Positions 1 to 64,000 of a stretch of DNA of 64,000 bases are shown here, piece after piece. The DNA comes from an uncultured Methanomassiliicoccales archaeon. Lineage in GTDB: Archaea; Thermoplasmatota; Thermoplasmata; Methanomassiliicoccales; UBA472. How positions within the stretch are numbered: the first letter of the stretch is position 1; the number at the start of each line of letters is the position of its first letter. The DNA lies in NCBI GenBank assembly GCA_942492955.1, contig OW818644.1, positions 1,439,541 to 1,503,540 of the forward strand, written 5' to 3'. The position numbers and the translations under genes are program-made. The notes below the pieces were generated by a model. It worked only from the letters and a program-made list of their open reading frames with translations, was not told where the DNA came from and made no database searches.

Positions 1-387
1 AGTCTGGATATCGGCATCGCCTCCAGCGTGATCGATGAGATATGGAACGATTATGACACGAGCGTTGTTTTCCTGGCGGCGTTGATCCTTCTTTGGCCAA
101 CCGGAATTGCCATCGGCAAGGTGACGGAAAAATGGAGAAGGCATGTCGAAGGGGAAAGAGGATTGGAGTCCGCTGGCAAGTACATCGGGTTCGCAGAGAG
201 GATGATCATTTTCTCTTTGATCATGGTCAACCAATACACCGCATTGGGTTTGATCGTGGCGACTAAGTCGATTTTCCGATTGAGGGAAGGATCGAAGGAG
301 GCTGAGTACTATCTCGTAGGGTCCATGCTCAGTTTCTCTGCCGCCATAATCATCGGCCTTCTGGTAAAACAGATCATTGCGGCTTGA
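1..387 (+). CDS. Membrane protein, DUF3307-like C-terminal part (5' truncated by window edge)
   Basis: Frame open from base 1. G-x-x-IGxxER...KSIFR...EYYLVGSMLS pattern with hydrophobic helices. Confidence 0.6.
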   Translation, partial: SLDIGIASSVIDEIWNDYDTSVVFLAALILLWPTGIAIGKVTEKWRRHVEGERGLESAGKYIGFAERMIIFSLIMVNQYTALGLIVATKSIFRLREGSKEAEYYLVGSMLSFSAAIIIGLLVKQIIAA

Positions 388-421
388 GAAGAGGCACTGA
401 CACGCAAATGGACGACAGAAC

Positions 422-2170
422 CTACATGCCCCAGAACCGGTCCGACTTCCTTTTGATCTCGATGGTCTCATCCAGCACCATCTTCTCATCGATGTTGAGG
501 TCGTAGTCGGACAAGCCCTTCACTTCCGATTCCAGGATATCGACGTACAATATCGTATCGACGTCGATCTGGCGGCCGACGGTGGGGCCGTCGATGGAGA
601 TGGCGATCTCCTGACCCGCGATCGCTTCCTTCAAGATGTCCTCGTTGTCGCGCAGGCTCTTGATCTTTCCGATCTCGTTGCCGCTCTGGTCGATAAGCCT
701 CTGACCGTTGCGGATGCGCCCGGCGAGAACGCGCACGCCGACGATCGCCGGCTTGCTGACCCGGAACACGCAGTTCGGGAGCAGCCGGATCTTGCCTGGG
801 AACGCGGTCAGCGACCTCTTGGCCAGTTCCGCTTTCCGCTTTTCCTCCGCCACCCATTTCTGGTAATCATCGATCAGGCCGTAGACGATGTCGTTCAGGA
901 AGATCTTCCCCGGATAGTTGGGCAGAGCCTCCTTGGCATCGATGAGCATGTCGATGTTGAATCCGAGGACCGCCCGATGAAGCTCATCATTATACGAGGA
1001 CACTTCGATCAGGTCCCTCCTGGATACGTCCCCAACCTCGTATTTGCGTATTGGGATCCCGGCCTTGGCCGCCTCGAACGCCAACGCCTCCAGAGAACCG
1101 ATGGCGTCTGCCTTGATCATGACGCCGGCCTCAGCCGTCTCTATGTTCACCTTGGTCTCCTTGGTGATCTCCTCCAGGACCGCCTTCTCGTTGCCCTTGA
1201 TGACCCGTAGAGGTGCCCCGGCGATTACTCCTTCCAGCGTCTGGCACATGACCTTGACGCCGGCTGCGGCGTTGACCTCGGCCACCGAACCGAACTTATC
1301 GCGGGGGTCCCTGATCTCGTCCAATGGTTTTGGCTTGAGGATCGCCTTGACCTTCGTGATGACCGGCTTGTTCCTTGTGCCAAGGGCCACCGTATCGCCC
1401 CGGTGCAATGTCCCGGAGTAAAGAATGACATCCACGGTCGGTCCGAGGCCCTTCTCTTCCTTCACCTCAAGGATGGTTCCCTTGGCAGGGCCTTCCTCGG
1501 TCTTCAGTTCCGTCTCGAGGAATCGCTGGGCCAGGCCGACCAGCACCAGCAGGAGGTCGGGGATGCCCTCGCCGGTCTTGGCCGAGATTGGTATGAGTGC
1601 GATGTTCTTGGTGAAGTCCTCTATGCGGTCATAGCGGTCGGCTGATAGCCCTTCCATCGCCAGCTTACCGGAGATGTCGTACAGACGGTTATTGACGTTC
1701 TCCACGGCGTTCTCCGGTTGCTCCTTCTCTGAGAAGATGAACGGGGTCTTCGGGTGGGAGATCCAGCCGTCGACCAGGTCTATCTTGTTGAGCGCGATGA
1801 TGAAAGGCGTTTTGAAACGCCTGAGGATATGAATGGATTCGATGGTCTGCGGTTTCGGGCCCTCGTTGATGTCGATGACTAAGATGGCGATGTCAGCCAG
1901 TGATCCTCCCCGAGCGCGCAACGATGTGAATGACTGATGTCCGGGAGTGTCTATGAAAAGCAGGCCCGGTACGTTGAACCTCTTCTTTCCCATGAGCTGG
2001 GCGCACACTTTCTCGATGTGCTCGAGCGGCACCTCGGTGGCGCCGATGTGCTGGGTGATGAAACCGGCCTCACGCGACATGACGGTCGTGCCGCGGACGT
2101 AATCAAGCAGGCTGGTCTTGCCATGGTCGACATGACCAAGTACGCTAACGATTGGCTGCCTGATGCTCAT
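422..2170 (-). CDS. infB: Translation initiation factor aIF5B (IF-2)
   Basis: RQPIVSVLGHVDHGKTSLLD, GFITQHIGAT, DTPGH, NKID motifs. Start moved to MSIRQP. Confidence 0.97.
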   Translation of the reverse strand: MSIRQPIVSVLGHVDHGKTSLLDYVRGTTVMSREAGFITQHIGATEVPLEHIEKVCAQLMGKKRFNVPGLLFIDTPGHQSFTSLRARGGSLADIAILVIDINEGPKPQTIESIHILRRFKTPFIIALNKIDLVDGWISHPKTPFIFSEKEQPENAVENVNNRLYDISGKLAMEGLSADRYDRIEDFTKNIALIPISAKTGEGIPDLLLVLVGLAQRFLETELKTEEGPAKGTILEVKEEKGLGPTVDVILYSGTLHRGDTVALGTRNKPVITKVKAILKPKPLDEIRDPRDKFGSVAEVNAAAGVKVMCQTLEGVIAGAPLRVIKGNEKAVLEEITKETKVNIETAEAGVMIKADAIGSLEALAFEAAKAGIPIRKYEVGDVSRRDLIEVSSYNDELHRAVLGFNIDMLIDAKEALPNYPGKIFLNDIVYGLIDDYQKWVAEEKRKAELAKRSLTAFPGKIRLLPNCVFRVSKPAIVGVRVLAGRIRNGQRLIDQSGNEIGKIKSLRDNEDILKEAIAGQEIAISIDGPTVGRQIDVDTILYVDILESEVKGLSDYDLNIDEKMVLDETIEIKRKSDRFWGM

Positions 2171-2296
2171 CTTCAATCGGATTATGGCAAACGTATTTCT
2201 ATCTTTCTTAGTACCCGCGGACGTTCGGGATGGATGCCTCAAAATCAGAGAAAAATAAGGTCTGGAAGAAGGTTAGGAAAAAGTTTGCCAGTCGGT

Positions 2297-2749
2297 TCAC
2301 TCGAACAACCAGGAGCTGACGTTGTACTTGTAATCCTGGAGCTCGTAGTCGTTGAAGAACAGGTTGATCTCACGCTTCGCCGATTCCGCGGAATCGGAGC
2401 CGTGGACGATGTTCCTGCCCGTCTGCTGTGCCAGGTCGCCCCTGATGGTTCCAGGTGCGGCGTCCATAGGATTGGTCTTGCCCATCATCGTCCTCATCGT
2501 GGCGATGATGTTGTCTCCTTCCCAGACCATGACGAGCACCGGACCGGAGGTCATGTACTCGATCAGGCCGTTGAAGAAGCCCTTTCCCTTGTGTTCGCCG
2601 TAATGGCGCTCAGCCAGCTCCTTCGGGAGCCGCATGAACTTCATCGCGACCGGCTTGAAGCCTTTTGCTTCGAACCTGCCCAGTATCTCGCCCATGAGCC
2701 CGCGCTGGACAGCGTCGGGCTTGAGCATTACGAACGTGCGCTCGATCAT
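2297..2749 (-). CDS. ndk: Nucleoside diphosphate kinase
   Basis: ERTFVMLKPDAVQRGL, PGTIRGD, NIVHGSDS. Confidence 0.98.
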   Translation of the reverse strand: MIERTFVMLKPDAVQRGLMGEILGRFEAKGFKPVAMKFMRLPKELAERHYGEHKGKGFFNGLIEYMTSGPVLVMVWEGDNIIATMRTMMGKTNPMDAAPGTIRGDLAQQTGRNIVHGSDSAESAKREINLFFNDYELQDYKYNVSSWLFE

Positions 2750-2765
2750 CTGGTTCGCCCCGGGA

Positions 2766-3155
2766 TCACGCCTTGGGGGCTTCGGCCGGTGCCGAGGCTT
2801 CCTTGGCCTTCTTTTCCTTCTTGGGCTTGGCTGCCTTGGCCGGCTTGGCCTCGGCTGCCGGGACCACCGCGGCCTCGGCCGGTGCCGGGAGGGCTTTGGG
2901 CTCTACCGGTGCCAGTTCAGCCTTCGGAGCGGATTCCGCATTCTTTAGGTTGCGGGCGTCCGTGGCGAGGCTCTTGCGTGCTGCGTAAGCAGCTGTCCAG
3001 GTGATCTTCCTCGGGACGCGGCCCATGTCGATCATGTTCTTGGAGCACTTGTTGCTGCAGAACAGGAAAGTGGTCCCGTCCTTCTTGACGTACATCTTAC
3101 CGGTACCTGGCTCGATTGACGCACCACAGAAGGTGCATAACTTTTGCTCTACCAT
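2766..3155 (-). CDS. rpl24e: 50S ribosomal protein L24e with Ala/Lys/Pro-rich C-terminal tail
   Basis: [17 protein letters not shown]...FCSNKC Zn motif. Conserved ndk-L24e-S28e-L7Ae order. Confidence 0.95.
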
Positions 3156-3173
3156 TTCAAGTCACCGTCCAGT

Positions 3174-3386
3174 TTACCTTATCGATAGCTTGCGAGCCTC
3201 TCTCGAGGTCTCCCTCAGCATCAAGATGTCGCCCATGCGCACTGGCCCCATAATATTCCTGGTGATGATCCTTCCCTTGTCACGGCCGTCTAGTACACGG
3301 ACCTTGACCTGGGTAGCCTCACCTGTCATCCCGGTGCGGCCGATGATCTCGACCACTTCCGAGGCGATGCTCTCTTCATCCACCAT
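3174..3386 (-). CDS. rps28e: 30S ribosomal protein S28e
   Basis: [17 protein letters not shown]...[21 protein letters not shown]. Confidence 0.97.
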
Positions 3387-3402
3387 GGTTTAGCACCTTA
3401 CC

Positions 3403-3780
3403 TTACTTTGCTGCCCTGAGCTTCTTTGCGTTCTCGACTAGGTTGTCCAGTACTGGCTTTCCCTTTCCAGCGTCCAGTATTGCGATGGACGCGGTGGGCT
3501 TTTCCAGTCCGCACGCGTTGCCGAGCTCCGCCTTGGATGCTACGTAAACGTACGGGACGTTGCGCTCCTCGCACAGGAGGGGCATGTGAGCCAGAATCTC
3601 TGGGGGCTGGACGTCCTCAGCCATAACGATAAGGACCGCCTCTCCTCGCTCGACAAGCTTGGTGACCTCATTGGTCCCCTTCTTGATCTTGCCGGTGTCG
3701 CGAGCAAGCTCGACGACCTCGTAGGCCTTGTCCTGCAGTTCTTTTGTCATCTCGAATCTAACGAATGCTGGTTTTGCCAT
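3403..3780 (-). CDS. rpl7ae: 50S ribosomal protein L7Ae
   Basis: KIKKGTNEVTK.VERG.A.LIVMAEDVQPPEI.AH.PLLCEE. SD GAGGTGA upstream. Confidence 0.97.
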   Translation of the reverse strand: MAKPAFVRFEMTKELQDKAYEVVELARDTGKIKKGTNEVTKLVERGEAVLIVMAEDVQPPEILAHMPLLCEERNVPYVYVASKAELGNACGLEKPTASIAILDAGKGKPVLDNLVENAKKLRAAK

Positions 3781-3784
3781 TATT

Positions 3785-3820
3785 TCACCTCATTCGGATG
3801 TTAAACATCCTCATCATTCA
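3785..3820 (-). promoter_or_regulatory. Putative kink-turn element in rpl7ae 5' UTR overlapping the SD
   Basis: Sense reads AUGAUGA-GGAUG-UUUAA-CAUCC-GAAU-GAGGUGA: a C-box-like heptamer, a 5-bp hairpin, then GA next to the SD. Confidence 0.5.
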
Positions 3821-3946
3821 TTGGTAGAATGCGGAATGTGCCAAAGTCATGATGATATTTATAACTTATCGGGGCTAACGATGGGCCTATCCAGCATTGC
3901 TGAATGCCCACATTTTTCGGATGGAATTGGGCTAAATCACCCCCCC

Positions 3947-4570
3947 TTACCTAACCGCCGCCGATATCTTCTGTTCCTGTGTGTTTATCATTTCATTGAA
4001 TACACTGTCCGCATTCAAGAAGGCTGCCAGATATGATAGTCGCATGACACAAGTAATATTGTCCACCTGGAAGAAAACGCTCAGGGCGGGTGGTTGGTCG
4101 GGGGAAGGATACACCAACTGACCAGAATAGTTCCATTTCACCTTAAAAGCAAAGTCACCTGTGTCTGCAATCTCATATTGCATTTTACTATCGTCTATAT
4201 TTGCAACAATCGACATACTACGGTCAATAGAATACCTCGCCTCAAATGCTGAGGAATAGTTGTATAGCCCCACTGTGAGGTAAGCACCAGCTCCAGATTC
4301 GGCGGTCAGATTGAATCCGCATCCGCCCGCGCCTGTTATGTTGCCAGGAAGGGGGCTATTTGAACCGTAGGAAAATGGCACTTCGGTTTTCCAATCGGAT
4401 GGTAGCTCGGATTGGGTCAGGATAAGGGCTTTCAGATCAGTATTTTTTGGTGGCAATTTCTGGACGCCACCTGTGTTACCAATCGTGGCGATAACTAGGA
4501 CGACCACGACTACACAAGCGACAAAACCAGCAAGTGCCAATTTCTTCTTTGAAACCCTCGAATCGGTCAT
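3947..4570 (-). CDS. Hypothetical membrane-anchored extracellular protein
   Basis: Basic N-terminus plus hydrophobic helix, then a soluble N/S/T-rich domain. Visibly more AT-rich than its neighbours. Confidence 0.7.
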   Translation of the reverse strand: MTDSRVSKKKLALAGFVACVVVVVLVIATIGNTGGVQKLPPKNTDLKALILTQSELPSDWKTEVPFSYGSNSPLPGNITGAGGCGFNLTAESGAGAYLTVGLYNYSSAFEARYSIDRSMSIVANIDDSKMQYEIADTGDFAFKVKWNYSGQLVYPSPDQPPALSVFFQVDNITCVMRLSYLAAFLNADSVFNEMINTQEQKISAAVR

Positions 4571-4876
4571 AATGCGCTTTCAATCAATAGCTTGTATGTT
4601 AATTCTTGCTCGATATTATAATAATATGACTCATATTTCCACCAAGCCCTATTCCAGATGATACTAGGGAGCAACTTGCCAGACTGTCATGATGAACATC
4701 ATTTTTACCACCGCCCATTATGGGCATCGAGTGACTCCAGGATCGAATGCCAGGCAGAGGAATCCGATTGCCGAGATCTAGGTGGACAAGCCTGCCCCGG
4801 AGGCCCTCGAACGGCTCATACTTCCACACATCGGTAGGCGTGACCGACCGATCCATCGATGCGGCCAACCGCCCAC

Positions 4877-5275
4877 CTACTGGTGAACGCTCTCCTTGAA
4901 CTCAGTCAGCTTTCGATAGGCCACCGCCTGACTCGCGGTCATAGCCATCATCGCCCCGACCATTATAGCGTCGAACATCTCGTCCTCGCTCGCCCCGTAT
5001 TTCGCCGCCTGCTTGAAATGTACCATAAGGCAATGATCGGCGCCCAGTGCCGAACCGGCGGCGATCGCCGCCAGCTCCATCGACTTCTGGTCCATGAACT
5101 TCGGCTTGAAGAACACCGCGCTGGAAAGGTCCGAGTAGGGAATGAACAGCTCCGGCCGCTTGGAAAGCACTTCCGATACCAGAGGGACCTGCCCATACAC
5201 CTTCTTGACCCGCTCCAAGACCTTTTGGACATTCTCCTCGCCGTATCGGTCGTCCTCGCAACCGTCATCTGCCAT
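4877..5275 (-). CDS. Carboxymuconolactone decarboxylase/AhpD-like family protein
   Basis: K.MELAAIAAGSALGADHCLMVHFKQAAKYGASEDEM pattern with a single Cys. Start moved to MADDG. Confidence 0.8.
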   Translation of the reverse strand: MADDGCEDDRYGEENVQKVLERVKKVYGQVPLVSEVLSKRPELFIPYSDLSSAVFFKPKFMDQKSMELAAIAAGSALGADHCLMVHFKQAAKYGASEDEMFDAIMVGAMMAMTASQAVAYRKLTEFKESVHQ

Positions 5276-5344
5276 GCTTACGGGGAACGACCTTCGGGAG
5301 AATAATCCTTTCACTCCGATGACGGCCGCTGATAATCAGGTACT

Positions 5345-6331
5345 CTAGATGTCCTGGCCATTCCTGGCGAGGATCCTGAGGTAAAGGAAGGTCGCCCATC
5401 GGGAAGGTACCTTCTTCTGTCCGAACTCCCAATCGCGCCAATCCTGCCAGACGGATTCCGGGACCATTCTTCCCTTCGGGTCCGCCTTCGAGGCCAGTAC
5501 GGAGACCATGTCCTTATACCGGGGGTCATCCCGGACATGCTCGAACAGGCTGAGCACGTCGACGACGTGGAGTATGTCGTACCAGACCAGCGGTGCCTTC
5601 ACCTTGCGGAAGTCCGTGCCCATATAGAACTGGTATGGATGCCGCTCCCTGCTATTCGCCCATAGGTCCAAGATGCATTCCGTTCCGGCCTTTGCAGCAT
5701 CACCAGATGCAAGCTCGGGAAACTCCGAAAGGGCCTTGAGCGATATCAATGTGGCATAGGGGCAAGGGTCGTCCTTTCTGCCTGGACCCCGGAACTTTCC
5801 AATCTCCTTCGATCCTATGCAGCGCCATCCGACCTCGGACGAGAGGCGGGCGATGTGGTGGGCTGCCTGCACCACCCTCGGGTCGTCTCCCAATCCCATT
5901 CTGGCCAGACAACTGACGGCCATCGGGGCATCGCAAAGGATCCAGCCCAGCTCTTCCACCCCGGAACCGCCGAAATGCTTGGGGATGACCATGGACACTC
6001 GGAACTGCCCCTCCTCGGATATTCCGCCCATCAGGCGGTCAACCGCTGTTGGCATCCCCGGATCGCCCGCCCTGATGCCGATATCGGACAGGAACTCCAG
6101 GATATGGATCGGATGCGAGGCGGACCTGTGGCTGTTCAGCGGCCGCCATGGCTCGGAGACCTTTGACATCAGCGAGAGGACCAGCGGATCTGCCAGCATT
6201 GACGACCTCGACTCGATCACACCCTCGTTCGAGATGTCGAGGCGGAGGAGGTCCAGCATGGTCCGGTATCTCACGTATGCCGGCCCTTCCATGAGCCAGT
6301 CGATCGTTCCCTTCTCGATTCCCGATGGCAT
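5345..6331 (-). CDS. Conserved hypothetical protein, probable alpha/alpha-toroid (prenyltransferase-like) fold
   Basis: WLME..AYVRYRT..DLL, GW.C, CPYATL, WYDILHV.DVL, PS.W.T motifs. SD GAAGGTGA. Confidence 0.6.
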   Translation of the reverse strand: MPSGIEKGTIDWLMEGPAYVRYRTMLDLLRLDISNEGVIESRSSMLADPLVLSLMSKVSEPWRPLNSHRSASHPIHILEFLSDIGIRAGDPGMPTAVDRLMGGISEEGQFRVSMVIPKHFGGSGVEELGWILCDAPMAVSCLARMGLGDDPRVVQAAHHIARLSSEVGWRCIGSKEIGKFRGPGRKDDPCPYATLISLKALSEFPELASGDAAKAGTECILDLWANSRERHPYQFYMGTDFRKVKAPLVWYDILHVVDVLSLFEHVRDDPRYKDMVSVLASKADPKGRMVPESVWQDWRDWEFGQKKVPSRWATFLYLRILARNGQDI

Positions 6332-6355
6332 TATTTCACCTTCCTTCGGCACCCG

Positions 6356-7327
6356 TCAGAACACGTGCAGGTCGTCCTTGTCATGGTGCAACCTCATCTC
6401 TTCCGGCTTGAACATCGTGCACACCGGTTCCTCGATCTCATGACCGTAGTTCTGGTACCATTTCCCGCACAGCCATCGCTGTAGTGTCTTTATGTCTTCT
6501 TCGCTCATGTGACGGAAACGGCCTTGGAGCTTCAGGTAATCGCTCACCGGCAGCATTTGCTTCGGCTTGTAGGTGGTCCGAGACTCTCCGTCCTCATACT
6601 CGAACAGAGTCCACATGCCGGTCTCGACCGCCAGCTTCGCGATCTCGACGCTCATGGCCGATTCATACTTCCAGCCCGGGACGCATGGTGTCAGGATGTG
6701 CAGGAAGCGGAACCCGGACATGTGTTTGGCCTTGTCCACCTTCCTCACGAAATCGTTGAAATGGGCGATGGAGAGCGTCGCGGCATACGGCGGATCGTGG
6801 GCCTCAACGATCTTCATCAGATCCTTCTTGAAGGTCCTCTTCCCCTGCACTTTGCTGCCGACCGGCGAGGTCGTCGTCCAGGCGCCGAACGGGGTGGACG
6901 AGGACCGTTGTATCCCGGTGTTCATGAACGCTTCGTTGTCCACGCACACATAGATGATGTCCTCGTTCCGATCAAGGGCGCTTGACAGGGCCTGGAGCCC
7001 GATATCGAAGGTCCCGCCATCACCGGCGATGCCGACCACCAGCGACTTCTTCCCCCGGCGACGGTACGCCGCCTTGATGCCGGTGGTGACCGCGCCCGTG
7101 TTCTCGAACGCGGTGTAGAAGTAGGGCGTACGGAACGACGAGTTAGGGTATTGGGCGCTGAAGACAACGGCACAACTGGCAGGAATATAGACGGTAACGT
7201 CCGGACCGAGTATCCGCATCACGTTCTTGATGGCGATGGCGATGCCGCATCCAGGGCAGGCGCCATGCCCGCTGACGAAGAACTCGTTGCGCTTGATGTC
7301 CTTGAGACCGTGCATCTCTTCCATCAC
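6356..7327 (-). CDS. porB: Pyruvate/2-oxoacid:ferredoxin oxidoreductase beta subunit (TPP-binding)
   Basis: GHGACPGCG, GDGGTFDIG.QALS, DNEAFMNTGIQRS. Confidence 0.93.
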   Translation of the reverse strand: MMEEMHGLKDIKRNEFFVSGHGACPGCGIAIAIKNVMRILGPDVTVYIPASCAVVFSAQYPNSSFRTPYFYTAFENTGAVTTGIKAAYRRRGKKSLVVGIAGDGGTFDIGLQALSSALDRNEDIIYVCVDNEAFMNTGIQRSSSTPFGAWTTTSPVGSKVQGKRTFKKDLMKIVEAHDPPYAATLSIAHFNDFVRKVDKAKHMSGFRFLHILTPCVPGWKYESAMSVEIAKLAVETGMWTLFEYEDGESRTTYKPKQMLPVSDYLKLQGRFRHMSEEDIKTLQRWLCGKWYQNYGHEIEEPVCTMFKPEEMRLHHDKDDLHVF

Positions 7328-8496
7328 ATATCACCCCTCAGGTCATGCCAGTAAACATCGCGTTCCGGCACCTTCCCCATGCTGTCCTCGATGACGCCGA
7401 ACACCTTGGCCAGTGTTTCAGGGGTCAGGTCCCTTCCGCCAAGGCCGGCGATATGGTCCGTGATCGGCAGCCCGGACCCGTATAGGGCGTTCCGTACCTC
7501 CGTGAAGACCGGTCCAAAGGAGTTGAACGCCGCAGATCGATCGAACACCCCCAACGCCTTCAGCCCGGACACCGTTTCCAGCAGTTCCGCCTTGGGGAAC
7601 GGCCGCATGAACCTCAACCGGATCAGTCCGGCCTTCTTGCCCTCCGCCCGAAGCTGGTCGACGACCAGTCGCGAGGTGGTGGCCGCCGTGCCGATCGCCA
7701 CAAGGGCGTATTCCGCTCCATCCATGCGGTAAAGGTCCAGCAGGTCCCCGTGTGACCTCCCGAACCTCTTGGTGAAATCGATGTCGATCTCCTTGATGAC
7801 GATCCGCATGGAATCTATCGCCCGGTCGAGCTGATACCGCATCTCGGTGGCATACTCCGGCGAACATATAGGATTCATCACGATCGGGTCGTCCGGGTCG
7901 AGGACGTTCAGCGGGGCGAACTTGGGCAGGAAGCCGTCCACCGCCGCCTGGTCCGGAACGTCGACCCGTTCGACCGTGTGCGACAGCACGAAACCGTCCA
8001 GGCAGATCATCACGGGCAGCATGACCCGGTGATCCTCCGCGATGCGAAAGGCCTGCAGCGTCATATCCAGCGCCTCCTGGTTGTCCTCCACGTAGCATTG
8101 GAGCCAGCCGGATTCGCGCTCGGGCATCGAGTCATTGTGCTCCAGCCATATGCCGGAAGCAGCACCGAGCGAGCGGTTCACATTGGCCATTACCACGGGC
8201 AGACGGATCTGCGGAGCCGCATACAGCATCTCATGCATCAATGCCAACCCCTGAGACGCCGTGGCCGTGAACGTCCGTACGCCACCGGCGCTGGCGCCGA
8301 CAGCGACGCTCATCACACTGTGCTCGCTCTCCACCGGAATGAAGTCCGCGTCCAATTCGCCGTTGTTCACGAACTCGGCGATCTGCTCCACGATCAACGT
8401 CTGAGGTGTTATCGGGAACGCTGGGACCACTTCAACCCGGGCCAGCTTGGCCGCCCATGCCACGGCGTGGTCGGCACTGATGACCTTGACTACCAT
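7324..8496 (-). CDS. porA: Pyruvate/2-oxoacid:ferredoxin oxidoreductase alpha subunit
   Basis: AFPITPQT, VESEHS.MS, TATASQGLALMHE, NRSL. Confidence 0.93.
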   Translation of the reverse strand: MVVKVISADHAVAWAAKLARVEVVPAFPITPQTLIVEQIAEFVNNGELDADFIPVESEHSVMSVAVGASAGGVRTFTATASQGLALMHEMLYAAPQIRLPVVMANVNRSLGAASGIWLEHNDSMPERESGWLQCYVEDNQEALDMTLQAFRIAEDHRVMLPVMICLDGFVLSHTVERVDVPDQAAVDGFLPKFAPLNVLDPDDPIVMNPICSPEYATEMRYQLDRAIDSMRIVIKEIDIDFTKRFGRSHGDLLDLYRMDGAEYALVAIGTAATTSRLVVDQLRAEGKKAGLIRLRFMRPFPKAELLETVSGLKALGVFDRSAAFNSFGPVFTEVRNALYGSGLPITDHIAGLGGRDLTPETLAKVFGVIEDSMGKVPERDVYWHDLRGDM

Positions 8497-9392
8497 TCCT
8501 TCACCCCCTTGACCATCTCAATGGCGTTCACGGGGCACACCTGGGCGCAAATGCCGCACCCTTTGCAGTAACGAAAATCCCACTTCTCGTAATCATCCTC
8601 GAGACGGTGGATGCATCCCTCTGGGCAACAGAACCAGCAGCGCAGGCAGCGTATGCACTTTTCCTTGAGATAGTGGGGAGAATTGGTCCTCCAGGTCCCG
8701 GTCATGTTCTGCCAGGCGCTGCCCGGACCCACGTTCACCTTGCCAAAGGATTCCGAGGGCAACGTGACACCGAGGGGAATGTCCTGCCAATCTGGCAGCC
8801 ACATCTCCCGGCGGGCGATCACCCGGTTGCCTTGACAGGTGCCTATCTTGGTCCTGTCGAAGGCTACCTGGGCCGCATCGGCATTTATCTCCGCCGCCTG
8901 CTTGCCCAGCCTTTCCCCGAACCGGTCCATGATGGCCGCCTTGATCGAGCCCAACGATACAATGTCCTGGATCTTCGCCATGGACCCGAGGATCGATGTG
9001 TTCACTATGGGGGCCTTGATGTGTTCCAGCGCCACCGAGGTCGCGTCGACCGCGGCGCAACGTACCGAGATCCCCAGGTCTACCTCCTCCGGTGACTTCC
9101 GGGTATTGATGACGGCAGATCCATCCGGCTTCAACCCATCGCCCACGGGATCGATGTCCAGCAAAGATTCGTCAAGAATGACCAGCATGTCCGGCTGGTA
9201 GATCTGTGATTTGATCCTGATCTTCTTGTCATCGATGCGTGCGAACGCCCTTACCGGGGCACCGCGACGCTCAGCGCCGAAGAACGGGAACGCCTGAGCC
9301 TCCAACCCCTCGATAACCGCCGCCTCGGCGAAGGCCTGTGCCGCCATGACCGCCCCCTGGCCACCGCGACCATGAAAACGAACTTCGAACAT
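8490..9392 (-). CDS. porCD: Oxidoreductase gamma-delta fusion subunit (PorC plus 2x[4Fe-4S] PorD)
   Basis: EVRFHGRGGQG, FGAERRGAPV at the N-terminus. TGTWR..P, CIRCLRCWFCCP and CKGCGICAQVCP at the C-terminus. Confidence 0.9.
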   Translation of the reverse strand: MFEVRFHGRGGQGAVMAAQAFAEAAVIEGLEAQAFPFFGAERRGAPVRAFARIDDKKIRIKSQIYQPDMLVILDESLLDIDPVGDGLKPDGSAVINTRKSPEEVDLGISVRCAAVDATSVALEHIKAPIVNTSILGSMAKIQDIVSLGSIKAAIMDRFGERLGKQAAEINADAAQVAFDRTKIGTCQGNRVIARREMWLPDWQDIPLGVTLPSESFGKVNVGPGSAWQNMTGTWRTNSPHYLKEKCIRCLRCWFCCPEGCIHRLEDDYEKWDFRYCKGCGICAQVCPVNAIEMVKGVKEW

Positions 9393-9508
9393 GATGAACC
9401 ACTGGCTGACGATTGGTCGCGTAAGTATTTAATCCTGCACCGCTGGTCAATTCAGGAAAGAGGATGAATTCAATACTTTGAAATACACACGGCTCCGAGG
9501 ATTATTGG

Positions 9509-9937
9509 ATGGCGAGCCAAGAAAAGGTCACACTGGTGATATCCAGGGAGACACGGGACCGGATCCTCGCGGTCATGAAGACGCTTCACACAAGTGATAC
9601 AGAAAAATTCCTGAACGACCTTTTGGAAAACATCGAGACCAGTGGACGGAGGCGCAGGGAAGCGTCCTACGAGGTCGTGGAACGCATGTTCACAGCGACC
9701 TGCCCCATGAAGAAGCATAAGATCGTTGCGGATGAGGGCGAGAAGTGTGAGTATTGCGGGGAGATCCTGCTGGACCAAGGAACCGCGATCTGCACATATT
9801 GCGGTTCTCGGGAGATCCAATTCCTGGCGACGTGCCCGAGGCACAAGGGTGGCGCGGGCGTGGTGGACTGTTCGAAATGCGAGGGCGGCAAGGTCGACGA
9901 GAACAAGAAGATCGTCACTTGCCGGTTTCTTGAATGA
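9509..9937 (+). CDS. Hypothetical protein: RHH-like N-terminus plus Cys-rich (Zn-binding) C-terminus
   Basis: KVTLVISRETRDRI (beta strand then helices), then CEYCG, CTYCG, CPRH, CSKC. SD GAGG. Confidence 0.65.
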   Translation: MASQEKVTLVISRETRDRILAVMKTLHTSDTEKFLNDLLENIETSGRRRREASYEVVERMFTATCPMKKHKIVADEGEKCEYCGEILLDQGTAICTYCGSREIQFLATCPRHKGGAGVVDCSKCEGGKVDENKKIVTCRFLE

Positions 9938-9961
9938 TGAAAAGATCGGAACAAATTCGGG

Positions 9962-10474
9962 CTATTTGATCTCCTTGAACATCTCGCTAGGATTTCCGCA
10001 CACCGGGCAGGTCTTGGGTGGATCGTTGAAATGTATCTCTCCGCAGATCTGACAAACGGACAATCTCTGCGCTGGGAGGTCCCTCTTCTTGTTCAAAGAT
10101 TGTTCCGCCTCTTTGAAACTTAGTTCATGGTCCATCTCCACCCTCTTGGCGTAACTGAAACCGAGCGTGGCCTGGGATTTGCCCTCTTTCCTTGATTGCT
10201 CGACGAATTCGGAATACATCTTGCTGTGCTCATTGTTCTCTCGTTCGATCGAGAGCCTGAGGTTCTCCTTGGTGGTCAGAACTCCCCCATACCCTCTCAG
10301 ATGGTGCATGGCGTGGACCGTTTCTGATTCGGCCGCCGCCCTGAACAGCTTCGCGATCTGCCTGTGGCCTTCCTCATCCGCCGCTTCCGAATAAGCAAGG
10401 TATAACCGGCTGGTCTGCGCCTTCCCAGCGAAGGCCAACTTAAGATTGTCATCCGTGGTGACCAACGACGTCAT
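9962..10474 (-). CDS. rbr: Rubrerythrin family protein (first diiron Glu replaced by Lys)
   Basis: NLKLAFAG-K-AQ..LY...ADEEG..QIAKLFRAAA.SETVHA, second ExxH, and CQICG...CPVCG rubredoxin domain. Confidence 0.85.
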   Translation of the reverse strand: MTSLVTTDDNLKLAFAGKAQTSRLYLAYSEAADEEGHRQIAKLFRAAAESETVHAMHHLRGYGGVLTTKENLRLSIERENNEHSKMYSEFVEQSRKEGKSQATLGFSYAKRVEMDHELSFKEAEQSLNKKRDLPAQRLSVCQICGEIHFNDPPKTCPVCGNPSEMFKEIK

Positions 10475-10651
10475 CTCCGATTTTGTTAAATATCTACGTT
10501 CTAAACATATATAATGAAATCTGGAAAGAAATCAAAACATGAACTAATGAAATTCATATCCAGTTACTCAGATGAACGATGCAGGTAATTATCGGCAGAG
10601 AATGGCAGATACCAGAAAATTGTCAACGGTTAATAATAAAAATTGGAAGGT

Positions 10652-10667
10652 GCCGCCGATTGGCGGC
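10652..10667 (-). terminator. Putative terminator after ilvE
   Basis: GCCGCC-AATC-GGCGGC hairpin followed by a T-rich tract on the minus strand. Confidence 0.5.
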
Positions 10668-10674
10668 TATTGGT

Positions 10675-11601
10675 TTACTGAACGTAGTCCAGCCAGGCCT
10701 CGTACATCGGGTCCTTGCCGTTGACCGCGGCGCTGAACGCCTGTTGCAGGTCCTTGGTGACCGGTCCAGCCCTGCCCGAGCCGATGGAGATGTCGTCGAT
10801 GTAGCTGATCGGGGTGATCTCCGCCGCCGTTCCGCTCATGAAGACCTCGTCAGCCAGATAGAGCTCCGAGCGGGTCATCGATCTCTCGACGATGTCGTAC
10901 CCCTTGTTCTTGGCTATGATGGAGACGGAGTCCCTGGTTATTCCTTCCAGTATCCCGGCCGACAGCGGCGGGGTGTACAGCACTCCCTTCTTCACCATGA
11001 AGATGTTCTCCCCGGTCCCTTCGGCGACCTCTCCGTCGGAGTTGAGCATGAGCGCCTCGTCGAAGCCGCGGTGCACGGCCTCCAGCTTCGCGATGACCGA
11101 GTTGATGTAGTTGCCACAGATCTTGGCATTGAGCATGGCGGAACGATTTGTCGGCTTCTCCCAGGTCGATGTGATGATCTTGGCTCCGGACTCCAGCTGT
11201 TCCTTGCCCATGTATGCCCCCATATGGGTGCAGGCGATGGCGACCTTGGTCGGCATCTTGGTCGGGTTCAGTCCGATCTTGCCTTCGGGGTTCGCTCCGT
11301 AGTAGGCCAATGGCCTGAGGTAATCGTCATCAGGGTTGCTGGAGCGGACCACCGCCTTGGATGCCGCGCAGAGCTCGTCGATCGAGAACGGGATGTCCAG
11401 CCAGATGACCTTGGCCGAGTTGTAGAAGCGGACCATGTGGTCCTTCAGCCTGAATATTGCCTTGCCCTTGCTGGTATTGTAGACGCGGATGCCTTCGAAC
11501 ACCCCGCCGCCGTAATGCAAGCCGTGCGTCAATATGTGCACGTTTGCGTCCTGCCAGTTCACCAGCTTGCCATCCATCCATATCTTTGAATTATTTGTCA
11601 T
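10675..11601 (-). CDS. ilvE: Branched-chain amino acid aminotransferase
   Basis: LTHGLHYGGGVFEGIR.Y, AKICGNY (PLP Lys), EGTGENIF, ILEGITR, GTAAE. Confidence 0.96.
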   Translation of the reverse strand: MTNNSKIWMDGKLVNWQDANVHILTHGLHYGGGVFEGIRVYNTSKGKAIFRLKDHMVRFYNSAKVIWLDIPFSIDELCAASKAVVRSSNPDDDYLRPLAYYGANPEGKIGLNPTKMPTKVAIACTHMGAYMGKEQLESGAKIITSTWEKPTNRSAMLNAKICGNYINSVIAKLEAVHRGFDEALMLNSDGEVAEGTGENIFMVKKGVLYTPPLSAGILEGITRDSVSIIAKNKGYDIVERSMTRSELYLADEVFMSGTAAEITPISYIDDISIGSGRAGPVTKDLQQAFSAAVNGKDPMYEAWLDYVQ

Positions 11602-11649
11602 GTGAATCCTTCCTTGGTGTGAAATCGTATTTGGTTTGACGCGGTCTGA

Positions 11650-12012
11650 TCAGATCGCGTTGACCGCTTTGATATATTTGTCCGGTCTGCCGTTGTCGAT
11701 CAGCGAGTCTACCTCTTCGATGCTGCCGATCAGCCTTACCTTTCCAGAGGAGTTGCTCGCCAATGCGTATGATTCCTGCCTGGTCTCGTCGACCAGCTCA
11801 CACTGGATGATGTCATGAAGGCGGGTCAGTGCCTCAACCGATCTCTCGGCCTGGACCTTGTCTATGATGGTAAGCACAACGCGTGCCTTTCCCGGTATCT
11901 CGCACTTACCTACCACGATGGTTTCGACGTTGATCTTCCTCCGGGTGAACTCCTGGAGTATTCGCTGCATCACGCCGAACTCGTCGTTGACGACCATTGA
12001 TATTACCTGCAT
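11650..12012 (-). CDS. ACT-domain protein resembling acetolactate synthase small subunit (IlvH/IlvN-like)
   Basis: ISMVVNDEFGVMQRI.QEFTRRKINVETI.VG..E.PG.AR matches the AHAS regulatory ACT pattern. SD GGAGTGAG. Confidence 0.7.
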   Translation of the reverse strand: MQVISMVVNDEFGVMQRILQEFTRRKINVETIVVGKCEIPGKARVVLTIIDKVQAERSVEALTRLHDIIQCELVDETRQESYALASNSSGKVRLIGSIEEVDSLIDNGRPDKYIKAVNAI

Positions 12013-12273
12013 TTACTCACTCCTTCCCTTCTTCTTCGAACTGGATGTCGTAGATGAAATTTCGTAGTTGCGCACGGAATGGTTCTTCTTGATGGGATGG
12101 TAGTAGCCCTCGTCGCTTTTCCCGTTATCCGACCCTTTGGGATACTTCGGGGTCGATAGCCAGGACATCGAGAACTGCCCGTCGTCATCGTTCATTACGT
12201 GCTTCGGCTTCTTCCTTTCGCCCCCTGCGACCATGCCGGAGACGAAGAACTTGAGCATGATTTTTGATACCAT
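12013..12273 (-). CDS. Hypothetical 86-aa hydrophilic protein (start 12273 or 12258)
   Basis: Stop abuts the next ATG (TAAATG) and codon usage looks host-like. No recognisable family. Confidence 0.55.
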   Translation of the reverse strand: MVSKIMLKFFVSGMVAGGERKKPKHVMNDDDGQFSMSWLSTPKYPKGSDNGKSDEGYYHPIKKNHSVRNYEISSTTSSSKKKGRSE

Positions 12274-12298
12274 AAGCTGTACCTTCTAAGCGATCATT

Positions 12299-12328
12299 AG
12301 GGACCGACCCTCGGAGAGAGTCTCCCCT
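12299..12328 (-). promoter_or_regulatory. GC-rich hairpin immediately after the leader stop codon
   Basis: AGGGG-A-GACUCUC-UCC-GAGGGUC-GG-UCCCU. Confidence 0.6.
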
Positions 12329-12329
12329 T

Positions 12330-12395
12330 TCAGATACCCAATACCTGCTGCTCGACCACTACGATAAGTACTGGAGTCTGAGCAACGCTGAGCAT
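12330..12395 (-). CDS. Putative BCAA-sensing leader peptide MLSVAQTPVLIVVVEQQVLGI (21 aa)
   Basis: 11 of 21 codons are Val/Leu/Ile, including a VLIVVV run. TATA-like TTAAATATA starts 30 nt upstream of the ATG. Lies ahead of the ACT-ilvE operon. Confidence 0.7.
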   Translation of the reverse strand: MLSVAQTPVLIVVVEQQVLGI

Positions 12396-12421
12396 CGTCG
12401 ATTGAATTGTAAGGAATATAT

Positions 12422-13222
12422 TTAACGTTTCTCATCGAGGAGCTCTTCACACAGGGGGATAGGTTCGCGATATTCCCCCTCTTTAATGATCCGCTTCAGG
12501 AAGGAGCGCGTTCTTTCGTTCTTCGGGTTGGTGAAGATGTTCTCCGGGGTGCCTTCCTCGGCGATCACGCCCTGGTCCATGAAGATGACCCGATCGGCCA
12601 CCTCCCTGGCGAAGCCCATTTCATGCGTTACGACCACCATCGTCATTCCGGTGTTGAGCGCCAGGTCCTTCATGACATCCAGCACCTCACCGATGAGTTC
12701 CGGGTCGAGGGCCGATGTCGGCTCATCGAACAATATGACCTTCGGATTCATGGCGATGCACCGCGCGATGGCGACGCGTTGTTGCTGTCCCCCTGAGAGC
12801 TGACCTGGATAGGCATCCGCCTTCTCATCCAACCCAACCTTTATTAGAGCTTCAATGGCGACCTGGTCAGCCTCCTCCTTGCCCATCTTCTTCACCTTGA
12901 TCAGAGGCAGGGAAACGTTGCGCCTGGCCGTCAGGTGCATGAAGAGGTTGAAGCTCTGGAAGACCATGTTCATCTGGGTTCTGACCAGGTTGATGTCGAT
13001 GTCCTTTGCGGTGATGTCATAGCCCTCGAACAGCACCTTTCCGCTGGTCGGTTCGTTCAACAGGTTCAGGCAACGCAGCAATGTGCTCTTGCCGCTCCCG
13101 CTGGGCCCGATGATGACCACGACCTCGTTCGCCAATATCTTGAGGGAGATGCCAGAGAGAACCTCGTGATCGTTGAAGGACTTCCTCAGGTCGACCGTTT
13201 CGATTATCGGGGTCGTCATCAT
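12422..13222 (-). CDS. Polar amino acid ABC transporter ATP-binding subunit (GlnQ-like)
   Basis: [43 protein letters not shown]. Confidence 0.93.
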
Positions 13223-13893
13223 TCACTCCCCATCATACCTGGAATGGCGTACTTGCGTTCCACAAACCTCAGGATGCGGCCAGTGGAGAATGTTATGATG
13301 AAATACATCACCGCTATGAAAATTAGGATCACGAATTGCTGGAAGGTCTCTGACATGACGATCCTTGCAGCAAGGAGCAGCTCGACCACTCCGATGATGG
13401 ACACCAGGGATGAATCCTTGATCATCGTGATGAATTCGTTTGTATAGGCTGGAAGGGAGTTCCTTAGCCCCTGTGGTATGACGATCTGGAACATTGACTG
13501 GTTATATGTCATTCCCAAGGAACGGGCGGCTTCCATCTGTCCTTTCGGGATCGACTGGACGCCGCCCCGGAATATCTCAGCTTGATAGGCTCCGGTGTTC
13601 ATCGACAGCGCGATAAGCCCGGCGGTGAGCGCGTCTAGATATATCCCGAACGATGGAAGCCCAAGGTACACCATGAATATCTGGACCAGTAACGGTGTTC
13701 CCCTGAACGCCTCAATGTATGCGGTCGCCAGACCGTAAATGATCCGGTTCCTGGATATCTTCGCAAGACCGATCAATATGCCGAGGATGAAACCAAAGAA
13801 TATGGTTAGCGCAGATACGATGAGCGTCCACTGAAGCCCAGTCATCAGATAAGCGAAGTGTGATGGGATGACGGACCAATCGAGGTTAATCAT
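13219..13893 (-). CDS. Polar amino acid ABC transporter permease (GlnP/HisM-like)
   Basis: [41 protein letters not shown]. Confidence 0.93.
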
Positions 13894-13974
13894 ACAGAGA
13901 CGTCCTTCCGGTCAACGCGGAGTATATATTTTAGTTTATTATTGGAAAGAAAGAGGTTTGGGAAGTGATTTCGA

Positions 13975-14832
13975 TTACAGCCACTTCTGTAGGAGGGCTT
14001 CCATCGATCCGTCCGCCTTCATGTCATTGATGACCTTGTTGATGGCGTCGCGGAGGTCGTTCTGGTTCTGCTGGATGCAGATGCCGTACTGCTCGTTGGT
14101 CTGAATAACGAACGCTACCTTCAGATCGAAATCGGCGGTGTTGGCAGCATACCTGTTCGCCACTGGAGTATCAACGATGAACACGTCCTGCTGTCCGTTC
14201 TGGACCATCTGCACAGCTGCGGCGACGTCAGAGAGGTCAGTGTATTGAGATTCCTGTATCCTTCCGGTATCGACCAGGTTCTCCTTTGCCCATATCGCTC
14301 CGGTCGTCCCGAGTTGAGCGACGATCTTGGTGTTGTTGAGACCATCGAGGTTGGTGATGGTGCTGTCGTCCTTCACCAGCACCGCCTGGTTGGCGATGTA
14401 GTACGGGGTGGTGAAGTTGACCGTCTTCTCACGCAATGCGGTGATCGTGATCGACGAAATCGCACAATCGATCTGGCCGGACTGGACTGCCCCGAAGAGC
14501 GGATCGAAGTCCATCGGGACGATCTTGAGCGTCACGTTCAGGGCGGTTGCGATCTTCTGGGCGATCTCCATGTCGATGCCCTCATAGTTACCTGATGTCG
14601 AGTTGTAGAACTCGAACGGTGGGTACGGCACTTGAGTACCGATGCGTATCTCGCCGTTCTTCTTGACCTTGTCAAGCACATTTGTGGTGCCGTTCAGGAA
14701 TCCACCCATCACGACTACCGCGACGAGCGCCACAACGATGACGATGGCGACAACCGCGATCAGCCAAGGTTTGATCCCGGCCTTCTTCTTTAGCGACTCA
14801 GGCGGAGCTGAGCTCGGAGTTGATTCGGACAT
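13975..14832 (-). CDS. Polar amino acid ABC transporter substrate-binding protein (family 3)
   Basis: TM anchor, then YPPFEF, GIDMEIA, FD.LFGAVQSGQID, ITITA.R, FTTPYY. Start moved to MSESTP. Confidence 0.92.
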   Translation of the reverse strand: MSESTPSSAPPESLKKKAGIKPWLIAVVAIVIVVALVAVVVMGGFLNGTTNVLDKVKKNGEIRIGTQVPYPPFEFYNSTSGNYEGIDMEIAQKIATALNVTLKIVPMDFDPLFGAVQSGQIDCAISSITITALREKTVNFTTPYYIANQAVLVKDDSTITNLDGLNNTKIVAQLGTTGAIWAKENLVDTGRIQESQYTDLSDVAAAVQMVQNGQQDVFIVDTPVANRYAANTADFDLKVAFVIQTNEQYGICIQQNQNDLRDAINKVINDMKADGSMEALLQKWL

Positions 14833-15053
14833 ATCCCCGCGGATTGTTATTATCAAATTTAAAAGTACGTCCGACAAGAAGTACTGGACAGTGTCATATA
14901 TTGGACACTTATTTGCATTAATCGTTTTTTTGATAATGTTATTCATGAGTCATTTAAGTATTGTTTTCCATAAACCGTAGAAACATGGGAAATTCACCGA
15001 AAACGACAGATGAGGGCAAGTGGAAATATACCAAAAAGAATACCGAGGAGGTT

Positions 15054-16079
15054 ATGACAGAGAAGGTGCTCATAAGGAGCAAGGCGCCGTTGAGGATAAG
15101 CTTCGCCGGGGGAGGGACCGATGTCTCCCCTTATAGCGATGAGCGGGGCGGCATAGTCCTCAGTACGACCATTGACAAGTATGCATACTGCACCATCTCA
15201 CCTCGCGATGATAGCGAGATCACCATCAAATCCCTGGATTTCGGGAAGACCGAGAAATGGCGGGCTGACGGTAACCTGATGCGCTACGACGGCAACCTGG
15301 ACATCATCAAGGCTGTTCTGAAGCACTTCGATGTGAAGCAGGGTTTCGATATGTTCCTCCATTGCGAGGCGCCACCAGGCTCGGGGCTGGGAGGTTCATC
15401 CACGGTCATCGTCTCCATCATAGGGGCGATCGCGGAGTGGCTCGGCATACCGCTCTCTCAGTATGAGGTCGCCAGGCTCGCCTATGTGCTCGAACGCGAA
15501 GAGCTCGGATTTCAGGGAGGGCGGCAGGACCAATATGCAGCCGTGTTCGGCGGGTTCAATTACATGGAGTTCAAGGGAACAGATGTCATCGTAACCCCTT
15601 TGCGCATAAAGAACGACATCCTGAACGAGCTCCATTACAACCTTCTGTTATGCTACACCGGCAAGACCCGTGATTCTGGCAACATCATCCAGGAACAGAA
15701 GAAGGGGTATACCCAGGGCAAGGTGCCGGTCATCACGGCTCTGGATAACGCGAAGCGTCTGGCCACCGAGACGAAGGATGCATTGATGAAAGGCGAGATC
15801 CGACGCATTGGGGAGCTTCTGAACGAATCATGGCAGTTCAAGAAGCGTTTCACGGAATCCATTTCCAACGACTACATCGACAAGATCTACAGCACCGCTG
15901 TGGCCAATGGAGCCATCGGAGGCAAGATCTCCGGAGCGGGAGGCGGCGGGTTCATGTTCTTCATATGCGAGTACGACAAGAAGCACATAGTGGCGAACGA
16001 ACTACAGCAGATGGGAGTTGAGATCGTTCCGTTCAACTTTGACAAATATGGTCTGCAGACATGGAGGTACCGGACTTGA
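15054..16079 (+). CDS. hddA: GHMP kinase, D-glycero-alpha-D-manno-heptose 7-phosphate kinase-like
   Basis: SKAPLRISFAGGGTD, PPGSGLGGSS, GGRQDQYAA.FGGFN, GKISGAGGGGF. SD GAGGAGGT. Confidence 0.85.
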   Translation: MTEKVLIRSKAPLRISFAGGGTDVSPYSDERGGIVLSTTIDKYAYCTISPRDDSEITIKSLDFGKTEKWRADGNLMRYDGNLDIIKAVLKHFDVKQGFDMFLHCEAPPGSGLGGSSTVIVSIIGAIAEWLGIPLSQYEVARLAYVLEREELGFQGGRQDQYAAVFGGFNYMEFKGTDVIVTPLRIKNDILNELHYNLLLCYTGKTRDSGNIIQEQKKGYTQGKVPVITALDNAKRLATETKDALMKGEIRRIGELLNESWQFKKRFTESISNDYIDKIYSTAVANGAIGGKISGAGGGGFMFFICEYDKKHIVANELQQMGVEIVPFNFDKYGLQTWRYRT

Positions 16080-17113
16080 GCGGACTGGTCGGTATGGAGC
16101 TGGTGGAGAGCTCCAAGACCATCGCCTCCATCGACCCCAAACAGATTTGGGATATATCCAACGCACTGGTCAAGGTATTCCGGTCAGGCGGGAAGCTCAT
16201 TGTCTTCGGCAACGGGGGGAGCGCCGCGGACGCGCAGCATCTGGCGGCGGAGTTCTCCGGGCGCTATCTGATGGAAAGGGCGCCGATGAACGCCATCGCG
16301 CTGACAAATCTTTCCAGCATCACCGCGATCGGTAACGATTACAGCTATGACATGATCTTCGAGAGACAGGTCGAGGCTCATGCGAACAAGAATGACGCGG
16401 TCATCGGCATCAGCACCAGCGGCAACTCCAAGAATGTGCTGCTGGCGATCGCCATGGCCAAGAAGATTGGCGCGCTGACCATCGGGTTCACCGGGACCAA
16501 GGGCAGGCTGAAGGATGAGGTCGACCTCGCGCTGACCATCCCGTCGGAGAAGACGCCACGGATCCAGGAGGGATATTTCGCCGCCGGCCACATCATTTGC
16601 GGACTGGTGGAAAAAGGAGTTTACGCCAGAAGGGCGGTCTTCGTCGACCGGGATGACACCGTGGCCAAGGACGTTCCCTATTGCAGCAGGCCTGAGGATC
16701 TGAAGTTGTTCCCAGGCGTCGGTAGATCGATCAAAAGGCTCAATGAAGCCGGATACCTGGTCATCATGGTGACAAACCAATCAGGCGTGGCGCGCGGCCT
16801 TTTCACGTTGGACACCCTGGGCAAGATCCATGAGAAGCTGAGGGCGGACATCGCCCTGGACGGCGGGAAGCTCGATGCCATATACTTCTGTCCGCACCAT
16901 CCGGATGAGAAGTGCGCATGCCGCAAGCCGCAATTGGGCCTCATCCACCAAGCAACGAAGGACTTCGACATCGACATCGCCGGATCGTTCGTCATCGGAG
17001 ACAGCGAGCACGACGTGGAGATGGGCAGGAGAGCCGGCTGCAAGACCTTCCGGGTCGTGAGCGAACAGGACTTCAACCAGGCCGTGGACAAGATACTGGG
17101 CTCTTCAGATTGA
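16061..17113 (+). CDS. gmhAB: Fused phosphoheptose isomerase (GmhA) and heptose bisphosphate phosphatase (GmhB)
   Basis: GNGGSAADAQH.AAE, GNDY, STSGNS.N, RIQE, then DRDDT, TNQSG, CPHHP...C.CRKP, IGD...D. Confidence 0.9.
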   Translation: MEVPDLSGLVGMELVESSKTIASIDPKQIWDISNALVKVFRSGGKLIVFGNGGSAADAQHLAAEFSGRYLMERAPMNAIALTNLSSITAIGNDYSYDMIFERQVEAHANKNDAVIGISTSGNSKNVLLAIAMAKKIGALTIGFTGTKGRLKDEVDLALTIPSEKTPRIQEGYFAAGHIICGLVEKGVYARRAVFVDRDDTVAKDVPYCSRPEDLKLFPGVGRSIKRLNEAGYLVIMVTNQSGVARGLFTLDTLGKIHEKLRADIALDGGKLDAIYFCPHHPDEKCACRKPQLGLIHQATKDFDIDIAGSFVIGDSEHDVEMGRRAGCKTFRVVSEQDFNQAVDKILGSSD

Positions 17114-17120
17114 GGGCATA

Positions 17121-18005
17121 TCAGGGATCGACGTTCTTGGTCGACTCCACCATGCTCCACATGACCTTGTCGCCCTTATCCAGCTTGACGTAGACGCTGG
17201 CATAGGCTCGGGCAAGCATCTCCATTACCATCGCGACAGTCATTCTCACTATCTGCGAGGAATTGTCCTTCAAGAAGCCCAGGTACGCCTGGAACAGATA
17301 TCGGTTGTCCCATGTCGGGATGTCGAAATCGAAGAGCCGCTTCATGTAGCGCTCCCCGATGTTGACCCTGGTGCGTTGCTTCCAATAGTCGCCTACGGTC
17401 TCTGGACCTTTGTTAATGACGACCGCCTCCGGTTCATATTCGGTCCGGAAGCCCCGTTTCTCCAGGTCCATTCGCACCAGGTCCTCGTCCGACTGCATGC
17501 CGGCAGGGATCTGGATATGGAGATTGCGGAAAGCGATGGCCTCGCCGACCTTTGGATATATCAAGGAAAGCCGGTGGTGCATGTCCCAAAGCATGTGGAC
17601 CGCGAACCCGGCGAGGGTGTCCTTTCGATTCACTGGCATCGGCCTGCCGCCGACCACGCCCACCTTCGGATCTGCGAAATGTGAGACCAAACGATCGAGG
17701 GCGCCTTCAGCAAGGTTGTTGTCCGCGTTGACCAGGACAAGGATGTCGCCTTTCGCGCTGGCCATGAACGCATTGACCGCCGAGTTCTTGCCCTCGCGCT
17801 TTTCCTGCCTCAGGAGATGGACGCGGCCGTCTCTCGATCCATACTCTAGGACGATGCTGTCGGTCCGATCGGTGCTTCCGCTGGAGACCACGATTATCTC
17901 TCCCACGGAACCACCTTGGATGCGCTGGACCAGGATCGAATCGAGGGTGTGGCGTATGTTCCTCTCCTCATTATAGGCGCACACACCAATGGATACTGAT
18001 GGCAT
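17121..18005 (-). CDS. Glycosyltransferase family 2
   Basis: SIGVCAYNEE.NI, SGSTD.T, REGK, NAD, SDE motifs. Confidence 0.85.
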   Translation of the reverse strand: MPSVSIGVCAYNEERNIRHTLDSILVQRIQGGSVGEIIVVSSGSTDRTDSIVLEYGSRDGRVHLLRQEKREGKNSAVNAFMASAKGDILVLVNADNNLAEGALDRLVSHFADPKVGVVGGRPMPVNRKDTLAGFAVHMLWDMHHRLSLIYPKVGEAIAFRNLHIQIPAGMQSDEDLVRMDLEKRGFRTEYEPEAVVINKGPETVGDYWKQRTRVNIGERYMKRLFDFDIPTWDNRYLFQAYLGFLKDNSSQIVRMTVAMVMEMLARAYASVYVKLDKGDKVMWSMVESTKNVDP

Positions 18006-18194
18006 CTCCCAGTGATAGTTAAAGTCAATATTTTAATCTGCTTGGGGATGAACCTTGTTCTACCCGAGGGAGATCGGATCTGCTGCTGGATGACATAAGT
18101 GGATTCAAATAAGTGATGGTGGAATGGGATTAATGTTCAGATATCACTGAACGACAATTATTAAGTACACAAAGTAATTTCTGAGGGGGATGCA

Positions 18195-19301
18195 ATGAGC
18201 GCCTGGTTGGAGGATTCGTTTTCAATTGTGTTGCCCACTCTCAATGAGGGTGAGAACATCCTCCCGATGATGGAGGCACTCGACGAGCTCTATCCGAACG
18301 CCGGCATCATAGTGGTCGACGACCATTCGAAGGATGGCACCGCCCAGATCGCATTGGAATACGGAAAGCGAAGGGCAAAGGTCCAGGTCGTCCAGAGGGA
18401 TCCGAACGACCGAGGTTTGACCGCGTCGATCATGGACGGGATCATGCATGTCGACACCAAATATTTCGTCGTGCTCGATGCTGATTTCCAACATCCGCCG
18501 AGCTCGATCGCCGGGCTCGTCCAAAAGCTGATCGACGGAAATGATATGGCCATCGGCGTTCGGGAGGACAAGATGGAGCTTTCCTTCACCAGGAAGTGGG
18601 CATCGATCGCCGCCCACCAGATGGCGGCCTCATACCTGAGCGCCAAAAGGCAGCCGACCTCCAAGGACACCATGTCCGGATTCTTCGCTGGACGTTCAGA
18701 CCTGTGCCAAAGTGTCATCGAAAAGAAGGGTAACAAATTCGAGAGGGCCGGATTCAAAGGACTCTTCGATCTGCTCAAGTTCATACCCCGCGGCATCAAG
18801 ATCGCGGAGGTGGAGTTCAAGTTCAATTCCAGGAGGGCTGGCGAGTCAAAGCTGAGCTCCCGGGTGATACTGTCGATCATGAGGCAGTGCGGCATCGGTG
18901 GCAAAATTCTGGCATTAACTTCGATGTTCTTCCTGACGAACATGATCGGACGTTTCACCGCCGCCCTCGGGCTGGGGCTGCTGTTCACGTTCGGACTATT
19001 GGATTGGATCGGGGTCGGCATCACTTGGAACCCGACCCTCATAGTATCGACTATCGCCGCACTGATCCTCGCGGTCAGCTACATCGTTTTCGCCAACAAG
19101 GTCATGTTCACGCATGGCAGCCGGAAAGGGCTGCTCCTTGGAGCCAAGCTGGTGGCGACCGGGTTCAGCGGATACCTGATCAGCCTGTACATCATCTACA
19201 TCGCGTTCTCCACGATCACTGATATCCAGATGGTGTCCATTTTCTTCGGCTTCGGCGTCGGATACGCGTTCGACGCGATCGGTGCCAGCATCCACTCGTA
19301 A
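18195..19301 (+). CDS. GT2 polyprenol-phosphate glycosyltransferase (DPM1-like) with C-terminal TM domain
   Basis: IVLPTLNE.ENI, VDD.S.DGT, LDADFQHPP, D.MSGFF, R.AGESKL, followed by TM helices. Confidence 0.87.
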   Translation: MSAWLEDSFSIVLPTLNEGENILPMMEALDELYPNAGIIVVDDHSKDGTAQIALEYGKRRAKVQVVQRDPNDRGLTASIMDGIMHVDTKYFVVLDADFQHPPSSIAGLVQKLIDGNDMAIGVREDKMELSFTRKWASIAAHQMAASYLSAKRQPTSKDTMSGFFAGRSDLCQSVIEKKGNKFERAGFKGLFDLLKFIPRGIKIAEVEFKFNSRRAGESKLSSRVILSIMRQCGIGGKILALTSMFFLTNMIGRFTAALGLGLLFTFGLLDWIGVGITWNPTLIVSTIAALILAVSYIVFANKVMFTHGSRKGLLLGAKLVATGFSGYLISLYIIYIAFSTITDIQMVSIFFGFGVGYAFDAIGASIHS

Positions 19302-19305
19302 GAGC

Positions 19306-20250
19306 TCAGCCCTTGGCTTGGTTGCTGACCACCAGTTTCATGGCGTCAAAATATCCCTTCAGATAAGAACGGAAGGCGCCCTTCGATTTCTGAGCTGAGA
19401 TGATCAGGAAATAATAGGGGACCAGGATGAACGTCTGACCCATGATGCATGAGATCCGGGAAGCCCCGCGTTTCCGCTTCTTGACCATGAGCAGCATGTT
19501 CCTGCTGTAGTAATAGGCACGGAACGGGGTCATGATGTTGGAACCGCCTATGCCCGTGGAAAGGGACACCTTATGATACACGATCGTGTCGGGGATGTAC
19601 CAAGAACCGTAACCGCGCTCTTTGGCCCGAATGCAGAAATCGATGTCCTCGCCGTAGATGTTGTATTGCTCGTCAAACAGGCCGATGGTCCGGAAGAGAT
19701 CGGCCTTGACCAGGATCGAGCAGCCGGTGATGTAGTCCTGTTCGCTCTCCACCCCCTTGCCGTCATTGATCCTATCCATTCCCGGATGTTTCGAATAACC
19801 CAACCATTGGTTGAAGGAACCACCGGAGAACCAGATGCGGTCGGAGTTATGATAGAGTATCTTGGGAGAGACCAGTCCCGCTTCCGGATGTCTGTCCAAG
19901 GCTTCCTTGAGGTTAGCAATGAACTTGCCCTCGCCGATGGCGTCGTTATTGATCACCAAGACATGCGTGGCACCCCTATCGAGTGCCATCTGGATGCCTT
20001 TGTTCACGCCCCTGACATAGCCCTCGTTGGTCGGGTTGATTATCAGGGATGCGGAAGGAAGCGCACGGCGCATCTTTTCCACGGAACCGTCGACTGAACC
20101 ATTATCAACGACCACCAGGCCGATATCGTCATATCCGCCGGAGAGGATTGACCTGGCACATTCGATGGTGTCGTCAGGCCGGTTCCAGTTCACGGTGACG
20201 GCGAACAGTTTGACCCACGGGGCCATGAGGTAGGGATGGTTGGGTTGCAT
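19306..20250 (-). CDS. Glycosyltransferase family 2 (WbbL/rhamnosyltransferase-like)
   Basis: VTVNWN, VDNGS.DGS, N.GY..G.N.G, NNDA, GLFDE.Y..YGEDIDFC.R. Confidence 0.87.
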   Translation of the reverse strand: MQPNHPYLMAPWVKLFAVTVNWNRPDDTIECARSILSGGYDDIGLVVVDNGSVDGSVEKMRRALPSASLIINPTNEGYVRGVNKGIQMALDRGATHVLVINNDAIGEGKFIANLKEALDRHPEAGLVSPKILYHNSDRIWFSGGSFNQWLGYSKHPGMDRINDGKGVESEQDYITGCSILVKADLFRTIGLFDEQYNIYGEDIDFCIRAKERGYGSWYIPDTIVYHKVSLSTGIGGSNIMTPFRAYYYSRNMLLMVKKRKRGASRISCIMGQTFILVPYYFLIISAQKSKGAFRSYLKGYFDAMKLVVSNQAKG

Positions 20251-20312
20251 TTTAATTTAATTGGACTAAAAGTACGCAATTATAAAAAGGACAGGCACGA
20301 ATAGTTTTTGTA

Positions 20313-20699
20313 ATGACGCTAAAGCAGTTCGATGTGATCGTTCAGGACAAGCCCGGCGAGGTCGCACACATCGCTGAGGCGCTAGCGAAAGGAGCGGTAA
20401 ACATAAGAGGCATCGCGACAGAACGCGCAACGAGCCCCCTATTGCACATCATAACCGACGATGACATGAGCACCAGGAAGACCCTGGCCAACGCCGGTTT
20501 CCAGTTCAAGGAGAAGGATATTTTCGTGGTCGGCATCCAGAACAAACCGGGTGAACTGGCCAAGCTAACCAAGAAACTTGCCCGAGGCGGGGTCAACATC
20601 GACTCACTGTTCATCCTGGCCGCTGGATCAAGCCAGACCGAGATCGCCATCGGAGTTGACAGACCGGAAGAGGCCCGGAAGCTCCTCGACTACTCTTGA
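20313..20699 (+). CDS. Tandem ACT-domain protein
   Basis: Two repeats: V.DKPGEVA.IAEALA...NI and I.NKPGELAKLT.KLA..GVNI. Confidence 0.85.
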   Translation: MTLKQFDVIVQDKPGEVAHIAEALAKGAVNIRGIATERATSPLLHIITDDDMSTRKTLANAGFQFKEKDIFVVGIQNKPGELAKLTKKLARGGVNIDSLFILAAGSSQTEIAIGVDRPEEARKLLDYS

Positions 20700-21586
20700 T
20701 ACGGTTTCACGTCCACCGATTGGTTCAACGATATCACGATGACCGACAGGAGGATCAATCCACCGCCAGCCGCAGTGGCCACGGTGGGCATCTCCCCCAG
20801 CAGCAGGATCGCGAACAGAATGCCGAACACGATCTCGACCAGCAGGATCACCGAGCTCATGGTGGCCCCCAGCCGTTTCAGACCTACGGAATAGAGCACG
20901 AACGCCAATGCCGTGCAGAACACGCCGGCATACACTGCGGCCAGTATCCCGGTGGATTCAATGCTGTAGTCGTGTGTCAGGAACAGCATTATCGGGACCA
21001 GGAAGACCGCCGTCTCGATGATGACGGCACCGGTGGCCGAGGCGAGCAGCTTGGTGCTGTGGAGCTCCCTGGTCAGGAGCACGACATAGAACGCCCACAA
21101 TATGCCGGCACCGAACACCAGCATGTTGCCCTCGAAGGATCCACTGAAGATCGCAGTCAGATCTCCGTTCGTGGAGATGACCACGACCCCGGCCAGACCA
21201 ACGAACAGCCCGACCGCCATCCACCGGTTCAGCCTCTCCTTAAGAACGAACACTGCCAGTATCGCGATGAAGATCACATTGATATCGATCAGTAGGACGG
21301 TATTTGTGGCGCTGGTCAAGGTCATGCCAATGTTCTGGAACAGCATTGCGATGGCGTTCAAAAATGCGATAATCCATAGACCCTTGAGCCTGAGCACAGA
21401 AAAGTCGAACTGTCTCATCGCCACCAGGGCTAGGAAAATGGCCATCGCGCCGAAAACAAAGCGGAGGGCAGAGAAAAGCACGGGGTCCATGTGATCCACG
21501 CCAATTTTTACGGCAGCGAACGACGTGCCCCATAAGACACCAGCCACGACCATTATCAGCTCGTAGCGCCGGCCCGCTAGACTCAC
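20690..21586 (-). CDS. DMT/EamA family transporter
   Basis: LWGTSF, R..FGA, about 10 TM helices, LKERL, WAFY, LGE.PT. Confidence 0.9.
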   Translation of the reverse strand: MSLAGRRYELIMVVAGVLWGTSFAAVKIGVDHMDPVLFSALRFVFGAMAIFLALVAMRQFDFSVLRLKGLWIIAFLNAIAMLFQNIGMTLTSATNTVLLIDINVIFIAILAVFVLKERLNRWMAVGLFVGLAGVVVISTNGDLTAIFSGSFEGNMLVFGAGILWAFYVVLLTRELHSTKLLASATGAVIIETAVFLVPIMLFLTHDYSIESTGILAAVYAGVFCTALAFVLYSVGLKRLGATMSSVILLVEIVFGILFAILLLGEMPTVATAAGGGLILLSVIVISLNQSVDVKPYQE

Positions 21587-21630
21587 GTCTCGGGCGTAAC
21601 CTTTCTGACTATTTATGGTCTGGGCGAGTA

Positions 21631-22725
21631 CTACATCTCAGGCAGCGACTTCCCCTCGAGCGATGACGGCCCCTCCAATCTAACATCGTCCCCCAGGACC
21701 GAATCGGTCAGCGAGACACCCGGTCCGATCACGCATCCCTCGCCCAGGATGCTTCCCCTGAGGATGGCGCCGGCCCCGATCTGGCACCGGTCGAGCAAGA
21801 GGGAATCTTCCAGGATGGCCCCCTCACCCACCATCGATTCCTTCCCGATGGCGCTCCGGGTCGTGGACGATCCCTTTGCTAATTTGGCACCGGTACCAAT
21901 GTACACTGGCCCGAATATCTTGGCACCCTCGGCGGTGAAACCCGACCCGGCGATCTTACCCTTGCAGAGCGCCCCCCGGATCGTGACGTTCTGACCGCGC
22001 CTCTCCGCCAGGTCGATGTTCGCCTGGAACAGGTCCTTCGGTCGGCCGATGTCCTTCCAGTATCCCTTCAGAGGCGAAGCGTAAAGTGCCTTTCCCTGCT
22101 GCAGCAGGTCGGGGAAGAGGTTCTTGGAGAAATCGTATTTGGCACCGGCCGGTATGTGGTCCAGCGCCTCCGGTTCCAGGACATAGGTGCCAGCGTTGAT
22201 GACGTTGGAGAACACCTCTTCCGGCTTGGGTTTCTCTTTGAACCGCTCGATCCTTCCTTCCGCGTTCACGCCGACGATGCCGAACTGCTCCGGTCTTTCC
22301 ACCTCGGTCAATGCCATGGTCACGAAGGCGTTCCTCTCCCGGTGAAGGCCGATCAGGTGACCCAGGTCCGCGTCGGTGAGGGTGTCGCCGCTGCCGACAA
22401 CGAACGTCCCGTGGAGCTTGTCCTGCAGGAGCTTGACCGCACCTGCCGTGCCCATGGGCGTCTCCTCGTAGGCGTAGACGATCTTCGCCCCGTAGTGGGT
22501 CGCATCCCCCAGGCTCTGCACTATGTCTTGCGAGCGGTAGCCGCAGGCTATGAATATCTCGTCCACGCCCGCCGACGCCAGGGAATTGATGACGTACTCG
22601 ATGCACGGCCTTCCCAGCACCGGGAGGAGCGGTTTGGGCCTGGTGTTGGTCAATGGCTTTAGCCTTGTCCCTTCCCCTCCGGCCATGATCACGGCCTGCT
22701 TAACTTCTTCCTTCCGGTCTGCCAT
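21631..22725 (-). CDS. Sugar-phosphate nucleotidyltransferase (NDP-sugar synthase) with left-handed beta-helix
   Basis: AVIMAGGEGTRLKPLT..RPKPLLPV, GTAGA, F.EKP, YW.DIG, hexapeptide tail. SD GGAGGT. Confidence 0.92.
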   Translation of the reverse strand: MADRKEEVKQAVIMAGGEGTRLKPLTNTRPKPLLPVLGRPCIEYVINSLASAGVDEIFIACGYRSQDIVQSLGDATHYGAKIVYAYEETPMGTAGAVKLLQDKLHGTFVVGSGDTLTDADLGHLIGLHRERNAFVTMALTEVERPEQFGIVGVNAEGRIERFKEKPKPEEVFSNVINAGTYVLEPEALDHIPAGAKYDFSKNLFPDLLQQGKALYASPLKGYWKDIGRPKDLFQANIDLAERRGQNVTIRGALCKGKIAGSGFTAEGAKIFGPVYIGTGAKLAKGSSTTRSAIGKESMVGEGAILEDSLLLDRCQIGAGAILRGSILGEGCVIGPGVSLTDSVLGDDVRLEGPSSLEGKSLPEM

Positions 22726-22759
22726 CTTCGAACCTCCGCTATGCTCGTTGATTCTCAAT

Positions 22760-23632
22760 TCAATGTGAAACGCTAAGCTTGACCACGTTCTGATCCTTCT
22801 TTGCTCCGATCGCATCCGCCACCGGTCTGCATTTGGTGCGCATCAAGTAGGCGACCCTGGGATACCTTTGGTCCGAGAGCGACTCGAAGTTCGCCATACC
22901 CTTGGAGATTATCAGGTCGGCTTTCTCCATTTCCGCGCGGAGCGCCTGTCCGATCAGCCCGGTGTCGATGCCGATGGCGAACGACCCCGTGGTCATCGTC
23001 TCATCGAACACTTTATCCATGCCAGTGGTGCTCAGGTCGGCCTCTGTCACGTCGGTCAGTATGGGCTCACCTTTGGCCACGCCGATCACCCTTACCCCCA
23101 TGCCCTTCAGCTCGTTCACGAGCAGGCGGTCGAAAACGATCTCGCCGCAATTGTCCATGAGATAGACGACCGTGCTGCCCTTGACCAGAAGTTCCCTCAT
23201 CTTGTCCACGTCGTTAACGCCCAGACCTTGGCCCACCAAAGAATCGAATTCGCGGCTCAGGTCCTCCGGTTCATCGTAACCGATGCCGAGCCCGAAGTCG
23301 AGCACATTCCCGATGATCGACATCAAGCACGCCGCCTCCAGCCGGTCGGATGAGTTCATGACGAAAGCCTCTGCCCGGGGATAGAGGGACTGAGCGATCT
23401 GGTTGGCCCTCTTCTTCAGTTCGGAGTATGGATCGTTGCTTCCGATGGCGTCATACACCGCGCGGTGCACCTTGGTCGCAATGGACGCAGAATTGACGCC
23501 AGGACGGAATCCGCTGGCCAATATCTTCACGGCGACCGACATCGCCTCGTCCTTGAAGGCCGGATCGACCAGCTCTGTCTCGAATAGGACCCGGTTGAGC
23601 AGACAGGGGACGCAGTCGGCTGCTATTTGCAT
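22760..23632 (-). CDS. ARMT1-like/DUF89 damage-control phosphatase
   Basis: DCVPCL, DPY..LK, IGNVLDFG, DNCGEIVFD, IISKGMANFESL, KC.PVA. Confidence 0.9.
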   Translation of the reverse strand: MQIAADCVPCLLNRVLFETELVDPAFKDEAMSVAVKILASGFRPGVNSASIATKVHRAVYDAIGSNDPYSELKKRANQIAQSLYPRAEAFVMNSSDRLEAACLMSIIGNVLDFGLGIGYDEPEDLSREFDSLVGQGLGVNDVDKMRELLVKGSTVVYLMDNCGEIVFDRLLVNELKGMGVRVIGVAKGEPILTDVTEADLSTTGMDKVFDETMTTGSFAIGIDTGLIGQALRAEMEKADLIISKGMANFESLSDQRYPRVAYLMRTKCRPVADAIGAKKDQNVVKLSVSH

Positions 23633-23718
23633 ACTCCCCCGTAACTTATGAAGCCTGATTAACTCTTCGAACGATCAACAGGAAAAATTGAAAAAATAAA
23701 CGGTTTGGCCATGGGCGT

Positions 23719-23778
23719 TTATTTCTTTCCGCATCCGCAGCCGCACTTCTTGTCCTTCTTTACTTCCTTCTCTGCCAT
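23719..23778 (-). CDS. Unannotated 19-aa microprotein MAEKEVKKDKKCGCGCGKK
   Basis: Strong SD GAGGTGA upstream, TATA-like TTAAAAA near 23826-23832, and T-rich tracts after the stop. Fills an otherwise empty intergenic gap. Confidence 0.7.
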   Translation of the reverse strand: MAEKEVKKDKKCGCGCGKK

Positions 23779-23915
23779 ATTCAAATCACCTCTTTTGGGT
23801 TTAAGTTAGTCACATCTCATCCCCTTTTTAAGCTTACGCCCCGAACCTTCGCTATTTCCGTACCCAGACCGTTTAACGCAATTCTTTAATTAGGCCAGAC
23901 CCGCTATCGAGGGCA

Positions 23916-26111
23916 ATGGCCGAGAGCATCATCCTTCGTGTCGCCAGGGCACATCATCAGTCAGAGGTAGGTTTGGGACGTGCCCGTATCGACGGCAAGA
24001 CCCGCAAGGACCTGGCGGTCGAGGTTGGCGACATCATCGAGATCGTCGGGAAGCGGAGCACTGCCGCAAAGGTGTTCCGGGCCGCCCAGGAGGATGAGGC
24101 CAAGGGCATCATCCGGATCGACGGTATGATCCGTTCGAACGCTGTGGTATCGATCGGGGAGAAGGTCACCGTCAAGAAGGCCGAGTCGCTACCGGCCACA
24201 AGGGTCACGGTCGCCCCGAAGATCCCGTCCGGCAAGCATGTCCGTTTCGGTACCGGCGTAGAGGACCTTTTCCGCAAGGGACTAACGTCAAGACCGCTCG
24301 TCAAGGGCGACGAGATCATAATTCCTAACATCGCGCTCATGGGCGGTTTCCTGCCCTTCACCGTCGTTACGACCGTACCACAGGGCATTGTGGTGGTCGG
24401 GGACCATACCGAGCTCGTGGTCAAGACGGAGACCATCGAGACCAAGGAGACCGTGGCGCCGTCCGTCACCTATGATGACGTGGGCGGACTGGAAGGAGAG
24501 ATGCAGCGCATCCGGGAGATGATCGAGCTCCCGCTGAAGCATCCCGAACTGTTCGACCGCCTAGGGATAGACGCCCCGAAGGGAGTGCTGCTCTATGGGC
24601 CACCAGGCACCGGAAAGACGCTCCTGGCCAAGGCCGTCGCCAATGAGGCAGGGGCGAGCTTCTATTCCATTCAAGGCCCGGAGATCATTTCCAAGTACTA
24701 CGGGCAGAGCGAAGAGAAGCTCCGGGAGAAGTTCGAGGAGGCGGAGAAGAACGCACCCTCCATCGTTTTCATCGACGAGCTGGATTCGATCGCGCCGAAG
24801 CGGGAGGACGTCTCCGGCGAGGTGGAACGACGCGTGGTAGCGCAATTGCTCACGTTGCTGGATGGCATGTCCGGAAGAGGTCAGGTCATCGTTATCGGTG
24901 CCACCAATCGGGAGGACGCCATCGATCCGGCATTGAGGAGACCAGGTCGCTTCGATCGCGAGATAGAGATCGGCGTTCCCTCGAGAGAAGGACGCAGGGA
25001 GATCTTGGAGATCCATACCAGGGGCATGCCGCTGTCGGATGGGTTCGACATCGAGAAGTATGCCAACGCCACCCATGGATTCGTGGGGGCGGATTTGGCG
25101 GCTCTAGCCCGGGAAGCGGCCATGAAATGCCTGGGCCGTTTGGTTCCAGAACTGGATCTGGACAAGGCCATCCCAGTGGCGATCCTGGAAAAGGTCAGGG
25201 TGACTGAACAGGACTTCGACGACGCGCTGAAGGAGGTGGAGCCGAGCGCGATGCGCGAGGTGCTGATAGAGGTGCCGCACGTTACCTGGAACGACGTGGG
25301 GGGGCTCGAGGACGTCAAGACCCAGCTCAAGGAGATGGTGGAGATGCCGATGGAGAGGGGCGACTCCTTCAAGCGCATGGGGATCAGGCCGGCGAGGGGC
25401 ATATTGCTCTACGGACCGCCAGGCACCGGAAAGACGCTTCTGGCCAAGGCCGTCGCCAACGAGTCGAAGGCCAATTTCATATCCATCAAGGGCCCGGAGA
25501 TCATGAGCAAGTGGGTCGGCGAATCAGAGAAAGCGATCCGCCAGGCATTCAAGAAGGCGAAGCAGGTGGCTCCGGCGATCGTGTTCCTGGACGAGATCGA
25601 CGCCATCGCCCCCAGGCGCGGCGGGGGATCGGAGAACGGTGTGACGGAACGTGTCGTCAACCAGCTGCTCACGTCGATTGACGGCATGGAGTCCATGGAG
25701 GGCGTCACCGTGATGGCCGCCTCCAACCGGCCGGACATCATCGACTCGGCGCTTCTCAGGCCGGGACGTTTCGACCGGCTCATCCTGGTCCCGTTGCCGG
25801 ATGACGAGGCACGCAAGAGCATCCTGGGCATCCACACCAAGGCCATGCCTCTGAAGGAAGTTGACCTGGATCGACTGGTCGACGCGACCGAGGGTTACGT
25901 CGGAGCAGACCTGGAGAACCTTTGCCGTGAAGCGGCAATGACCGCCCTGAGAGAAGATCCGGAGGCCGTCTCCGTCGAACAGAGACACTTCGAGAAAGCG
26001 CTGAAGGTCGTGAAAGCCTCCGTCGATAAGGACGCCATGAAGTTCTACGACAACATGGGAAAGGCGCTGGACAAGAAGAGGGCCGGCTGGGATGAAGGGA
26101 TTTACCGGTGA
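23916..26111 (+). CDS. cdc48: CDC48/VAT-family AAA+ ATPase
   Basis: N-domain, two GPPGTGKT Walker A and DELD/DEID Walker B motifs, RPGRFDR twice. Confidence 0.96.
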
Positions 26112-26623
26112 AGAATATGGCCGTCACTAAGAAACCTGCCGCTGCGCCAGCGAAAGATGAGCACAAAGAACTGGTCAGCATCATGATGAAACACGGGTTC
26201 GGAGAACCGGACCTGCGGCTCAGGAAGGACCGGTTGGAGCGTGCCATGAAGCACCCGATCGAAGAGGCTGAAGCTGCCTTCTCGCTCCTCAGTGAACTGC
26301 TGACCACCGCTGAAACGATAAAGGACAAGGTATCGCTGTACTTCGGTATGGCCGAGATCGTCCATCTTCGAGGGGAGGACCCCTCGCAACCGCTCAAGGC
26401 TATGCACCAGACCGAACTGACCACGTTCAAGGACCTCGGATTCCGGTTGGTACGGGTGGAGGTTTCCAAGGACGCCTGCCTGGAGTGCAAGAAGCTCTCC
26501 GGCAATGTCATCTCCATCGAGGAGGCCTTGAAGTTGAACACGCTTCCGCACCGTGCCTGCAAGCACGATGTGAGGAGGGGGGGCGGACTCTGCCGTTGCC
26601 GGTTCCTGGCCGAATTCGGTTGA
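26108..26623 (+). CDS. Hypothetical protein with C-terminal CxxC...PHxxC...CRC motif
   Basis: Start overlaps the cdc48 stop (GTGA). CLECKKLSG...LPHRAC...CRCRF. Confidence 0.7.
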
Positions 26624-26709
26624 TTCCCGTGTCTGAAGGGTCAAAAACCTAATATATGGAACAACCCATTTTACGGCTAATATTTCCGATTACTAGGGGA
26701 TGCGCTATA

Positions 26710-26955
26710 ATGAGAAAATTCATCACAGAGCTCAAGGGAAAGACCGTTATGACCAATGACGGCCAGATCCTAGGAATGATTGATAACTTCGTTCTCGAGA
26801 ACACCACCGGTGGCATCAACCATGTGCTCGTCATCCCCGCTGAGGAGATCGATGCCAGGCTGTTCCGCAGCGATGCCCAGGGCAGGATCATCCTCCCGTT
26901 CAGCGAGATGCGCGATGTCCGCGACGTCGTCGTCATGAACGTCTCCAGGGCGTAA
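26710..26955 (+). CDS. PRC-barrel protein (CdpB2-like)
   Basis: LKGKTVMTNDG..LG.I.N.....TG.I...V.P...D..GRI.LP...V.DVVV. Confidence 0.8.
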   Translation: MRKFITELKGKTVMTNDGQILGMIDNFVLENTTGGINHVLVIPAEEIDARLFRSDAQGRIILPFSEMRDVRDVVVMNVSRA

Positions 26956-27049
26956 ACTTCCTTCTTGTCGGGGCGCCCACGCGCCCTCTCATTCTTCATC
27001 TAATAATTCCGCAATTCATCGATTTCTTATGAAAGAAGGGGCGGGCCTT

Positions 27050-30000
27050 TCACTTCTGCGTGTATTTCAGGAAAAGCTTGACCCGCTGCCTGTTGAATAT
27101 CGCATCCTTGAAGTTCGGGGACAGCTCGATGGCGCTTTCGTAGAGCTTCAGCGCCCACTTCATCTCCCCTTCCTTCTCGGCGATGAGCCCGAGGGCAAAA
27201 TCGATCTCCGCGGTCTCCTCGTACTGGAGGGCCGAGGTGAGCGAAAGCTTGGCCCCCTCGATGTCACCCGTCATGATCTGGCATTTGCTCATATTGATGA
27301 GGTAATCTGCCCTCCGGTCCACCGCGATGGCCTTGCGGATCGCTTCCATCGCCCCGTTGTAGTCCCCGAGCACGAAGAGCGTCGCCCCGATGTTGTTCCA
27401 CGCATCGCCGTAGTTGGGGTCGGCCTCGACCGCCAGGTGCATGAAGTGCATCGGCTCGTCGTAACCGTACTCGCCCATGAAGCGCATGCAGACGCCCATG
27501 TTGTTGAGCGCCTCCGGGTAGGTCGGGTGCTCCAGCAATATCTCCTTCAGCACCCGGTATCCCTCTCGGTACTTGCCCTTGGCCATAAGGGACGTCGCCA
27601 GCGCCATCCGGGACACGAGCGAGTCGAGCGGACCGAGGTTGGAGTATTTCGAGATGATCTCGTCATAGCGCTTGGCGTCCAGCAGATTGACCGCCTCCCG
27701 CGCCCTGACCTCCTTGCTTGGGGAGATGGAAGCGAGTATGCGCATCGATTCCTCCCTTCGGCCTAGCCTTCTGGAGATCGACTCGATGTCCATCAGCGCG
27801 ATCTCGTCCCTGGGGTCCAGGCGGATCGCCTCCTTGAGCTCCTCCAGACATTCGGGGAGCCTCCCGAGGTCGTCAAGGATGTTGGCCTTGACATGCCTGG
27901 CATCGTGTGATTCGGATTTTTCCTTGATGTACCGGTCGATCTCTTCCAATGCCCGGGCGTTCTCCCCGAGGATATTGAGGATGACGGCGGCCTTCAGTTC
28001 GCGGTCGCTGATGGGGATCTCCGGCTCGACCGGGGTCTCGATGACCGGCGCCGGTGCGGTCGGTATGACCTCATCCTGCTTTGAGGCTGGAACAATAACG
28101 GGGGCCGGCTCGATCACCGATATCGCAGCGGATGGCAAGACCATGATTTCGCTCTCGACCTCGACCTTTGAGACCGCAAGTTCGTCCGTCGGGACCACGA
28201 TGGCCGTTTTCTCATCGATCAACGCGGGGAGGGTCTTTTCTTCTTGGACCGCCACGCTCACTTCTTCCTCCCGGATCGCAGGGGCAACGGCCGGTTCGAG
28301 CGGGACGACCGAAGTGTGTGCCTCGACATTCTGGATCTCGCTGCAGGACGGTTCTGGCACCCGCAGCGCGGTCTCACTCTCGGTCGGCACCAGGGAGAGC
28401 GGTTCCGGTGTGATCGTTGCCGGTACGCTGACCTTTTCGACATTGAGGGCGTTCTCCTCGATCGGAAGCGATGGCGCTTCGGGAGCGGCCGGCTCGACCT
28501 CCATTTCTGTCGTTGAAAGCTCAGCGGTCGGGACTTCTGGCTCGATCGGTTCGGGTGATGGTATCGCCGGCTCAGTCTCCGGTTCTATGAAAGGCGCGCG
28601 ATCTTCCTGGGCAGCTTCGATGGGCGTCTCGACGACCTCCTCGACCAGGGGTTCAGGGATCTCGGCCACTTCCGGCAACGCGGCATCGGGCTGGACCGTG
28701 GCTTCCTCCACTTTCTCCGGTTCCACGATCGGCGCTGCCTGCTCCATTGGCAACGGCCGTTCTTCAATCACCGATGCTGCATTCACCTGGACCACCGGTT
28801 CAGGCTCGGGAACGGTCTCCGGGACGCTCTCCTGAATTGGTTCAATGGTCTCGGCGGCATCCGGTTCCTGTGAGGGGACCGCCATCCCGGTGGCGGCCAG
28901 AAGTTCGTCCCTCTCTGCCACGGCCTCTGTCATGCCCTTGTCCAGCGAGGCTGCGGTCTCGAATGATCTGGTCGCATCGGCCAGTCTTCCGACCGCTTTC
29001 TGCGACATTCCCAGCGAATACCATATGTCCGCCCTGTCCCGGTCGATCTGAAGAGCGTCCGTCCAGGCCTCGATGGCCTCCTCGGTCCTGCCCATCAACA
29101 CCAACGTCAGCGCCCGATTGATCACTGGGTCTATGTAGTTCCGGTTCAGGAACGATGCCCGGTCAAAGGACTCGAGCGCTTCCTTGTGACGCCCCATGGA
29201 TTTGAGCACGATACCCCGGTTGTTGAAGGCCATGGCATCATTGGGGTAATAATCGCACATGTCCTCATAGACCTTCAGCGCCCAATCGTAGCGATGCAGC
29301 TGGAACAGGGTCGCTCCCTTGTTCAGCAGCGCCGCCTCCATACGCGGTTGGATCTTGAGCGCGGTATCGTATGCCTTGAGCTCCTTCTCGAAATCGCCCA
29401 ATTGGTTGTAAGCCAGGGCCATGAGGTACCAAGCGGTGGCATCTCCCGGCCTCAGCTCGCTGGCCCGCTTGGAAGCGACGAGCGCGTCGTCGTAACGGCC
29501 CATGGCCAGGAACACGTTCGCCTTTCGCAGCCATACGACATCGTTGTTCGGTTTGATGTCCAGTGCGCGATCGTAGTTGTAGAGGGCGTCACGGTACCGA
29601 CGCATTTTCAGATGCTCCTCCGCCGCATTGTAGAACGCGTCGAACTGAGCCCCGGAGGGAAGGTAACGGTTCCGGTCCTTCTCCAGGATGTTCCGGTCGA
29701 TCTCCGCCATCATCTTCCCGGCCAGGTCGTACTTCCGTAGAAGCATGAGCAGCTTCGGCTTGTCCGCGTAGGAAATGCTCTCCGCCTCGGCGAACTTCTT
29801 CTCTTCGTCATCCAGGTCGCATGTAACGACCAGCACCGGGATGGCGCCCCTCTTCGCCGCCATCTCCTTGAGCACCTTCATTGATCCGACGGAAGCGTTG
29901 TCGAACAGGCGCGATGCCGCCACGAAATACTGTCCTTCCTCGCTGATGCCTTCGAAGAACACCGCGTCCTCCGATGCGTCTATCCTGGTGACCTTGACGC

Positions 30001-30118
30001 CGATGCTGCCCAGCAGCTCGGAGATGAGGTCTTTGAAACCGTCGAAGTCCAGGTCGTTGATGGCGTGCATTATGCGCTCGTCCATGCGGCTGTCCAACAG
30101 TTCACTGAGGTCGGTCAT
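27050..30118 (-). CDS. Large TPR protein: degenerate Mrr-like N-terminal domain, TPR arrays and a Glu/Pro/Ala-rich linker
   Basis: Many TPR consensus units (AW..kG..L..lG.y.eA...fD.Al), a long E/P/A/V low-complexity linker, and a second TPR array. Confidence 0.85.
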   Translation of the reverse strand: MTDLSELLDSRMDERIMHAINDLDFDGFKDLISELLGSIGVKVTRIDASEDAVFFEGISEEGQYFVAASRLFDNASVGSMKVLKEMAAKRGAIPVLVVTCDLDDEEKKFAEAESISYADKPKLLMLLRKYDLAGKMMAEIDRNILEKDRNRYLPSGAQFDAFYNAAEEHLKMRRYRDALYNYDRALDIKPNNDVVWLRKANVFLAMGRYDDALVASKRASELRPGDATAWYLMALAYNQLGDFEKELKAYDTALKIQPRMEAALLNKGATLFQLHRYDWALKVYEDMCDYYPNDAMAFNNRGIVLKSMGRHKEALESFDRASFLNRNYIDPVINRALTLVLMGRTEEAIEAWTDALQIDRDRADIWYSLGMSQKAVGRLADATRSFETAASLDKGMTEAVAERDELLAATGMAVPSQEPDAAETIEPIQESVPETVPEPEPVVQVNAASVIEERPLPMEQAAPIVEPEKVEEATVQPDAALPEVAEIPEPLVEEVVETPIEAAQEDRAPFIEPETEPAIPSPEPIEPEVPTAELSTTEMEVEPAAPEAPSLPIEENALNVEKVSVPATITPEPLSLVPTESETALRVPEPSCSEIQNVEAHTSVVPLEPAVAPAIREEEVSVAVQEEKTLPALIDEKTAIVVPTDELAVSKVEVESEIMVLPSAAISVIEPAPVIVPASKQDEVIPTAPAPVIETPVEPEIPISDRELKAAVILNILGENARALEEIDRYIKEKSESHDARHVKANILDDLGRLPECLEELKEAIRLDPRDEIALMDIESISRRLGRREESMRILASISPSKEVRAREAVNLLDAKRYDEIISKYSNLGPLDSLVSRMALATSLMAKGKYREGYRVLKEILLEHPTYPEALNNMGVCMRFMGEYGYDEPMHFMHLAVEADPNYGDAWNNIGATLFVLGDYNGAMEAIRKAIAVDRRADYLINMSKCQIMTGDIEGAKLSLTSALQYEETAEIDFALGLIAEKEGEMKWALKLYESAIELSPNFKDAIFNRQRVKLFLKYTQK

Positions 30119-30918
30119 TGCGACACCCCCAACGAGGCCAGCATGCGCTTGGCCAGAGGACTCCGCAATTTCTCCGGGATCAAGGACAAGGCATCCCGGG
30201 CGCTGTCCATCCTACCGGTCTCGAGCAGGACGATGGCCCCTTGCACGACGAACGGAGCGTTATCGGCATCGATCGGAGTCGAGAGAAGCTTCTCCAAGGT
30301 CCCGATCGATCTGTCCGAATCGCCCAGCCAGTGGTCCAGCATGGCCGAGTTGCCCTGGGCGATCCGATCGAGCTTCGGGAAACCGGCGGAACGGGAATAG
30401 AATTTCCGGGCCAGCGCTGCGTGCTTCTCCATCAGTTCACGGAGGCTTTTTGGATCGACGGTCAAGTACCGGATCCTTGAGGCGGAGAGCGAGTACAGGT
30501 TGCCGATGCGGAGGCATGCCAGGGCCCAGAACAGGGAATCGTACTCGAGCGATTCGCAGTTCCAGATGATCGATGAGATGAGCTCCCTCTTCGGGATCCT
30601 CTCGAAACCGGTCAGGTGCAGCGGCACCCCGACACCGTCCAGATACATATCGACATAGGACGGGATGCGTGACCGGTCCTGATCGGTGAGCATCGCGCGG
30701 AAGGTGAGGGCTGGTTCTGTGCCTTTCGAGAACTTCACCTCAGGCGATACCAGTGGTCCGATCATCATGGTGGCGCTGCGCTGAGGCACAAGGCGCTGGT
30801 CAGCGTTCGGGTCCATCAACCGCGGGACGAGTGACACGGGTTCCCCCAATCTCCCAAAACACTTATCGCACAACAACGACCCAGACCGGGCCGGAGAACC
30901 GCACACTACGCATCCCAT
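30115..30918 (-). CDS. Hypothetical protein, N-terminal Zn ribbon (CVVCG..CDKC), helical C-terminus
   Basis: Stop overlaps the start of the TPR gene. Long ORF with host-like codons. Confidence 0.7.
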   Translation of the reverse strand: MGCVVCGSPARSGSLLCDKCFGRLGEPVSLVPRLMDPNADQRLVPQRSATMMIGPLVSPEVKFSKGTEPALTFRAMLTDQDRSRIPSYVDMYLDGVGVPLHLTGFERIPKRELISSIIWNCESLEYDSLFWALACLRIGNLYSLSASRIRYLTVDPKSLRELMEKHAALARKFYSRSAGFPKLDRIAQGNSAMLDHWLGDSDRSIGTLEKLLSTPIDADNAPFVVQGAIVLLETGRMDSARDALSLIPEKLRSPLAKRMLASLGVSQ

Positions 30919-31015
30919 GAAACCACCGATGAGGGAATGTGCGCGTGGGCATTTAGGATTATCCCCTAACGGGTGCGCTGGTAGAACGCTCTTCCAGCTG
31001 ATTTGTTGCGAACTC

Positions 31016-32575
31016 CTACCTCAGAGCCTTTCTCATGTAGGGACCGTGGTGATCGTATCCCAACGTGGAATAGTATCGCCGCACGCCCACGCCGCTGGTG
31101 ACCCGGAGACCCTGGTAACCGTGTTCCTTTGCCTGTTGTTCCGCCAGAGCCAGCAGTTCCTTGCCGAAGCCTCGGTGCTGTACGTTCCCATCCTGCCCGA
31201 TCTTGGCCATCAGTCCGAACACCTTAAGCTCCCGGACCATGGCGTCGATGCCCTCGCCCCTCCTCAGCCTGACGAATCCCACCAGTCCGTCCTGCTCCGG
31301 CAGCTCGAGCGAAATGAAATCCTCGATTCCGCCGGAGGATCTGTATGACTCTGACTTGAGCACCACCTCGTTCCTGTCAAACGCGGTGATCCCTTTCAGC
31401 CCCACCTCCCGGCATCGTATGCACTGGCAACGGGCCCCCTTCTCTTTCAGCCGAGCCTCGGCCAGTTCCCTCAAGTGACCTTTGTCGACCCCGGCCTCGA
31501 TCAGCGGGACCGGGATGTCCCTTTGGATGCGCTGGACCCTTGCCCATCGCGGCACCAGACGGAGCATCTCGGAGATGGTCTCGGTAGCTTCTTCCGTATC
31601 CAACGGCTCGTACTCCCCGTTCAGCCACATGTCGTACAGCTTGGTCCCTTTCACCACCAGCGTGGGATAGATCTTGACCATGTCCGGGCGGAACCGCTCA
31701 TCATCGAACATGGTGCGGAACGATCCCACATCCTTCTCCATGCTCGACCCGGGCAGGCCCGGCATGACGTGATAGCAGACCTTGATGCCGGCGTCCTTGG
31801 CCACCTTGGTGGCATCGCTCACCTCCGTTACCCCATGACCCCGGTTTACCGATGTCAGAATGGCATCGTCCAGTATCTGGACCCCGAACTCTACCCGGGT
31901 CGCTCCCAGGCTCAGGACGTTGGCGCATATCTCCGTCGTGAAATGGTCCGGCCTCGTCTCTACGGTCATCCCGATGCACCGGTGCTCGGACGTCTCGTTC
32001 CTGGCCTGCGCCTCGATAAGCGTCTGGGAGGCTTCTCCGTTCAAGCCGTCGAAGCAACGCTTGACGAAGTCATCCTGGTATGACCTTTCCCTTGAGGTGA
32101 ATGTGCCACCCATGACGATCAGGTCGACCTTCTCTGTCTCATGGCCGATCATCTCCAGCTGCTCCATCCGGCCGCGGACCTGCCTCTCCGGATCGAACTC
32201 GTAGTTCGCCCCTCGAAGCGCCGCTGGCTCCTTGCCGGTGTACGATTGGGGTGAATTGTTATCTACTCCGCCGGGGCAGAAGATGCACTTGCCATGCGGA
32301 CAGGGGGCTGGCGATGTCATGACCGCCACCACAGCCACTCCGCTGAGGGTACGTACCGGCTTTCGCCTCAGGATGCTGATGACCAGTGGATACTCCTCAT
32401 CGGAAGCGAAAGCGAGCGTTTCTGAGTTACGCGGAACGCCTGCCAATGCGTATCGGCGGCACAGCTCTATCTTGGCCCGCTGTAATGCGTCCTTATCGGT
32501 TATCTCCCCGTCCAGGATCATGCGGAGGAGCCGCTGGTGATACTCGGTGGCTTCGCCCATTGGAATGGTTCCCAC
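31016..32575 (-). CDS. elp3: Elp3 radical-SAM tRNA U34 acetyltransferase
   Basis: KP.RTLSGVAVVAVMT.P.PCPHGKC.FCPGG, MGGTF, ETRPD, K.YPT.V, RELKV, QHRGFG.LL. Confidence 0.96.
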   Translation of the reverse strand: MGTIPMGEATEYHQRLLRMILDGEITDKDALQRAKIELCRRYALAGVPRNSETLAFASDEEYPLVISILRRKPVRTLSGVAVVAVMTSPAPCPHGKCIFCPGGVDNNSPQSYTGKEPAALRGANYEFDPERQVRGRMEQLEMIGHETEKVDLIVMGGTFTSRERSYQDDFVKRCFDGLNGEASQTLIEAQARNETSEHRCIGMTVETRPDHFTTEICANVLSLGATRVEFGVQILDDAILTSVNRGHGVTEVSDATKVAKDAGIKVCYHVMPGLPGSSMEKDVGSFRTMFDDERFRPDMVKIYPTLVVKGTKLYDMWLNGEYEPLDTEEATETISEMLRLVPRWARVQRIQRDIPVPLIEAGVDKGHLRELAEARLKEKGARCQCIRCREVGLKGITAFDRNEVVLKSESYRSSGGIEDFISLELPEQDGLVGFVRLRRGEGIDAMVRELKVFGLMAKIGQDGNVQHRGFGKELLALAEQQAKEHGYQGLRVTSGVGVRRYYSTLGYDHHGPYMRKALR

Positions 32576-32579
32576 CGTA

Positions 32580-32864
32580 TCAATTGTAGAAGATCGAGTC
32601 AGGTTCCTTCTTCAGGCGGTCCTCCTCGTGCTTGTAGTTCAGGACATCGATGATCAGAACGGACATGGACGGTATGATGCGAAGGACCCCATCGAGATCC
32701 GTATCCTCCGATTGGAGCTTTATGCAGACCCCCGAGTCCTGTCCGAACTGTGTATAGCCCATGAACTCCCCTAAGGAAACGATCTGTTCATCCTTCCCGC
32801 CCCTGCTGACGATGCGGTACTTGCTGCCCCTGGTCAGTTTGCTTGGGTATTTTTCCTCTTCCAT
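32580..32864 (-). CDS. Conserved-looking 94-aa hypothetical protein
   Basis: True start MEEEKYP with SD GGAGTGA. The longer 190-aa ORF merely overlaps the upstream gene. Confidence 0.7.
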   Translation of the reverse strand: MEEEKYPSKLTRGSKYRIVSRGGKDEQIVSLGEFMGYTQFGQDSGVCIKLQSEDTDLDGVLRIIPSMSVLIIDVLNYKHEEDRLKKEPDSIFYN

Positions 32865-32869
32865 GTTGC

Positions 32870-33319
32870 TCACTCCTTGTTGGCAAGATCTTGCATGTGA
32901 TCGATCGTCTGGCGGTAGTTCTTCATCGCCATCTCCACATTCGCCTCGGTGAACGACCAGGCCTTGGACAGGTCTCCATAGCGGACACGATATCCTTTCT
33001 TCTTTCCCCCGTCCCTCTCCGCGTCCACCTCCTCGAGTATGTCCATCGACTTGAGCTTGTTCAGGTGGCGGTAGATCGTCGGTTTGGTGGTCTTCAGCTC
33101 GACGGCCATCTCTTCGACCAACCAGATCCGCTTCATGTTGCGTAGAAAGCAATCAGTGAACATCTTGTAGGGGACGCTGTCCTGCACGTTGGAGACCTCG
33201 GTCTTCGGGTCGTAGCCTTTCGGTATGTACCCGATCTGCTGCAGGAACTGCAGTGTTACCTCGTCCAGGTCCCTGATTGGCGTCAGCGGTGTGTTGCTGA
33301 CGATGCTGAGCTCAAACAT
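32870..33319 (-). CDS. Winged-helix transcriptional regulator
   Basis: W.VEEMAVEL.TTKPTIYRHLNKL...DILE HTH plus wing GY. Start moved to MFELS. Confidence 0.8.
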   Translation of the reverse strand: MFELSIVSNTPLTPIRDLDEVTLQFLQQIGYIPKGYDPKTEVSNVQDSVPYKMFTDCFLRNMKRIWLVEEMAVELKTTKPTIYRHLNKLKSMDILEEVDAERDGGKKKGYRVRYGDLSKAWSFTEANVEMAMKNYRQTIDHMQDLANKE

Positions 33320-33563
33320 GTTAATCGGGTCGATGATGGTTGTTAAGCTATTGAATATTATTGTAAAGACCACGCCTATTATTATTATGCATTACCATTT
33401 TCAAGAGGATGATGTCGATGAGGCCTGGAATTAGCAACCCGAATATCTACATATTTCCTATTTGTGATAATAGTGGTAAATATTGTACAAAGAGGATACG
33501 TTTTACCTCTATAGGAGGAAGTAATTTATATCCTCCCGGTTTTGATGGTAATAGGTATATCTC

Positions 33564-34661
33564 ATGGTTAAAAAAACGACTGCGATAATTGCAGTGGTTG
33601 TAGCGGTGCTAGCAGTGACGGCGATCATTGGAGCAGTGCTGCTTGCACCCACTAATAACACCGAGAAGGTTGTATATTGGTCTCAGATCGCCCCTGTGAA
33701 CCAGAAGGCGGCCATTTCTGAGGGAAAGGTCTCTGCAGGAGTGAGCTGGGAACCATACGTCTCTGATTCACTGGAAGCTGGGACAGCCAATGTGATTGCG
33801 TGGTCGGGCGATATTTGGCCCAACCATCCGTGCTGCGTTCTGGCGGTCAGCAGTACATTCGCCCAGAGTTCCCCTGACGCCGTTGCGAGACTGTTGCGTG
33901 CGAACATTGAGGCAAATATCTGGCTCAACGATGCCCTGTCCCACCCTAACAGCACGAACTACACTTTGCTGCTGAACATGGGCGCCCAGTTCAGCGGAAG
34001 GAGCACAGATGTCGTCAACGCCTCATTGGAACATATCGTATACAGCAGCGAGCTGACCGCTCAGGATAGGTCCTGGTTCGTCAATTTCACCACCGATTTC
34101 GAGAACCTTGGACTGTATACCACCAATATCACGGAGAAGGGGTACGCCAACGCCACTGATTATGTCGACCACCTGGTCGATGACTCGTTCACGGCTGCGG
34201 CGATGGCGGTACTACCGAGTGACCATATCGTGGCGAACGTGAGCCTGGGTTACCTAACCGGAGACCTGCATCAGTTCGCAAGGGTGATCGCATCCAATGA
34301 GACCGTTGGGGGCGGACAAAGTCTGTTCACGAAGTACGGTGTACAAGTCACTACCCCGAATCCAGCAGGATACGCGAACGGGGGATTTGTAATGGATGCT
34401 TTCAAGGCCGGCACGATAGACATGGGATACCTGGGGGCCCCGCCAGCATTGTTGAAGGTCATTAACGCCGGCACTGACATCAAGATAATATCCCTGGTCA
34501 ACTCGGAAGGATCGGCAATCATCGCCCAAAATGGAATAACCAGCTTCGACCAGCTGAATAATAAGACCATAGCCACTCCGGGACCGGCGTCCATCCAGCA
34601 TCTCCTGTTCCTGTTCTATGCAAATGAGCACGGCTACAAGGTCAAACTGTCTGGCACATAA
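33564..34661 (+). CDS. NitT/TauT (SsuA/TauA-like) ABC substrate-binding protein, circularly permuted
   Basis: WEP...SGDIWPNHPCCVL block comes before the LGYL...G.IDMGYLG.PP...EGSAI...PG..SIQH block, the reverse of the family order. Confidence 0.85.
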   Translation: MVKKTTAIIAVVVAVLAVTAIIGAVLLAPTNNTEKVVYWSQIAPVNQKAAISEGKVSAGVSWEPYVSDSLEAGTANVIAWSGDIWPNHPCCVLAVSSTFAQSSPDAVARLLRANIEANIWLNDALSHPNSTNYTLLLNMGAQFSGRSTDVVNASLEHIVYSSELTAQDRSWFVNFTTDFENLGLYTTNITEKGYANATDYVDHLVDDSFTAAAMAVLPSDHIVANVSLGYLTGDLHQFARVIASNETVGGGQSLFTKYGVQVTTPNPAGYANGGFVMDAFKAGTIDMGYLGAPPALLKVINAGTDIKIISLVNSEGSAIIAQNGITSFDQLNNKTIATPGPASIQHLLFLFYANEHGYKVKLSGT

Positions 34662-34724
34662 ACACTATTCGAATTTTATAACAAACCTTTTTATTTCTTT
34701 ATCACTTGCATGAGGAATGTTCAA

Positions 34725-35546
34725 ATGTCCAAATCATATGAATCCCTATTGAAATTCCTTAAGGATAACTTTGGACAGAAATTCTTCAAGATTATCATCT
34801 TCGTGATAATTTCATTGGCCGGCTTCGTGGCCGTCTGGTGGGCTGGATCGATTCTTCTAAGGTCCGATTACTTGCCTACCCCTCCAGGAGTGTGGGAGGC
34901 CTTCATCAGTTCCTTCACTCGCGATGACCCCGTCCTGGGCATCAACATGTGGCAGAACATATTCGTCTCACTGCAACGGTTCATTGCCGGTTTCCTTTTG
35001 GCGTTTATCGTCGCGATACCGGTGGGACTGGTAATGGGATTCTCAAAATTGGTTGACCTTCTGGTCAAACCGATCATCGAGTTGTTCCGTCCGATTCCGC
35101 CGATCGCTTGGGTTCCTTTCTTCCTGTTGTTCCTAGGAATATTTTGGGGCCCAATCGTCATCATTTTCATTGGTGTGTTCTTCCCGTTACTCTCTTCGGT
35201 CTATTTCGGTGTCAAGAGCGTCGATCCGATACTCCTTGATGCGGCTCGGACCCAAGGGGCAGGACGCGGAGCCATCTTTAGCAAAGTCATTCTTCCTTAC
35301 ACTGTGCCATACATCATGACCGGCATCCGCATTGGTTTAGGGATTGGCTGGATGTGCATTGTGGCCGCGGAGATGATCGGAGCGACAGGAGGGGGGATCG
35401 GATATTACATCAGTGTTCAGGGCGATATCGGCAATTATCCCTCAATGTTCGCTGGGATAGCTGTCATCGCCATTCTTGGGATAGCCACCACTGGGTTGAG
35501 CGGTTATATTGAGAAGCGCTTGAACCAGAGGACGGGATTGAAATGA
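34725..35546 (+). CDS. NitT/TauT ABC permease (SsuC-like)
   Basis: LPTP..V, RPIPPIAWVP, LDAART.GA, GLGIGWMCIVAAEM. Confidence 0.92.
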   Translation: MSKSYESLLKFLKDNFGQKFFKIIIFVIISLAGFVAVWWAGSILLRSDYLPTPPGVWEAFISSFTRDDPVLGINMWQNIFVSLQRFIAGFLLAFIVAIPVGLVMGFSKLVDLLVKPIIELFRPIPPIAWVPFFLLFLGIFWGPIVIIFIGVFFPLLSSVYFGVKSVDPILLDAARTQGAGRGAIFSKVILPYTVPYIMTGIRIGLGIGWMCIVAAEMIGATGGGIGYYISVQGDIGNYPSMFAGIAVIAILGIATTGLSGYIEKRLNQRTGLK

Positions 35547-36313
35547 GCTTGAGCATCAGGAACCTTCGCAAAGTATTCCCCAAGGAGGACGGCGAGATGG
35601 TCGCCATAGACGACTTCAGCCTGGAGGTCAGTGAAGGAGAGTTCGTCTGCATCCTTGGTCCATCTGGATGCGGCAAGACCACTCTTCTCCGTATGATCGC
35701 TGGCCTGGAGACTGCGACATCCGGAGAATTGCTCCTGAACAATGTGCCGATCACTGGTCCAGGCTCGGACAGGGGAATGGTGTTCCAAGAGTTTGCCTTG
35801 TTCCCTTGGCGAACGGTAAAGAAGAACATCGAGTTTGGTCTTGAGGTCAAAAAAGTATCTCCCATGGAAAGGGAAAGGATTTCCAAGAAATTCATCGACC
35901 TGGTTGGCTTGAACGGTTTCGAGAATTATCATCCGATTCAGCTTTCAGGCGGTATGAAACAGAGGGTGGGTATCGCCAGAGCATTGGCCAATGAACCGAC
36001 CATTCTCTTGATGGACGAACCGTTCGGTGCTCTGGATGCTCAGACGAGGAATATGATGCAGAAAGAACTGCTACGCATCTGGAAGGAAACACAGAAAACA
36101 GTCGTCTTCATAACTCATTCGGTCGACGAGGCGGTATTCCTTGCTGACAGGATAATCGTACTCACCACCCGCCCGAGCACGATCAAGGAGATCTTCGAGA
36201 TAAAGATCGAAAGGCCCAGGGATAGGGCGAGCGTAGAATTCGCGAACCTGAGGAAGCTCATCCTGGCGGAACTGGAACAGGAAGTGGTTTCCGCGCCAAA
36301 GACGGTAATTTGA
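35543..36313 (+). CDS. NitT/TauT ABC ATP-binding subunit (SsuB-like)
   Basis: GPSGCGKTT, FQEFALFPW.TV, LSGGMKQRV, MDEPFGALDAQTR. Confidence 0.94.
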   Translation: MSLSIRNLRKVFPKEDGEMVAIDDFSLEVSEGEFVCILGPSGCGKTTLLRMIAGLETATSGELLLNNVPITGPGSDRGMVFQEFALFPWRTVKKNIEFGLEVKKVSPMERERISKKFIDLVGLNGFENYHPIQLSGGMKQRVGIARALANEPTILLMDEPFGALDAQTRNMMQKELLRIWKETQKTVVFITHSVDEAVFLADRIIVLTTRPSTIKEIFEIKIERPRDRASVEFANLRKLILAELEQEVVSAPKTVI

Positions 36314-36835
36314 TCAGAGCACCTTCGACGCTGCCACCTCGATCGCCCGCTTCACGCTGTCCCTCGGGATGACGACGCTTACTGGTATGGTCAATATCTG
36401 TTCGATGGTCGGAGCGATGATCGGGGCACATACGATCGCCAACGCGCCGTCCCGCTCCGCCTTGACGGCGGCTATGATGGCATCCTCCATGGTCAGGGCT
36501 GGGTACTCCTTCACCTTGACGTTGCGCTCGCCCACCTGGAGTATCCGTTCCTCGATCTTCAGCAGAACGCTCTTTGTGGCGATGACGGCGATGAACTCTC
36601 CACCGGGATAGGTGTCCATCTTCCTGACCGCCTTGATCACAGCACGCACGGTGCGGAGATTCGGTTCACGCTGCTCTTGCAGGATCTTGTACACAGTGGA
36701 AGGTGACAGCCCGGTCTTCTCGCAGAACTCCGGAACGCTGACCTTCAATTCCTGCTCCAGGATCTTGCGCAGTGCTTCCCTGAAGCCCTCCTCGCTCCTG
36801 AGAATGCCGCCGACCAGCTCATCCACCATTGACAT
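36314..36835 (-). CDS. XRE/Cro-type HTH regulator with C-terminal alpha/beta sensor-like domain (archaeal family)
   Basis: EFCEKTGLSPSTVYKIL..QREPNLRT, FIAVIA, AIVCAPI. Confidence 0.8.
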   Translation of the reverse strand: MSMVDELVGGILRSEEGFREALRKILEQELKVSVPEFCEKTGLSPSTVYKILQEQREPNLRTVRAVIKAVRKMDTYPGGEFIAVIATKSVLLKIEERILQVGERNVKVKEYPALTMEDAIIAAVKAERDGALAIVCAPIIAPTIEQILTIPVSVVIPRDSVKRAIEVAASKVL

Positions 36836-37726
36836 TTACTCTGTCTCCTTTCTGATCATGTTCGCCGCAGTCGTCCCGGCCACGCATCCCTGCCCGACCG
36901 CCCTTGCCAACTGCCATGGCAGACCCGTAACATCACCGCATGCCAGGACGTTCGCTTGCTCGGTCTTGCAGTCTGCATCGACCTTGATGAAACCCTTATC
37001 GTCCGGCACGATGCCGACATCCATGGCCAGATCGGCCGAGCCCCTCGCCCCTAGCTCAATGAAGACGCCGTTGACGTCCAATTTCCGGCCGTCCTTGAGT
37101 TCCAATGATTTCACCACGTCGGTGCCCAGGATCTTGGATGGCCAGGCTGGGATCAGCACCTCGATATCGGCGGCTTTCATCTTGGCGTTCAATTCCTCGG
37201 AGGCCTTGTTCTCCCGCGCCACCCAATAGACCTTCGACGCATATTCCCGGAGAAGCAGGGCCGCAGCCGCCGCCATGCTTCCGTCACCTACCACCGCCAC
37301 TGTCTTCTTCTTAAAGAAATGACAGTCACAGGCGGCACAGTAGCTTACGCCGAGACCGTGGTATTCCTTCTCCCCCTCGACGTTAAGCTTTACGCGCGAT
37401 ATCCCAGGAGCCAGAATGATGATCTTCGAACGAACCGTATTCATCTTCTCGGTGCTCATCACGAACCATTCGCCTTCCCGGTTCAGGTCCATGACGTCCT
37501 CCGCCATGATCTCGGCGCCGAAGTGTCTGGCCTGATCAATCCCCAACGACAGAATGTCCTTCCCTTCCGCGGTGGCAACGCCGAAGTAATTCTCCACCTT
37601 TGCCTTGATTAGCGCGCTGTTCTCCCTCTTTCCAAGAACCACCGTCTTGACCTTCTTCCGAGCGGCATGGATAGCAGCCTGGAGACCTGAGGGACCGCAA
37701 CCGATTATCGCGAGATCGTAATCCAT
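36836..37726 (-). CDS. trxB: Thioredoxin reductase-like flavoprotein with degenerate NADPH motifs
   Basis: IIGCGPSG..AA, GVSYCAACD, G.I.VD..C.T...V.ACGD.TG. GDGSMA replaces GGGxxA and HRR is absent. Confidence 0.85.
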   Translation of the reverse strand: MDYDLAIIGCGPSGLQAAIHAARKKVKTVVLGKRENSALIKAKVENYFGVATAEGKDILSLGIDQARHFGAEIMAEDVMDLNREGEWFVMSTEKMNTVRSKIIILAPGISRVKLNVEGEKEYHGLGVSYCAACDCHFFKKKTVAVVGDGSMAAAAALLLREYASKVYWVARENKASEELNAKMKAADIEVLIPAWPSKILGTDVVKSLELKDGRKLDVNGVFIELGARGSADLAMDVGIVPDDKGFIKVDADCKTEQANVLACGDVTGLPWQLARAVGQGCVAGTTAANMIRKETE

Positions 37727-38082
37727 TTTCTGACCAGATTATTATGATGGATTCGACTCTATAACCATTTTCCGCTGAGGCGACGCTTATCGCGTTAAGG
37801 AATGAAATCATTTAGCAAATCGAAGAGTCCCGCCAGCTCTCTGACCGCAGCGGACCTTTACCTGGCCGTTCAACTTATGGACGGATGGGAGGCTTGGGCT
37901 TGAACGCTGGCCGTCTCGCGATAAAAAAAGTCTCGCATTCTGGGCGAGCCGCATATCCTTAGGCTTCGTTTCTCATCCACGATGATTAGACGACGCCTTG
38001 TACCCTGATAGAAATATTGGCTAAAGAAGAAGCACCTGACGGCCAGCCAGCCAACTTAAGCCGACCGCAGGGAAATATTCGT

Positions 38083-38493
38083 TCAGAGGTGCTTGGCGAA
38101 CTTGGCCTTCATGAATTCCTTGTTGCCAGCGCCGACGATACGGTCGACCATTTCCCCATTCTTGAAGACAAGGAGAGTGGGAATCGCGGAGATGTTGAAC
38201 CTCATTGGTATGTTCTCGTTCTCGTCGGTGTTCAGTTTGCCAAAGGCGATCTTGCCTTCAAATTCCTTCGCCAGTTCCTCGATGATGGGGGCCAGGGTAC
38301 GGCACGGCCCGCACCAGGGAGCCCAGCAATCAATGATCACAATCTTGTTGGCTTTTACGAAATCGTCAAACGTGCTGTCCTTGACCTCAGTTGCGGATGA
38401 TATGTTCTCAACTCCTTTTTTGTTATATATTTCGTGCTTCAGTAATTCAAGCTTTTTCCTTCGAATGGCATCAAGCTCTTCCAATTCGTTCAA
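38083..38493 (-). CDS. trxA: Thioredoxin with N-terminal extension
   Basis: WAPWCGPC, KLNTDEN, SAIPTLLVFKNG. TTG start with GGAGG SD. Confidence 0.93.
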   Translation of the reverse strand: MNELEELDAIRRKKLELLKHEIYNKKGVENISSATEVKDSTFDDFVKANKIVIIDCWAPWCGPCRTLAPIIEELAKEFEGKIAFGKLNTDENENIPMRFNISAIPTLLVFKNGEMVDRIVGAGNKEFMKAKFAKHL

Positions 38494-38736
38494 TTGTCAG
38501 ACCTCCATCCGGTTGTGCATGAACTTTACATAACCGTATTCTTGCCTTTGGGATAAATACCTTTTCTTGGAAGGCCTTGACACGCCAATTAGAAGCTGGC
38601 ACTTGAGATAGCTATCGCAGGGGGTACTATTTAATGAATCTCGGCGTCGATTTGTTGTCATTTTTCAGCCCTTTTCATGACTGGGGTCCAATAAGCCTTA
38701 AAAGGGTGATTGACGTTATGCATGTTGGGATCGGCG

Positions 38737-39024
38737 ATGCTTGAGGAAGCTACAGAGCTCATCGGATTGCAGGTGTATACACCAAATGGCATTTTCTTGG
38801 GGAACGTCAACAACCTGGTAATAGACCTGGAAAACAAGAAGGTCGACGGGCTCTTCATCAATGAGACCAACCCGCTGTTGGTCGAGGACTCGAAGGCAGT
38901 AAACGTACCATACCGCTGGATCCAGTCGGTAGGGGACGTAGTCATACTGAAGTACTTCCCGAAGCGCGTGACGGCCCGCAAGCCGGCCGCAGCGGCGAAG
39001 GCAGCAGCACCCCAAGAAGAGTGA
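38737..39024 (+). CDS. PRC-barrel protein (CdpB1-like)
   Basis: LIG.QVYT.NG.FLG.V.NL.ID.E...V.GL...N..L...V.VPYRWIQSVGDVVIL. Confidence 0.82.
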   Translation: MLEEATELIGLQVYTPNGIFLGNVNNLVIDLENKKVDGLFINETNPLLVEDSKAVNVPYRWIQSVGDVVILKYFPKRVTARKPAAAAKAAAPQEE

Positions 39025-39066
39025 CCAAAACCTTTTCTATACTCCATTCCTTTTGTTCCAGTTGAC

Positions 39067-39567
39067 ATGTCCGATAGACGGATCTATGTAGATTCCACGG
39101 CAGTTGTTCTCGGCGATGTTAAATTGGCCGATGGCGTGAGCATTTGGCCACATGCGGTTTTGAGGGGAGATGCAAACCGTATCGAGATCGGAGAGAACAG
39201 CAACGTGCAGGACAACGCGGTCATCCATTGCTCGGAGAACTACCCGACCATTATCGGCAAGGATTGTACTGTCGGACACTGCGCGGTGATCAACGGCGCG
39301 ACCTTCGGGGACCTTTGCATCATCGGGATGAACAGCACGATCCTTGATGGGGCGATCATTGGCGATGAGTGCATCATCGGGGCGGGGGCGGTCATTACAA
39401 GCAAGACACTGATACCGCCCAAATCGGTGGTAATGGGTGTGCCAGGGAAGGTCGTCAGGCATAGCGACATCACCCTGAGGGAGAAAGCTCAAAGGAGCTC
39501 GGAGAACTACCAGAAGCTACGGGATGAGCACATCAAAGGACGCTATAAGCGGCACACTTCTTGGTGA
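39067..39567 (+). CDS. Gamma carbonic anhydrase family protein (YrdA/CaiE-like)
   Basis: GDV.L...VSIWP.AVLRGD...I.IG..SNVQDN.VIH, TVGH, IGMNS.ILDGA. Confidence 0.9.
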   Translation: MSDRRIYVDSTAVVLGDVKLADGVSIWPHAVLRGDANRIEIGENSNVQDNAVIHCSENYPTIIGKDCTVGHCAVINGATFGDLCIIGMNSTILDGAIIGDECIIGAGAVITSKTLIPPKSVVMGVPGKVVRHSDITLREKAQRSSENYQKLRDEHIKGRYKRHTSW

Positions 39568-40114
39568 CCTTCTCTGGTATCTTGGCATCGGCCAGCATGA
39601 TGTCGATATCCTCCCCGCATAAAAGAGAAAGCTCCTTGTGCATGGCATTCATACGGGTGGCGGTGTTGGTGTAACCCTTGGAGCTGAGGTCGTCCAGAGC
39701 CTCTATCAAGGTCGTCACCTTGTCATCACTGACCAGGTTGTCCGCGTGGCACACTATCTTTTCCTCAATCGTCTCTGGCATATAGCTACCGTCCGGCAAT
39801 CCAAGGGCCTTTGCCTCTTCGTCCGATAGACCTGCGGCAATGTGCCTGGAGATCACCCGGACCAACGGCTCGGGAAGATTCCTGGAACGGGCGATCAAAA
39901 CCCCTTCGGATACGTGCCTCACACCATGCGTTCGGGACCTGCCCACATCATGCAGCAGGGAACCGGAATTGACCAGTTCCTTGTCCGCTTTGATCCTGGA
40001 AGCGATCATGAGGGCAACGACATTGACGGTACAGACGTGACGGATGACCTTGGGCGAGCATCCTTCTTCTTTCAATATCTCGAAACACTCTCGCTCACTC
40101 GGCAGGGTTGACAA
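39533..40114 (-). CDS. HD-domain protein (HDIG-type)
   Basis: [13 protein letters not shown]...G, RHI.AG, P.TIEEKIV.HADNL. Probable TTG start at 40114. Confidence 0.85.
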
Positions 40115-40625
40115 CCCGTTTCCCCCTTTCGCAGGGAAGCACCTTGATGTTGCCACCCGTGAACTCCTTTGAGAACTCCTTGCCCTGGGCCAGACGGTCC
40201 AGGAGAATGGCCAAGGCTGCCACTTCCGAATGGGGCTGATTGCCGACCGATATGTTGAAATCAGCCGCCTGGTACACTTCGGGGGGCACCTTCTCCGCCC
40301 CTACCACGATAAGCAGATCGTAATCGAGGGGCAGCATCCGGGGGACGACCTCATCCACCTGCAGTCCGTACATGGTTAGATGCGCGATCTTCCCTCTTGA
40401 CTTGAACGAGGTCAAGAACTTGCGCCAGTTGACACCGCTTTCGATGGAGAAGTCACCGCCGAATCGCTTGACCACGTCACTGACGCTCTCCTCGAGCGAG
40501 GCGTCCTTGGTCCCAACCTTGATCCCCTGAGCGCCAAAAGCGCGCGCGGTCAGTGCCACATGAGTCGTTATACGCTTATCTCGCTCGGGACGGTGGCCCA
40601 AACGGAGGACCCATATCTCTCCCAT
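40095..40625 (-). CDS. trm56: tRNA (cytidine(56)-2'-O)-methyltransferase
   Basis: [54 protein letters not shown]. Confidence 0.95.
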
Positions 40626-40635
40626 GTGATCCAGC

Positions 40636-41136
40636 TCACGCATCCTTGACGAGTTCAAGCCTATGACCGCGGTAATCCAGACGGACCGACCTTTTCACCA
40701 GGCTCTTCAGCATGGTGGATGTGATGCCCAAGGCTTCTGCGACATCCCCTGCAAACTTGCCTTCCTTGCCGACTTGGGCGAGGATCTTGGTCTCGATCGT
40801 CTCGAACTCCTCTTCCGGCATCATGGCGACCGAAAGGACATCAGAAATCTCATAAACTGGCCAGGAGGCATTGATATGGAACTGGTTGTAATAGGTATGA
40901 TAGGCTTTTTCCGGGCGGTTGCCACCGGAGGGCTGCCAACGGGTTTCCACGAGTTTCATCTTCTCGAAAAACTTCAGCGCCTCTTTGCCATCGGCGCCAT
41001 ACTTGTCCTCGATTTCCTTGGCGGTCCGCCATTCCATGGTGACCTCCTTGAGGACCTCCCTTTTTATTGGGGTATCAACAGCCCTCAACATCGGAACCAG
41101 CTCCGAGGGTTCGTTGATGACCTTAATCTTATTCAT
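40636..41136 (-). CDS. Archaeal ArsR-like winged-helix protein
   Basis: [44 protein letters not shown]. Confidence 0.75.
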
Positions 41137-41337
41137 AACTCCCTTAATTGTCTAACGCACTTAAATAAACTCGGTAGGAACGCCTAATGATGGGGCGAAA
41201 TTCTGGATATTGGCCATTTGTCTTTGCTTATTGAACTTTGATACTAATTATTTTCGATGCGATTCTTAGATGAATGACTATTAAAAATCCAATATATTGT
41301 TAGAATGAACAAACAATATAATAAAAAAATAGATAGT

Positions 41338-41356
41338 TGAGGGGGATTCCCCCCTC
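41338..41356 (-). terminator. Putative terminator hairpin after the FN3 gene
   Basis: GAGGGGG-AT-TCCCCCCTC inverted repeat with a T-rich tract downstream on the minus strand. Confidence 0.45.
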
Positions 41357-41366
41357 GTTATAGGGT

Positions 41367-44228
41367 TTACTTCAGCTTGTTGCCGCAGTTCGGGCACACC
41401 GCAAAGTCCGGGCTGACCGGAGTACCGCACTTGGGACACACGCCGGCAACGTTTGCTGGTTGTTGCTGGTATTGCTGTGTCGGCTGCTGGTACTGAGGTG
41501 CTACCGGGGCGGCCTTCTTCTTCCTCATGAAGAGGAAGAGGAGGAGCACGACGACCACGACGACCACTACCACTATCAGGATGATCGGGAGCAACGAGTC
41601 GCTGCTCTTGGCACCCGGGACCGCTGCCTGGGATGCCTCCGAGTCGGAGGCCCCGACGGAGTTCGTCGTTACCACCCAATAGTAGTATGTCTTGCCGTTT
41701 GTGGCGTTGGTGTCCGTATAGGATAGCGTCGATCCGCTCCAAACCAACTGGGCTAGGGTCGGGTCGTTTACTTCCCCGCGGTACACATAGTACTTCGTGA
41801 TCGGGGCGCTGCCCTGATCTGGTGCCGTCCATGTTACGCCTACGCTGCCGTCGCCTGGGGTGACAGTTATGTCATCCACCATGTCCGGCGCTCCCGTCGG
41901 TGACGAGGTCGAGGTCGTGGCATGCGCTGCCGCCGACTGGACGCTGTTCCCTACGGAATTCACTGCAACTACGGTGTAGTAGTAGGTCATGCCATTCATC
42001 AGACCCGCGTCAGTGAACGTACGTGCGGTTGAGCCAGTGTGGCTCCAGTAGGCCAATGCCGATGCCGAATCACCGCGGTATATCTTGTAGTCGGTGATCG
42101 GCTGCGTTCCGGTGCTGGATGGCAGGTTCCAGGTAAGGACGATCTGGCCACTTGCTCCGGTCGCAATTAGACCCGCTGGAGCTCCAGGGACCTGTGGTGC
42201 GGCGGATGGGGTCGCATTTGCGTATGCCTTCAGTCCTTCTCCCTTCGCATTCACTCCCGCCACTGCAAAGTAGTATGCCTGGCCGTTGGTAAGTCCGGTC
42301 TTGGTGTAGGTTGTGGTCGTACCGGAAACATTAGCCAACAGTGTCAGGGACGGATATGTGCCTGAGTAGATGGTGTAGTTCGATACGGTCGCCCCACCAT
42401 TGTCGGTCGGTGCTGTCCAGGACAGTACCGCTTGCCCATTGCCTGCTGTCGCAGTAAAGGCCGGGACAGAGGGTGTCCAGAAAGGCGTGATGTTGACCTC
42501 GGTCGAGTTCGGGCTCCATCCGTGGGAGTTGACCGCGCTCACGGTGTAGAAATATATCTGGCCATTCACAAGGTTCGTGTCGTCATAGGATGTTGCTGTG
42601 CCGATCGATGTGTGACCGATATAGGCCTCATTCCCGGTTACGTTGGACCTGAAGATGTAGTAATCGGAGATATCAGGTCCTCCGTTTGTGCTGGCTGCGA
42701 CCCATGACAGGTGTACCAGGTGGTTAGAAGGGTTTGTTACCGCAACACCGGTCGGGGCGGATGGCATCGACTGCGGAGTGGCCGAGAACTCATCGGTCCT
42801 CGGGCCTTCTCCACCATTGGTGTTGACTGCGCTGAGCTTGTAGTAGTAGGTGATATCGTTCGATACTGCTGTGTCTAAATAGTACAGGACTGGCCCTACG
42901 GAATGTCCAACATAGATCTCAGCGCCAGAAGTTGTGGCACGGTATATGTTGTAATAGGCTATGTCCGTTCCACCGTTTGTCGATGCGGCTCCCCAAGTTA
43001 CATTGACCTGGTTATTGCCTGGGTTACCATTTGGCGTCAATGGAACGCCTGGTAGGACTATGTCCGCGACCAGTCTGATCGCGTCCCTTTCAACGATATC
43101 ATCATAGCCTGTTGTGGCAATGAATATGTGACCGCCGAACATTGTCATGGCGGGCGACTCTCCATAGTATTTGCTACCTATGGACGTCTCGATCGGAGAT
43201 GTCGTCGTGAACGATCCTCCAGAAAGATAGTCGAGGTGCAACGAATAGTCCTTTTGATATGCCACATACGGCACGCCCGATTTTATGACGATCGCAGCGT
43301 CGTAGAAATAAACGGTATTGACGGCTGCAGCGACCGTCGCCATATTGGACGTTGGCCAAAGGCCTCCCGAGGTTGCACCTGCACTGTTGGTGTACCGGTA
43401 TTCATTAGCGTTGGAGTCAGCGTAGGATATGTGTATATTGTTGCTGCTGTCAAGCGCCATACCGATGGCGCCAGTATTCTTCATATCGCTGGCTAGGTCG
43501 ACTGCCATGCCGAAAACGAACGATCCGGCCGCTGGCCTGATGCCATACCAGATGTCGGATGATTTCTCATAGACCATGTAGACTGATCCGTCAGCGACCA
43601 CGGCCACATTAATCTGCGTCATCGTGTAATCGGCCAACGTTACCTTTGCGCTGTATGAGTTCGCCGAGTTACGAATTACTTCGACCAACTGGTGTGAGGA
43701 AGAGTCGGTGAATGAGTAGAACACGTGCACCAAGTTGGTGATCGGATCCACATAGATGCCGGTGTCTGCATATGATCCCGCCCAGTCACTGCTTTCCGCG
43801 TCAACGGTCTCGATGGTAGCGGTCGCCGATGCGGCATCGATCACTGCCATCTTGATCGTGTAATGATAAGCCGTACCCAAGAACACACCGTATGAGATGA
43901 ACACGGTGTTCGTGCTGTTGATTGCCATTGCTGGGTAATATTTCGAATCGGCGAGGAATTTGTCGATTTCGGTTGTGACCCATGCACCCGTCTTGTTTGT
44001 AGCGTAGTAAATCTTGTTACCTGCCTCCCAGGCGATGTGCATATGCCCAGCATAATCAGCCTTGATCACCTTCGTGTCAGGGTTCCAACTCTGAGAGTTA
44101 TCTACTACGATTGCGCTCCAGCCTGAGGCCGGGGCTGCATTCGCATTTCCTGAAGCAAGCAATGCTGCAGCAGGCATTATCATTGCCAATGTCAGCATGA
44201 GCACTATTATCGTTTTTCGATTACCCAT
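41367..44228 (-). CDS. Cell-surface protein: signal peptide, repeat beta domain, four FN3 domains, TM helix, Gln/Pro tail and double Zn ribbon
   Basis: L.W.AP...GG..I..Y.IYR...YY.V.AVN..G.G FN3 repeats. CPKCG..CPNCG at the C-terminus. Start moved to MGNRK with SD GGAGG. Confidence 0.88.
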   Translation of the reverse strand: MGNRKTIIVLMLTLAMIMPAAALLASGNANAAPASGWSAIVVDNSQSWNPDTKVIKADYAGHMHIAWEAGNKIYYATNKTGAWVTTEIDKFLADSKYYPAMAINSTNTVFISYGVFLGTAYHYTIKMAVIDAASATATIETVDAESSDWAGSYADTGIYVDPITNLVHVFYSFTDSSSHQLVEVIRNSANSYSAKVTLADYTMTQINVAVVADGSVYMVYEKSSDIWYGIRPAAGSFVFGMAVDLASDMKNTGAIGMALDSSNNIHISYADSNANEYRYTNSAGATSGGLWPTSNMATVAAAVNTVYFYDAAIVIKSGVPYVAYQKDYSLHLDYLSGGSFTTTSPIETSIGSKYYGESPAMTMFGGHIFIATTGYDDIVERDAIRLVADIVLPGVPLTPNGNPGNNQVNVTWGAASTNGGTDIAYYNIYRATTSGAEIYVGHSVGPVLYYLDTAVSNDITYYYKLSAVNTNGGEGPRTDEFSATPQSMPSAPTGVAVTNPSNHLVHLSWVAASTNGGPDISDYYIFRSNVTGNEAYIGHTSIGTATSYDDTNLVNGQIYFYTVSAVNSHGWSPNSTEVNITPFWTPSVPAFTATAGNGQAVLSWTAPTDNGGATVSNYTIYSGTYPSLTLLANVSGTTTTYTKTGLTNGQAYYFAVAGVNAKGEGLKAYANATPSAAPQVPGAPAGLIATGASGQIVLTWNLPSSTGTQPITDYKIYRGDSASALAYWSHTGSTARTFTDAGLMNGMTYYYTVVAVNSVGNSVQSAAAHATTSTSSPTGAPDMVDDITVTPGDGSVGVTWTAPDQGSAPITKYYVYRGEVNDPTLAQLVWSGSTLSYTDTNATNGKTYYYWVVTTNSVGASDSEASQAAVPGAKSSDSLLPIILIVVVVVVVVVLLLFLFMRKKKAAPVAPQYQQPTQQYQQQPANVAGVCPKCGTPVSPDFAVCPNCGNKLK

Positions 44229-44612
44229 TTTCTCCCTCCAATTATCCCCTCGGGATGCGTAGTAAATCGCATCCCCAATTCTTGAACTGGTGGAAAATCG
44301 GCCATTGGGCTGTTTGCTCTTGGCAACAACCCGTGTCCGTCTACCGGGAACCCTATACCTTCCAGTATAGTCCCTAGTCCCCCCAGACCAGAACAAATCC
44401 CCGACAATCCCCCAAGATCGTGATGGGGTATTAATCGTTGTTTTTTATTAATACTTTGCTGACTGGAACATTCAAGAACTGCCTAAATTGATCAAATCAT
44501 CGATGGCCGCATAAAGACGATTGGGACCGTGGAACAATAATAATCCAAAAGGGTACGATACCGTTCTCGCTTTCATTAGTATTATATTCCCGTTCCTTAT
44601 TTCGAGGATGCA

Positions 44613-44759
44613 ATGAGCAAGATCATCTACCAATGCCTCGATTGCGGCAAAAAGCACAAGACCGAGGAGGCAGCAAGGAACTGCCACGAGGCGCCGATCC
44701 AAATAATCGAGATCGGCATCACACGGTTCAGCAAGAGAAGGGGCCTCATCGGCAACTGA
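44613..44759 (+). CDS. Unannotated 48-aa small Zn-finger protein MSKIIYQCLDCGKKHKTEEAARNCHEAP...
   Basis: SD GAGGA, YxCxxCG...CH pattern like a C2H2/C3H finger. Below the ORF-track length cutoff. Confidence 0.7.
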   Translation: MSKIIYQCLDCGKKHKTEEAARNCHEAPIQIIEIGITRFSKRRGLIGN

Positions 44760-44822
44760 GCACCGCTTACCCTTTTAATCGTTTTATCGAAGGCCATTAG
44801 GGCCTTCATAGTCCTGTTTTTA

Positions 44823-45395
44823 TTAGATCAAGCCCGCTGCCATGAAGATCGGATAAAGGCCAAGCAGCGGAACGATGATCATCAGGAAATCATCATCGAT
44901 GTACCAATTCTTCCTTATCTCTGATAAAATACCCAAGAACGTGGCGACGACCGACGCGACGATGACCAACGGGGTCAGTCCGAAGAAATAGGTCAATGGG
45001 ACGACCATCAATACGAAGTATAGAACGGTGGGTACCGCCGGATAGAACCTGCTCTTCCGGGAACGCATCACACCCAACATGGGATCGATCCATCCCATTC
45101 CCAATACCACCGGAAGAACGATCTCGATCGGGAAGAACGCCAGGGCGATCGTCAGCGCCATGGCGGTCCAGGCTGCGGCAGATATGCGGTTGTTCTCATA
45201 ATCGCGCATCCCGATGATGTGGGGCGTGAAGTAAAGACGAAACGCCTCTATGACCAGGATCAGGGCCAGCAGCAGGAATAGCCCGGGCTGCTTGTCGACG
45301 AACCCGGGAAATACCGGGTCCGGAAGGAAATAATACACCAAGTACACCGGCGCACTGATGTGCACCAGGCGTCTCAGGACCTGCCCTGTGTCCAT
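44823..45395 (-). CDS. Dolichol kinase/cytidylyltransferase-like membrane protein
   Basis: RRLVH, E..R.S, DP..G..R, DDDFLM and several TM helices. Confidence 0.65.
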   Translation of the reverse strand: MDTGQVLRRLVHISAPVYLVYYFLPDPVFPGFVDKQPGLFLLLALILVIEAFRLYFTPHIIGMRDYENNRISAAAWTAMALTIALAFFPIEIVLPVVLGMGWIDPMLGVMRSRKSRFYPAVPTVLYFVLMVVPLTYFFGLTPLVIVASVVATFLGILSEIRKNWYIDDDFLMIIVPLLGLYPIFMAAGLI

Positions 45396-45490
45396 TGACG
45401 TCACTTAAGAGGACTTGATAATAAATGCTTTCGCAGATGCCGGGCACTTTGAAATCATAAGGCCGGGCCAATATTCTCAGTGGGGGCAGC

Positions 45491-46951
45491 TCAGGTGAAG
45501 GCCTGCCGAGCCCACTTCCTATCCAGGCCTCTGTAGAAATACCAGGAGAAGGCAGAAACGAACACCAGGACGACCCCGATCCCAATGGCGGAAATGAGGG
45601 GAGTGGTGTCGATCGAAAGCGAGAGCATGGTTATTCCGAAATCGGGGATCAGTGCCATCGCGGTGAATTTCAACATGATGTTGGGATCGAACAGGAAAGT
45701 ATTAGTTCTCAGCCCGGTCAGATATGCCGTCGCCAGCACCATGTATGCGCCAGTAACGTACAGCACCGGTAAGGCCAGCCATAGCAACCTCATCTCATTG
45801 TTCAGAATAGAGATCCCGAGCACGAAGATGGTCGAAATTACGCTCGTCAGGATGAAGAAGGCAATCAGCTTGGCCTTGATCACGCTCGGCACGCTCACCG
45901 GGAGCGTCTCAAAGTAATCTGCCAGGTCGATGTTGGATAACCAGCTATAGAGCATAACTCCGAAGAACCCGACCATGCCGGCATAGAAAACGCTGTTGAA
46001 GCCGACCGGGATCTTGAGACCATTGTTCACGTACCAAGTGGTGAAGGACAGGAACAACAGCGGGGCCACGTAAGCGAAGCCTATCTTCTTCAACAGACCG
46101 CTTCTCACGATGTCTACGAACTCCTTGGCCAGTAACGTGTCGAACCGACCGGCGAACCTGGTCATGGTGCGGTATCTGGAGAACACCTCGACGAATTGCG
46201 ATTTCGTGCTCTCATATTCCTGCTTGACCAGAAGGACGGCGAACGTGGTGAACAGGACCACGGCTATCATGCTCGCAGCGAGGTACAGTAGCACCGCCCC
46301 GGGGTCGTTCATGAACGGTGTCGAGGAAAGCTCCAGACCAATAGGCGGGAGCACATAACCCAGAGGGTAGGCATGGAACAGGCCGAACCCGGCCATCAGT
46401 GCCCCCAAGGCCGTTACGGCGACGCCGAAGGCGAGAGTGCTCCTGGTGTAGAGCACGGAGATCGCGAACGACAGCGATATCCCGAAAAGGAAGGACAGGA
46501 ACATCGAGGCGAACAGCATCAGGCAGGAGACCAGCGCGTAGTGCGCGAACACCGATGCCAGCAGCAGGCCGCAGAAGGCCGGGCCCAGTATCAGGATGGT
46601 ATAGAAGATGATGTCCCTGAGGTACATTCCGAAGAAAGTGGCGCGGAACGACAGCGGCAATAGGAACGGCATCGCGATGAGGAAGTTGACCTTGCCATAA
46701 CGCCTCTCGATGTATGTATGGCCAAGGAAACCGAAGGCTCCGACGCTTATCCCATAGATGAAAATGCCTCCCAGTGCCAGAGTGAGCATGTCACCCAGCG
46801 GCATCCCGGTCTGGAGATTCGGGAAGCTTCCCGCGAAGAAGAAAGTCAGCACGAACACGTAGATGGGCATCGCCATGAACATGCGGCGCGATGAGTAGGA
46901 GACGTGGAGACGGTACTCCTCCAGCAGCATCAGCTTAAGAAGGCTTGGCAT
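45491..46951 (-). CDS. ABC exporter permease (two ABC-2-like halves)
   Basis: About 12 TM helices, LPLS...Y.RD and LPVS..SVIKAK repeats. Coupled to the ATPase gene. Confidence 0.75.
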   Translation of the reverse strand: MPSLLKLMLLEEYRLHVSYSSRRMFMAMPIYVFVLTFFFAGSFPNLQTGMPLGDMLTLALGGIFIYGISVGAFGFLGHTYIERRYGKVNFLIAMPFLLPLSFRATFFGMYLRDIIFYTILILGPAFCGLLLASVFAHYALVSCLMLFASMFLSFLFGISLSFAISVLYTRSTLAFGVAVTALGALMAGFGLFHAYPLGYVLPPIGLELSSTPFMNDPGAVLLYLAASMIAVVLFTTFAVLLVKQEYESTKSQFVEVFSRYRTMTRFAGRFDTLLAKEFVDIVRSGLLKKIGFAYVAPLLFLSFTTWYVNNGLKIPVGFNSVFYAGMVGFFGVMLYSWLSNIDLADYFETLPVSVPSVIKAKLIAFFILTSVISTIFVLGISILNNEMRLLWLALPVLYVTGAYMVLATAYLTGLRTNTFLFDPNIMLKFTAMALIPDFGITMLSLSIDTTPLISAIGIGVVLVFVSAFSWYFYRGLDRKWARQAFT

Positions 46952-47663
46952 AGACGCTCCCCACCAATCTCAGGAATGCGGTCTCCAGGTCCTCGCCCTT
47001 GGATGTTATCTCCTCGATCGAAGAGTTCAGCGCGACGTGCCCGTGGTCAAGGATGATGACATTGTGGCACAGCTTCTGTGCCGTTTCCAGGATGTGAGAG
47101 CAGAGGAACACCGTACGCCCTTCGTCCCTCAGCGCCAGGAGGTAATCCTTCAGTTTGCGCTGGTAGATCGGGTCCAGGTTGATGAACGGTTCGTCCAGGA
47201 ACAGCAGCTTCGGCTCGTGGATGAAGGCGGCGGACAGCATCACCTTCTGCCTCATGCCTTTGGATAGGTCGCGGCACAGGGTGCCCTTCGACTCGGAAAG
47301 GTCAAAGAAATCCATCCATTGGTCGATTCGCTTATCCGGTTCGTCGACCTTCCTGATGCTGCAGACGAACTGCAGGAACTCGGAGGCGGTGAGATAGCTC
47401 GGCGGTGATTCCACCTCCGGCACGATGCCGATGGCCTTCTTGACCTCGATGGGGCTCATGGACGGGTCCAACCCCAGGACCGAGCAGCGCCCGCTCGTCG
47501 CCTGGATCTGGCCGGTCATGATCTTCAGTAAAGTGGATTTTCCCGCCCCGTTGGGTCCGAAACAGCCGAAGAAGTCTCCCTGCTCGACCTTGAAACTGAT
47601 ATTGTCCAGGGCAGTGAAGCTCCCGTACTTCTTCGTTGTCGATTCCACCTCAACGACGGGCAT
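46935..47663 (-). CDS. ABC transporter ATP-binding protein
   Basis: GPNGAGKST, LSKGMRQK, LDEPF..LDP, SHIL. Confidence 0.93.
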   Translation of the reverse strand: MPVVEVESTTKKYGSFTALDNISFKVEQGDFFGCFGPNGAGKSTLLKIMTGQIQATSGRCSVLGLDPSMSPIEVKKAIGIVPEVESPPSYLTASEFLQFVCSIRKVDEPDKRIDQWMDFFDLSESKGTLCRDLSKGMRQKVMLSAAFIHEPKLLFLDEPFINLDPIYQRKLKDYLLALRDEGRTVFLCSHILETAQKLCHNVIILDHGHVALNSSIEEITSKGEDLETAFLRLVGSVYAKPS

Positions 47664-47828
47664 AGCCGCTCGATTAGGCGTGTAGCTATATAACGACAAT
47701 GTTAAGAATATCAGTCCAGATTCTGCATGCTGGGCAATAATAATCCAAGTAGAATTGATATATTACCAAATGATATGACTGCCCATCTCAGTGATATCAC
47801 TTATCACGGCGATTCTTGAGGTGGGCGA

Positions 47829-48170
47829 ATGAAGGGCAAGAGCATCCTAACCAACAAAATAGAGAGCGAGATTGAGCTCCTGGAGAGGCACGTCAAGATG
47901 CTGAGCGCGATCATGGACCATGAGCCTATCGGAATCATACGTCTCTCTGAGCTGTTGGACATCCCTCAGCACAAGGTGAGGTATTCGCTCCGCATCCTAG
48001 AACAGGAAGGATTGATCAACCCCTCGCCAGAAGGCGCCGTCACCACTGAGAAATTGCAGACGTTCTTCACCGACCTGAAGGACATCCTGCAACACATGGA
48101 CGAGACCGTGAATGCACTCCGGACCTCGTTAGAGACAAGCAGTTTTGAGACAAAAAAGATTAATAAATGA
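47829..48170 (+). CDS. Archaeal winged-helix transcriptional regulator
   Basis: EPIGIIRLSELL.IP.HKVRYSLRILEQEGLI.PS.EGA. SD GAGGTG. Confidence 0.8.
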   Translation: MKGKSILTNKIESEIELLERHVKMLSAIMDHEPIGIIRLSELLDIPQHKVRYSLRILEQEGLINPSPEGAVTTEKLQTFFTDLKDILQHMDETVNALRTSLETSSFETKKINK

Positions 48171-48193
48171 CCAGTTATGTCTCGCCAATCCAT

Positions 48194-48269
48194 GCCGTCG
48201 TAGCTCAGTCGGTAGAGCGTGGGACTGTTAATCCCAAGGTCATCGGTTCGATCCCGATCGACGGCGCCA
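48194..48269 (+). tRNA. tRNA-Asn (GTT), CCA encoded
   Basis: GCCGTCG/CGACGGC acceptor, GCTC/GAGC D-stem, TGGGA-CTGTTAA-TCCCA, ATCGG-TTCGATC-CCGAT. Confidence 0.97.
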
Positions 48270-48685
48270 AAACTCTCTCTTCTGTTCGTTGATCTTTGAC
48301 CGGCAATTGTCATTCTGGCAATACGCCTGATTTAGAATGGTCGAACGAGCCTTGAAATGATCTGGATTCAAACCCGAATGAAAATTTCCCGTAAGGAAAA
48401 AAGGATTTCTTGGGGGACGATACCGGGGGGTGGTTCGTCCCCATTTGGAGGGAGTTGCCGTCGCCACGAAAACTAAGGCCCATATCGTGGCCTTTAACCG
48501 CAGCGTCGGTCTATTCCTTATTTCAAGGACCGACAAATTGGACATATAACGGTATTCATCCAGCAATCATCCTTGATATCGACCTGATCCGATTTGGCAA
48601 GTCCCAAATCGATGCCTTCCTGAATCAATGTAACTGGCGGCCGCTAGATTTAAGTGAGATATGCTGCAATTGACATTTGATAGAC

Positions 48686-48970
48686 ATGCTTTCGAAAATC
48701 CCGATCATTCTGGAAAAGGTCGACCCGAAGTCAATCGACATGGAGATCCTCAGGGCAGCAATCATCGGAGAGCTGGACGCGATCAACCTCTATGAACAGA
48801 TGGCTGGTTTGACCAAGAACCAAGATCTCCGAAAGGTACTATTGGACGTGGCAAAGGAGGAGAAGACCCACGTCGGTGAGTTCCAGGCGATGCTGCTGCG
48901 GATCGACCCGGAGCAGGCAAAAGAGCTGGAGAAGGGAAAGGCAGAGGTAGACGAGATGATGGAGAAGTAG
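48686..48970 (+). CDS. Small ferritin-like protein, encapsulin-associated (EncFtn) type
   Basis: EILR.AII.ELDAINLYEQMA...VLLDVAKEEK.HVGEF..LL...DPEQ, the pattern of the Thermococcales encapsulin ferritin-like domain. Confidence 0.85.
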   Translation: MLSKIPIILEKVDPKSIDMEILRAAIIGELDAINLYEQMAGLTKNQDLRKVLLDVAKEEKTHVGEFQAMLLRIDPEQAKELEKGKAEVDEMMEK

Positions 48971-49117
48971 AACCCTCTCCATATCCATCCAATTCCTGAA
49001 AATGATGTACTGATGAGCCAGGGATCTGAGCATCGATGCCCGCCCAGCAGAACCTCGAGCACTAACTGGCTCGTGGTGCGTTGAATCGCCAAGCTTACGA
49101 ATCGTGTCGAAGCCAGA

Positions 49118-49480
49118 TTACGACCGACCAAGGTCCGGTTGTCTGATCATCGTAAGCAGCATCTTGAAAGGCTTCACGGCTTTCAGGGCATGCGACTCGT
49201 TTGCGGGCATGATGATCGCATCCCCTGCCTTCATGGAATGTGATGTGCCGGACAGCGTCAGGTCGACCTCCCCCTCCAGTATATGGACCATCGCGTCGTA
49301 GGGAGCGGCGTGCTCGCTCAGGCCCTGCCCTTCATCGAATGCGAAGATGGTGATCGTGCCGACCGGCTTATCGATGAGGGTCCGGCTTACGACGGAACCC
49401 TCCTGATAGGAAACAAGGTCGTTCATTTTCAAATGCTTGCCGAGCACATCTTCCGGTCCGGATCTCGTAGGTCTTGCCAT
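49118..49480 (-). CDS. Cupin-domain protein
   Basis: FAFDEGQGLSEH.AP.DA..ILEGE, MPAN..HAL.A. Confidence 0.88.
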   Translation of the reverse strand: MARPTRSGPEDVLGKHLKMNDLVSYQEGSVVSRTLIDKPVGTITIFAFDEGQGLSEHAAPYDAMVHILEGEVDLTLSGTSHSMKAGDAIIMPANESHALKAVKPFKMLLTMIRQPDLGRS

Positions 49481-49527
49481 GAGTGATCGGCTACACATTC
49501 GCTCCCCGTTCTAATAACCGTTCGGTC

Positions 49528-49896
49528 TCAGCCTTTCTTCTTGGGCCTCTTCACGGGAAGCGAGACCACCAGACCATATGAACGTTCGAACCACCGGTCG
49601 AGCCTGTCCAGATCGTCCAATGAAGAGGATGGTATGGAAACGTACTCGCGCATGACCGTGCTTTCCGTCGGGGAAAAAACCCCCGATCCGGGGATCTCCT
49701 TCTTGATGGAAAGGCCGTCCTCATCGGAAAGCCTGAGGAATATCCCGTCCCCGAACACGCCCATGAACATGTTCCCTTTGACGGACCAAACGTCGGCCCC
49801 GAACATCCTCCTCCGCTCGCAATTGAATTTTTCCAGGTGGGGGGCGAGCCGCTCGCCGAGCTCTTTCGACGCCTTCGGCCATGCCTTGTTTTCCAT
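49528..49896 (-). CDS. TfoX/Sxy N-terminal domain protein
   Basis: RRMFG...W.V.GNMF.G....LRL, MREYV.IP, W..RS...V.SLP.K. Confidence 0.85.
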   Translation of the reverse strand: MENKAWPKASKELGERLAPHLEKFNCERRRMFGADVWSVKGNMFMGVFGDGIFLRLSDEDGLSIKKEIPGSGVFSPTESTVMREYVSIPSSSLDDLDRLDRWFERSYGLVVSLPVKRPKKKG

Positions 49897-50136
49897 GGAT
49901 GATGATTGGGAGGAGATGGTATTAATTGCTGTTTTTGTTCGAGGTTGGGCTGTGATGGTCGTGCCGGCGCACCCTCGGCACCATTGAATGTCGTTCAGAG
50001 AACTGGCAACCGAACAACTGACGAAATATTGGCAAAGATTTTTCTAGACAGTAAGGGAGTGTCCATCTGTTAGTGAAACATGGGCGAAGGTCATCGGTGA
50101 GAGATCTCCGTGATTTGGAAGGACGGGCGTATCAAA

Positions 50137-50658
50137 ATGACGTCAATCGAGGAAATGAAGCATATGATCATGGTCTGCTTGAAGGAGATGATAGCGGACG
50201 AGCTGCACTTGAAGAAGTTCAAGACAAGCAGTCACAGCAAACGCTTATCGGACAAACAGTTCCTGGAATACTTCGCCAGCAAGTACGGGGATAGAATGAT
50301 CAACGATCACGGGCCGTACAATATCCTGAACCTATTCACCACCGAATTGAACATGAAGTGGGTCTCGGATGGTAAGAGGACCGTACTGGATGGTTTCACC
50401 ATCGGCGGCATGCCGGTCGTCGATTACATCAATGGCTATCAGTTGAACGGGGTCGTGCCGGAGCCGAAGGAAGAGAAGACCGAGCTGAGCGAAGAGGAAC
50501 AGCTGGAAGCCCTGTATGGCAAGATGTTCGAGAACCGGGTAATCGATCAGAAGATAGCGGAACGGGGCAAGGAGATACCGAGCAAGAAGCGGCCAGACCC
50601 GCTGGTCAGGCCGGAATCCGATGACGATGACATCGAAGAAACGGAGTTCGCGAATTGA
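50137..50658 (+). CDS. Hypothetical protein with acidic C-terminus
   Basis: Long ORF with host-like codons. No recognised motif. Confidence 0.6.
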   Translation: MTSIEEMKHMIMVCLKEMIADELHLKKFKTSSHSKRLSDKQFLEYFASKYGDRMINDHGPYNILNLFTTELNMKWVSDGKRTVLDGFTIGGMPVVDYINGYQLNGVVPEPKEEKTELSEEEQLEALYGKMFENRVIDQKIAERGKEIPSKKRPDPLVRPESDDDDIEETEFAN

Positions 50659-50775
50659 AGGACGAGTTCGTCATCTCATTTTCTATCCTGGCCCGCTCTG
50701 GAAACGCTCGCTCCGTGGATACATTTTCCCGACACGGAAGGCCATCGCAATAGGTCCCATTTTTTAAATGATGGA

Positions 50776-51393
50776 TCACTCAACCAGCAGTATGCCGGTC
50801 CATACCGGGTCCTTGGCCGGGAACTCGATGGTGACCCCGGAATTCTCAGCGGTGCGGACCACGTCGATCCCCACCGCCTCCATCGAAGGCCTCGCCTCGA
50901 ACGGATGCCGGCACGGCTCGCCCGAAGAGATCCCCACGCACTCATCGCACAGTGAACACGCCCCTCCAGATAGCGCCAGGGCGAACCGATGGCCCATCAT
51001 CAGGGCGTCCCGCTCAAGCTTGCTCAGTATCATTTCGAACGAGCGGGTGCTGGTGCGGAGCTGTCGCCGGTAGTCCTCGTCATTGATCACCTCGACCAGG
51101 CTGGTTGCCCCCAACCTTCGTTCCACCGATGCCAGGTCGGCGATTATCTTGGCCTGCACCAGGATGGCGAACTCATACCTCTCCAGCGATCTGGCGAACT
51201 CGTCCGGTTTGACGCAGCTCGGGGGGCACATCAGATTTCTACCATAATGAACGCACCGCGGGATCTGGCATTTTAGACTGACCCTCGGATCCATGACCAC
51301 GTAGCTGACCGGGATTGGCATAGCCTTGGAAGCCCCGTAAGAGGCGGCCTTATCGCAAAGCTCCGAAAGATGTTCCTCTATCGATGTCACCAT
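50776..51393 (-). CDS. DUF2284 metal-binding protein
   Basis: C..P.C..YG.N..CPP, GG.CSLC..C...C.HP..ARPSMEA.GIDV. Confidence 0.88.
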   Translation of the reverse strand: MVTSIEEHLSELCDKAASYGASKAMPIPVSYVVMDPRVSLKCQIPRCVHYGRNLMCPPSCVKPDEFARSLERYEFAILVQAKIIADLASVERRLGATSLVEVINDEDYRRQLRTSTRSFEMILSKLERDALMMGHRFALALSGGACSLCDECVGISSGEPCRHPFEARPSMEAVGIDVVRTAENSGVTIEFPAKDPVWTGILLVE

Positions 51394-51529
51394 GACCTTG
51401 ACCCTCAGACAGAAGATGAGGGAGCAAGGCATATAATAATTGCCGGAACAGGGCAAAATGACATACCCAGCATATTCACTTTCAGGACAATTAGTTTTAT
51501 ATGCGGGCTGTACTTAACCTGTCCTCAAC

Positions 51530-51629
51530 GGGTCCGTAGCTTAGTCCGGTGGAGCGTCAGGCTCATAGGATGCACTTAGCCATCTAAGAAACCCGATGGT
51601 CGTCGGTTCGAATCCGACCGGGCCCACCA
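51530..51629 (+). tRNA. tRNA with CAT anticodon (probably Ile2, possibly Met) and a 23-nt intron at 37/38 (51568-51590)
   Basis: GGGTCCG/CGGGCCC acceptor, discriminator A plus CCA, CT-CAT-A loop, GTCGG-TTCGAAT-CCGAC. BHB-like intron. TTTTATAT promoter near 51495. Confidence 0.88.
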
Positions 51630-51869
51630 TCTTTATCTGGCCCATTGTCAAAACCCAAAAAGGCCAAAAATCTTCTCGAGTTGCATAATTAGCTTGAGCT
51701 TTCTTCGGCGGTGAGGCCATGAACCGCCACGAGAGGGCCAACCTCCGCGAGCAGTACGGGCCCGGTAGAGCCTGGGACATCGCCCAAGCTCCTGCGCATC
51801 GTCTAAGGAGGCCTGTTGCGATCTGTCCATACTTGAACAAAGGCAAACGTTATTCATCTGACGCCTGCA

Positions 51870-52835
51870 ATGAAGTATCATATGCGCAGGTCGCTGATAA
51901 TCTTAGCTCAATTCATCCTTGCGTTCATCTTCTGGCTTACCAACTACTTTTATGCCAATAATCAGGCCTGGAGATTGTTCCTCACCTTCCTAGCCCTTGG
52001 CATTATTTATGTCGCTTTCCGGGTGGTCATCCAACACCTCATTACTCGGAACATGACGGACGAAAGAACGAGATACACCGCCCGACGCATGTTGTCTGTG
52101 CTCTATGTCATAGCCTTCGCCGGGAGTCTAGTGCTCATTTGGATCGATAACACTCAGTCCATCGTGGTCTCATTCGGAATCGTCGGGGCAGGTCTGGCGA
52201 TTGCGTTGCAGGATATGTTCAGGAACATCGCTGGTGGTATTGTTATCCTTCTCACTGGGATGTTCAAGGTGGGAGATCGTATTGAGGTGGGAAACAAGAC
52301 CGGGGATGTCATCGATATTGGGATCATGTACACAACGGTCCTTGAGTTGAACGAGTGGGTTGACGCGAATCAGCCCACCGGGAGGCTTTCGAACATTCCC
52401 AACTCCGCGGCCATTGATTCGGTGGTCAACAATTTCTCTCGAGATTTCAGTTTCGTGTGGGCGGAACTCGAGCTCCCCATTACCTACGATAGCGATTGGA
52501 GGACAGCACGAGGGATAGTCTTGCAGGTACTGAAGGAGGTTGTCGGGGCCACAACTGCCCGTGCAGAGAAAGAGATCTCAGACATGACCCACGTGTATTA
52601 TCTCAAGACGGTTTCCGTGGAACCCGCGGTATATATCACCCTTACAGATAATTGGGTCAGCCTCCACATCCGTTATCCGGTGCCAATCAATGAGGCCAGA
52701 CTGGTCAAGGATCTCATATTCACGAAAATCCTTGATGAGTTCGAGAAGCGCAATAACATCACAATAGCATCGTCGACCCAAACGATAACAATCACGAACT
52801 TTAGGGAAGGGCCAATGCGGGCAGATCGGGGATGA
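51870..52835 (+). CDS. mscS: Small-conductance mechanosensitive channel
   Basis: G..GAGLAIALQD...N..GG, FKVGDRIE.G...GDV.DIG..YT, IPNS, NNFSR. Confidence 0.92.
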   Translation: MKYHMRRSLIILAQFILAFIFWLTNYFYANNQAWRLFLTFLALGIIYVAFRVVIQHLITRNMTDERTRYTARRMLSVLYVIAFAGSLVLIWIDNTQSIVVSFGIVGAGLAIALQDMFRNIAGGIVILLTGMFKVGDRIEVGNKTGDVIDIGIMYTTVLELNEWVDANQPTGRLSNIPNSAAIDSVVNNFSRDFSFVWAELELPITYDSDWRTARGIVLQVLKEVVGATTARAEKEISDMTHVYYLKTVSVEPAVYITLTDNWVSLHIRYPVPINEARLVKDLIFTKILDEFEKRNNITIASSTQTITITNFREGPMRADRG

Positions 52836-52985
52836 ACACAAACATCCTTGGTGCCAAAGTGCAAAGAAGATCACTATACCATTGAGTGCTCGATTAATAA
52901 TAATGATCTCCAGTGCCATTTCTTGATTTGTTTTGGCACAAGCTTCCGTGAAAAGATTACCTTATGCGCCAACGTCACGCAACAA

Positions 52986-53300
52986 TTAGTTCAGCGGAGC
53001 AAGTATGCCCATAAGGCTGGCGAATTCTGCGTTGAGTTGCACAACGTCCGACACTCTTGAGACCAGATTTACTGGCATCGATACTGTTGGTGTACTGAAG
53101 ATGGGCTTCCGTATGTTCAATTCATCTAGAATCGCCTTCTCCAACCTAATAACGATGGCCTCTATTGTCCAGGTCGCCATGTCTATCTTTATTCCCGTCA
53201 TCTGGCCAATTCTTCTTCCATCCGTGGTTAGGACGTTCCTCTCCAATCTAAAATCCGCCTCTTCATACGAAGGAACCGAGACAGGTTGCGTTTGCGTCAT
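52986..53300 (-). CDS. PRC-barrel protein
   Basis: NVLTTDGR.IG.M..I.ID..W.I..I, P...V..V.DVVQL. Confidence 0.8.
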   Translation of the reverse strand: MTQTQPVSVPSYEEADFRLERNVLTTDGRRIGQMTGIKIDMATWTIEAIVIRLEKAILDELNIRKPIFSTPTVSMPVNLVSRVSDVVQLNAEFASLMGILAPLN

Positions 53301-53537
53301 GGGTGTGTCTAGTGATTGGATGGTATAAGTATTCGTTTTATATTAAAGCCGACGAATCCAGACTACTGTCGTTGATATTTCTACCGGAGTGTGAATGACC
53401 GAATACTGTTCGACGATGCTACTCACACCTCAGTTTACAGACGCGAAAGTCTAACATCGGTCAGGATCGTTCGCTAGCAAGTCAAAACACCAAAAATTCT
53501 TGTGGTTTTGCGAAAGCCAGATAGAAGAAGGAGCCTT

Positions 53538-53559
53538 AATCCGACCGGGCCCACCATCT
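53538..53559 (+). repeat. attR-like copy of the tRNA 3' end
   Basis: Exact 22-bp match to 51611-51632. Confidence 0.85.
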
Positions 53560-53773
53560 CGCATATCCATATACTTCAAGACTTTTCATGGGCTTTGAGA
53601 ATTATTCTCAAGACTCAAGGATCCTAATTTCGTTCTCGATTGTTCGGGCTCCGAACATGGAGGATATCATGGATCTGCCTTTTCGTCTCGCTCAAAGCAC
53701 CCTATGTAATCGGCAATGGTCGTGAAATGAAAAATGGAGGACGCAATGAACCTTCCGCCCAATCATCGATCCA

Positions 53774-55564
53774 TTATACCTTTCGCTTCCTCCTCTTCAC
53801 CACCACCGCAGCGACTGCAGCCACTTCGATTATGGCCGCCAGGGCGACTATCATGATTATGGAATTGCCAGATGTGGACGATGCGGACCCGCCACTGCCC
53901 GATACCGTCATCGTCAGATTTCCGACCTTGGTGGTCTTCTTCATGACGTTCACATTGATGGTCAGCTTTCCATATCCGTCCTTCTCTGCGGTCAGGGTAT
54001 GGGAGCCGGCGGTTACGTTCTCGAACTCGAAATGCCCGCTGCTATCCGTGGTCGTCTCCATATCGGCCAATTTTACAGTCGCACCACCGATGGCATTCCC
54101 TTCGGCACCTACCACGGACCCAGTCAAGGAGCGTGAGAATGTAACCACTGCATTTCCCGAATCGAGGAATGCGGCGCAGATACTGCCATTTAGATAATCG
54201 GATTCTGGACCGTATTGATACCAGACCGCAACCGCATCCCCGTTGTTGTCCATCGCTACGTCAGGGGCCCATACGCCAATGCTTTCGGTCAGATAGGAAA
54301 TGATCTGAGGCGTCCCCCACGCCCCTTCCTTGTAGTTACATGCATAGACGCGATAAAATGGATCAATTGCAGTGCTCGGATCACGCTGGATCCAGACGAC
54401 CGTTGCGTTCCCGCTGTCGTCTATCGCAGTGTTCGGATAACCTGCATCGGTGGCTCCAGAGGAGATCCTCTGCGCTGTTCCCCACACCCCGTCCTGGTAC
54501 ATACATGCGGTAATGTTGCTCGAATCTGTCGTCGAATTATGATCGGCCCACAACGCGATCGCGTCCCCGTTCTCATCCATCACCAGATTTTGATTGAAAC
54601 CCCAAAGCATGGACGAGTACGACGCACCTGACCCGACGAGCTGCTTGTCCCCCCATTCCCCATCAGATAAGGTCTTGGAATAGACAGAGTAATTGTGAAT
54701 GCTCGATATACTTCCATAGAACCACGCCACGATCGCGTCCCCATCATCGTTCATGGTGACGCTCGGGCAGAAGGAATCCGTCGAATCCGAAGCTATCAAT
54801 GTGGGGGCCCCCCAAACCCCGTCCTCGAATGTGTTGGCATAGACGGCGCTATTTGATGTTAAGGGAAGTGTCTGGTCCCAGACAAGTATCGCATCCCCGT
54901 TCTCATTCATCTTGATCTGGGCATCACCTGCGCCGCGAGGGGCGGTAGGCGATGAAGCCAGCTGTATCGTTCCCCATTCACCGTCCGAGAATGTTCTCGC
55001 GTAAAGACTGTAACAGGAAATGTCCGAATTCATCTGCTGCCAGAGGATGATGGCGTCCCCGTAGGAATTCACGGCCACGCACGGAATCTTTGCGTTGACT
55101 GATGGGACTGATATCACTTTCGGCGTCGCCCATGCCCCATCGGTGCATATCGATGCGTATATGCTGATGTTCCCTGTGTCCGGATTTTGTTGATCCCACA
55201 CTACGATGGCGTCTCCTTCGCTGTCGATCGCCACGAATGGTTGCTCCAACCAATAATCCATCCCTGACGCGATGCTCGTTGCAGTACCCCAAACCCCTTC
55301 GGTGCTTAGGCTGGCGCGGATATCTCTGGTGATGTCTAGGGGGTCAGTCAAGTTTGCTTCGATCCATACCGCCACGGCATGACCGTTGCTGATCGCGACG
55401 ACCGGATATCCGGCATAATAATCGACCGAGTACCAACCTCCAGGGATCTCAGTGGTCGACCCCCACTCCCCCGTCACGTTCGCTACCGCCTCGAACGTTG
55501 CCATAGAGCATGATGCCAGCAATGAAACGCATAACGCAACAACAAGCAATTTCCGATAGAACAT
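53774..55564 (-). CDS. Cell-surface protein: about 8 repeats of ~48 aa (probable beta-propeller), carboxypeptidase-regulatory-like domain, TM and basic tail
   Basis: P.VA.d..GDAIvvW.Q...iYA....DG.WGt repeats. ATTDSSG.F.FEN..AG..TL.AEK.GY. Confidence 0.85.
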   Translation of the reverse strand: MFYRKLLVVALCVSLLASCSMATFEAVANVTGEWGSTTEIPGGWYSVDYYAGYPVVAISNGHAVAVWIEANLTDPLDITRDIRASLSTEGVWGTATSIASGMDYWLEQPFVAIDSEGDAIVVWDQQNPDTGNISIYASICTDGAWATPKVISVPSVNAKIPCVAVNSYGDAIILWQQMNSDISCYSLYARTFSDGEWGTIQLASSPTAPRGAGDAQIKMNENGDAILVWDQTLPLTSNSAVYANTFEDGVWGAPTLIASDSTDSFCPSVTMNDDGDAIVAWFYGSISSIHNYSVYSKTLSDGEWGDKQLVGSGASYSSMLWGFNQNLVMDENGDAIALWADHNSTTDSSNITACMYQDGVWGTAQRISSGATDAGYPNTAIDDSGNATVVWIQRDPSTAIDPFYRVYACNYKEGAWGTPQIISYLTESIGVWAPDVAMDNNGDAVAVWYQYGPESDYLNGSICAAFLDSGNAVVTFSRSLTGSVVGAEGNAIGGATVKLADMETTTDSSGHFEFENVTAGSHTLTAEKDGYGKLTINVNVMKKTTKVGNLTMTVSGSGGSASSTSGNSIIMIVALAAIIEVAAVAAVVVKRRKRKV

Positions 55565-55737
55565 ACCTCATCTCCCCTCAATGTCGTTAGTATGACAATC
55601 CCTAGAATGGTCGCATATAGGAGCCATAAGAAATTGCATTCTTGACAGTACACTTTTCACCATGTCAACCATATTCGTAGAAGGCCTCGCGAAATGGGTA
55701 GACAGGTGGGATAAACGCCACTGGTTCGAACATCCTA

Positions 55738-57570
55738 TCATTTCCTCCACCGCCGGTCGATGAACAGAAGACCGATGTTCGCGACAACCGCGAGGGAAAC
55801 GATGATCAGAATCGGGAGCATGATGTCCGAACTCGAATCGTCCCCAGAGATCGAGGATAATTTCACCTGACCGAGACCGGTGGTCTCGTTAGCCTCAACG
55901 ACGGCGCTGACGTTCTTCCATCTGTAGCCTTCTTTATGGATTGCTAAAGTGTACGTCCCGACAGTAAGGTTCTTGAATTCGAAATGCCCAGCCGCCCCTG
56001 TGGTCAGGGTCATCCCGTTGCTGAGGATCACGCTTGCGCTGAACAACGCTGCGCCACTCTTGTCCACGAGGTATCCTTCGATGTGCCCAACCTTGGTTGT
56101 GTTGAACGTCGATACCTGATTTATTGTGTTCCCGGCAAGATCGATACCTGCGATGGTGACGATGTATTCGCTGTTATAGTTGAGAGATAGCCGTGTGAAC
56201 ATTGCGACAGAGCCGCTCCAAATCGGTAGGTCATCGACACCTTCAATATCGATGCTTGTGGCAGTCACGTTCATCTTCTCGGAGAAAACCACCACAATTT
56301 CGGAATCGACACTCACATCATCGCCGCTAGGCACGATGGTGGCGGTAGGGGCTTTGGTATCGACAAAGAACCTCAATGATACCATAGTGGTCGTGGTAGA
56401 GACGGTGTCTCCGATGGTGTATGTTATCCTCACTTGGGCAATGTGGGTTCCATCAGATAATGAAGAAAGGGCTCTGTTTGTTCCAGATTCAGCAGTCCAG
56501 GCACCTCCATCGTGCCTGAATTCCACTTTGGTGACGTTTGAATTAGGATTGTGGATTGCCCAATTGATAGTGACGATGTCTGTTTTAAAATACGATTTCT
56601 CGGTGGGAGAGATTATCGACACCATCGGTGATGAAAACATGAACTCGGAGCAGTTCAATTCGCTCCATGGAGAGGTTGTGAATCCTGTCGCCCCCGGATA
56701 GTAGTAGATCGTCATTTCGCTGCTGCAATCCAAGACCCAATCGTCGCCCACTGACGGCGCGTCGCCCTCGAACATGATCTCATCCAAGGCAGAGCATTTT
56801 TCGAAGGCGTGAAAGTAGATGAGCGCAGTACTGGCGGGAATGACAATATTGGTGAGAGAAATGCAACCATAGAACGCCCAGGCTCCAATGCTGGTAGTGT
56901 TTTCAGGAATGGTCACCGAGGTCAGGGCTGAGCAGTATTGGAAAGTAAAATCGTTGATGATGGTTACGCGGTTTGAGATGGCCACAGACGCAAGGGAGGT
57001 ACATTCAGCGAATGCGGCAGCGCCAAGGCTGGTAACACTTTCCGGAATCGTCACCGAGGTCAGCTTGTTGCTGTATGTAAATGCACTGAATTCAACCTTG
57101 GTGACGCTGCTCGGGATTATGAAAGAGCTTTCTGTCTTTCCGGCAGGATATTCGATCAACGTGGTTATGTTCTTATCATACAAGACCCCGTCAATACTAG
57201 CATAACTTGGGTTGTCTGGATTGACGGTTATCGCGGTCATATTGATGGCCTGTAAGAATGGGGTCGCGCCGATGTTGGTAAGATTCGCCGGTATGCTTAC
57301 CGAGGTCGTTTTGAACAAGTGACCTACAAACGCATTGTCGGAGACGGTCGTTACAGGTATGCCATCAATGTCTCCAGGAATGATGAGGGTGCTGCCAGAA
57401 CCAGTGTAACGGGTTATTGCCACTTCAGTTCCATCCTCCAAAAGCTCGTACTGGAAATCCCCGCTCGTCATGACGACCGCAGAGACGACCGTAAGACCGA
57501 CGAGCGTAATGGGGACTATGGACGTTAACATTAGGACAGCGAGCGTAGCCGCAGCGATTCTATGGGACAT
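55738..57570 (-). CDS. BspA-type LRR surface protein with Ig-like and carboxypeptidase-regulatory-like domains and C-terminal TM
   Basis: DGVLY.K..T.LI.YP.GK, LTSVTIP.SVT.IG..AF repeats, VVFSE.M. Start moved to MSHRI. Confidence 0.88.
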   Translation of the reverse strand: MSHRIAAATLAVLMLTSIVPITLVGLTVVSAVVMTSGDFQYELLEDGTEVAITRYTGSGSTLIIPGDIDGIPVTTVSDNAFVGHLFKTTSVSIPANLTNIGATPFLQAINMTAITVNPDNPSYASIDGVLYDKNITTLIEYPAGKTESSFIIPSSVTKVEFSAFTYSNKLTSVTIPESVTSLGAAAFAECTSLASVAISNRVTIINDFTFQYCSALTSVTIPENTTSIGAWAFYGCISLTNIVIPASTALIYFHAFEKCSALDEIMFEGDAPSVGDDWVLDCSSEMTIYYYPGATGFTTSPWSELNCSEFMFSSPMVSIISPTEKSYFKTDIVTINWAIHNPNSNVTKVEFRHDGGAWTAESGTNRALSSLSDGTHIAQVRITYTIGDTVSTTTTMVSLRFFVDTKAPTATIVPSGDDVSVDSEIVVVFSEKMNVTATSIDIEGVDDLPIWSGSVAMFTRLSLNYNSEYIVTIAGIDLAGNTINQVSTFNTTKVGHIEGYLVDKSGAALFSASVILSNGMTLTTGAAGHFEFKNLTVGTYTLAIHKEGYRWKNVSAVVEANETTGLGQVKLSSISGDDSSSDIMLPILIIVSLAVVANIGLLFIDRRWRK

Positions 57571-58115
57571 TATTGCACCCTTTTCCGAATGAAATTCAAA
57601 GGAATGATATTGCATTAATTTACTCATTATTTAAATTCATTTATAATTTTAAAAAAACGTGCGTCCAGAATTTCGTACCAATGCTTGAGCGTTCATTCTA
57701 TCGTCTGGCCATTGAGTCGGTCAGAAATCCGATCGGTCCCGCCGTCTTTATCTGGCTTATTATAAAACTCCAAAGGTGAGTATCGTCTCGAGCCGTATTG
57801 TTTATGGAGAATTGAGCAAGGTTGTTCTCCTCCGATGCAGACAAATCGTGAGATCGAAAAAGAGAACAATTTTGAGTGAGCTTTGGCAATTGAGGCGGTG
57901 AAGCACCATCGAAGGCCATCATAAGAGAAATTGATCGATCATGATGCCAACATTTACCTGGGAGATTGTTAAACCCATTGATCTCGATTCGCAGATCCTG
58001 CACTTCTTGATGAATATCGGTCCGACGACTCAGAGATGAACGCTCCAGAGCTGTCACCTATTTATCAAAGTGCCGTCTGCGTTGCCTAGAAGTATTCGAG
58101 AAGCCCTGTAGAAAA

Positions 58116-59456
58116 ATGATGACCTTCGACATCGTCTCCCCGTGGATCCGTGAGATGGACGACATGATGCGGAGCGAGCCCATTGATGGAAATTCGCACG
58201 CAGACATAGCGATCATAGGAGGAGGGATCGCCGGTATGTCAACTGCCTACTATCTTCTTCAGAACACCGATTGCAGCGTCATGCTCCTTGAACGGGGCAG
58301 GGTCGGCTACGGTGCTTCAGGCCGCAACGGAGGTCAAGGTATCTCCTCGATGGAGCTCAGCTTCAAGGACCTGCTCCACTCGTTCGATGGAGCGACGATC
58401 GCGGGAATGCTCAACGACCTTGAATCTGGCCATGAGAGATTGAAGGAGATATGCGGGGAAATTGGGTATAGGAATGGCCCTATCGAAACGACAGTATGGT
58501 CAGGGTTCTCCTCAATTCACGAGGTTCAGAACTATCTCGAGGAGATGCGCCTGCGATCCCTCTTCGGTGCCCCGGTTCGTCCGTTGATCATCGAGGGGGA
58601 AACCCTCGCAGAGGTCCGGGTCCCACCAGGTCTCGAGGGTTTGGTATCCGCTGGGACCTTGCAGGAACTCATGAAGGTCCTGCACACCCGGGAGAGGTAC
58701 ATCGCAGCATATCCAGCGCCGGTCTCATTGGGTAACAGCGGAAGGCTGAGCAGGGCCATTGCCCAGTATCTTGCAGACAAGTATCCGGATAGGTTTGTGT
58801 TGCATGAAAAGAGCCCGGTTGTTAAGGCCATGCTAGATGGTGCGGTGAGGCTTCATGCCAATGGCCATACTGTTACCGCGAAAATTACCGTACTCTGCAC
58901 TAACGGTTATCCGTTACCGGAGTTAGAATCGGTCGAACGCCCGAAGGTCGCCTCGAGCCTGCGAAGGTATGTGGCATCAATGGTCGCTCATGAGTCTGAA
59001 GAAAAGAAGGGGGCCGGGGCTTTCATTTACTATCATGATGAGGGAGACCCTGAGGAGGAGCCATACTTCTACCTTACGCGAAGGTCATTTCTAGTCAATG
59101 GAAAGGACCTCGTGACGGTCGGTGGACCGCAGCAGCAGATCTCGAAGGAACTTGACCACCATGCGGAATACCCGGATGGCATCTATCAGCGTATCGAAGG
59201 TTTTCTCGACCGTTCATATCCCGAGAAGATGGATGGGCAGAATGGAATGCGTTGGAACGGTTTGATGGGATACACCGCGGATGGAACAAGGATGATCGGA
59301 CCGGATCCCAAGATCCCATGCCTCTGGTACAACATGGGATGCAATGGTGTCGGGTTCCTGTACTCGATCGTCGGTGGAAAAAAGGTGGCGGAACGAGTCA
59401 AAGGGATGTGGGGAAAAGTTTGCCGGGACGGCGAAACAAGCACCGGCGGGGAATGA
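58116..59456 (+). CDS. FAD-dependent oxidoreductase (DAO/PuuB-like)
   Basis: IIGGGIAG.STAY, GASGRNGG, VLCTNGY, W.GLMGYT.D, GCNG.G. Confidence 0.85.
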   Translation: MMTFDIVSPWIREMDDMMRSEPIDGNSHADIAIIGGGIAGMSTAYYLLQNTDCSVMLLERGRVGYGASGRNGGQGISSMELSFKDLLHSFDGATIAGMLNDLESGHERLKEICGEIGYRNGPIETTVWSGFSSIHEVQNYLEEMRLRSLFGAPVRPLIIEGETLAEVRVPPGLEGLVSAGTLQELMKVLHTRERYIAAYPAPVSLGNSGRLSRAIAQYLADKYPDRFVLHEKSPVVKAMLDGAVRLHANGHTVTAKITVLCTNGYPLPELESVERPKVASSLRRYVASMVAHESEEKKGAGAFIYYHDEGDPEEEPYFYLTRRSFLVNGKDLVTVGGPQQQISKELDHHAEYPDGIYQRIEGFLDRSYPEKMDGQNGMRWNGLMGYTADGTRMIGPDPKIPCLWYNMGCNGVGFLYSIVGGKKVAERVKGMWGKVCRDGETSTGGE

Positions 59457-59584
59457 GCATGGGATCGGCCATATCGCTTTAGCACACGACCATATGTTTT
59501 CGATATGGACGGCAAGATCGTGCCATAGTTCGTACGAGGACCTCGCATCGCCTCGCAATAGGCACGACCCCATGGAACTGTCGT

Positions 59585-59953
59585 CTAATGGCAATGCCCA
59601 GATCCTTGACAGACGTCTTTGATCGAAGCTTCCATCAGGCTTTCCTTCATGTAGTTGTCCAATGCTTCCTTTACCGTTCCAGCCGCCCCTACGAATACCT
59701 TGATGCCGTTGTTCTGGAACTCCATCAATGGCCGGCGACCGATCCCACCGATCAGGACTGCACCTATCCCTGCATCGGCCATTTTGCGCACTGGCATCAT
59801 GCAGTTATGCTCCCCATCATTGTCGATCGTCCACACATTCTTGATTTGGTTCCCTTCGATCTCCACCGCAGTGAAAAGATCGCAATGACCAAAATGTGCC
59901 GACACTCCTGCTTCGAGCCCTCCTGGGCTGTTACTTGGTATACCTAATTTCAT
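59585..59953 (-). CDS. NifB/NifX-family Fe-Mo cofactor-binding-like protein
   Basis: VSAHFGHC..F, GAVLIGGIG.RP, F...GI.V. Cys/His tail. Confidence 0.85.
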   Translation of the reverse strand: MKLGIPSNSPGGLEAGVSAHFGHCDLFTAVEIEGNQIKNVWTIDNDGEHNCMMPVRKMADAGIGAVLIGGIGRRPLMEFQNNGIKVFVGAAGTVKEALDNYMKESLMEASIKDVCQGSGHCH

Positions 59954-60118
59954 TTTGTTCTCTCCTTGTTTCTCGACTGTTCAACCTACCTTGAATTCTG
60001 GCCATCATCCATGATCGGGTGTTCATGAATGGCCCACACAACGTTCGGTTGACGAGTTCAAACCCGGCAGGCATGATGCTTCGTCCAATTACGATACAGA
60101 ATCTGCGAATCGTGCATT

Positions 60119-60619
60119 TCATTCGCCATCTTCTGTGACCTCTTCTTCCTTCTCACGACAGCATCCGCCATGGCAGCCACGCTTTGACCGGTTTTCATTC
60201 TGGTCGGCTGATTCTCTATGCACTCCATTTCCGCCACACTTGGGGCACCGAGAAGGTTCGCTCGCCGTGAATGGGACCTCCCATGTCGAACTGCATCCAT
60301 CGCAAGTGAATCGCCTTGGCCTCTCAAAGGTATAGTTTCCACCTTTGATCTCGATGGCCTTCCCTTTCACCAGTGCTTCTGATATCTTCCTTCTGGCGTT
60401 TTGTAGATCTTCCCAGAGAGCGCGTCTGGAGATGCCCATCCGTTGGGCCGCCCCTTCCTGTTCTAGTCCTTCTAGGTCGATCAGGCGAACGGCTTCGAGC
60501 TCCTCCAAGGAGAGGACGACGATGTCCAGCTCTCTGAGGGGGACCCCACGAGGCTTAAAGTAGGAGACTGCCGGCTCATTTTCGATCCGTCTTGGGCATC
60601 GTGGTCTTCCGGGTCTCAT
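60119..60619 (-). CDS. DUF134 HTH protein with C-terminal Zn ribbon
   Basis: GRPR..R.I...P...FKP.G, L.LEELEA.RL.D.EGL.Q..AA..MGISR, CDGC...CPKCG. Confidence 0.9.
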
Positions 60620-60845
60620 TAATTCCCTCAATAGGGAGTAAATATATAAACATTTTGTAATTTCTGAGAGATATTGCTCTGTCATCAGAAATGTTGGCAT
60701 CCCGATAGAAATTTGAGTCCGCGATGACCCAGCCCACATTTTTCAAGCCATTTGACTAATATTCTTCTGGGCAGGGCGTCGCAGTTAATCATAATTCTAA
60801 ATAATTTCTCATATTCTTTCATATAGTTAATGATATATTCATACC

Positions 60846-61424
60846 ATGATGTCGACAACGAAAATGCTGGCCGGTATGGCGAAACCAAAGGTCGGGAATA
60901 ATTCCCACATATCAGAGTGGGCGGTAGTGATGGGAAATGTCACTATCGGCGACAACGTTTTCATTGCCCCAAATGCAACCATCAGGTGTGATGAACCAGG
61001 TTCGGAGATCATCATAGGTTCAGATTGCAACATCCAGGACAACGTGGTAATCCATAGTCTAACAAAAAGCAAGGTCCTAATCGGTTCTGGCACCTCCATT
61101 GGTCATGGCAGCATCATCCATGGTCCCTGTGAAATTGGTGAAAGATGTTTCGTTGGTTTTGGTTCTGTGGTCTTTAAAAGTATACTAGGGGATGACGCAA
61201 TGATTATGCATCGAGTCTTGGTGGAGGACGCTGTGGTCCCTAAGAGAGGACTTGTCCGATCTGGTACGACAGTCAATGGAATTGAGGGTCACATATTCGC
61301 CGAGGTATGTTCCGAAATGAAGGATTTCTCAGAAAGGGTGAGAAATGTCAACATGAGATTGGCGAAAATCTATAATCAGAAGGATGGTTCATGGGGCAAA
61401 GAGACTGATGGCGATAAATCCTGA
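60846..61424 (+). CDS. Gamma-class carbonic anhydrase (Cam/CamH-like)
   Basis: IRCDE, NIQDNVVIHS, IGHGSIIHGPC (three His ligands). No signal peptide. Confidence 0.85.
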   Translation: MMSTTKMLAGMAKPKVGNNSHISEWAVVMGNVTIGDNVFIAPNATIRCDEPGSEIIIGSDCNIQDNVVIHSLTKSKVLIGSGTSIGHGSIIHGPCEIGERCFVGFGSVVFKSILGDDAMIMHRVLVEDAVVPKRGLVRSGTTVNGIEGHIFAEVCSEMKDFSERVRNVNMRLAKIYNQKDGSWGKETDGDKS

Positions 61425-61716
61425 AAGAAGTCCAGAGCCAAAGGACCTAGAGGAGGTAATCAAATGGGTCCTTGGTGTAGACCGTCGCATATTGGTTATG
61501 AAAGAAGCCCATGAGAATGGGGTTATTAGGGCGACGCAGATGGCAGAGATTACTGGAAGGTCGGTCCAGAACATCAGTCATGCTATTCATGAAATGGAGG
61601 AAGCTGGCCTCATAGAATGTCTCACCCCTGAGAAGAGCAGCTGGAAACGATATATCCTTACTGAATTGGGTAAGAAGACCTCCGAATGTCTCCGAGAGAG
61701 ACATTCTCTTGATTGA
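61408..61716 (+). CDS. Winged-helix (MarR/ArsR-like) regulator
   Basis: ATQMAEITGRSVQNISHAI.EMEEAGLIEC......Y.LTE.G. Confidence 0.8.
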   Translation: MAINPERSPEPKDLEEVIKWVLGVDRRILVMKEAHENGVIRATQMAEITGRSVQNISHAIHEMEEAGLIECLTPEKSSWKRYILTELGKKTSECLRERHSLD

Positions 61717-61937
61717 AGCATACCAGATAAGACATTTCTTAGCCATCTAGATAGCAGAGCGGAGGCTTGATTGATCGGAGTTGCGTTCGACATTCAGATT
61801 CAAGTTTCATTGGATCTATGTGATCTTTGACCAGGCCAAGAGGACCGTTGATCCATACAATACTGAGTGACGCAAATCGCCAATTTGCCCGAAATACTTA
61901 ACATACCTAATACAGCTTCAACAAACGCAGGTCACCG

Positions 61938-63305
61938 ATGAATACCAGTAATAAGATGCTACGATTTGCATTCAATTCTGGTGATCGAGCAGTTCTTTTG
62001 CTGATCGCAGTCAGCACCATCATCGATCTGCTAGTATCGATCTATTATCTTTCCCAGGGCACCTCCATCGTTTTCCAGAACATCTACTATTTCACCATCG
62101 TCCTTGCATCATACTGGTATCGGTGGCGGGGAGCCCTATTCTCCTGTGCGCTAGGCCTGGCCTACCTTGCCCTTAGCGCATTCTATGACCAAGAGTTCGT
62201 GATATTGATGCAGGCGACCATCAGGACCGTTCTTTTCATACTGATCGCCATAGTCGTCGCGTACCTTTCGACGAGATTGGAAGAGGAGAAAAGCAGGTAT
62301 CGTACCATTTTCTCAACTTCTGGGTCAGGGATGGCTGTAGTGAGGAGATCCGATGGTTCGATCAAGGTAGCGAACAGCAAGTTTCTGGAGATCACGGGGG
62401 CCAAGTCAATAAAAGGAGCGAATCTCACCACCTTCTTCACTGCGGGAGTTAACGCCAGATTTGAAGAACTCCTCAAGGGAACCGGAACCTTCACCGACCT
62501 TGAGATGTGTTTGAATTCACGATCGGGAGAGGTCAAGACCTGTCTGATATCCGGAAGCACGCTCAACTCGAATGAAATGGCCATGTCCGTGGTGGACATA
62601 AGCGACCAAAAGAAATCTCAGGCAACGATCGAGGAAGCGAACAGGAAGCTCAACATATTGAGCAGCATCACTCGTCATGACACGAGCAACATGTTGATGA
62701 TACTGAGCGGGCACCTTCAGCTTCATCAGAGGACCATAACGGATGATAATGAGAAGAAACGAGTGGAGATGATAAGCGATCTGGTCGATTCGTTGAGGGA
62801 GCATCTGGACTTTGCGGAGAACTACCGAAGACTGGGCGTCAATTCACCGGAATGGCAGTCGGTCCGAAAAGCCAGTGAGGAAGCGGCCGACCAATTCGAT
62901 CGCAAGGATGTCTCTCTCACGTTCGATATCGGGGAGATCGAGGTGCTGGCCGATCCGATGCTCAAGAAGGTCTTCTACAACCTCATTGACAATTCCCTGA
63001 AACATGGTGGCATGATCACCGACATTCAGATCTCCTCGGCGGTCAACGAAAAGAATGCCGTGATCGTGTACAAGGACAATGGGATAGGCATACCTCAAGA
63101 GAATAAGGAAAAGATCTTCGAGGACGGCTATGGGCGAGATCATGGCCTTGGCCTCTACCTGATCAGAGAGATATTGAAAATTACGAACATCGAGATCAAA
63201 GAGACCGGCTTATCGGGATCGGGTGTCCGTTTCGAGCTTACGGTCCCTCTTTGCGCCTTCCGATCGAGGATGGATGCTGCAATGAAACCGGACGATATTT
63301 CTTAA
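61938..63305 (+). CDS. Membrane sensor histidine kinase with PAS domain
   Basis: N-terminal TMs, PAS, ITRHD.SN H-box, FYNLIDNSLKHG, DNG.GI, F..G...GLGL. Confidence 0.9.
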   Translation: MNTSNKMLRFAFNSGDRAVLLLIAVSTIIDLLVSIYYLSQGTSIVFQNIYYFTIVLASYWYRWRGALFSCALGLAYLALSAFYDQEFVILMQATIRTVLFILIAIVVAYLSTRLEEEKSRYRTIFSTSGSGMAVVRRSDGSIKVANSKFLEITGAKSIKGANLTTFFTAGVNARFEELLKGTGTFTDLEMCLNSRSGEVKTCLISGSTLNSNEMAMSVVDISDQKKSQATIEEANRKLNILSSITRHDTSNMLMILSGHLQLHQRTITDDNEKKRVEMISDLVDSLREHLDFAENYRRLGVNSPEWQSVRKASEEAADQFDRKDVSLTFDIGEIEVLADPMLKKVFYNLIDNSLKHGGMITDIQISSAVNEKNAVIVYKDNGIGIPQENKEKIFEDGYGRDHGLGLYLIREILKITNIEIKETGLSGSGVRFELTVPLCAFRSRMDAAMKPDDIS

Positions 63306-63991
63306 CCGCCGAGAACCAGGCTGATTCCCACGATCGCTGCCCCCAAGGTTACCAGCGTTATCCCGAACAGCGTTTTTCGGATATTGGTGTGTTTGGCCCA
63401 GATGTATCCCACTATGAAAAGGACGATGAACGCTACGATGTTCGACACGACCACTGCCGTATGGGGGGGCTCAATCAGCCACAGGGGAACGACGACGACC
63501 AATGTCGCCAATAACATCGCGAAGAACACCTGGAATGCGCCGAAGATGTCCTCCCGGGCGATTCCGATTAATTTGGGTTGGCGCGTGTAACTTGCATCGC
63601 TCGAACGCCGCTGGGCATGCAACACAAGACGGTAGACTGATTTTTGGTCCTCAGCGTCCAATGTGCCGACCAAGGAGTCCTCCAGATCCTCTTGGATGGT
63701 GGCCAATGCCTCGGATTCGTCCTTAGCGGATCTGATCTTACTGGCAATCCGTGTATACCGGTGCTTCTGGAAAACAATTACCAGTATGTACAGAATGGCA
63801 TCGATTATGCCCCACGCGACACCCGCACCCAACGATGTGGTCACCATAAGGTCTATATCCAGCATCCCTCCGCCAGTGATGACCCGAACGGCGCTGGTAA
63901 TGGTCAGCGCTATCACCAGGCCGTACAATATCTCCACTAGCCGTTCGTGGGGATATAGGTAATCCGTCGGTCGTCTGATGATGAAATGCAT
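63302..63991 (-). CDS. VIT1/CCC1-like membrane protein
   Basis: ERL.EIL.GL..ALT.TS, G...AWGIIDA, F.A...VP, LF..GY.WA. Confidence 0.7.
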   Translation of the reverse strand: MHFIIRRPTDYLYPHERLVEILYGLVIALTITSAVRVITGGGMLDIDLMVTTSLGAGVAWGIIDAILYILVIVFQKHRYTRIASKIRSAKDESEALATIQEDLEDSLVGTLDAEDQKSVYRLVLHAQRRSSDASYTRQPKLIGIAREDIFGAFQVFFAMLLATLVVVVPLWLIEPPHTAVVVSNIVAFIVLFIVGYIWAKHTNIRKTLFGITLVTLGAAIVGISLVLGG

Positions 63992-64000
63992 GACATCTGC

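Follow-up and report, generated by a model that had tools for sequence, protein, structure and literature searches.

A probably leaderless short reading frame rich in isoleucine, leucine and valine codons as a candidate amino-acid-sensing leader of branched-chain operons in Thermoplasmatota

Attenuation by leader peptides is textbook knowledge for bacteria. To our knowledge, the regulation of amino-acid operons in archaea has been described mainly through transcription factors, and few cis-regulatory RNAs are known there. The question raised by the locus studied here is whether a short open reading frame (sORF) rich in Ile, Leu and Val codons, placed 57 nt upstream of an ORF86–ACT–ilvE operon, could serve as a leader which reports the supply of branched-chain amino acids to the genes behind it. 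The window is the whole stretch of 64,000 nucleotides that was analysed, from an uncultured Methanomassiliicoccales archaeon (GCA_942492955.1, OW818644.1:1439541-1503540). The features of the locus are listed in Table 1.

Table 1. Features of the leader region and of the neighbouring genes, in positions of the window.
Feature	Position	Strand	Details and evidence
GlnQ/HisP-type ABC ATPase gene, upstream of the leader	12422-13222		
Promoter: purine-rich BRE-like GAGAAAC, then TATA box TTAAATATA (12425-12417)	12417-12432	minus	sequence
Leader sORF, 21 codons and TGA	12330-12395	minus	sequence; counterpart in 42 syntenic loci
P1 (tentative): 5' codons of the sORF paired with the polar spacer behind the central block, the Ile/Leu/Val run lying in the loop	12334-12395	minus	
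Central control block, codons 9-14: GTA CTT ATC GTA GTG GTC (VLIVVV)	12354-12371	minus	Ile/Leu/Val run
Second Ile/Leu/Val block, codons 18-21: GTA TTG GGT ATC (VLGI), adjoining the TGA (12332-12330)	12333-12344	minus	
P2, stable hairpin AGGGG.GACUCUC UCC GAGGGUC..UCCCU, 2 nt after the stop	12299-12328	minus	folding; -16 kcal/mol
Shine-Dalgarno-like GAAGGT; the start codon of ORF86 follows after 7 nt	12281-12286	minus	sequence
ORF86, first gene after the leader, small conserved protein without known function	12013-12273	minus	conserved core W-x-STPKYP...DNG..D.GY..P.K
ACT-domain gene, 120 residues, like the acetolactate synthase small/regulatory subunit (IlvN/IlvH)	11650-12012	minus	PF22629, E 5e-13
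ilvE, branched-chain amino acid aminotransferase	10675-11601	minus	NF005146 415 bits, E 1e-124; TIGR01122 397 bits; both above cut-offs

The codons of the sORF are ATG CTC AGC GTT GCT CAG ACT CCA GTA CTT ATC GTA GTG GTC GAG CAG CAG GTA TTG GGT ATC TGA and its product is MLSVAQTPVLIVVVEQQVLGI, in which Ile, Leu or Val occupy 11 of the 21 residues and form a VLIVVV core. Half of its Val codons (3/6) are GTA, a codon which accounts for 11% of the Val codons in the genes of the window. The TATA box begins 30 nt ahead of the ATG, and the TAA with which the ABC ATPase gene ends (12424-12422) falls within it; further genes upstream of the leader encode a permease and a binding protein, parts of an ABC transporter for polar amino acids. 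On inspection of the sequence, a Shine-Dalgarno motif is absent before the sORF and present before each of ORF86, ACT and ilvE; the counterpart of the ORF86 motif in other lineages is GAGGT or GGAG. The preliminary description of this DNA had placed a 21-codon minus-strand ORF with 11 of 21 branched-chain residues and a VLIVVV core at 12395-12330, and a TATA-like box with GAGAAAC before it 30 nt from the ATG, overlapping the ABC ATPase stop; the coordinates and the content of both proved right. It had also set the sORF at the head of ORF86, an ACT gene and ilvE, and the matches to PF22629 and NF005146 agree with that assignment. Concerning ORF86, neither Pfam nor NCBIfam gave a match, and no Pfam family was found for any of its homologues either. 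The idea that it is a remnant of ilvB was rejected, as similarity to IlvB was not found.

The composition of the sORF stands out in the window. Among the 394 ATG-initiated sORFs of 15-40 codons, two have an Ile/Leu/Val content of at least 52%, and a run of six such codons occurs only in the leader sORF. Against the background of the window genes (24.5%), the binomial probability of at least 11 Ile/Leu/Val residues in 21 is 0.005. Nowhere else in the window does an sORF that precedes a gene have a suitably spaced TATA-like motif, and none of the other leader-like sORFs of the window has a TATA box so placed. In 1.7 Mb of retrieved DNA, look-alike sORFs turn up at a rate of about one per 190 kb of strand. 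The sORF of the window is well beyond chance, and its conservation in about 45 related loci is the decisive point.

An equivalent sORF of 19-22 codons is found in all 42 syntenic Methanomassiliicoccales loci for which upstream DNA is present. Nine loci with the order ABC transporter–gap–ORF86–ACT–ilvE came from a scan of species-representative genomes with IlvE, and the sORF is in the same place in 9/9. A metagenome scan with the ORF86 alignment gave 30 further loci, 29 of which include upstream DNA, and all 29 carry the sORF; look-ups of the ACT protein added two more loci (L119 and L120). The peptides of the ORF86-type leaders sort into six families: A, MLSVAQTPVLIVVVEQ[QL]VLGI; B, MxxLxxxT[DV]IVLVQRVLGI; C, MRSTAACK[IT]IVLLVSERYVVI; D, MCSAAATVVILVLSSGQLVIA; E, MRAAALPGVIVQVLRALGV; and F, MFGLSCDTVISCVVIRQSIVG. 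Two types of operon stand behind the leader in Methanomassiliicoccales, ORF86–ACT–ilvE and ilvB–ACT–ilvE. In operons of the latter type (L007, L008 and L113) the sORFs directly upstream of ilvB encode MNIPACKVESVLVLLSVQDLLV, MKTSARKVKSVLVLLSVQVLVV and MNAALLLVRNSLLVSVQVLVV, and the orthologue of the ACT gene lies directly 3' of ilvB. In L113, as at the ORF86 loci, the ABC transporter lies next upstream; ORF86 therefore takes the position of ilvB. All these leaders are referred to here as family 1. Every family-1 lineage has a central run of 4-6 Ile/Leu/Val codons, followed by a second block (VLGI, VVI, LVI, LVV or LLV), and the N-terminal half of the sORF is hypervariable. The Ile/Leu/Val content of the related sORFs is 36-57%, against the background of 24.5%, and I, L and V make up almost all of the hydrophobic residues in the blocks, where F, M and W are absent. 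The host-associated relatives L111, L112 (strain BRNA1) and L114 have ACT–ilvE directly behind the promoter, without a leader.

Several features indicate that the frame is read. In the sORF frame, 0/28 unique sequences contain a stop, compared with 24/28 and 5/28 in the other two frames, and the length differences between families in the MAFFT alignment are whole codons. In family B, none of the three positions of codons 2, 5, 6 and 7 is fixed and the residues encoded there are unrelated, with the frame kept. The sole change of start codon seen is in L119, which has GTG in place of ATG at the same position. Of the 45 loci, 38 have a TATA 8-mer that begins 30-33 nt ahead of the start codon, and three of the other seven have near-matches. 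As the usual archaeal spacing from the TATA centre to the start site is about 26 nt, the transcript is expected to begin at or next to the AUG. A leaderless leader mRNA, with its start predicted from spacing, is thereby supported, as is the earlier view of an essentially leaderless ORF. Every one of the 45 loci uses TGA as the stop, compared with 56% of the window genes.

The sORF is also constrained beyond its peptide. When the window is compared with L002 or L004, the sORF shows no difference at any of its 22 third positions; in ORF86, ACT and ilvE, 67-78% of the third positions of conserved residues are identical. The sole substitution in the sORF, CAG to CTG, creates one extra Leu codon. 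In the 16 unique sequences of family B, codons 10-13 (ATT GTT CTG GTC), 16 and 17 are invariant, and synonymous changes are present at codons 4, 8, 9, 14, 15 and 19. The stretch between TATA box and stop is also better conserved in nucleotide sequence than the neighbouring genes are. The preliminary description had looked to related genomes for a short branched-chain-rich ORF with synonymous divergence: the ORF was found in 42/42 syntenic loci, but its synonymous sites are conserved and not diverged. Such unusual conservation of synonymous sites within families points to constraints at the RNA or codon level on top of coding, which could lie in codon choice, RNA pairing or a DNA-binding site.

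A second family of leaders (family 2) is present in other Thermoplasmatota. In L115, L116 and L117 a 28-codon sORF rich in Ile, Leu and Val precedes ilvB–ilvN–ilvC–(FAA hydrolase, FAH)–ilvE; the peptides are MDAAAGHAATLLLVVTLGVPVDLRIEGL, MRESAGQGDLVPILVVLGVLVDLRILRP and MSETAGRNEHASVPLVLDVVLDLRILSL, respectively. Their Ile/Leu/Val-rich tract consists of 3-5 consecutive codons with short interruptions. L118 keeps the tract and the hairpin of this family, and a canonical start codon is absent. Leaders were also sought at the PALP (threonine dehydratase-like) genes beside the family 2 operons and none was found. Peptides of families 1 and 2 have in common only the Ile/Leu/Val bias, the position and the hairpin at the stop, which suggests that selection keeps the class of amino acid and not a particular peptide; in our view the unrelated second family is the strongest argument for this. 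Overall, the leaders head three operon architectures (ORF86–ACT–ilvE, ilvB–ACT–ilvE and ilvBNC–ilvE) and belong to two independent families.

Concerning the RNA, the robust structure is P2: a hairpin of this type is predicted in 12/12 lineage representatives, and the sequences that form it differ between them (dinucleotide shuffles as reference, z from -1.1 to -3.5). It starts 0-2 nt after the stop in family 1, and takes in the last codons and the stop in family 2. All cells of P2 (100%) are paired in family B, where the changes are one-sided (G-U to A-U or G-C). A covariation check within family B found pairs kept in 94% of cells and one double-sided change, so covariation is no proof of structure. 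The distal stem of family 2 differs in sequence between loci and keeps its complementarity. The Shine-Dalgarno motif of the first operon gene lies 15-30 nt after P2. A mini-ORF which runs from the P2 loop of family B to the ORF86 start (ATGA) was considered incidental; its start triplet varies (ATG, TTG, CTG, GTG, TCG) and it is absent in families A and C. P1 is tentative: its topology recurs in the minimum-free-energy folds of most lineages, with weak statistics (z from -2.3 to +1.2; duplex tests with p from 0.008 to 0.88) and several lineages not exceeding shuffled sequences. RNAalifold gave no consensus for a mixed alignment of 34 sequences because the families are out of register; folds made per family yielded both P1 and P2. 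The covariance model of family B finds L101, and family A weakly, and misses families C, D and F and the ilvB type, which indicates that the leaders have no one RNA motif in common. For the whole window, Rfam at the gathering threshold returned two tRNAs only, and a search of 11900-12700 with E up to 10 found no leader or riboswitch (nothing below E=6, best score 14.8 bits). An intron-containing tRNA and the best relatives assign the window to the Methanomassiliicoccales.

The elements by which a bacterial leader would act on transcription were sought as well. After P2, a run of at least four U, as a terminator would have, was not found in any lineage. Pairing of the sORF end with the 5' arm of P2, as in an antiterminator, was not significant: across 12 lineages the segment that runs from the end of the Ile/Leu/Val block to the P2 loop was no more stably folded than shuffled sequences (z from -1.7 to +2.4). 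The two defining features of a bacterial transcription attenuator, terminator and antiterminator, are therefore missing from the leader, and intrinsic termination of the bacterial type probably does not operate. A scan for sigma-70 promoters and terminators gave nothing relevant between the sORF and ORF86. In L119 a hairpin with T6 is seen after a neighbouring gene. Accessibility of the ribosome-binding site was assessed with partition-function models in which the ribosome footprint was held single-stranded, an equilibrium treatment which cannot exclude kinetic or steric effects. In family 1 (37 leaders) the mean unpaired probability from the Shine-Dalgarno motif to the AUG was 0.39 for the free RNA, 0.43 with a stalled ribosome and 0.40 with a ribosome at the stop; the values for family 2 were 0.56, 0.59 and 0.45, respectively. 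These models thus predict no consistent switch by masking of the site, the mode of ermC, cat and the mycobacterial Cys sORFs, in either family. Of the ribosome-mediated attenuator that was put forward in the preliminary description, the leader ORF with control codons stands; a U-tract terminator, an antiterminator and predicted site masking were not found.

Taken with the comparative data, the sORF is probably a cis-acting leader peptide gene, which would report the supply of charged Ile-, Leu- and Val-tRNAs to the branched-chain operon behind it. The comparison of loci favours the sensor half of the leader idea, which is well supported; the sensing of supply itself is what we infer. When Ile-, Leu- or Val-tRNAs are scarce, the first ribosome would stall in the VLIVVV block, about 20 nt before the stop, and stay parked near the 5' end, leaving P2 folded. 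When they are plentiful, ribosomes would reach the TGA, unwind the base of P2 over the last Ile/Leu/Val codons, and then be released. The two ribosome positions would set the expression of ORF86/ilvB–ACT–ilvE, which would be higher under starvation. The host-associated relatives that lack a leader before ACT–ilvE count against this account, as does the conservation of the C-terminal half as a peptide, which would equally suit a micropeptide or an arrest peptide. The output may pass through P2 and ribosome occupancy to translation initiation on the first gene, mRNA survival or both; this step is our best guess and the weakest part of the account.

Four other explanations were weighed against a leader which senses tRNA charging. 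The sORF might encode a functional micropeptide, a two-strand hydrophobic product (IVLV–turn–VLGI) that acts as a partner of the ACT protein or the aminotransferase, with no sensing in cis. The amino acids of the C-terminal half (e.g. DIVLVQRVLGI) are conserved within families, the block–turn–block pattern recurs and the sORF always accompanies the ACT gene and ilvE, all as such a product would have it. We nevertheless regard it as unlikely: the N-terminal half varies without constraint, I, L and V fill nearly all hydrophobic positions and F, M and W none, and two families unrelated in sequence are alike only in their Ile/Leu/Val bias and position. Relatives with ACT–ilvE but without the leader exist, and peptide selection alone does not explain synonymous sites more conserved than those of nearby genes. 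P2, taken as a conserved structure, would suit a signal in the RNA or DNA (a structured 5' leader, a small RNA or an operator, e.g. for an Lrp-type regulator) to which the ORF is incidental, as would the nucleotide conservation between TATA box and stop, which is greater than in the neighbouring genes. Such a signal would not account for a start, frame and stop kept in 28/28 unique sequences though the nucleotides differ between lineages, nor for a sole start-codon change that is ATG to GTG. With no Rfam match, and a family B covariance model that barely recognises family A and misses others, we consider this reading improbable.

The ribosome could also sense free amino acids and not tRNA charging. 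An arrest peptide of the kind represented by TnaC and the fungal arginine attenuator peptide would detect free branched-chain amino acids in the tunnel; their abundance would stall the ribosome at the TGA atop P2 and block the downstream gene. This reading would explain the invariant TGA (45/45 loci vs 56% of window genes) and the conserved C-terminus of the last 10-12 residues; the hairpin abuts or spans the stop, and the right regulatory sign would be obtained without the alternative RNA folds, which were not found. Enrichment in Ile/Leu/Val is nonetheless the main conserved feature, with I, L and V interchanging freely between lineages, and the arrest peptides known to us are not enriched in the amino acid that they sense. 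The C-termini also differ strongly between families (VLGI, YVVI, LVIA, VLVV, LRILRP). TnaC and the arginine attenuator peptide are similar to the archaeal leader, with its invariant stop and conserved C-terminus, in having the ribosome at or near the stop of a short uORF, but they act by specific tunnel contacts, whereas the archaeal leader keeps a residue class (I, L or V) and not a sequence. We give arrest of this type little credence. A classical transcription attenuator, in which the position of the ribosome selects an antiterminator or a terminator before ORF86, has the resemblance to E. coli ilvL/ivbL in its favour, namely control codons in a leader ORF and a GC-rich hairpin behind it, and coupled transcription and translation exist in archaea. 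It is hard to reconcile with the missing U-tract after the hairpin in every lineage and the missing competing pairing. Archaeal intrinsic termination relies on oligo-T rather than on hairpins, and a terminator-like hairpin with T6 does occur elsewhere in the clade (L119). There is accordingly slight probability, in our judgement, of the classical form; its variant with factor-dependent termination (aCPSF1/FttA) remains.

Concerning novelty of the preferred reading, a leader which senses tRNA charging, the preliminary description had called it a type not known for archaeal ilv genes, and we know of no archaeal leader-peptide attenuator. No archaeal precedent was found in the literature either: the searches returned bacterial systems or unrelated papers, within a coverage that leaves out most subscription journals, so that an older description is possible. 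An archaeal ribosome-profiling paper reports uORFs and not an amino-acid attenuator. The leader peptides have no match in Pfam or, by exact-sequence look-up, in a collection of 15 billion proteins, from which the sORFs appear to be currently invisible to annotation. We classify the control-codon logic of the leader as known, and the archaeal setting, the leaderless mRNA, the stop-adjacent hairpin and the lack of a terminator as new. The chances seem about even that this is the first ribosome-mediated amino-acid-sensing leader in Archaea, that is, a leaderless Ile/Leu/Val sORF in at least two families across Thermoplasmatota, read out by a hairpin next to the stop instead of a terminator, with a mechanism distinct from bacterial attenuation. 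If Ile-, Leu- and Val-tRNA charging is sensed, it would follow that translating ribosomes serve as metabolite sensors in archaea. The locus would then offer a natural system for the way in which a ribosome on a leaderless mRNA signals to downstream expression without an intrinsic terminator, and would bear on transcription–translation coupling, reinitiation and mRNA decay in archaea. For annotation, it would also serve as a model by which similar unannotated sORFs could be sought ahead of other biosynthetic operons in archaea.

Among known systems, the closest precedent for sensing of tRNA charging by this leader, by analogy, is that of the mycobacterial leaderless polycysteine sORFs, which act at the level of translation. 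Each is a first cistron with control codons for cysteine, the product of the operon, and has no terminator; the stalled ribosome disrupts a structure which masks the downstream ribosome-binding site (bioRxiv 10.1101/834739). In contrast, masking is not predicted for the archaeal leader, and the two systems differ in the amino acids concerned and in their domain of life. The ilvBNC operon of Corynebacterium glutamicum has an Ile/Leu/Val-rich leader peptide translated without a ribosome-binding site (Morbach et al. 2000, cited in PMC13158618; PMC11857589); terminator and antiterminator hairpins are described for it, and the archaeal leader has no such pair. Bacterial leaders are further set apart in that the Rfam leader families (Leu, Thr, His, Trp and others) do not match the sORF region. 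Compared with E. coli ilvL, ivbL and leuL, the leader described here is archaeal and leaderless, has a TATA/BRE promoter and lacks a U-tract terminator and a detectable antiterminator. With these three, which act by ribosome-mediated transcription attenuation and precede ilvGMEDA (ilvL) and ilvBN (ivbL) among others, it shares a short leader ORF, mixed Ile/Leu/Val codons (multivalent control) and a GC-rich hairpin; as with ivbL, an archaeal variant also stands directly before acetolactate synthase genes.

Leader ORFs rich in Ile, Leu and Val codons are also found in other Thermoplasmatota, where those of 28 codons form a second family located 5' of the genes ilvB-ilvN-ilvC-FAH-ilvE. The stop codon of this second leader family lies inside a hairpin. 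At one of the related archaeal loci compared (L118), the Ile/Leu/Val tract and the hairpin are present without an ATG, GTG or TTG start. The coordinates of these and of the other features are presented in the table below.

Coordinates of the features in the window and in the related archaeal loci (L-numbers)
Feature	Location	Strand	Description
Second-family leader ORF	L115:1669-1755
Second-family leader ORF	L116:1676-1762
Second-family leader ORF	L117:1670-1756
Second-family tract	L118 about 1686-1745
ORF86	window 12013-12273	-	conserved small protein, homologues 77-86 aa
Rubrerythrin gene and three 2-oxoacid:ferredoxin oxidoreductase genes (POR/VOR type)	window 6356-10474	-	after ilvE
tRNA gene, 97 nt	window 51530-51626	+	tRNA model, 52.9 bits
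Small ORF MAEKEVKKDKKCGCGCGKK, Lys- and Cys-rich	window about 23719-23778	-	5' of gene 22760-23632

Concerning the first gene behind the leader in the window, this slot is taken by ORF86 in place of ilvB. ORF86 is a genuine conserved protein with a hydrophobic N-terminus and the invariant core W-x-STPKYP-x3-DNG-x2-D-x-GY-x2-P-x-K; no family was matched in Pfam or NCBIfam. Within family A, the leader peptide family to which the window belongs, the only amino acid difference is at codon 17 (window 12345-12347), based on a comparison of the window with L002-L004, L015 and L081-L083: the window and L001 have CAG (Gln), whereas the other family-A loci have CTG (Leu). In this commoner form 12 of the 21 codons encode Ile, Leu or Val.

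In family-B loci (L089, L094, L099, L100, L104 and others) a 12-codon ORF begins in the loop of P2, the hairpin at or just after the leader stop; it is preceded by an SD-like GGGGAG and its end overlaps the ORF86 start (ATGA). This mini-ORF is probably incidental, since its start triplet varies (ATG, TTG, CTG, GTG, TCG) and it is absent from families A and C. A GC hairpin (GGTGCGGCC TTA GGCCGCACC) at L119:2995-3045 ends the gene 5' of the leader promoter and is followed by a T-rich tract including a T6 run. This is an example of the form that terminator-like signals take in this clade, and P2 contrasts with it.

A 2-oxoacid:ferredoxin oxidoreductase is also found directly 3' of ilvE in L010-L013, L072 and L119. 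Because POR/VOR-type genes follow ilvE, there is a hint that branched-chain amino acids may here be synthesised from, or broken down to, branched acyl-CoA. L012 and L119 share contig JAJRAK010000025.1, and this one genome contains two ilvE paralogues: one stands alone, without a leader and with the oxidoreductase behind it, and the other lies within a leader-ORF86-ACT-ilvE operon (ACT resembles the acetolactate synthase small subunit). Elsewhere in the window, the length of the tRNA gene is sufficient for an intron and consistent with an archaeal origin.

Follow-up and report, generated by a model that had tools for sequence, protein, structure and literature searches.

A 19-codon open reading frame in the genome of an uncultured Methanomassiliicoccales archaeon (the microORF, MAEKEVKKDKKCGCGCGKK; minus strand, positions 23778-23719 of the 64,000-nt stretch of DNA analyzed, hereafter the window) is very probably a translated and highly expressed microprotein gene, and comparison of related loci shows strong purifying selection maintaining its peptide. 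That the whole description holds, namely an independently transcribed and translated gene for a cationic microprotein acting as a thiolate metal buffer or chaperone, we regard as quite possible but short of probable. The microORF lies between the divergent cdc48 and DUF89 genes, and the locus comprises the following elements.

22760-23632, minus strand: DUF89/ARMT1-like gene (Pfam E=1e-62)
23657-23670, minus strand: promoter-like box TCGAAGAGTTAATC of DUF89 itself, lying about 25 nt ahead of its ATG (23632) and outside the microgene
23691-23721, minus strand: 3′ end module, consisting of TAAACG (the stop codon plus 3 nt), a variable loop of 7-8 nt and CCAAACCGTTTATTTTTT
23719-23778, minus strand: microORF encoding MAEKEVKKDKKCGCGCGKK, with ATG at 23778-23776 and TAA at 23721-23719; 19 codons (ATG plus 18 sense codons) specifying 7 Lys, 3 acidic residues, 3 Cys, 3 Gly and no aromatic residue or His
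23785-23795, minus strand: Shine-Dalgarno (SD) block AAAGAGGTGA(T), with the core GAGGTGAT at 23792-23785, 6 nt before the ATG
23823-23832, minus strand: TATA-like box CTTAAAAAGG, with TTAAAAA at 23831-23825, about 53 nt 5′ of the ATG
23879-23894, plus strand: promoter-like box CAATTCTTTAATTAGG of cdc48, 25-32 nt ahead of the ATG of that gene (23916) and outside the microgene
23916-26111, plus strand: cdc48, flanking gene

The initial annotation had described a minus-strand 19-codon ORF between DUF89 and cdc48 with a strong SD, a TTAAAAA about 50 nt upstream and T-tracts after the stop, and each of these elements is present. The SD core is the complement of the 3′-end of archaeal 16S rRNA. Transcription is predicted to start near 23801, given the usual archaeal spacing of ~27 nt from the center of the TATA box to the start, which would leave a 5′ UTR of ~23 nt. 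The TAAACG at the 3′-end of the ORF is able to pair with CGTTTA, and the T-tract takes the form of an oligo-T run, TTTATTTTTT, at 23700-23691, 18 nt past the stop codon. Oligo-T termination is established archaeal biology, and this run is likely the terminator of the microgene. The peptide carries a net charge of about +4 across its 19 residues. Because Ala occupies position 2, the initiator Met is predicted to be removed, leaving 18 residues; the predicted unmodified mature product is AEKEVKKDKKCGCGCGKK.

Related loci were sampled through the spacer upstream of DUF89, and presence of the ORF was not a criterion. The microORF with all of its signals was found in 22 of 22 loci of the clade (DUF89 80-96% identical), which represent 14 distinct cassettes, in agreement with the earlier description of a stand-alone microprotein gene with complete expression signals. 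Two more contigs (L030 and L255) end inside the microORF. The outgroups, in which DUF89 is at most 61% identical, all have cdc48<>DUF89 synteny with a spacer of ~130-140 nt, no ORF and no ~150-nt cassette. Among the 14 cassettes, conservation is confined to islands: 9 of 10 columns are invariant in the TATA box and 8 of 27 in the stretch that follows it, all 10 in the SD block and 1 of 7 in the SD-ATG spacer, which varies in length, and 55 of 60 in the microORF, where conservation begins exactly at the ATG. In the 3′ module, the invariant columns number 3 of 3 for ACG, 1 of 8 for the loop, 16 of 18 for CCAAACCGTTTATTTTTT and 0 of 22 immediately beyond. The Cys motif and the SD, on whose conservation in related genomes the initial annotation had staked its reading, are thus both invariant. 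The comparison shows that a cassette of ~150 nt, consisting of TATA box, SD, ORF and oligo-T terminator, arose or was inserted between older divergent cdc48 and DUF89 promoters in one discrete clade. The DUF89 box is conserved within the clade, and a related box, CGAAAGnnTAATC, lies upstream of DUF89 in a sister family that lacks the microORF, indicating that the DUF89 promoter is older than the cassette; on the other side, the cdc48 box, with its conserved block CTGGCCTAATTAAAGAATTG, delimits the inserted cassette. The clade consists of soil and peat Methanomassiliicoccales and is of genus or family level, and this narrow distribution suggests that the function of the microprotein is not general to methanogens.

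The position of the microORF, 86-89 nt upstream of DUF89 and in the same orientation, raises the question of whether it acts in cis as a Cys-sensing leader, in which pausing at the three Cys codons would tune read-through of the T-tract into DUF89 and the following NTP-transferase and EamA genes. The Cys codons lie near the end of the ORF, the terminator-like T-tract follows 18 nt after the stop, and there is precedent in the mycobacterial polycysteine leaders, which are likewise very short Cys-rich ORFs upstream of a co-oriented gene (bioRxiv 10.1101/834739). Those leaders, however, are leaderless, have consecutive Cys codons, stand as the first cistron of Cys-metabolic operons and form an RNA duplex that hides the next ribosome-binding site (10.1101/834739), whereas the microORF is SD-led, alternates Cys with Gly, is separated from the next gene by a T-tract and by a DUF89 promoter box that predates the cassette, and is predicted to form no stable RNA duplex. 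In addition, none of the downstream genes is Cys-metabolic, and a sensor would need neither conservation of the whole peptide nor ribosomal-protein-like codon optimization, making a leader function extremely improbable.

The substitutions within the microORF have the signature of a coding sequence. Five of the six substitution events are synonymous (P=0.0006-0.005), and four of the five variable sites are third positions. Synonymous variation occurs at K4 (AAG/AAA), V6 (GTA/GTC/GTT), D9 (GAC/GAT) and C14 (TGC/TGT), and the sole amino-acid change is V6G in one genome. No indels were found in the 14 cassettes, although the adjacent spacers vary in length, and the start codon, stop codon and SD are all kept in the sense frame only. 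A conserved start, stop and ribosome-binding site together with an absence of indels and a synonymous bias is what is expected of protein-coding genes generally; the low synonymous divergence and ribosomal-protein-like codons described below place the microORF with the highly expressed class. Three of its 18 codons are synonymously variable, compared with 12 expected from the flanking genes (P=9.5e-7), and its pairwise synonymous difference is 0.06, compared with 0.07 for L7Ae, 0.14 for S28e, 0.17 for L24e, 0.19 for NDK and 0.38-0.49 for ordinary genes.

Nucleotides are therefore far more conserved than the peptide alone requires, which could also be read as the mark of a small regulatory or dual-function RNA, in which the 60-nt core would base-pair with the ORF being incidental or secondary. 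A unit of ~110 nt with its own promoter and terminator is sRNA-like, and sRNAs that encode small proteins are reportedly known in Methanosarcina mazei. We nevertheless consider an RNA function very unlikely, as conservation sets in precisely at the ATG, the intervening spacer is free but the SD before it is invariant, the observed substitutions are synonymous, and the synonymous sites of L7Ae are frozen to an equal degree, so that translational selection suffices as an explanation. The RNA analyses also gave no sign of an Rfam family, covariation or conserved structure: folding of the transcript is less stable than that of its shuffles (z=+1.48), the covariation (alifold) term of the microORF alignment is ~0, and Rfam searches of the region and the whole window returned two tRNAs elsewhere and no match at the microORF. 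Given the weak folding and zero covariation, we reject RNA structure as the reason why synonymous sites are frozen. Overlapping coding was also rejected as a cause; the antisense frames are open but have no conserved start, with a stop there in one locus (L004), and an overlapping sense-frame ORF (MRKEIN...) crosses the terminator and varies in length.

The codons chosen in the microORF match those of ribosomal-protein genes (LLR +2.6; P=0.02 under bulk usage; 18 codons). Its GCA, GTA and GGA codons are rare in bulk genes, and because L7Ae, S28e and L24e have the same preferences together with the same synonymous freezing, we attribute the bias to translational selection. Codon-level selection of ribosomal-protein grade implies very high expression. 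The initiation region is similarly unusual, in that the 7-mer SD with ATG occurs at just four positions on both strands of the window, among which L7Ae is the sole annotated gene. The resemblance to ribosomal proteins in synonymous constraint and codon usage, the sharing of the window's strongest SD with L7Ae and a net charge of about +4 in 19 residues all raise the prospect of a basic microprotein associated with the ribosome or with nucleic acids, whose Lys residues would bind RNA or DNA and whose row of Cys would join with a partner protein or a second copy in a disulfide or in a common Zn or Fe-S site. A strongly basic, abundant peptide fits such an association as well as it fits a metal role. 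Very small basic ribosomal proteins exist (eL41 and bL36), and bL36 binds Zn through Cys. The gene, however, is not linked to a ribosomal-protein or chromatin gene cluster, restriction to one clade would be unusual for a component of the ribosome, acidic residues break up the Lys run, and there is no homology to known ribosomal proteins, and we therefore think this role unlikely.

Within the window and related DNA, the microORF stands apart. No second CxCxC peptide occurs in the six-frame translation of the window, and among 426 SD-led short ORFs in 0.71 Mb of related DNA, the Cys-rich and basic ones are the microORF family plus two singletons. Gene callers lay spurious ORFs of 69-111 aa over the microORF, an exact look-up in 15 billion predicted proteins did not recover the 21-aa TTG-start form of the microprotein, and no Pfam or NCBIfam match was found at E≤10 in a scan that has low power for a peptide of ~20 aa. 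Viral contigs contain no copy of the motif. A scan for bacterial promoters and terminators returned nothing, as expected for an archaeon, and CGAAGRNTT or CTTAAAAAGG as a shared regulatory box is not enriched elsewhere in the window. If our reading is correct, an abundant component of these methane-producing archaea is invisible to every annotation pipeline because its gene is just 19 codons long. Trypsin would cut the peptide to pieces, a possible reason for its having escaped detection so far. More generally, conservation in islands combined with synonymous constraint of ribosomal-protein grade can certify microgenes in uncultured organisms and even rank their expression.

For the function of the microprotein, the initial annotation had suggested a minimal metallothionein-like metal binder, a redox or sulfur carrier, or the precursor of a modified peptide. 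A C-x-C flanked by Lys is a metallothionein signature, and the match of CGC to the Ni-binding tripeptide of acetyl-CoA synthase, taken together with the Lys-flanked C-x-C, leads us to propose a metal buffer or chaperone. In an extended chain, C12, C14 and C16 would fall on one side, with the Gly spacers providing backbone freedom, and could form a compact thiolate site, possibly of mixed thiolate and backbone-amide character, for a soft or borderline metal ion. Since three Cys are too few to complete a cluster by themselves, the microprotein would probably bind metal in dimeric or oligomeric form. Its solubility would come from the Lys-rich flanks, which could also dock it on anionic partners, and the protein would serve as an abundant cytoplasmic buffer or chaperone for which Ni, Co, Zn and Cu are candidates. 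This specific mechanism is our preferred function and is chemically reasonable, but we put it forward tentatively. No metal transporter, metalloregulator or chaperone is encoded within ~10 kb of the microORF. Metallothioneins are usually inducible and normally do not show codon constraint of ribosomal-protein grade, and three Cys are few for such a role. To our knowledge, no archaeal metallothionein has been established; if the metal reading is true, metal- or thiol-handling peptides would come to include a minimal archaeal form, which can be synthesized and tested at low cost.

Azole-containing RiPPs such as microcin B17 also typically have Cys/Gly repeats as their core, and methanogens encode YcaO enzymes, so the microORF might specify a RiPP precursor whose Cys-Gly units become, for example, thiazoline or thiazole rings through enzymes encoded elsewhere in the genome. 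The earlier observation that no maturase is adjacent holds out to ~10 kb, a distance within which there is no YcaO, cyclodehydratase, dehydrogenase, peptide-modifying radical-SAM enzyme, protease or exporter, the sole radical-SAM protein being Elp3-like. The lack of a maturase weakens a RiPP origin, as do the 11 residues that precede the core, which are short for a recognition leader; ribosomal-protein-like codon constraint would moreover be unexpected for the precursor of a secondary metabolite. We consider a RiPP precursor highly improbable.

Lys-rich CGCGCG microORFs also occur, among the matches listed, in Bathyarchaeia (L078), in Iainarchaeum (L080; Iainarchaeia) and in Deltaproteobacteria (L119 and L147). 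They came from a loose genome scan for SD, ATG and CGCGCG that gave at least 120 matches, mostly noise from GC-rich bacteria. Like the microORF, these analogues are stand-alone and SD-led, and each has signals of its own that resemble a promoter and a terminator. They encode 24-39 aa with Lys-rich flanks around a CGCGCG(C) core; the deltaproteobacterial peptides begin MAEQKV, compared with MAEKEV in the microprotein. Their contexts differ from that of the microORF, none of them is named, and in the deltaproteobacterial genes the synonymous sites of Cys and Gly codons are free to vary. The Bathyarchaeia and Iainarchaeum peptides were absent from the predicted-protein collection by exact look-up. 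Separately, none of the four strict K-CGCGCG-KK matches outside the clade (Lachnospiraceae, two Methylococcaceae and Leptolyngbyaceae) is a short ORF that has a start codon, and all four are chance-like. If our reading is correct, the analogues point to a broader set of such microproteins among anaerobes. Homology to the analogues cannot be shown because the flanks are unalignable beyond the core at such length, and the similarity across phyla is low-complexity and may be convergent or coincidental.

The deltaproteobacterial copies flank a DsrE-like sulfur-relay gene that adjoins an ArsR-family regulator, which lends some weight to a low-molecular-weight thiol synthesized on the ribosome. Such a peptide would act as a (Cys-Gly)3 redox buffer or as a carrier of persulfide or sulfur, replacing glutathione or phytochelatin in an anaerobe without them. 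Cys-Gly repeats recall the chemistry of both compounds, and a high implied abundance suits a buffer. Balanced against this, coenzyme M and coenzyme B already provide methanogens with large thiol pools, the microORF has no linked thiol-disulfide reductase or sulfurtransferase (the closest gene for a pyridine-nucleotide-disulfide oxidoreductase lies at a distance of ~13 kb and gives no hint of linkage), and the deltaproteobacterial analogue may not be homologous; on the whole, a thiol buffer or carrier seems distinctly unlikely. Returning to the metal buffer or chaperone, its most ambitious form would be a (Cys-Gly)3 protein as abundant as a ribosomal protein, holding Ni(II) or Co in square-planar thiolate-amide sites that resemble the Cys-Gly-Cys site of acetyl-CoA synthase and supplying the large demand of nickel and corrinoid enzymes in a methylotrophic methanogen of metal-poor peat. 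It would be the smallest such protein known and the first in Archaea, and would belong to an unrecognized, recurrent Lys-rich CGCGCG class in anaerobic archaea and bacteria that gene callers have missed. Taken in full, this proposal is rather improbable.

Several known systems resemble the microprotein in part. The only Pfam family that faintly matches any analogous peptide is PF12669 (the Iainarchaeum peptide L080, E=1.1), which like the microprotein is tiny and has a basic stretch followed by a Cys/Gly-rich tail. Members of PF12669 have an N-terminal membrane helix and a Cx3-5Cx2-3Cx6-8C motif, are encoded downstream of or fused to feoB and occur mainly in Firmicutes and Bacteroidetes (PMC8749426). 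The microprotein has no hydrophobic segment (MAEKEVKKDKK...), has three Cys as CxCxC and has no Feo gene among 20 neighboring proteins, and we reject its membership in this family. A parallel in setting comes from Methanosarcina mazei, in which stand-alone Cys-cluster small proteins such as sORF_06 are translated, as determined by Ribo-seq and peptidomics, and are proposed to act with metals or Fe-S (PMC11456600). In both cases the gene is an intergenic, unannotated, stand-alone methanogen ORF with clustered conserved Cys, but sORF_06 has four Cys and experimentally proven translation, whereas the microprotein has 19 aa, is predicted from DNA sequence and has no demonstrated sequence relationship to it. 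Among metallothioneins, the 25-aa Cu-metallothionein of Neurospora crassa and mycobacterial MymT share with it a very small size, the absence of aromatic residues and His, C-x-C with adjoining Lys, a CGC element and, as would be expected, metal binding by thiolates. With ~16% Cys, the microprotein sits at the low end of the class while matching it in size, Cys motif and lack of aromatics. It has three Cys, however, against seven or more in metallothioneins, so that a single chain cannot build a metal-thiolate cluster, and it also differs in being archaeal, in its constitutive-looking codon constraint, in the lack of a nearby metalloregulator and in matching no sequence family. A further likeness is to acetyl-CoA synthase, in which Cys-Gly-Cys forms the NiN2S2 site of the distal, square-planar Ni (PMC8910529). 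The CGC of that protein sits in the A-cluster of a large enzyme (PMC8910529), whereas the microprotein would be a free peptide. The tripeptide of the acetyl-CoA synthase Ni site and of synthetic CGC mimics occurs in the microprotein twice, in overlapping form (C12-G13-C14 and C14-G15-C16), and the host is a methanogen, with a high demand for Ni and Co.

The CGCGCG microORF lies between cdc48 and a DUF89 gene, and the initial annotation, which had described a stand-alone microprotein gene with complete expression signals, proved accurate throughout (in window coordinates) as to the ORF, Shine–Dalgarno sequence (SD), TATA-like box, T-tract and flanking genes:

23778-23719, minus strand: microORF of 19 codons, ATG 23778-23776 to TAA 23721-23719, product MAEKEVKKDKKCGCGCGKK
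23792-23785, minus strand: SD GAGGTGAT, 6 nt before the microORF ATG
23831-23825, minus strand: TATA-like TTAAAAA upstream of the microORF
23700-23691, minus strand: T-tract TTTATTTTTT, starting 18 nt past the microORF stop
22760-23632, minus strand: DUF89/ARMT1-like phosphatase gene (Pfam E=1e-62)
23916-26111, plus strand: cdc48, the other flanking gene

The CxCxC peptide occurs once in the six-frame translation of the window. A 7-mer SD followed by an ATG is found at four positions in the 64 kb, both strands counted, with L7Ae the sole annotated gene there; just 24 of the 67 long ORFs are preceded by so much as a 4-mer SD core, and against this background the microORF and L7Ae are conspicuous for the length of their SDs. 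The 5′ leader of L7Ae (gene 3403-3780; leader 3781-3835, minus strand) holds a hairpin, GGAUGUUUAACAUCC, between UGAUGA and GAAUGA just 5′ of the strong SD (MFE -11.3 kcal/mol, z=-1.5; no Rfam family); it resembles a k-turn or k-loop that could let L7Ae control its own mRNA. The TATA-like boxes of cdc48 and DUF89 sit ~25-32 nt from the respective ATGs (23916 and 23632), so these mRNAs are probably leaderless. About 12 nt 5′ of the microORF TATA is an CGAAGGTT box (23844-23851, minus strand), with four of its eight columns invariant in the clade and most others nearly so. The DUF89 promoter has a similar box, TCGAAGAG, and the two could be sites of a common regulator; boxes of this type are not enriched elsewhere in the window.

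Comparison across the clade, a soil and peat Methanomassiliicoccales group, provides the main evidence for translation. Its 22 loci reduce to 14 distinct sequences of the cassette (the ~150-nt unit from TATA box to terminator), in which invariant columns form islands (TATA block 9/10, ORF 55/60, post-stop ACG 3/3 and CCAAACCGTTTATTTTTT 16/18) set against free spacers (TATA-to-SD 8/27, SD-to-ATG 1/7, post-stop loop 1/8 and 0/22 beyond the T-tract). The SD-to-ATG spacer and the post-stop loop also change in length, and conservation thus starts exactly at the microORF start codon. The Cys motif and the SD, whose conservation in relatives the initial annotation had proposed to check, are both invariant, the CGCGCG core in all 14 cassettes and the SD block in 10 of 10 columns. 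Within the microORF only five sites vary and there are no indels; four are third codon positions where the changes are silent (K4 AAG/AAA, V6 GTA/GTC/GTT, D9 GAC/GAT and C14 TGC/TGT), and the sole amino-acid variant is V6G in one genome (L025, CAWDCQ010000025.1). Five of the six events counted are synonymous (P=0.0006-0.005 over transition/transversion ratios from 1 to 5). Among the six frames, that of the microORF alone retains start, stop and SD in every genome; those on the antisense strand are open, as they would be when facing a strand rich in purines, with no conserved start and with a stop in one genome. The V6G genome also has one extra base at the start of DUF89, ~90 nt past the microORF stop (GAGCTGCGT, where the other genomes read GA-CTGCGT), and a search of it for a long DUF89 ORF found none; the base may mark a frameshift, or else be an indel error of long-read sequencing in this MAG.

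A mainly RNA function finds little in the folding results: no Rfam family matches the region, the putative transcript is less stable than 189 of 200 shuffles, and RNAalifold found no covariation in the cassette alignment. We consider such a function very unlikely. Together, the conserved islands, the synonymous bias, the single intact frame and the lack of RNA structure lead us to conclude that the microORF is very probably a translated microprotein gene. At the level of sequence, these comparisons demonstrate an autonomous unit of putative promoter, SD, ORF and terminator, in which every one of the 19 residues, the CGCGCG core among them, is under purifying selection.

By its DUF89 relatives, the organism is an uncultured Methanomassiliicoccales archaeon. 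In a search of 5.8 billion proteins the DUF89 clade is discrete, with 25 clusters at 80-100% identity and the next best at ≤61%. DUF89-upstream spacers were collected irrespective of the microORF, from GTDB genomes, JGI metagenomes and the encoding contigs of ten more clade and two outgroup proteins, and the microORF was present in all 22 clade loci having enough upstream DNA. Two further independent metagenome contigs, L030 and L255, start at position 1 within its TGCGGNTGYGGATGCGG codon repeat, which may reflect an assembly break at a short imperfect repeat, or coincidence. All outgroups keep the divergent cdc48/DUF89 pair with a spacer of just ~130-140 nt, and the microORF was found in none of them (Methanomassiliicoccaceae loci L006-L012 and L032-L034, and the closest outgroups L256 and L257, at 58-60%). 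Since a DUF89 promoter-like box is common to outgroups (CGAAAGnnTAATC) and clade (TCGAAGAGTTAATC), the cassette is best placed as having inserted, or arisen, between two older promoters in the clade ancestor. A strict degenerate K-CGCGCG-KK pattern searched in 185,579 species genomes matched the six clade species and four others, none of the latter being a short ORF that opens with a start codon; the motif was found in no viral contig. By these searches, the microORF is confined to one uncultured clade.

Nucleotide conservation of the microORF goes far beyond what the peptide requires. In seven genomes, ~80% of the degenerate codons whose amino acid is invariant differ in sequence in DUF89 (151/182) and cdc48 (505/632), versus 3/18 in the microORF, where per-amino-acid backgrounds predict 12.0 (P=9.5e-7); its three Gly codons show zero variation, against 96% of invariant Gly codons in neighbouring genes. 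Relative to the OY968769 genome, the pairwise synonymous-difference fraction is 0.06 for the microORF, 0.07 for L7Ae, 0.14 for S28e, 0.17 for L24e and 0.19 for NDK, and 0.42-0.48 for the ordinary genes aIF5B, DUF89, NTP-transferase, cdc48 and EamA (0.38-0.49 across distant genome comparisons). GCA, GTA, AAG and GAC are more preferred in ribosomal-protein genes than in bulk genes, and the codons of the microORF favour ribosomal-protein usage by +2.6 bits, a score typical of such usage and one with P=0.02 if bulk usage is assumed. An RNA-level constraint, first proposed from the bulk-rare codons GCA, GTA and GGA, was rejected as the cause of the freezing, as ribosomal-protein genes of the same genomes behave alike; some extra RNA-level role may exist. 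From 18 codons, we infer that strong translational selection, which acts solely on translated, highly expressed genes, explains the frozen sites, ribosomal-protein genes showing the same pattern. The main rival to a metal-handling role, a basic peptide associated with the ribosome or nucleic acids, would account more naturally for this ribosomal-protein-like evolution, but gene context gives it no support, and we regard it as unlikely.

These comparisons support well the reading as an expressed microprotein gene; the gene is under unusual constraint and lacks annotation everywhere. Gene callers never call the 19-aa microORF, and instead of it spurious ORFs of 69-111 aa are called across the cassette in four loci (L244 545-754, L245 903-1157, L246 703-957 and L248 903-1238), a concrete case of annotation noise masking a real microgene. 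Pfam and NCBIfam hold no family for the peptide, and it is absent from a 15-billion-protein collection when queried as a 21-aa TTG-start form. The 20 neighbouring proteins within ~10 kb include glycosyltransferases, an ACT protein, EamA, an NTP-transferase, a PRC-barrel protein, TPR proteins, Elp3, ABC transporters, a GHMP kinase, an HTH protein and a pyridine-nucleotide-disulfide oxidoreductase, with no Feo component, metal transporter or metalloregulator among them. Nor do they include a YcaO or other peptide maturase, as the initial annotation had noted of the adjacent genes, and a RiPP precursor is highly improbable.

A loose genome scan (SD, ATG, then CGCGCG within 6-15 codons) gave at least 120 matches, mostly noise. 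After filtering, those listed include microORFs from other anaerobes that stand alone, follow an SD and encode Lys-rich CGCGCG peptides: a Bathyarchaeia peptide, MSTKKGGCGCGCGGGKKKEEKKTK; an Iainarchaeum peptide, MAAKKGAKKKSKSSSSCGCGCGGTMDE, whose ORF is accompanied by a TATA box and by a hairpin and T-tract; and deltaproteobacterial 39-aa peptides, MAEQKVPCGCGCGC(I/V)PQK..., in at least three copies in two species:

L119 (deltaproteobacterial locus) 5007-5126, minus strand: CGCGCG microORF
L119 5732-5851, minus strand: CGCGCG microORF
L147 (deltaproteobacterial locus) 5747-5866, minus strand: CGCGCG microORF

Each deltaproteobacterial copy has its own promoter-like box, strong SD and terminator hairpin, and the Cys and Gly codons vary synonymously; the peptides have unnamed entries in the protein collection. 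The two L119 paralogues flank a DsrE/DsrF-like gene and adjoin an ArsR-family HTH gene. These peptides are too short to show homology to the clade peptide, and the recurrence of such microORFs suggests a peptide-level function for the motif. Clostridia MAGs (L118, L159 and L059) encode 47-53 aa peptides rich in CGCGC and NNN repeats, which are followed by a hydrophobic stretch and, at the end, CCCC (for example MMDERCGCGCNNNCGCGCGCNNGLFGGGNCCCIWIILIIIVLCCCCN); they match nothing in Pfam or NCBIfam and appear to form a family of their own, of Cys-rich membrane microproteins.

Removal of Met1, with Ala at position 2, would leave an 18-residue peptide of net charge ~+4, whose extended chain would place three thiols on one face and Gly on the opposite face. 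C-x-C beside Lys is a hallmark of metallothioneins. If the microORF is translated, we tentatively prefer, by analogy, a metal buffer or chaperone that would be abundant in the cytoplasm and bind in dimeric or oligomeric form; a thiol or persulfide carrier is distinctly unlikely. The peptide belongs to no described family and fits best as a new and minimal candidate, from Archaea, among Cys-rich metal- or thiol-handling microproteins.

Its two overlapping Cys-Gly-Cys copies are exactly the tripeptide with which acetyl-CoA synthase holds its distal nickel, via two thiolates and two backbone amides (PMC8910529). PF12669 gave the only faint Pfam signal (E=1.1), to an analogous peptide of another phylum and not to the microORF peptide; its defining features are a membrane helix, the motif Cx3-5Cx2-3Cx6-8C and a gene position adjoining feoB (PMC8749426), and membership was rejected for the microORF peptide, which has none of the three. 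Mycobacterial polycysteine attenuators open Cys-metabolic operons as leaderless first cistrons and work through an RNA duplex (10.1101/834739), whereas the microORF is SD-led, alternates its Cys with Gly, is separated from DUF89 by a T-tract and an older promoter, and has no predicted duplex; a Cys-sensing leader is barely plausible. In Methanosarcina mazei, Ribo-seq and peptidomics show that stand-alone Cys-cluster small proteins are made (PMC11456600).

Follow-up and report, generated by a model that had tools for sequence, protein, structure and literature searches.

The window analysed here, a stretch of 64,000 nucleotides from an uncultured Methanomassiliicoccales archaeon, carries a three-gene transporter cassette enclosed by conserved neighbours. 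In what follows, A, B, C and D are names for the canonical quarters of the SsuA/TauA fold; canonical proteins run A-B-C-D, whereas the protein encoded in the window runs anchor-C-D-linker-A-B. P0110 is a canonical relative from a matching gene neighbourhood. The features of the locus are:

31016-32575, minus strand: ELP3-like radical-SAM acetyltransferase (upstream synteny marker)
32870-33373, minus strand: ArsR/HTH_20-like regulator (upstream synteny marker)
33564-34661, plus strand: circularly permuted SsuA/TauA-like (NMT1_2) putative substrate-binding protein (SBP), ATG start, 365 aa, order C-D-linker-A-B
33564-33653, plus strand: N-terminal signal-anchor (residues 1-30), one hydrophobic helix after KK, then the spacer PTNNTEK
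33654-33938, plus strand: segment C (residues 31-125), matched by SsuA_fam 126-218, NMT1_2 149-241 and its segment HMM
33825-33836, plus strand: motif His88-Pro89-Cys90-Cys91, in invariant alignment columns
33939-34208, plus strand: segment D (residues 126-215), aligned with P0110 275-366 and matched by its segment HMM
34209-34238, plus strand: linker VLPSDHIVAN (residues 216-225), bridging the ancestral C-terminus and the ancestral N-terminus
34239-34469, plus strand: segment A (residues 226-302), aligned with P0110 40-116 and with the SaoX profile from position 5
34470-34661, plus strand: segment B (residues 303-365) and stop codon, delimited by alignment to P0110
34710-35546, plus strand: NitT/TauT-type ABC permease (BPD_transp_1), 278 aa
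35355-35357, plus strand: codon of permease Cys216, within GIGWMCIVAAEM, conserved in 52 of 56 family permeases
35543-36313, plus strand: ABC ATPase (ABC_tran), 256 aa, with a 4-nt overlap with the permease stop
36314-36835, minus strand: HTH protein (downstream synteny marker)
36836-37726, minus strand: thioredoxin reductase (downstream synteny marker)
38083-38493, minus strand: thioredoxin (downstream synteny marker)
38710-39024, plus strand: PRC-barrel protein (downstream synteny marker)

The signal-anchor is helical from residue 2 to residue 27 (DSSP on the AF2 model), and comparable anchors stand at the N-terminus of all three topologies present at the locus. Segment C, the canonical third quarter, comprises the VVYW strand, WEP (residues 62-64), HPCC (88-91) and a long helix, and segment D is the helical region that is canonically C-terminal. 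After the linker, which is modelled with a pLDDT of about 98 and whose median length in the family is 12 residues, segment A (the canonical N-terminal quarter) brings LGYLTGDLHQ and then GYLGAPP, and segment B brings NSEGSAI, the TPGPASIQHLL helix and the last strand KVKLSGT. The new C-terminus corresponds to the loop that leads to the VVYW strand in canonical relatives; among 141 CDAB proteins, the chain ends 0-2 residues past the end of the B profile. All cleft motifs that are invariant in the family are retained (WEP, HPCC, GAPP, EGSA and TPG..SIQH). HPCC itself is kept in every topology, including ABCD, BCDA and the tandem forms, and its change to HPGS is confined to the degenerate copy that comes first in tandem fusions. 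The protein also has ten N-x-S/T sequons.

A sequence-only reading had proposed that the two halves of this protein are swapped, and this proposal is confirmed. All the motifs that it quoted are present: QKAAISEGKVSAGVSWEP (residues 47-64), WPNHPCCVL (85-93) and LLRANIEA (110-117), followed by LGYL (228-231), GTIDMGYLGAPP (283-294), EGSAI (315-319) and TIATPGPASIQHLL (335-348). It placed the start of the N-terminal-type half at about nt 34230, and LGYL lies at nt ~34245. The split-profile comparison gave two matches in swapped order, with the C-terminal profile half first (residues 31-124) and the N-terminal half second (226-357). For TIGR01728 SsuA_fam (290 positions), residues 31-123 correspond to 126-218 and residues 270-349 to 37-119; for Pfam NMT1_2 (252 positions), residues 32-124 correspond to 149-241 and residues 248-326 to 23-101, and the colinear A-B-C-D order of the latter profile is not found. 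When the protein was un-permuted in silico, each profile gave one colinear match (SsuA_fam 37-218 at 101.2 bits and NMT1_2 24-241 at 88.5 bits). As encoded, it belongs to NMT1_2 (PF13379), with 79.4 bits over two stretches against a cutoff of 24.7 bits (E 4.9e-22). Its SsuA_fam score stays below the cutoff of 163.5 both as encoded (93.4 bits) and un-permuted. On these scores, the protein is related to the SsuA_fam subfamily but is not a member of it, and an assignment to sulfonate is therefore unsupported.

Comparison with canonical proteins gives the same picture. Residues 25-216 align with P0110 174-366 (47% identity, E 3e-64) and residues 226-364 with P0110 40-178 (54% identity, E 2e-49). 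This swapped two-block pattern at 47-54% identity is found with P0110/P0111, and the two blocks span the whole protein in the case of P0110, as is expected of a natural permutant, in which two significant swapped blocks jointly cover the domain. Once rotated, the query aligns with P0110 over 335 positions with 49.3% identity and 94% DSSP agreement. Moreover, each segment HMM has one significant match, always inside the ORF, and no orphan segment remnant was detected elsewhere in the six frames of the window at E < 0.5: the domain is present in single copy.

The permuted protein also folds confidently in AlphaFold, a check that the sequence-only reading had suggested (pLDDT 95.9, pTM 0.88), with values similar to those of canonical P0110 used as control (94.3 and 0.87). 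The P0110 model retrieves TauA/SsuA/NrtA structures with Foldseek (E 1e-17, TM up to 0.82, 924 matches), whereas the permuted model obtains only seven weak matches. Since Foldseek is order-dependent, rotation of the sequence and of the DSSP string, together with the folding of P0110, took its place for the permuted model. According to these models, the window protein is predicted to have an ordinary two-lobed SsuA/TauA fold in which the chain starts and ends elsewhere.

Chance can be excluded because of the Pfam E-value and because the same C-D-A-B order is found in 118 of the best 120 database relatives. These relatives come from many sources, which also argues against halves mis-joined during assembly or a mis-called ORF. 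The ORF is clean, with the anchor at its start and the permease 49 nt downstream; identities range from 27% to 88%, and the fold is predicted confidently. Furthermore, relatives are present in 52 independent species-level assemblies and nearly always show this order, so an artefact is extremely improbable. Among the 52 species-representative loci, 51 have the CDAB order (46 intact, three frameshifted and two tandem) and one is canonical (L052); the scan used a tight 16-sequence alignment that is biased to close CDAB relatives, and 46/52 is thus not an unbiased frequency. In total, 145 of the 266 proteins examined are CDAB. The dN/dS ratio, calculated on a codon alignment with the closest orthologue, is 0.10, both halves giving about the same value. 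Together with the 145 CDAB proteins and the 46 intact loci, this shows that the permuted form is conserved and that purifying selection acts on the gene. Hence, ORF 33564-34661 is confirmed as a genuine and probably functional natural circular permutation of a membrane-anchored SsuA/TauA-like binding protein.

Within Methanomassiliicoccales, CDAB is the order that dominates the family, and proteins with the same CDAB junction are known from Archaeoglobi, Methanonatronarchaeum and Halobacteriota. Since it is the majority topology of an old and widespread archaeal family, the permutation is neither recent nor private to the window genome. Two further cut sites were found outside the locus, one in P0155 and one in P0195 of Theionarchaea, which occurs on at least 24 contigs and is encoded in a transporter operon.

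The claim that the permuted gene has kept intact partners also holds, the permease and ATPase genes lying directly downstream of the SBP gene. The N-terminal anchor and the adjoining permease and ATPase genes, an arrangement kept at all loci, indicate that the protein is probably the substrate-binding subunit of a NitT/TauT-type ABC importer, tethered to the membrane outside the cell, ligand binding being predicted. The best named match of the ATPase is SaoA (278 bits, cutoff 360), followed by TauB and NrtCD. SaoA belongs with SaoX and SaoP to the SAO system, a NitT/TauT-type transporter of Clostridioides difficile and other anaerobes, in which SaoX is SsuA-like with a conserved double-cysteine in the cleft and SaoP has a Sec/Cys in its gate helix (Haft & Gwadz preprint, 10.1101/2022.07.06.499078). 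Among NCBIfam models, the window ATPase matches SaoA best, and the permease has SaoP as its second-best match; HPCC may correspond to SaoX Cys224-225 or Cys191-192, and Cys216 to SaoP Sec210. However, the window proteins fall well below the equivalog cutoffs (SaoX 33.5 vs 300 bits, SaoP 137 vs 295, SaoA 278 vs 360), the hosts are archaeal, and SaoX has the canonical order. In addition, of the nine-gene SAO neighbourhood no SaoL, SaoB, SaoC, SaoD, SaoE or SaoT gene was found nearby, the neighbours being ELP3, HTH, TrxR and Trx genes.

Database names would make this system an ordinary importer of aliphatic sulfonates or taurine (or of nitrate or bicarbonate). The top named profiles are indeed SsuA_fam, TauC and TauB/NrtCD, and TauA and SsuA are the structures closest to the canonical orthologue. 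Nevertheless, the scores are far under the curated cutoffs (93 vs 163.5, 160 vs 342 and 255 vs 357), and to our knowledge neither the invariant HPCC nor the permease Cys216, which is replaced by Ala in the solved permeases NrtB and CmpB, is a feature of characterised SsuA/TauA systems, so we regard this label as rather unlikely. With S. aureus 3UN6, HPCC has only the "CC" in common. No sulfonate-utilisation gene was seen among the conserved neighbours. HPCC and the cysteine of the permease pathway helix weakly point to a thiophilic ligand (metal or organometallic), away from nitrate and bicarbonate, the evidence for this idea being the conserved cysteines and the sub-threshold similarity to the SAO models. 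Concerning a thiamine-precursor substrate, no upstream regulatory RNA such as a TPP riboswitch was detected, Rfam having found just two tRNAs in the window, both far from the locus. The Methanomassiliicoccales literature searched contains nothing specific to this transporter.

Several topologies occupy the same site in related genomes. The shared neighbourhood reads ELP3/HTH/SBP/permease/ATPase/HTH/TrxR/Trx/PRC, and the two upstream markers (31016..33373) adjoin every topology variant. CDAB is found at the locus in the window, in L004 and in others; the canonical ABCD order in L001, L052 and L056; a second permutation, BCDA, in L060; and an in-frame tandem fusion, CDABCDAB, in L024 and L027. 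The canonical and BCDA forms are thereby shown to be positional orthologues of the window protein. In both tandem fusions, one anchor precedes a first copy whose motifs have degenerated and a second copy that is intact; the latter is ~80% identical to sister single-copy genes, against ~52-55% for the former. The BCDA form is also known as twofold and threefold tandem fusions. At three other loci (L043, L050 and L054), the gene is in two ORFs owing to a frameshift within CDAB, giving CDA and AB that overlap in segment A. The host-flank tree disagrees with the transporter-cassette tree, and cassettes thus appear to have been exchanged between lineages at the locus.

These variants bear on how the permutation arose, which the sequence-only reading put down to duplication followed by truncation. 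The tandem-duplicated relatives that it suggested looking for exist in two genomes besides that of the window, where the locus holds an in-frame fusion in which one of the copies is decaying, and the twofold and threefold BCDA fusions add to them; this part of the proposal is supported. The change at the locus may have gone either way, from canonical to permuted or the reverse. We infer that the in-frame fusions are the duplication intermediates predicted for a permutation. The mature domain would have been duplicated in tandem and in frame behind one N-terminal anchor; decay and loss of the outer parts of both copies would then have re-cut the chain order, and repetition of this cycle would have produced at least four non-canonical cut sites in the family. 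Recombination across the conserved flanks would then have carried whole SBP-permease-ATPase cassettes from one Methanomassiliicoccales lineage to another. In the window protein, the old termini are joined by a linker of ~10 residues, and the new termini fall in a surface loop flanked by neighbouring beta-strands, namely the strand after the GS.QH helix and the strand before WEP. As a result, the tether is attached to the VVYW strand that opens segment C and not to the first strand, which by analogy with the type II fold would shift it from lobe I to lobe II. Since all family-invariant cleft motifs are kept, capture of the ligand and its delivery to the permease should proceed as in canonical relatives. 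We consider it very probable that this explanation is right as a whole, i.e. a permuted, tethered SBP of a NitT/TauT-type importer that arose by tandem duplication and trimming, in cassettes exchanged between lineages.

The tandem fusions are old (the copies are 52% identical) and could be stable end-states instead of transient intermediates. Four long proteins (P0070, P0082, P0086 and P0046, 395-597 aa) were rejected as candidate intermediates, being CDAB proteins with N-terminal extensions or mis-called upstream starts. No secreted tandem in canonical order (ABCD-ABCD) was found among the proteins examined; P0239 (1068 aa) was discarded as such a tandem, consisting of a cytoplasmic-looking receiver domain plus SBP-like module repeated twice.

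A different route would be fission of the gene into AB and CD halves that were rejoined in reverse, with no tandem stage. The loci with the gene in two ORFs indicate that split versions can persist in assemblies, but these splits are frameshifts inside a CDAB gene and do not separate AB from CD. Moreover, fission and re-fusion do not account for the single N-terminal anchor retained in all topologies, and in-frame tandem fusions of complete units, with one copy decaying, are known for two topologies; this route is accordingly improbable. As for the direction of change, CDAB may be ancestral at the Methanomassiliicoccales locus, in which case the ABCD genes of L001, L052 and L056 would be reversions from a CDAB-CDAB tandem. 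The junction common to distant archaeal lineages speaks for this direction, as do the nesting of the ABCD loci in CDAB lineages, seen in the transporter tree and in the host-flank tree alike, the presence at the locus of a CDAB-CDAB fusion that holds an internal ABCD unit, and a split with 89% bootstrap that has both orders on either side. However, the wider NMT1/SsuA superfamily is entirely canonical, this permissive loop may have been cut repeatedly in independent events, the backbone of the transporter tree is weak, and inference from the host tree is blurred by cassette exchange. An ancestral CDAB is thus a real possibility, to which we give somewhat less than even chances.

Under the duplication-and-trimming explanation, one orthologous gene may have been fused and trimmed repeatedly, giving the canonical order and at least four others while cassettes were swapped at a fixed site, and drift alone may not account for this turnover, selection being a possible driver; we put this extension forward tentatively. 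The trees are neighbour-joining trees built on simple distances, with support of 0-57% for the transporter-tree backbone, which makes the direction and number of events uncertain. Fitch changes in topology (minimum 7, median 11) are inflated by tree error, and the case for repeated change is based instead on the distinct cut sites and on splits supported at 89% and 98%. In such a repeated cycle, the cut sites would fall near residues 96, 116, 135 and 178 in canonical numbering. Selection could act on how the tether is placed with respect to the permease, or could favour escape from viruses for which the surface-exposed, tethered, glycosylated protein serves as receptor.

The window protein belongs to the same sequence family as the canonical SsuA/TauA/NrtA SBPs (NMT1/NMT1_2; type II, cluster F; E. 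coli TauA 6SSY, SsuA 2X26/3KSX, S. aureus 3UN6), with the same predicted secondary-structure elements and a comparable operon that includes a NitT/TauT permease and an ATPase. It differs from them by its C-D-A-B order and by its N-terminal transmembrane tether at the strand opening segment C. In the literature searched, no paper links circular permutation to SsuA, TauA, NrtA or NMT1, but there is precedent for circular permutation of binding proteins. Within the type II fold, such relationships link B. subtilis OpuAC with ProX of E. coli and A. fulgidus, ModA and CysB; these pairs share <24% identity, were detected by structure comparison alone and have no known intermediates (Lo & Lyu 2008, CPSARST, PMC2395249). 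OpuAC is the best order-dependent structural match of the permuted model, a weak one (TM 0.35-0.46), and the query has no match to the OpuAC-type PF04069 at E <= 1. In contrast to OpuAC/ProX, the window family has ~50% identical positional orthologues, several coexisting cut sites and tandem fusions.

Treponema pallidum Tp0684 (MglB-2) is a circularly permuted glucose-binding lipoprotein (Type Ic / Cluster Bc) that keeps ligand binding and whose permuted homologues are mostly membrane-tethered; its permuted part is ~13% identical to the canonical N-terminus, its acquisition from another gene was considered, and neither tandem intermediates nor an orthologue of canonical order at the corresponding locus were reported (Brautigam et al. 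2016, PMC4990184). As in the window protein, a permuted ABC-transporter binding protein is here combined with a membrane tether, but MglB-2 binds a sugar and is of Type I (cluster B), and the window protein is of type II. Textbook cases of permutation by duplication are the DNA methyltransferases and saposin/swaposin. The process proposed for the window family, tandem in-frame duplication and then loss of the outer parts, is the same. Here, however, a single orthologous locus within one archaeal order still displays the canonical form, fused duplicates in which one copy is decaying, and two or more permuted products.

According to textbook models, circular permutants originate by tandem duplication followed by trimming. 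Natural series in which one orthologous locus preserves the starting form together with its fused intermediate and more than one product are rare; this family would offer one, and at about 50% identity its members are similar enough to permit ancestral reconstruction and a replay in the laboratory. Tools that depend on chain order all but overlook the permuted protein, as seen with the split profiles and with 7 vs 924 Foldseek matches, so permuted families of this kind go systematically under-recognised. Many biosensors are built on binding proteins; for engineering, four natural loop cut sites and a linker of about ten residues mark where the fold tolerates new termini. Finally, gut and wetland methanogens with an H2-dependent methylotrophic metabolism have conserved the transporter, and its HPCC motif and permease cysteine suggest a substrate that the labels "sulfonate" and "nitrate" do not capture.

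The SBP of the window is an SsuA/TauA-like (NMT1_2) protein. Its conserved blocks were found in the order given by the sequence-only reading, with WEP and HPCC early in the chain and LGYL, GYLGAPP, EGSAI and TPGPASIQHLL late. Residues 1-29, as read from the sequence, consist of Lys-Lys and a hydrophobic stretch.

33564-34661, + strand: SBP (query), 365 aa, ATG start
Query residues 62-64, early: WEP
Query residues 88-91 (window 33825-33836), early: HPCC
Query residues 228-231, late: LGYL
Query residues 288-294, late: GYLGAPP
Query residues 315-319, late: EGSAI
Query residues 338-348, late: TPGPASIQHLL
34710-35546: permease, directly downstream of the SBP
35543-36313: ATPase, directly downstream of the permease

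Profile searches of Pfam-A and NCBIfam returned no colinear model for this protein. The split-query comparison that had been suggested gave two matches in swapped order. With TIGR01728 SsuA_fam (NCBIfam, 290 positions), residues 31-123 correspond to positions 126-218 and residues 270-349 to positions 37-119; with Pfam NMT1_2 (252 positions), residues 32-124 correspond to positions 149-241 and residues 248-326 to positions 23-101. Among solved proteins, S. aureus 3UN6 is the closest in sequence, and it too was matched in two swapped pieces. When the query was un-permuted in silico by placing residues 216-365 before residues 31-215, each profile gave a single colinear match with an increased score (SsuA_fam 37-218 at 101 bits, NMT1_2 24-241 at 88.5 bits). 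The swapped order is confirmed. If the canonical fold is divided into quarters ABCD, the query reads CDAB, and in none of the reading frames did the rest of the window contain a leftover fragment of any quarter.

A database search retrieved 332 relatives, the top 120 of which span 340-600 aa; 118 of these 120 share the query order, and P0110 and P0111, also in this set, are close relatives in canonical order. Query residues 25-216 align with P0110 174-366 (47% identity) and residues 226-364 with P0110 40-178 (54%), the two swapped blocks jointly spanning both proteins. After rotation of the query, 335 positions align at 49.3% identity and the predicted secondary structures agree at 94% of positions. 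AlphaFold2 models are equally confident for the query (pLDDT 95.9, pTM 0.88) and for P0110 (pLDDT 94.3, pTM 0.87). As a control for chain order, one structure search was applied to both: the P0110 model gave 924 matches at E <= 1e-3, including TauA, SsuA, 3UN6, NrtA and CmpA (E down to 1e-17, TM up to 0.82), whereas the permuted model gave only 7, the best being B. subtilis OpuAC (TM 0.35-0.46). The new termini lie in a loop that connects two neighbouring strands. The query ends with ...KVKLSGT* and starts, after the anchor, with ...NNTEKVVYW, whereas its P0110 counterpart is continuous (...NVTMSGAGTAENTVYW). The old termini are linked via VLPSDHIVAN. Furthermore, comparison with the closest orthologue (L004, 85% identity) gave a dN/dS of 0.10, and the C+D and A+B halves taken separately gave 0.10 and 0.09. 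These data bear out the natural circular permutation that had been proposed, beside an intact permease and ATPase: the query is a real and probably functional circular permutant.

This gene lies in a conserved neighbourhood: ELP3 (-), a small ORF, HTH (-), SBP (+), permease, ATPase, HTH (-), thioredoxin reductase (-), thioredoxin (-) and PRC (+). The same neighbourhood surrounds canonical SBPs (P0110 at locus L001, P0122 at L056 and the SBP of L052), P0149 (L060), which has the second permuted order BCDA, and tandem fusions (L024 and L027). Between the window and L001, the eight flanking and partner genes are colinear (54-85% identity) and the SBP alone matches in two swapped blocks. Pairwise alignment to P0110 defined four non-canonical cut sites in total (P0110 numbering).

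~178: query type (CDAB)
~116: BCDA; P0149 33-290 = P0110 117-366 and P0149 302-382 = P0110 40-115
~135: P0195 from Theionarchaea, on at least 24 contigs, followed by permease and ATPase
~95-98: P0155, a complete ORF observed once

None of the four interrupts a secondary-structure element predicted in the P0110 model. Since distinct cut sites cannot stem from one event, at least four permutation events occurred in this SBP family.

Other features of the surroundings were also recorded. A 1022-aa TPR-repeat protein (27050-30118, -) has a Pro/Glu/Val-rich low-complexity centre of ~350 residues, and L056 carries a related TPR gene upstream of ELP3. A tRNA at 51530-51629 (+, 100 nt; Rfam match 51530-51626, 52.9 bits) was called Pro(AGG) by ARAGORN, which put the anticodon at position 38. 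This anticodon call may be unreliable because the tRNA gene probably carries an archaeal intron.

The CDAB permutation is not private to the genome of the window. Scanning one genome per species, with patterns biased to close relatives so that proportions are indicative only, yielded 52 loci, all from Methanomassiliicoccales or unclassified 'Methanobacteriota' MAGs. Segment HMMs (A, query 226-302; B, 303-365; C, 31-125; D, 126-215) assigned 46 of them to intact CDAB, three to frameshifted CDAB, two to tandem fusions and one to the canonical order. In the frameshifted loci (L043, L050 and L054), the syntenic gene is broken into two or three overlapping ORFs; decay into pseudogenes or sequencing errors in the MAGs may explain this. 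When 1.84 billion representative proteins were searched exhaustively, 831 relatives were found; 266 proteins were classified, including 145 CDAB, 55 ABCD or ABC and 23 BCDA, as well as multi-copy forms. Outside Methanomassiliicoccales, CDAB proteins occur in Archaeoglobi (Ca. Mnemosynella), in a Methanonatronarchaeum isolate genome (WP_280107823.1) and in Halobacteriota MAGs, with lipobox or Tat leaders, not a plain anchor. The junction is identical across lineages, the chain ending 0-2 residues past segment B in 141 proteins. Hence, this topology is old and widespread in Archaea.

The duplication route that had been put forward is matched by tandem forms in relatives. Two different MAGs each have, at the position syntenic with 33564-34661 of the window, one ORF (709-710 aa; L024:5888-8017 and L027:5891-8017) in which a single N-terminal anchor precedes two full, directly abutting CDAB units (...LKPAA|VIYW...). 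Unit 2 retains all invariant motifs and shows ~80% identity to single-copy genes from sister species, whereas unit 1 is only 52-55% identical to these genes and to unit 2 and has altered motifs (WEP>LEP, HPCC>HPGS, GAPP>DPAS, SIQH>SMNY and EGSA>EGLA). Since the reading frame of unit 1 is nevertheless intact and 87% identical between the two loci, this unit may now serve some purpose other than binding, for example as a stalk or spacer. Moreover, two or three BCDA units follow a single anchor in P0153 and P0142; P0153, from a Thermoplasmata archaeon, is found on several contigs and is followed there by permease and ATPase. All these fusions are forms predicted by the 'permutation by duplication' model, and we infer that they are true intermediates rather than stable end-states. 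Trimming of the outer parts of such a fusion would produce a new permutant, which would still be tethered, the anchor not being part of the unit that is repeated.

Other multi-domain forms were observed. A paralogous CDAB SBP (L045:6809-9484, on a contig shared with L046) has a C-terminal extension of ~450-500 aa that, judged by eye, looks like fibronectin III and parallel-beta-helix repeats, its ORF reaching the contig end; P0123 (817 aa) and P0126 (886 aa) are similarly extended. P0070 (597 aa, outside the window) is a CDAB protein with a ~260-aa N-terminal extension that has coiled-coil-like repeats (…QNQI..LQ…) between anchor and binding domain, effectively a long stalk. P0239 (1068 aa, outside the window) consists of a unit present twice in tandem (60% identity between the repeats), in which a receiver (response-regulator-like) domain is fused to a canonical-order SBP-like domain carrying HPCC. 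It lacks a signal sequence and resembles a cytoplasmic sensor made from the same binding module.

Bootstrapped neighbour-joining trees of all units, aligned in canonical order, gave an 89%-supported split, each side of which contains ABCD as well as CDAB proteins. Canonical P0256 is nested in the BCDA clade (98% split), and an insertion specific to this clade is common to P0256 and the tandem BCDA fusions. Over 100 bootstrap trees, the Fitch minimum is 7-13 changes, a count inflated by tree error and given no weight here. In the permease and ATPase tree, whose backbone is weak, the ABCD loci lie inside CDAB lineages, L001 and L052 grouping at 90% and L056 joining at 44%. The well-supported tree of outer-flank genes (1124 columns) places the three ABCD loci in three separate host lineages, as sisters to CDAB genomes at 100%, 100% and 94%; the tandem-fusion loci are apart in this tree and sisters in the transporter tree. 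L037 and the window (31016-39024) share flanks that are 86-97% identical, whereas permease, ATPase and SBP show 52%, 69% and 44% identity. This pattern suggests that recombination at a fixed locus has replaced the cassette, or else that the cassette evolves very fast. Such discordance was also seen for L052/L040, L001/L041, L056/L048 and L024/L027. These histories are most simply read as an exchange of whole transporter cassettes via recombination across conserved flanks; the ABCD genes at this locus may be ancestral forms that persisted or may have reverted from a CDAB-CDAB fusion. The small HTH proteins (32870-33373, - and 36314-36835, -) flank the transporter in all genomes examined and, at 65-98% identity, are better conserved than it. 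They are candidate regulators, and cassette exchange possibly uses them as its recombination anchors.

By its anatomy (signal-anchor, ten N-glycosylation sequons, cognate permease and ATPase), the query is probably the tethered binding subunit of a NitT/TauT-type ABC importer. One of the N-x-S/T sequons, N31-N32-T33, lies in the spacer just past the anchor, and ten of them in 365 aa are consistent with a glycosylated archaeal surface protein. Named-family scores are all far below curated cutoffs (SsuA_fam 93 vs 163.5 bits, TauC 160 vs 342, SaoA 278 vs 360); therefore, the substrates of these families were not transferred to this transporter. His88-Pro89-Cys90-Cys91 is invariant and found in every topology. 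Permease Cys216 (window 35355-35357), in the pathway helix GIGWMCIVAAEM, is kept in 52 of 56 sequences, whereas the solved nitrate/bicarbonate permeases NrtB/CmpB have Ala at this position. According to a preprint, the bacterial SAO system combines an SsuA-like SBP bearing a double-Cys cleft motif with a permease that has Sec/Cys at its gate; its authors argue that the substrate is a metal or an organometallic compound (10.1101/2022.07.06.499078). HPCC and Cys216 recall this pattern, the likeness being one of described motifs, not position by position; SAO equivalog thresholds were not reached and the SAO gene neighbourhood was not found around the query. This resemblance is a hint that the substrate may be thiophilic.

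Circular permutation in binding proteins is already known, with two precedents in the literature searched: the structure-based relations among OpuAC, ProX, ModA and CysB, at <24% identity (PMC2395249), and the permuted Type I glucose binder TpMglB-2, for which the authors noted an association with membrane tethering (PMC4990184). No report tying it to SsuA, TauA, NrtA or NMT1 was found in this literature. The sequence-only reading holds up and was, if anything, understated. What is new is the family concerned, the closeness of permuted and canonical orthologues, the multiplicity of cut sites and the existence of extant fused forms, the probable intermediates.
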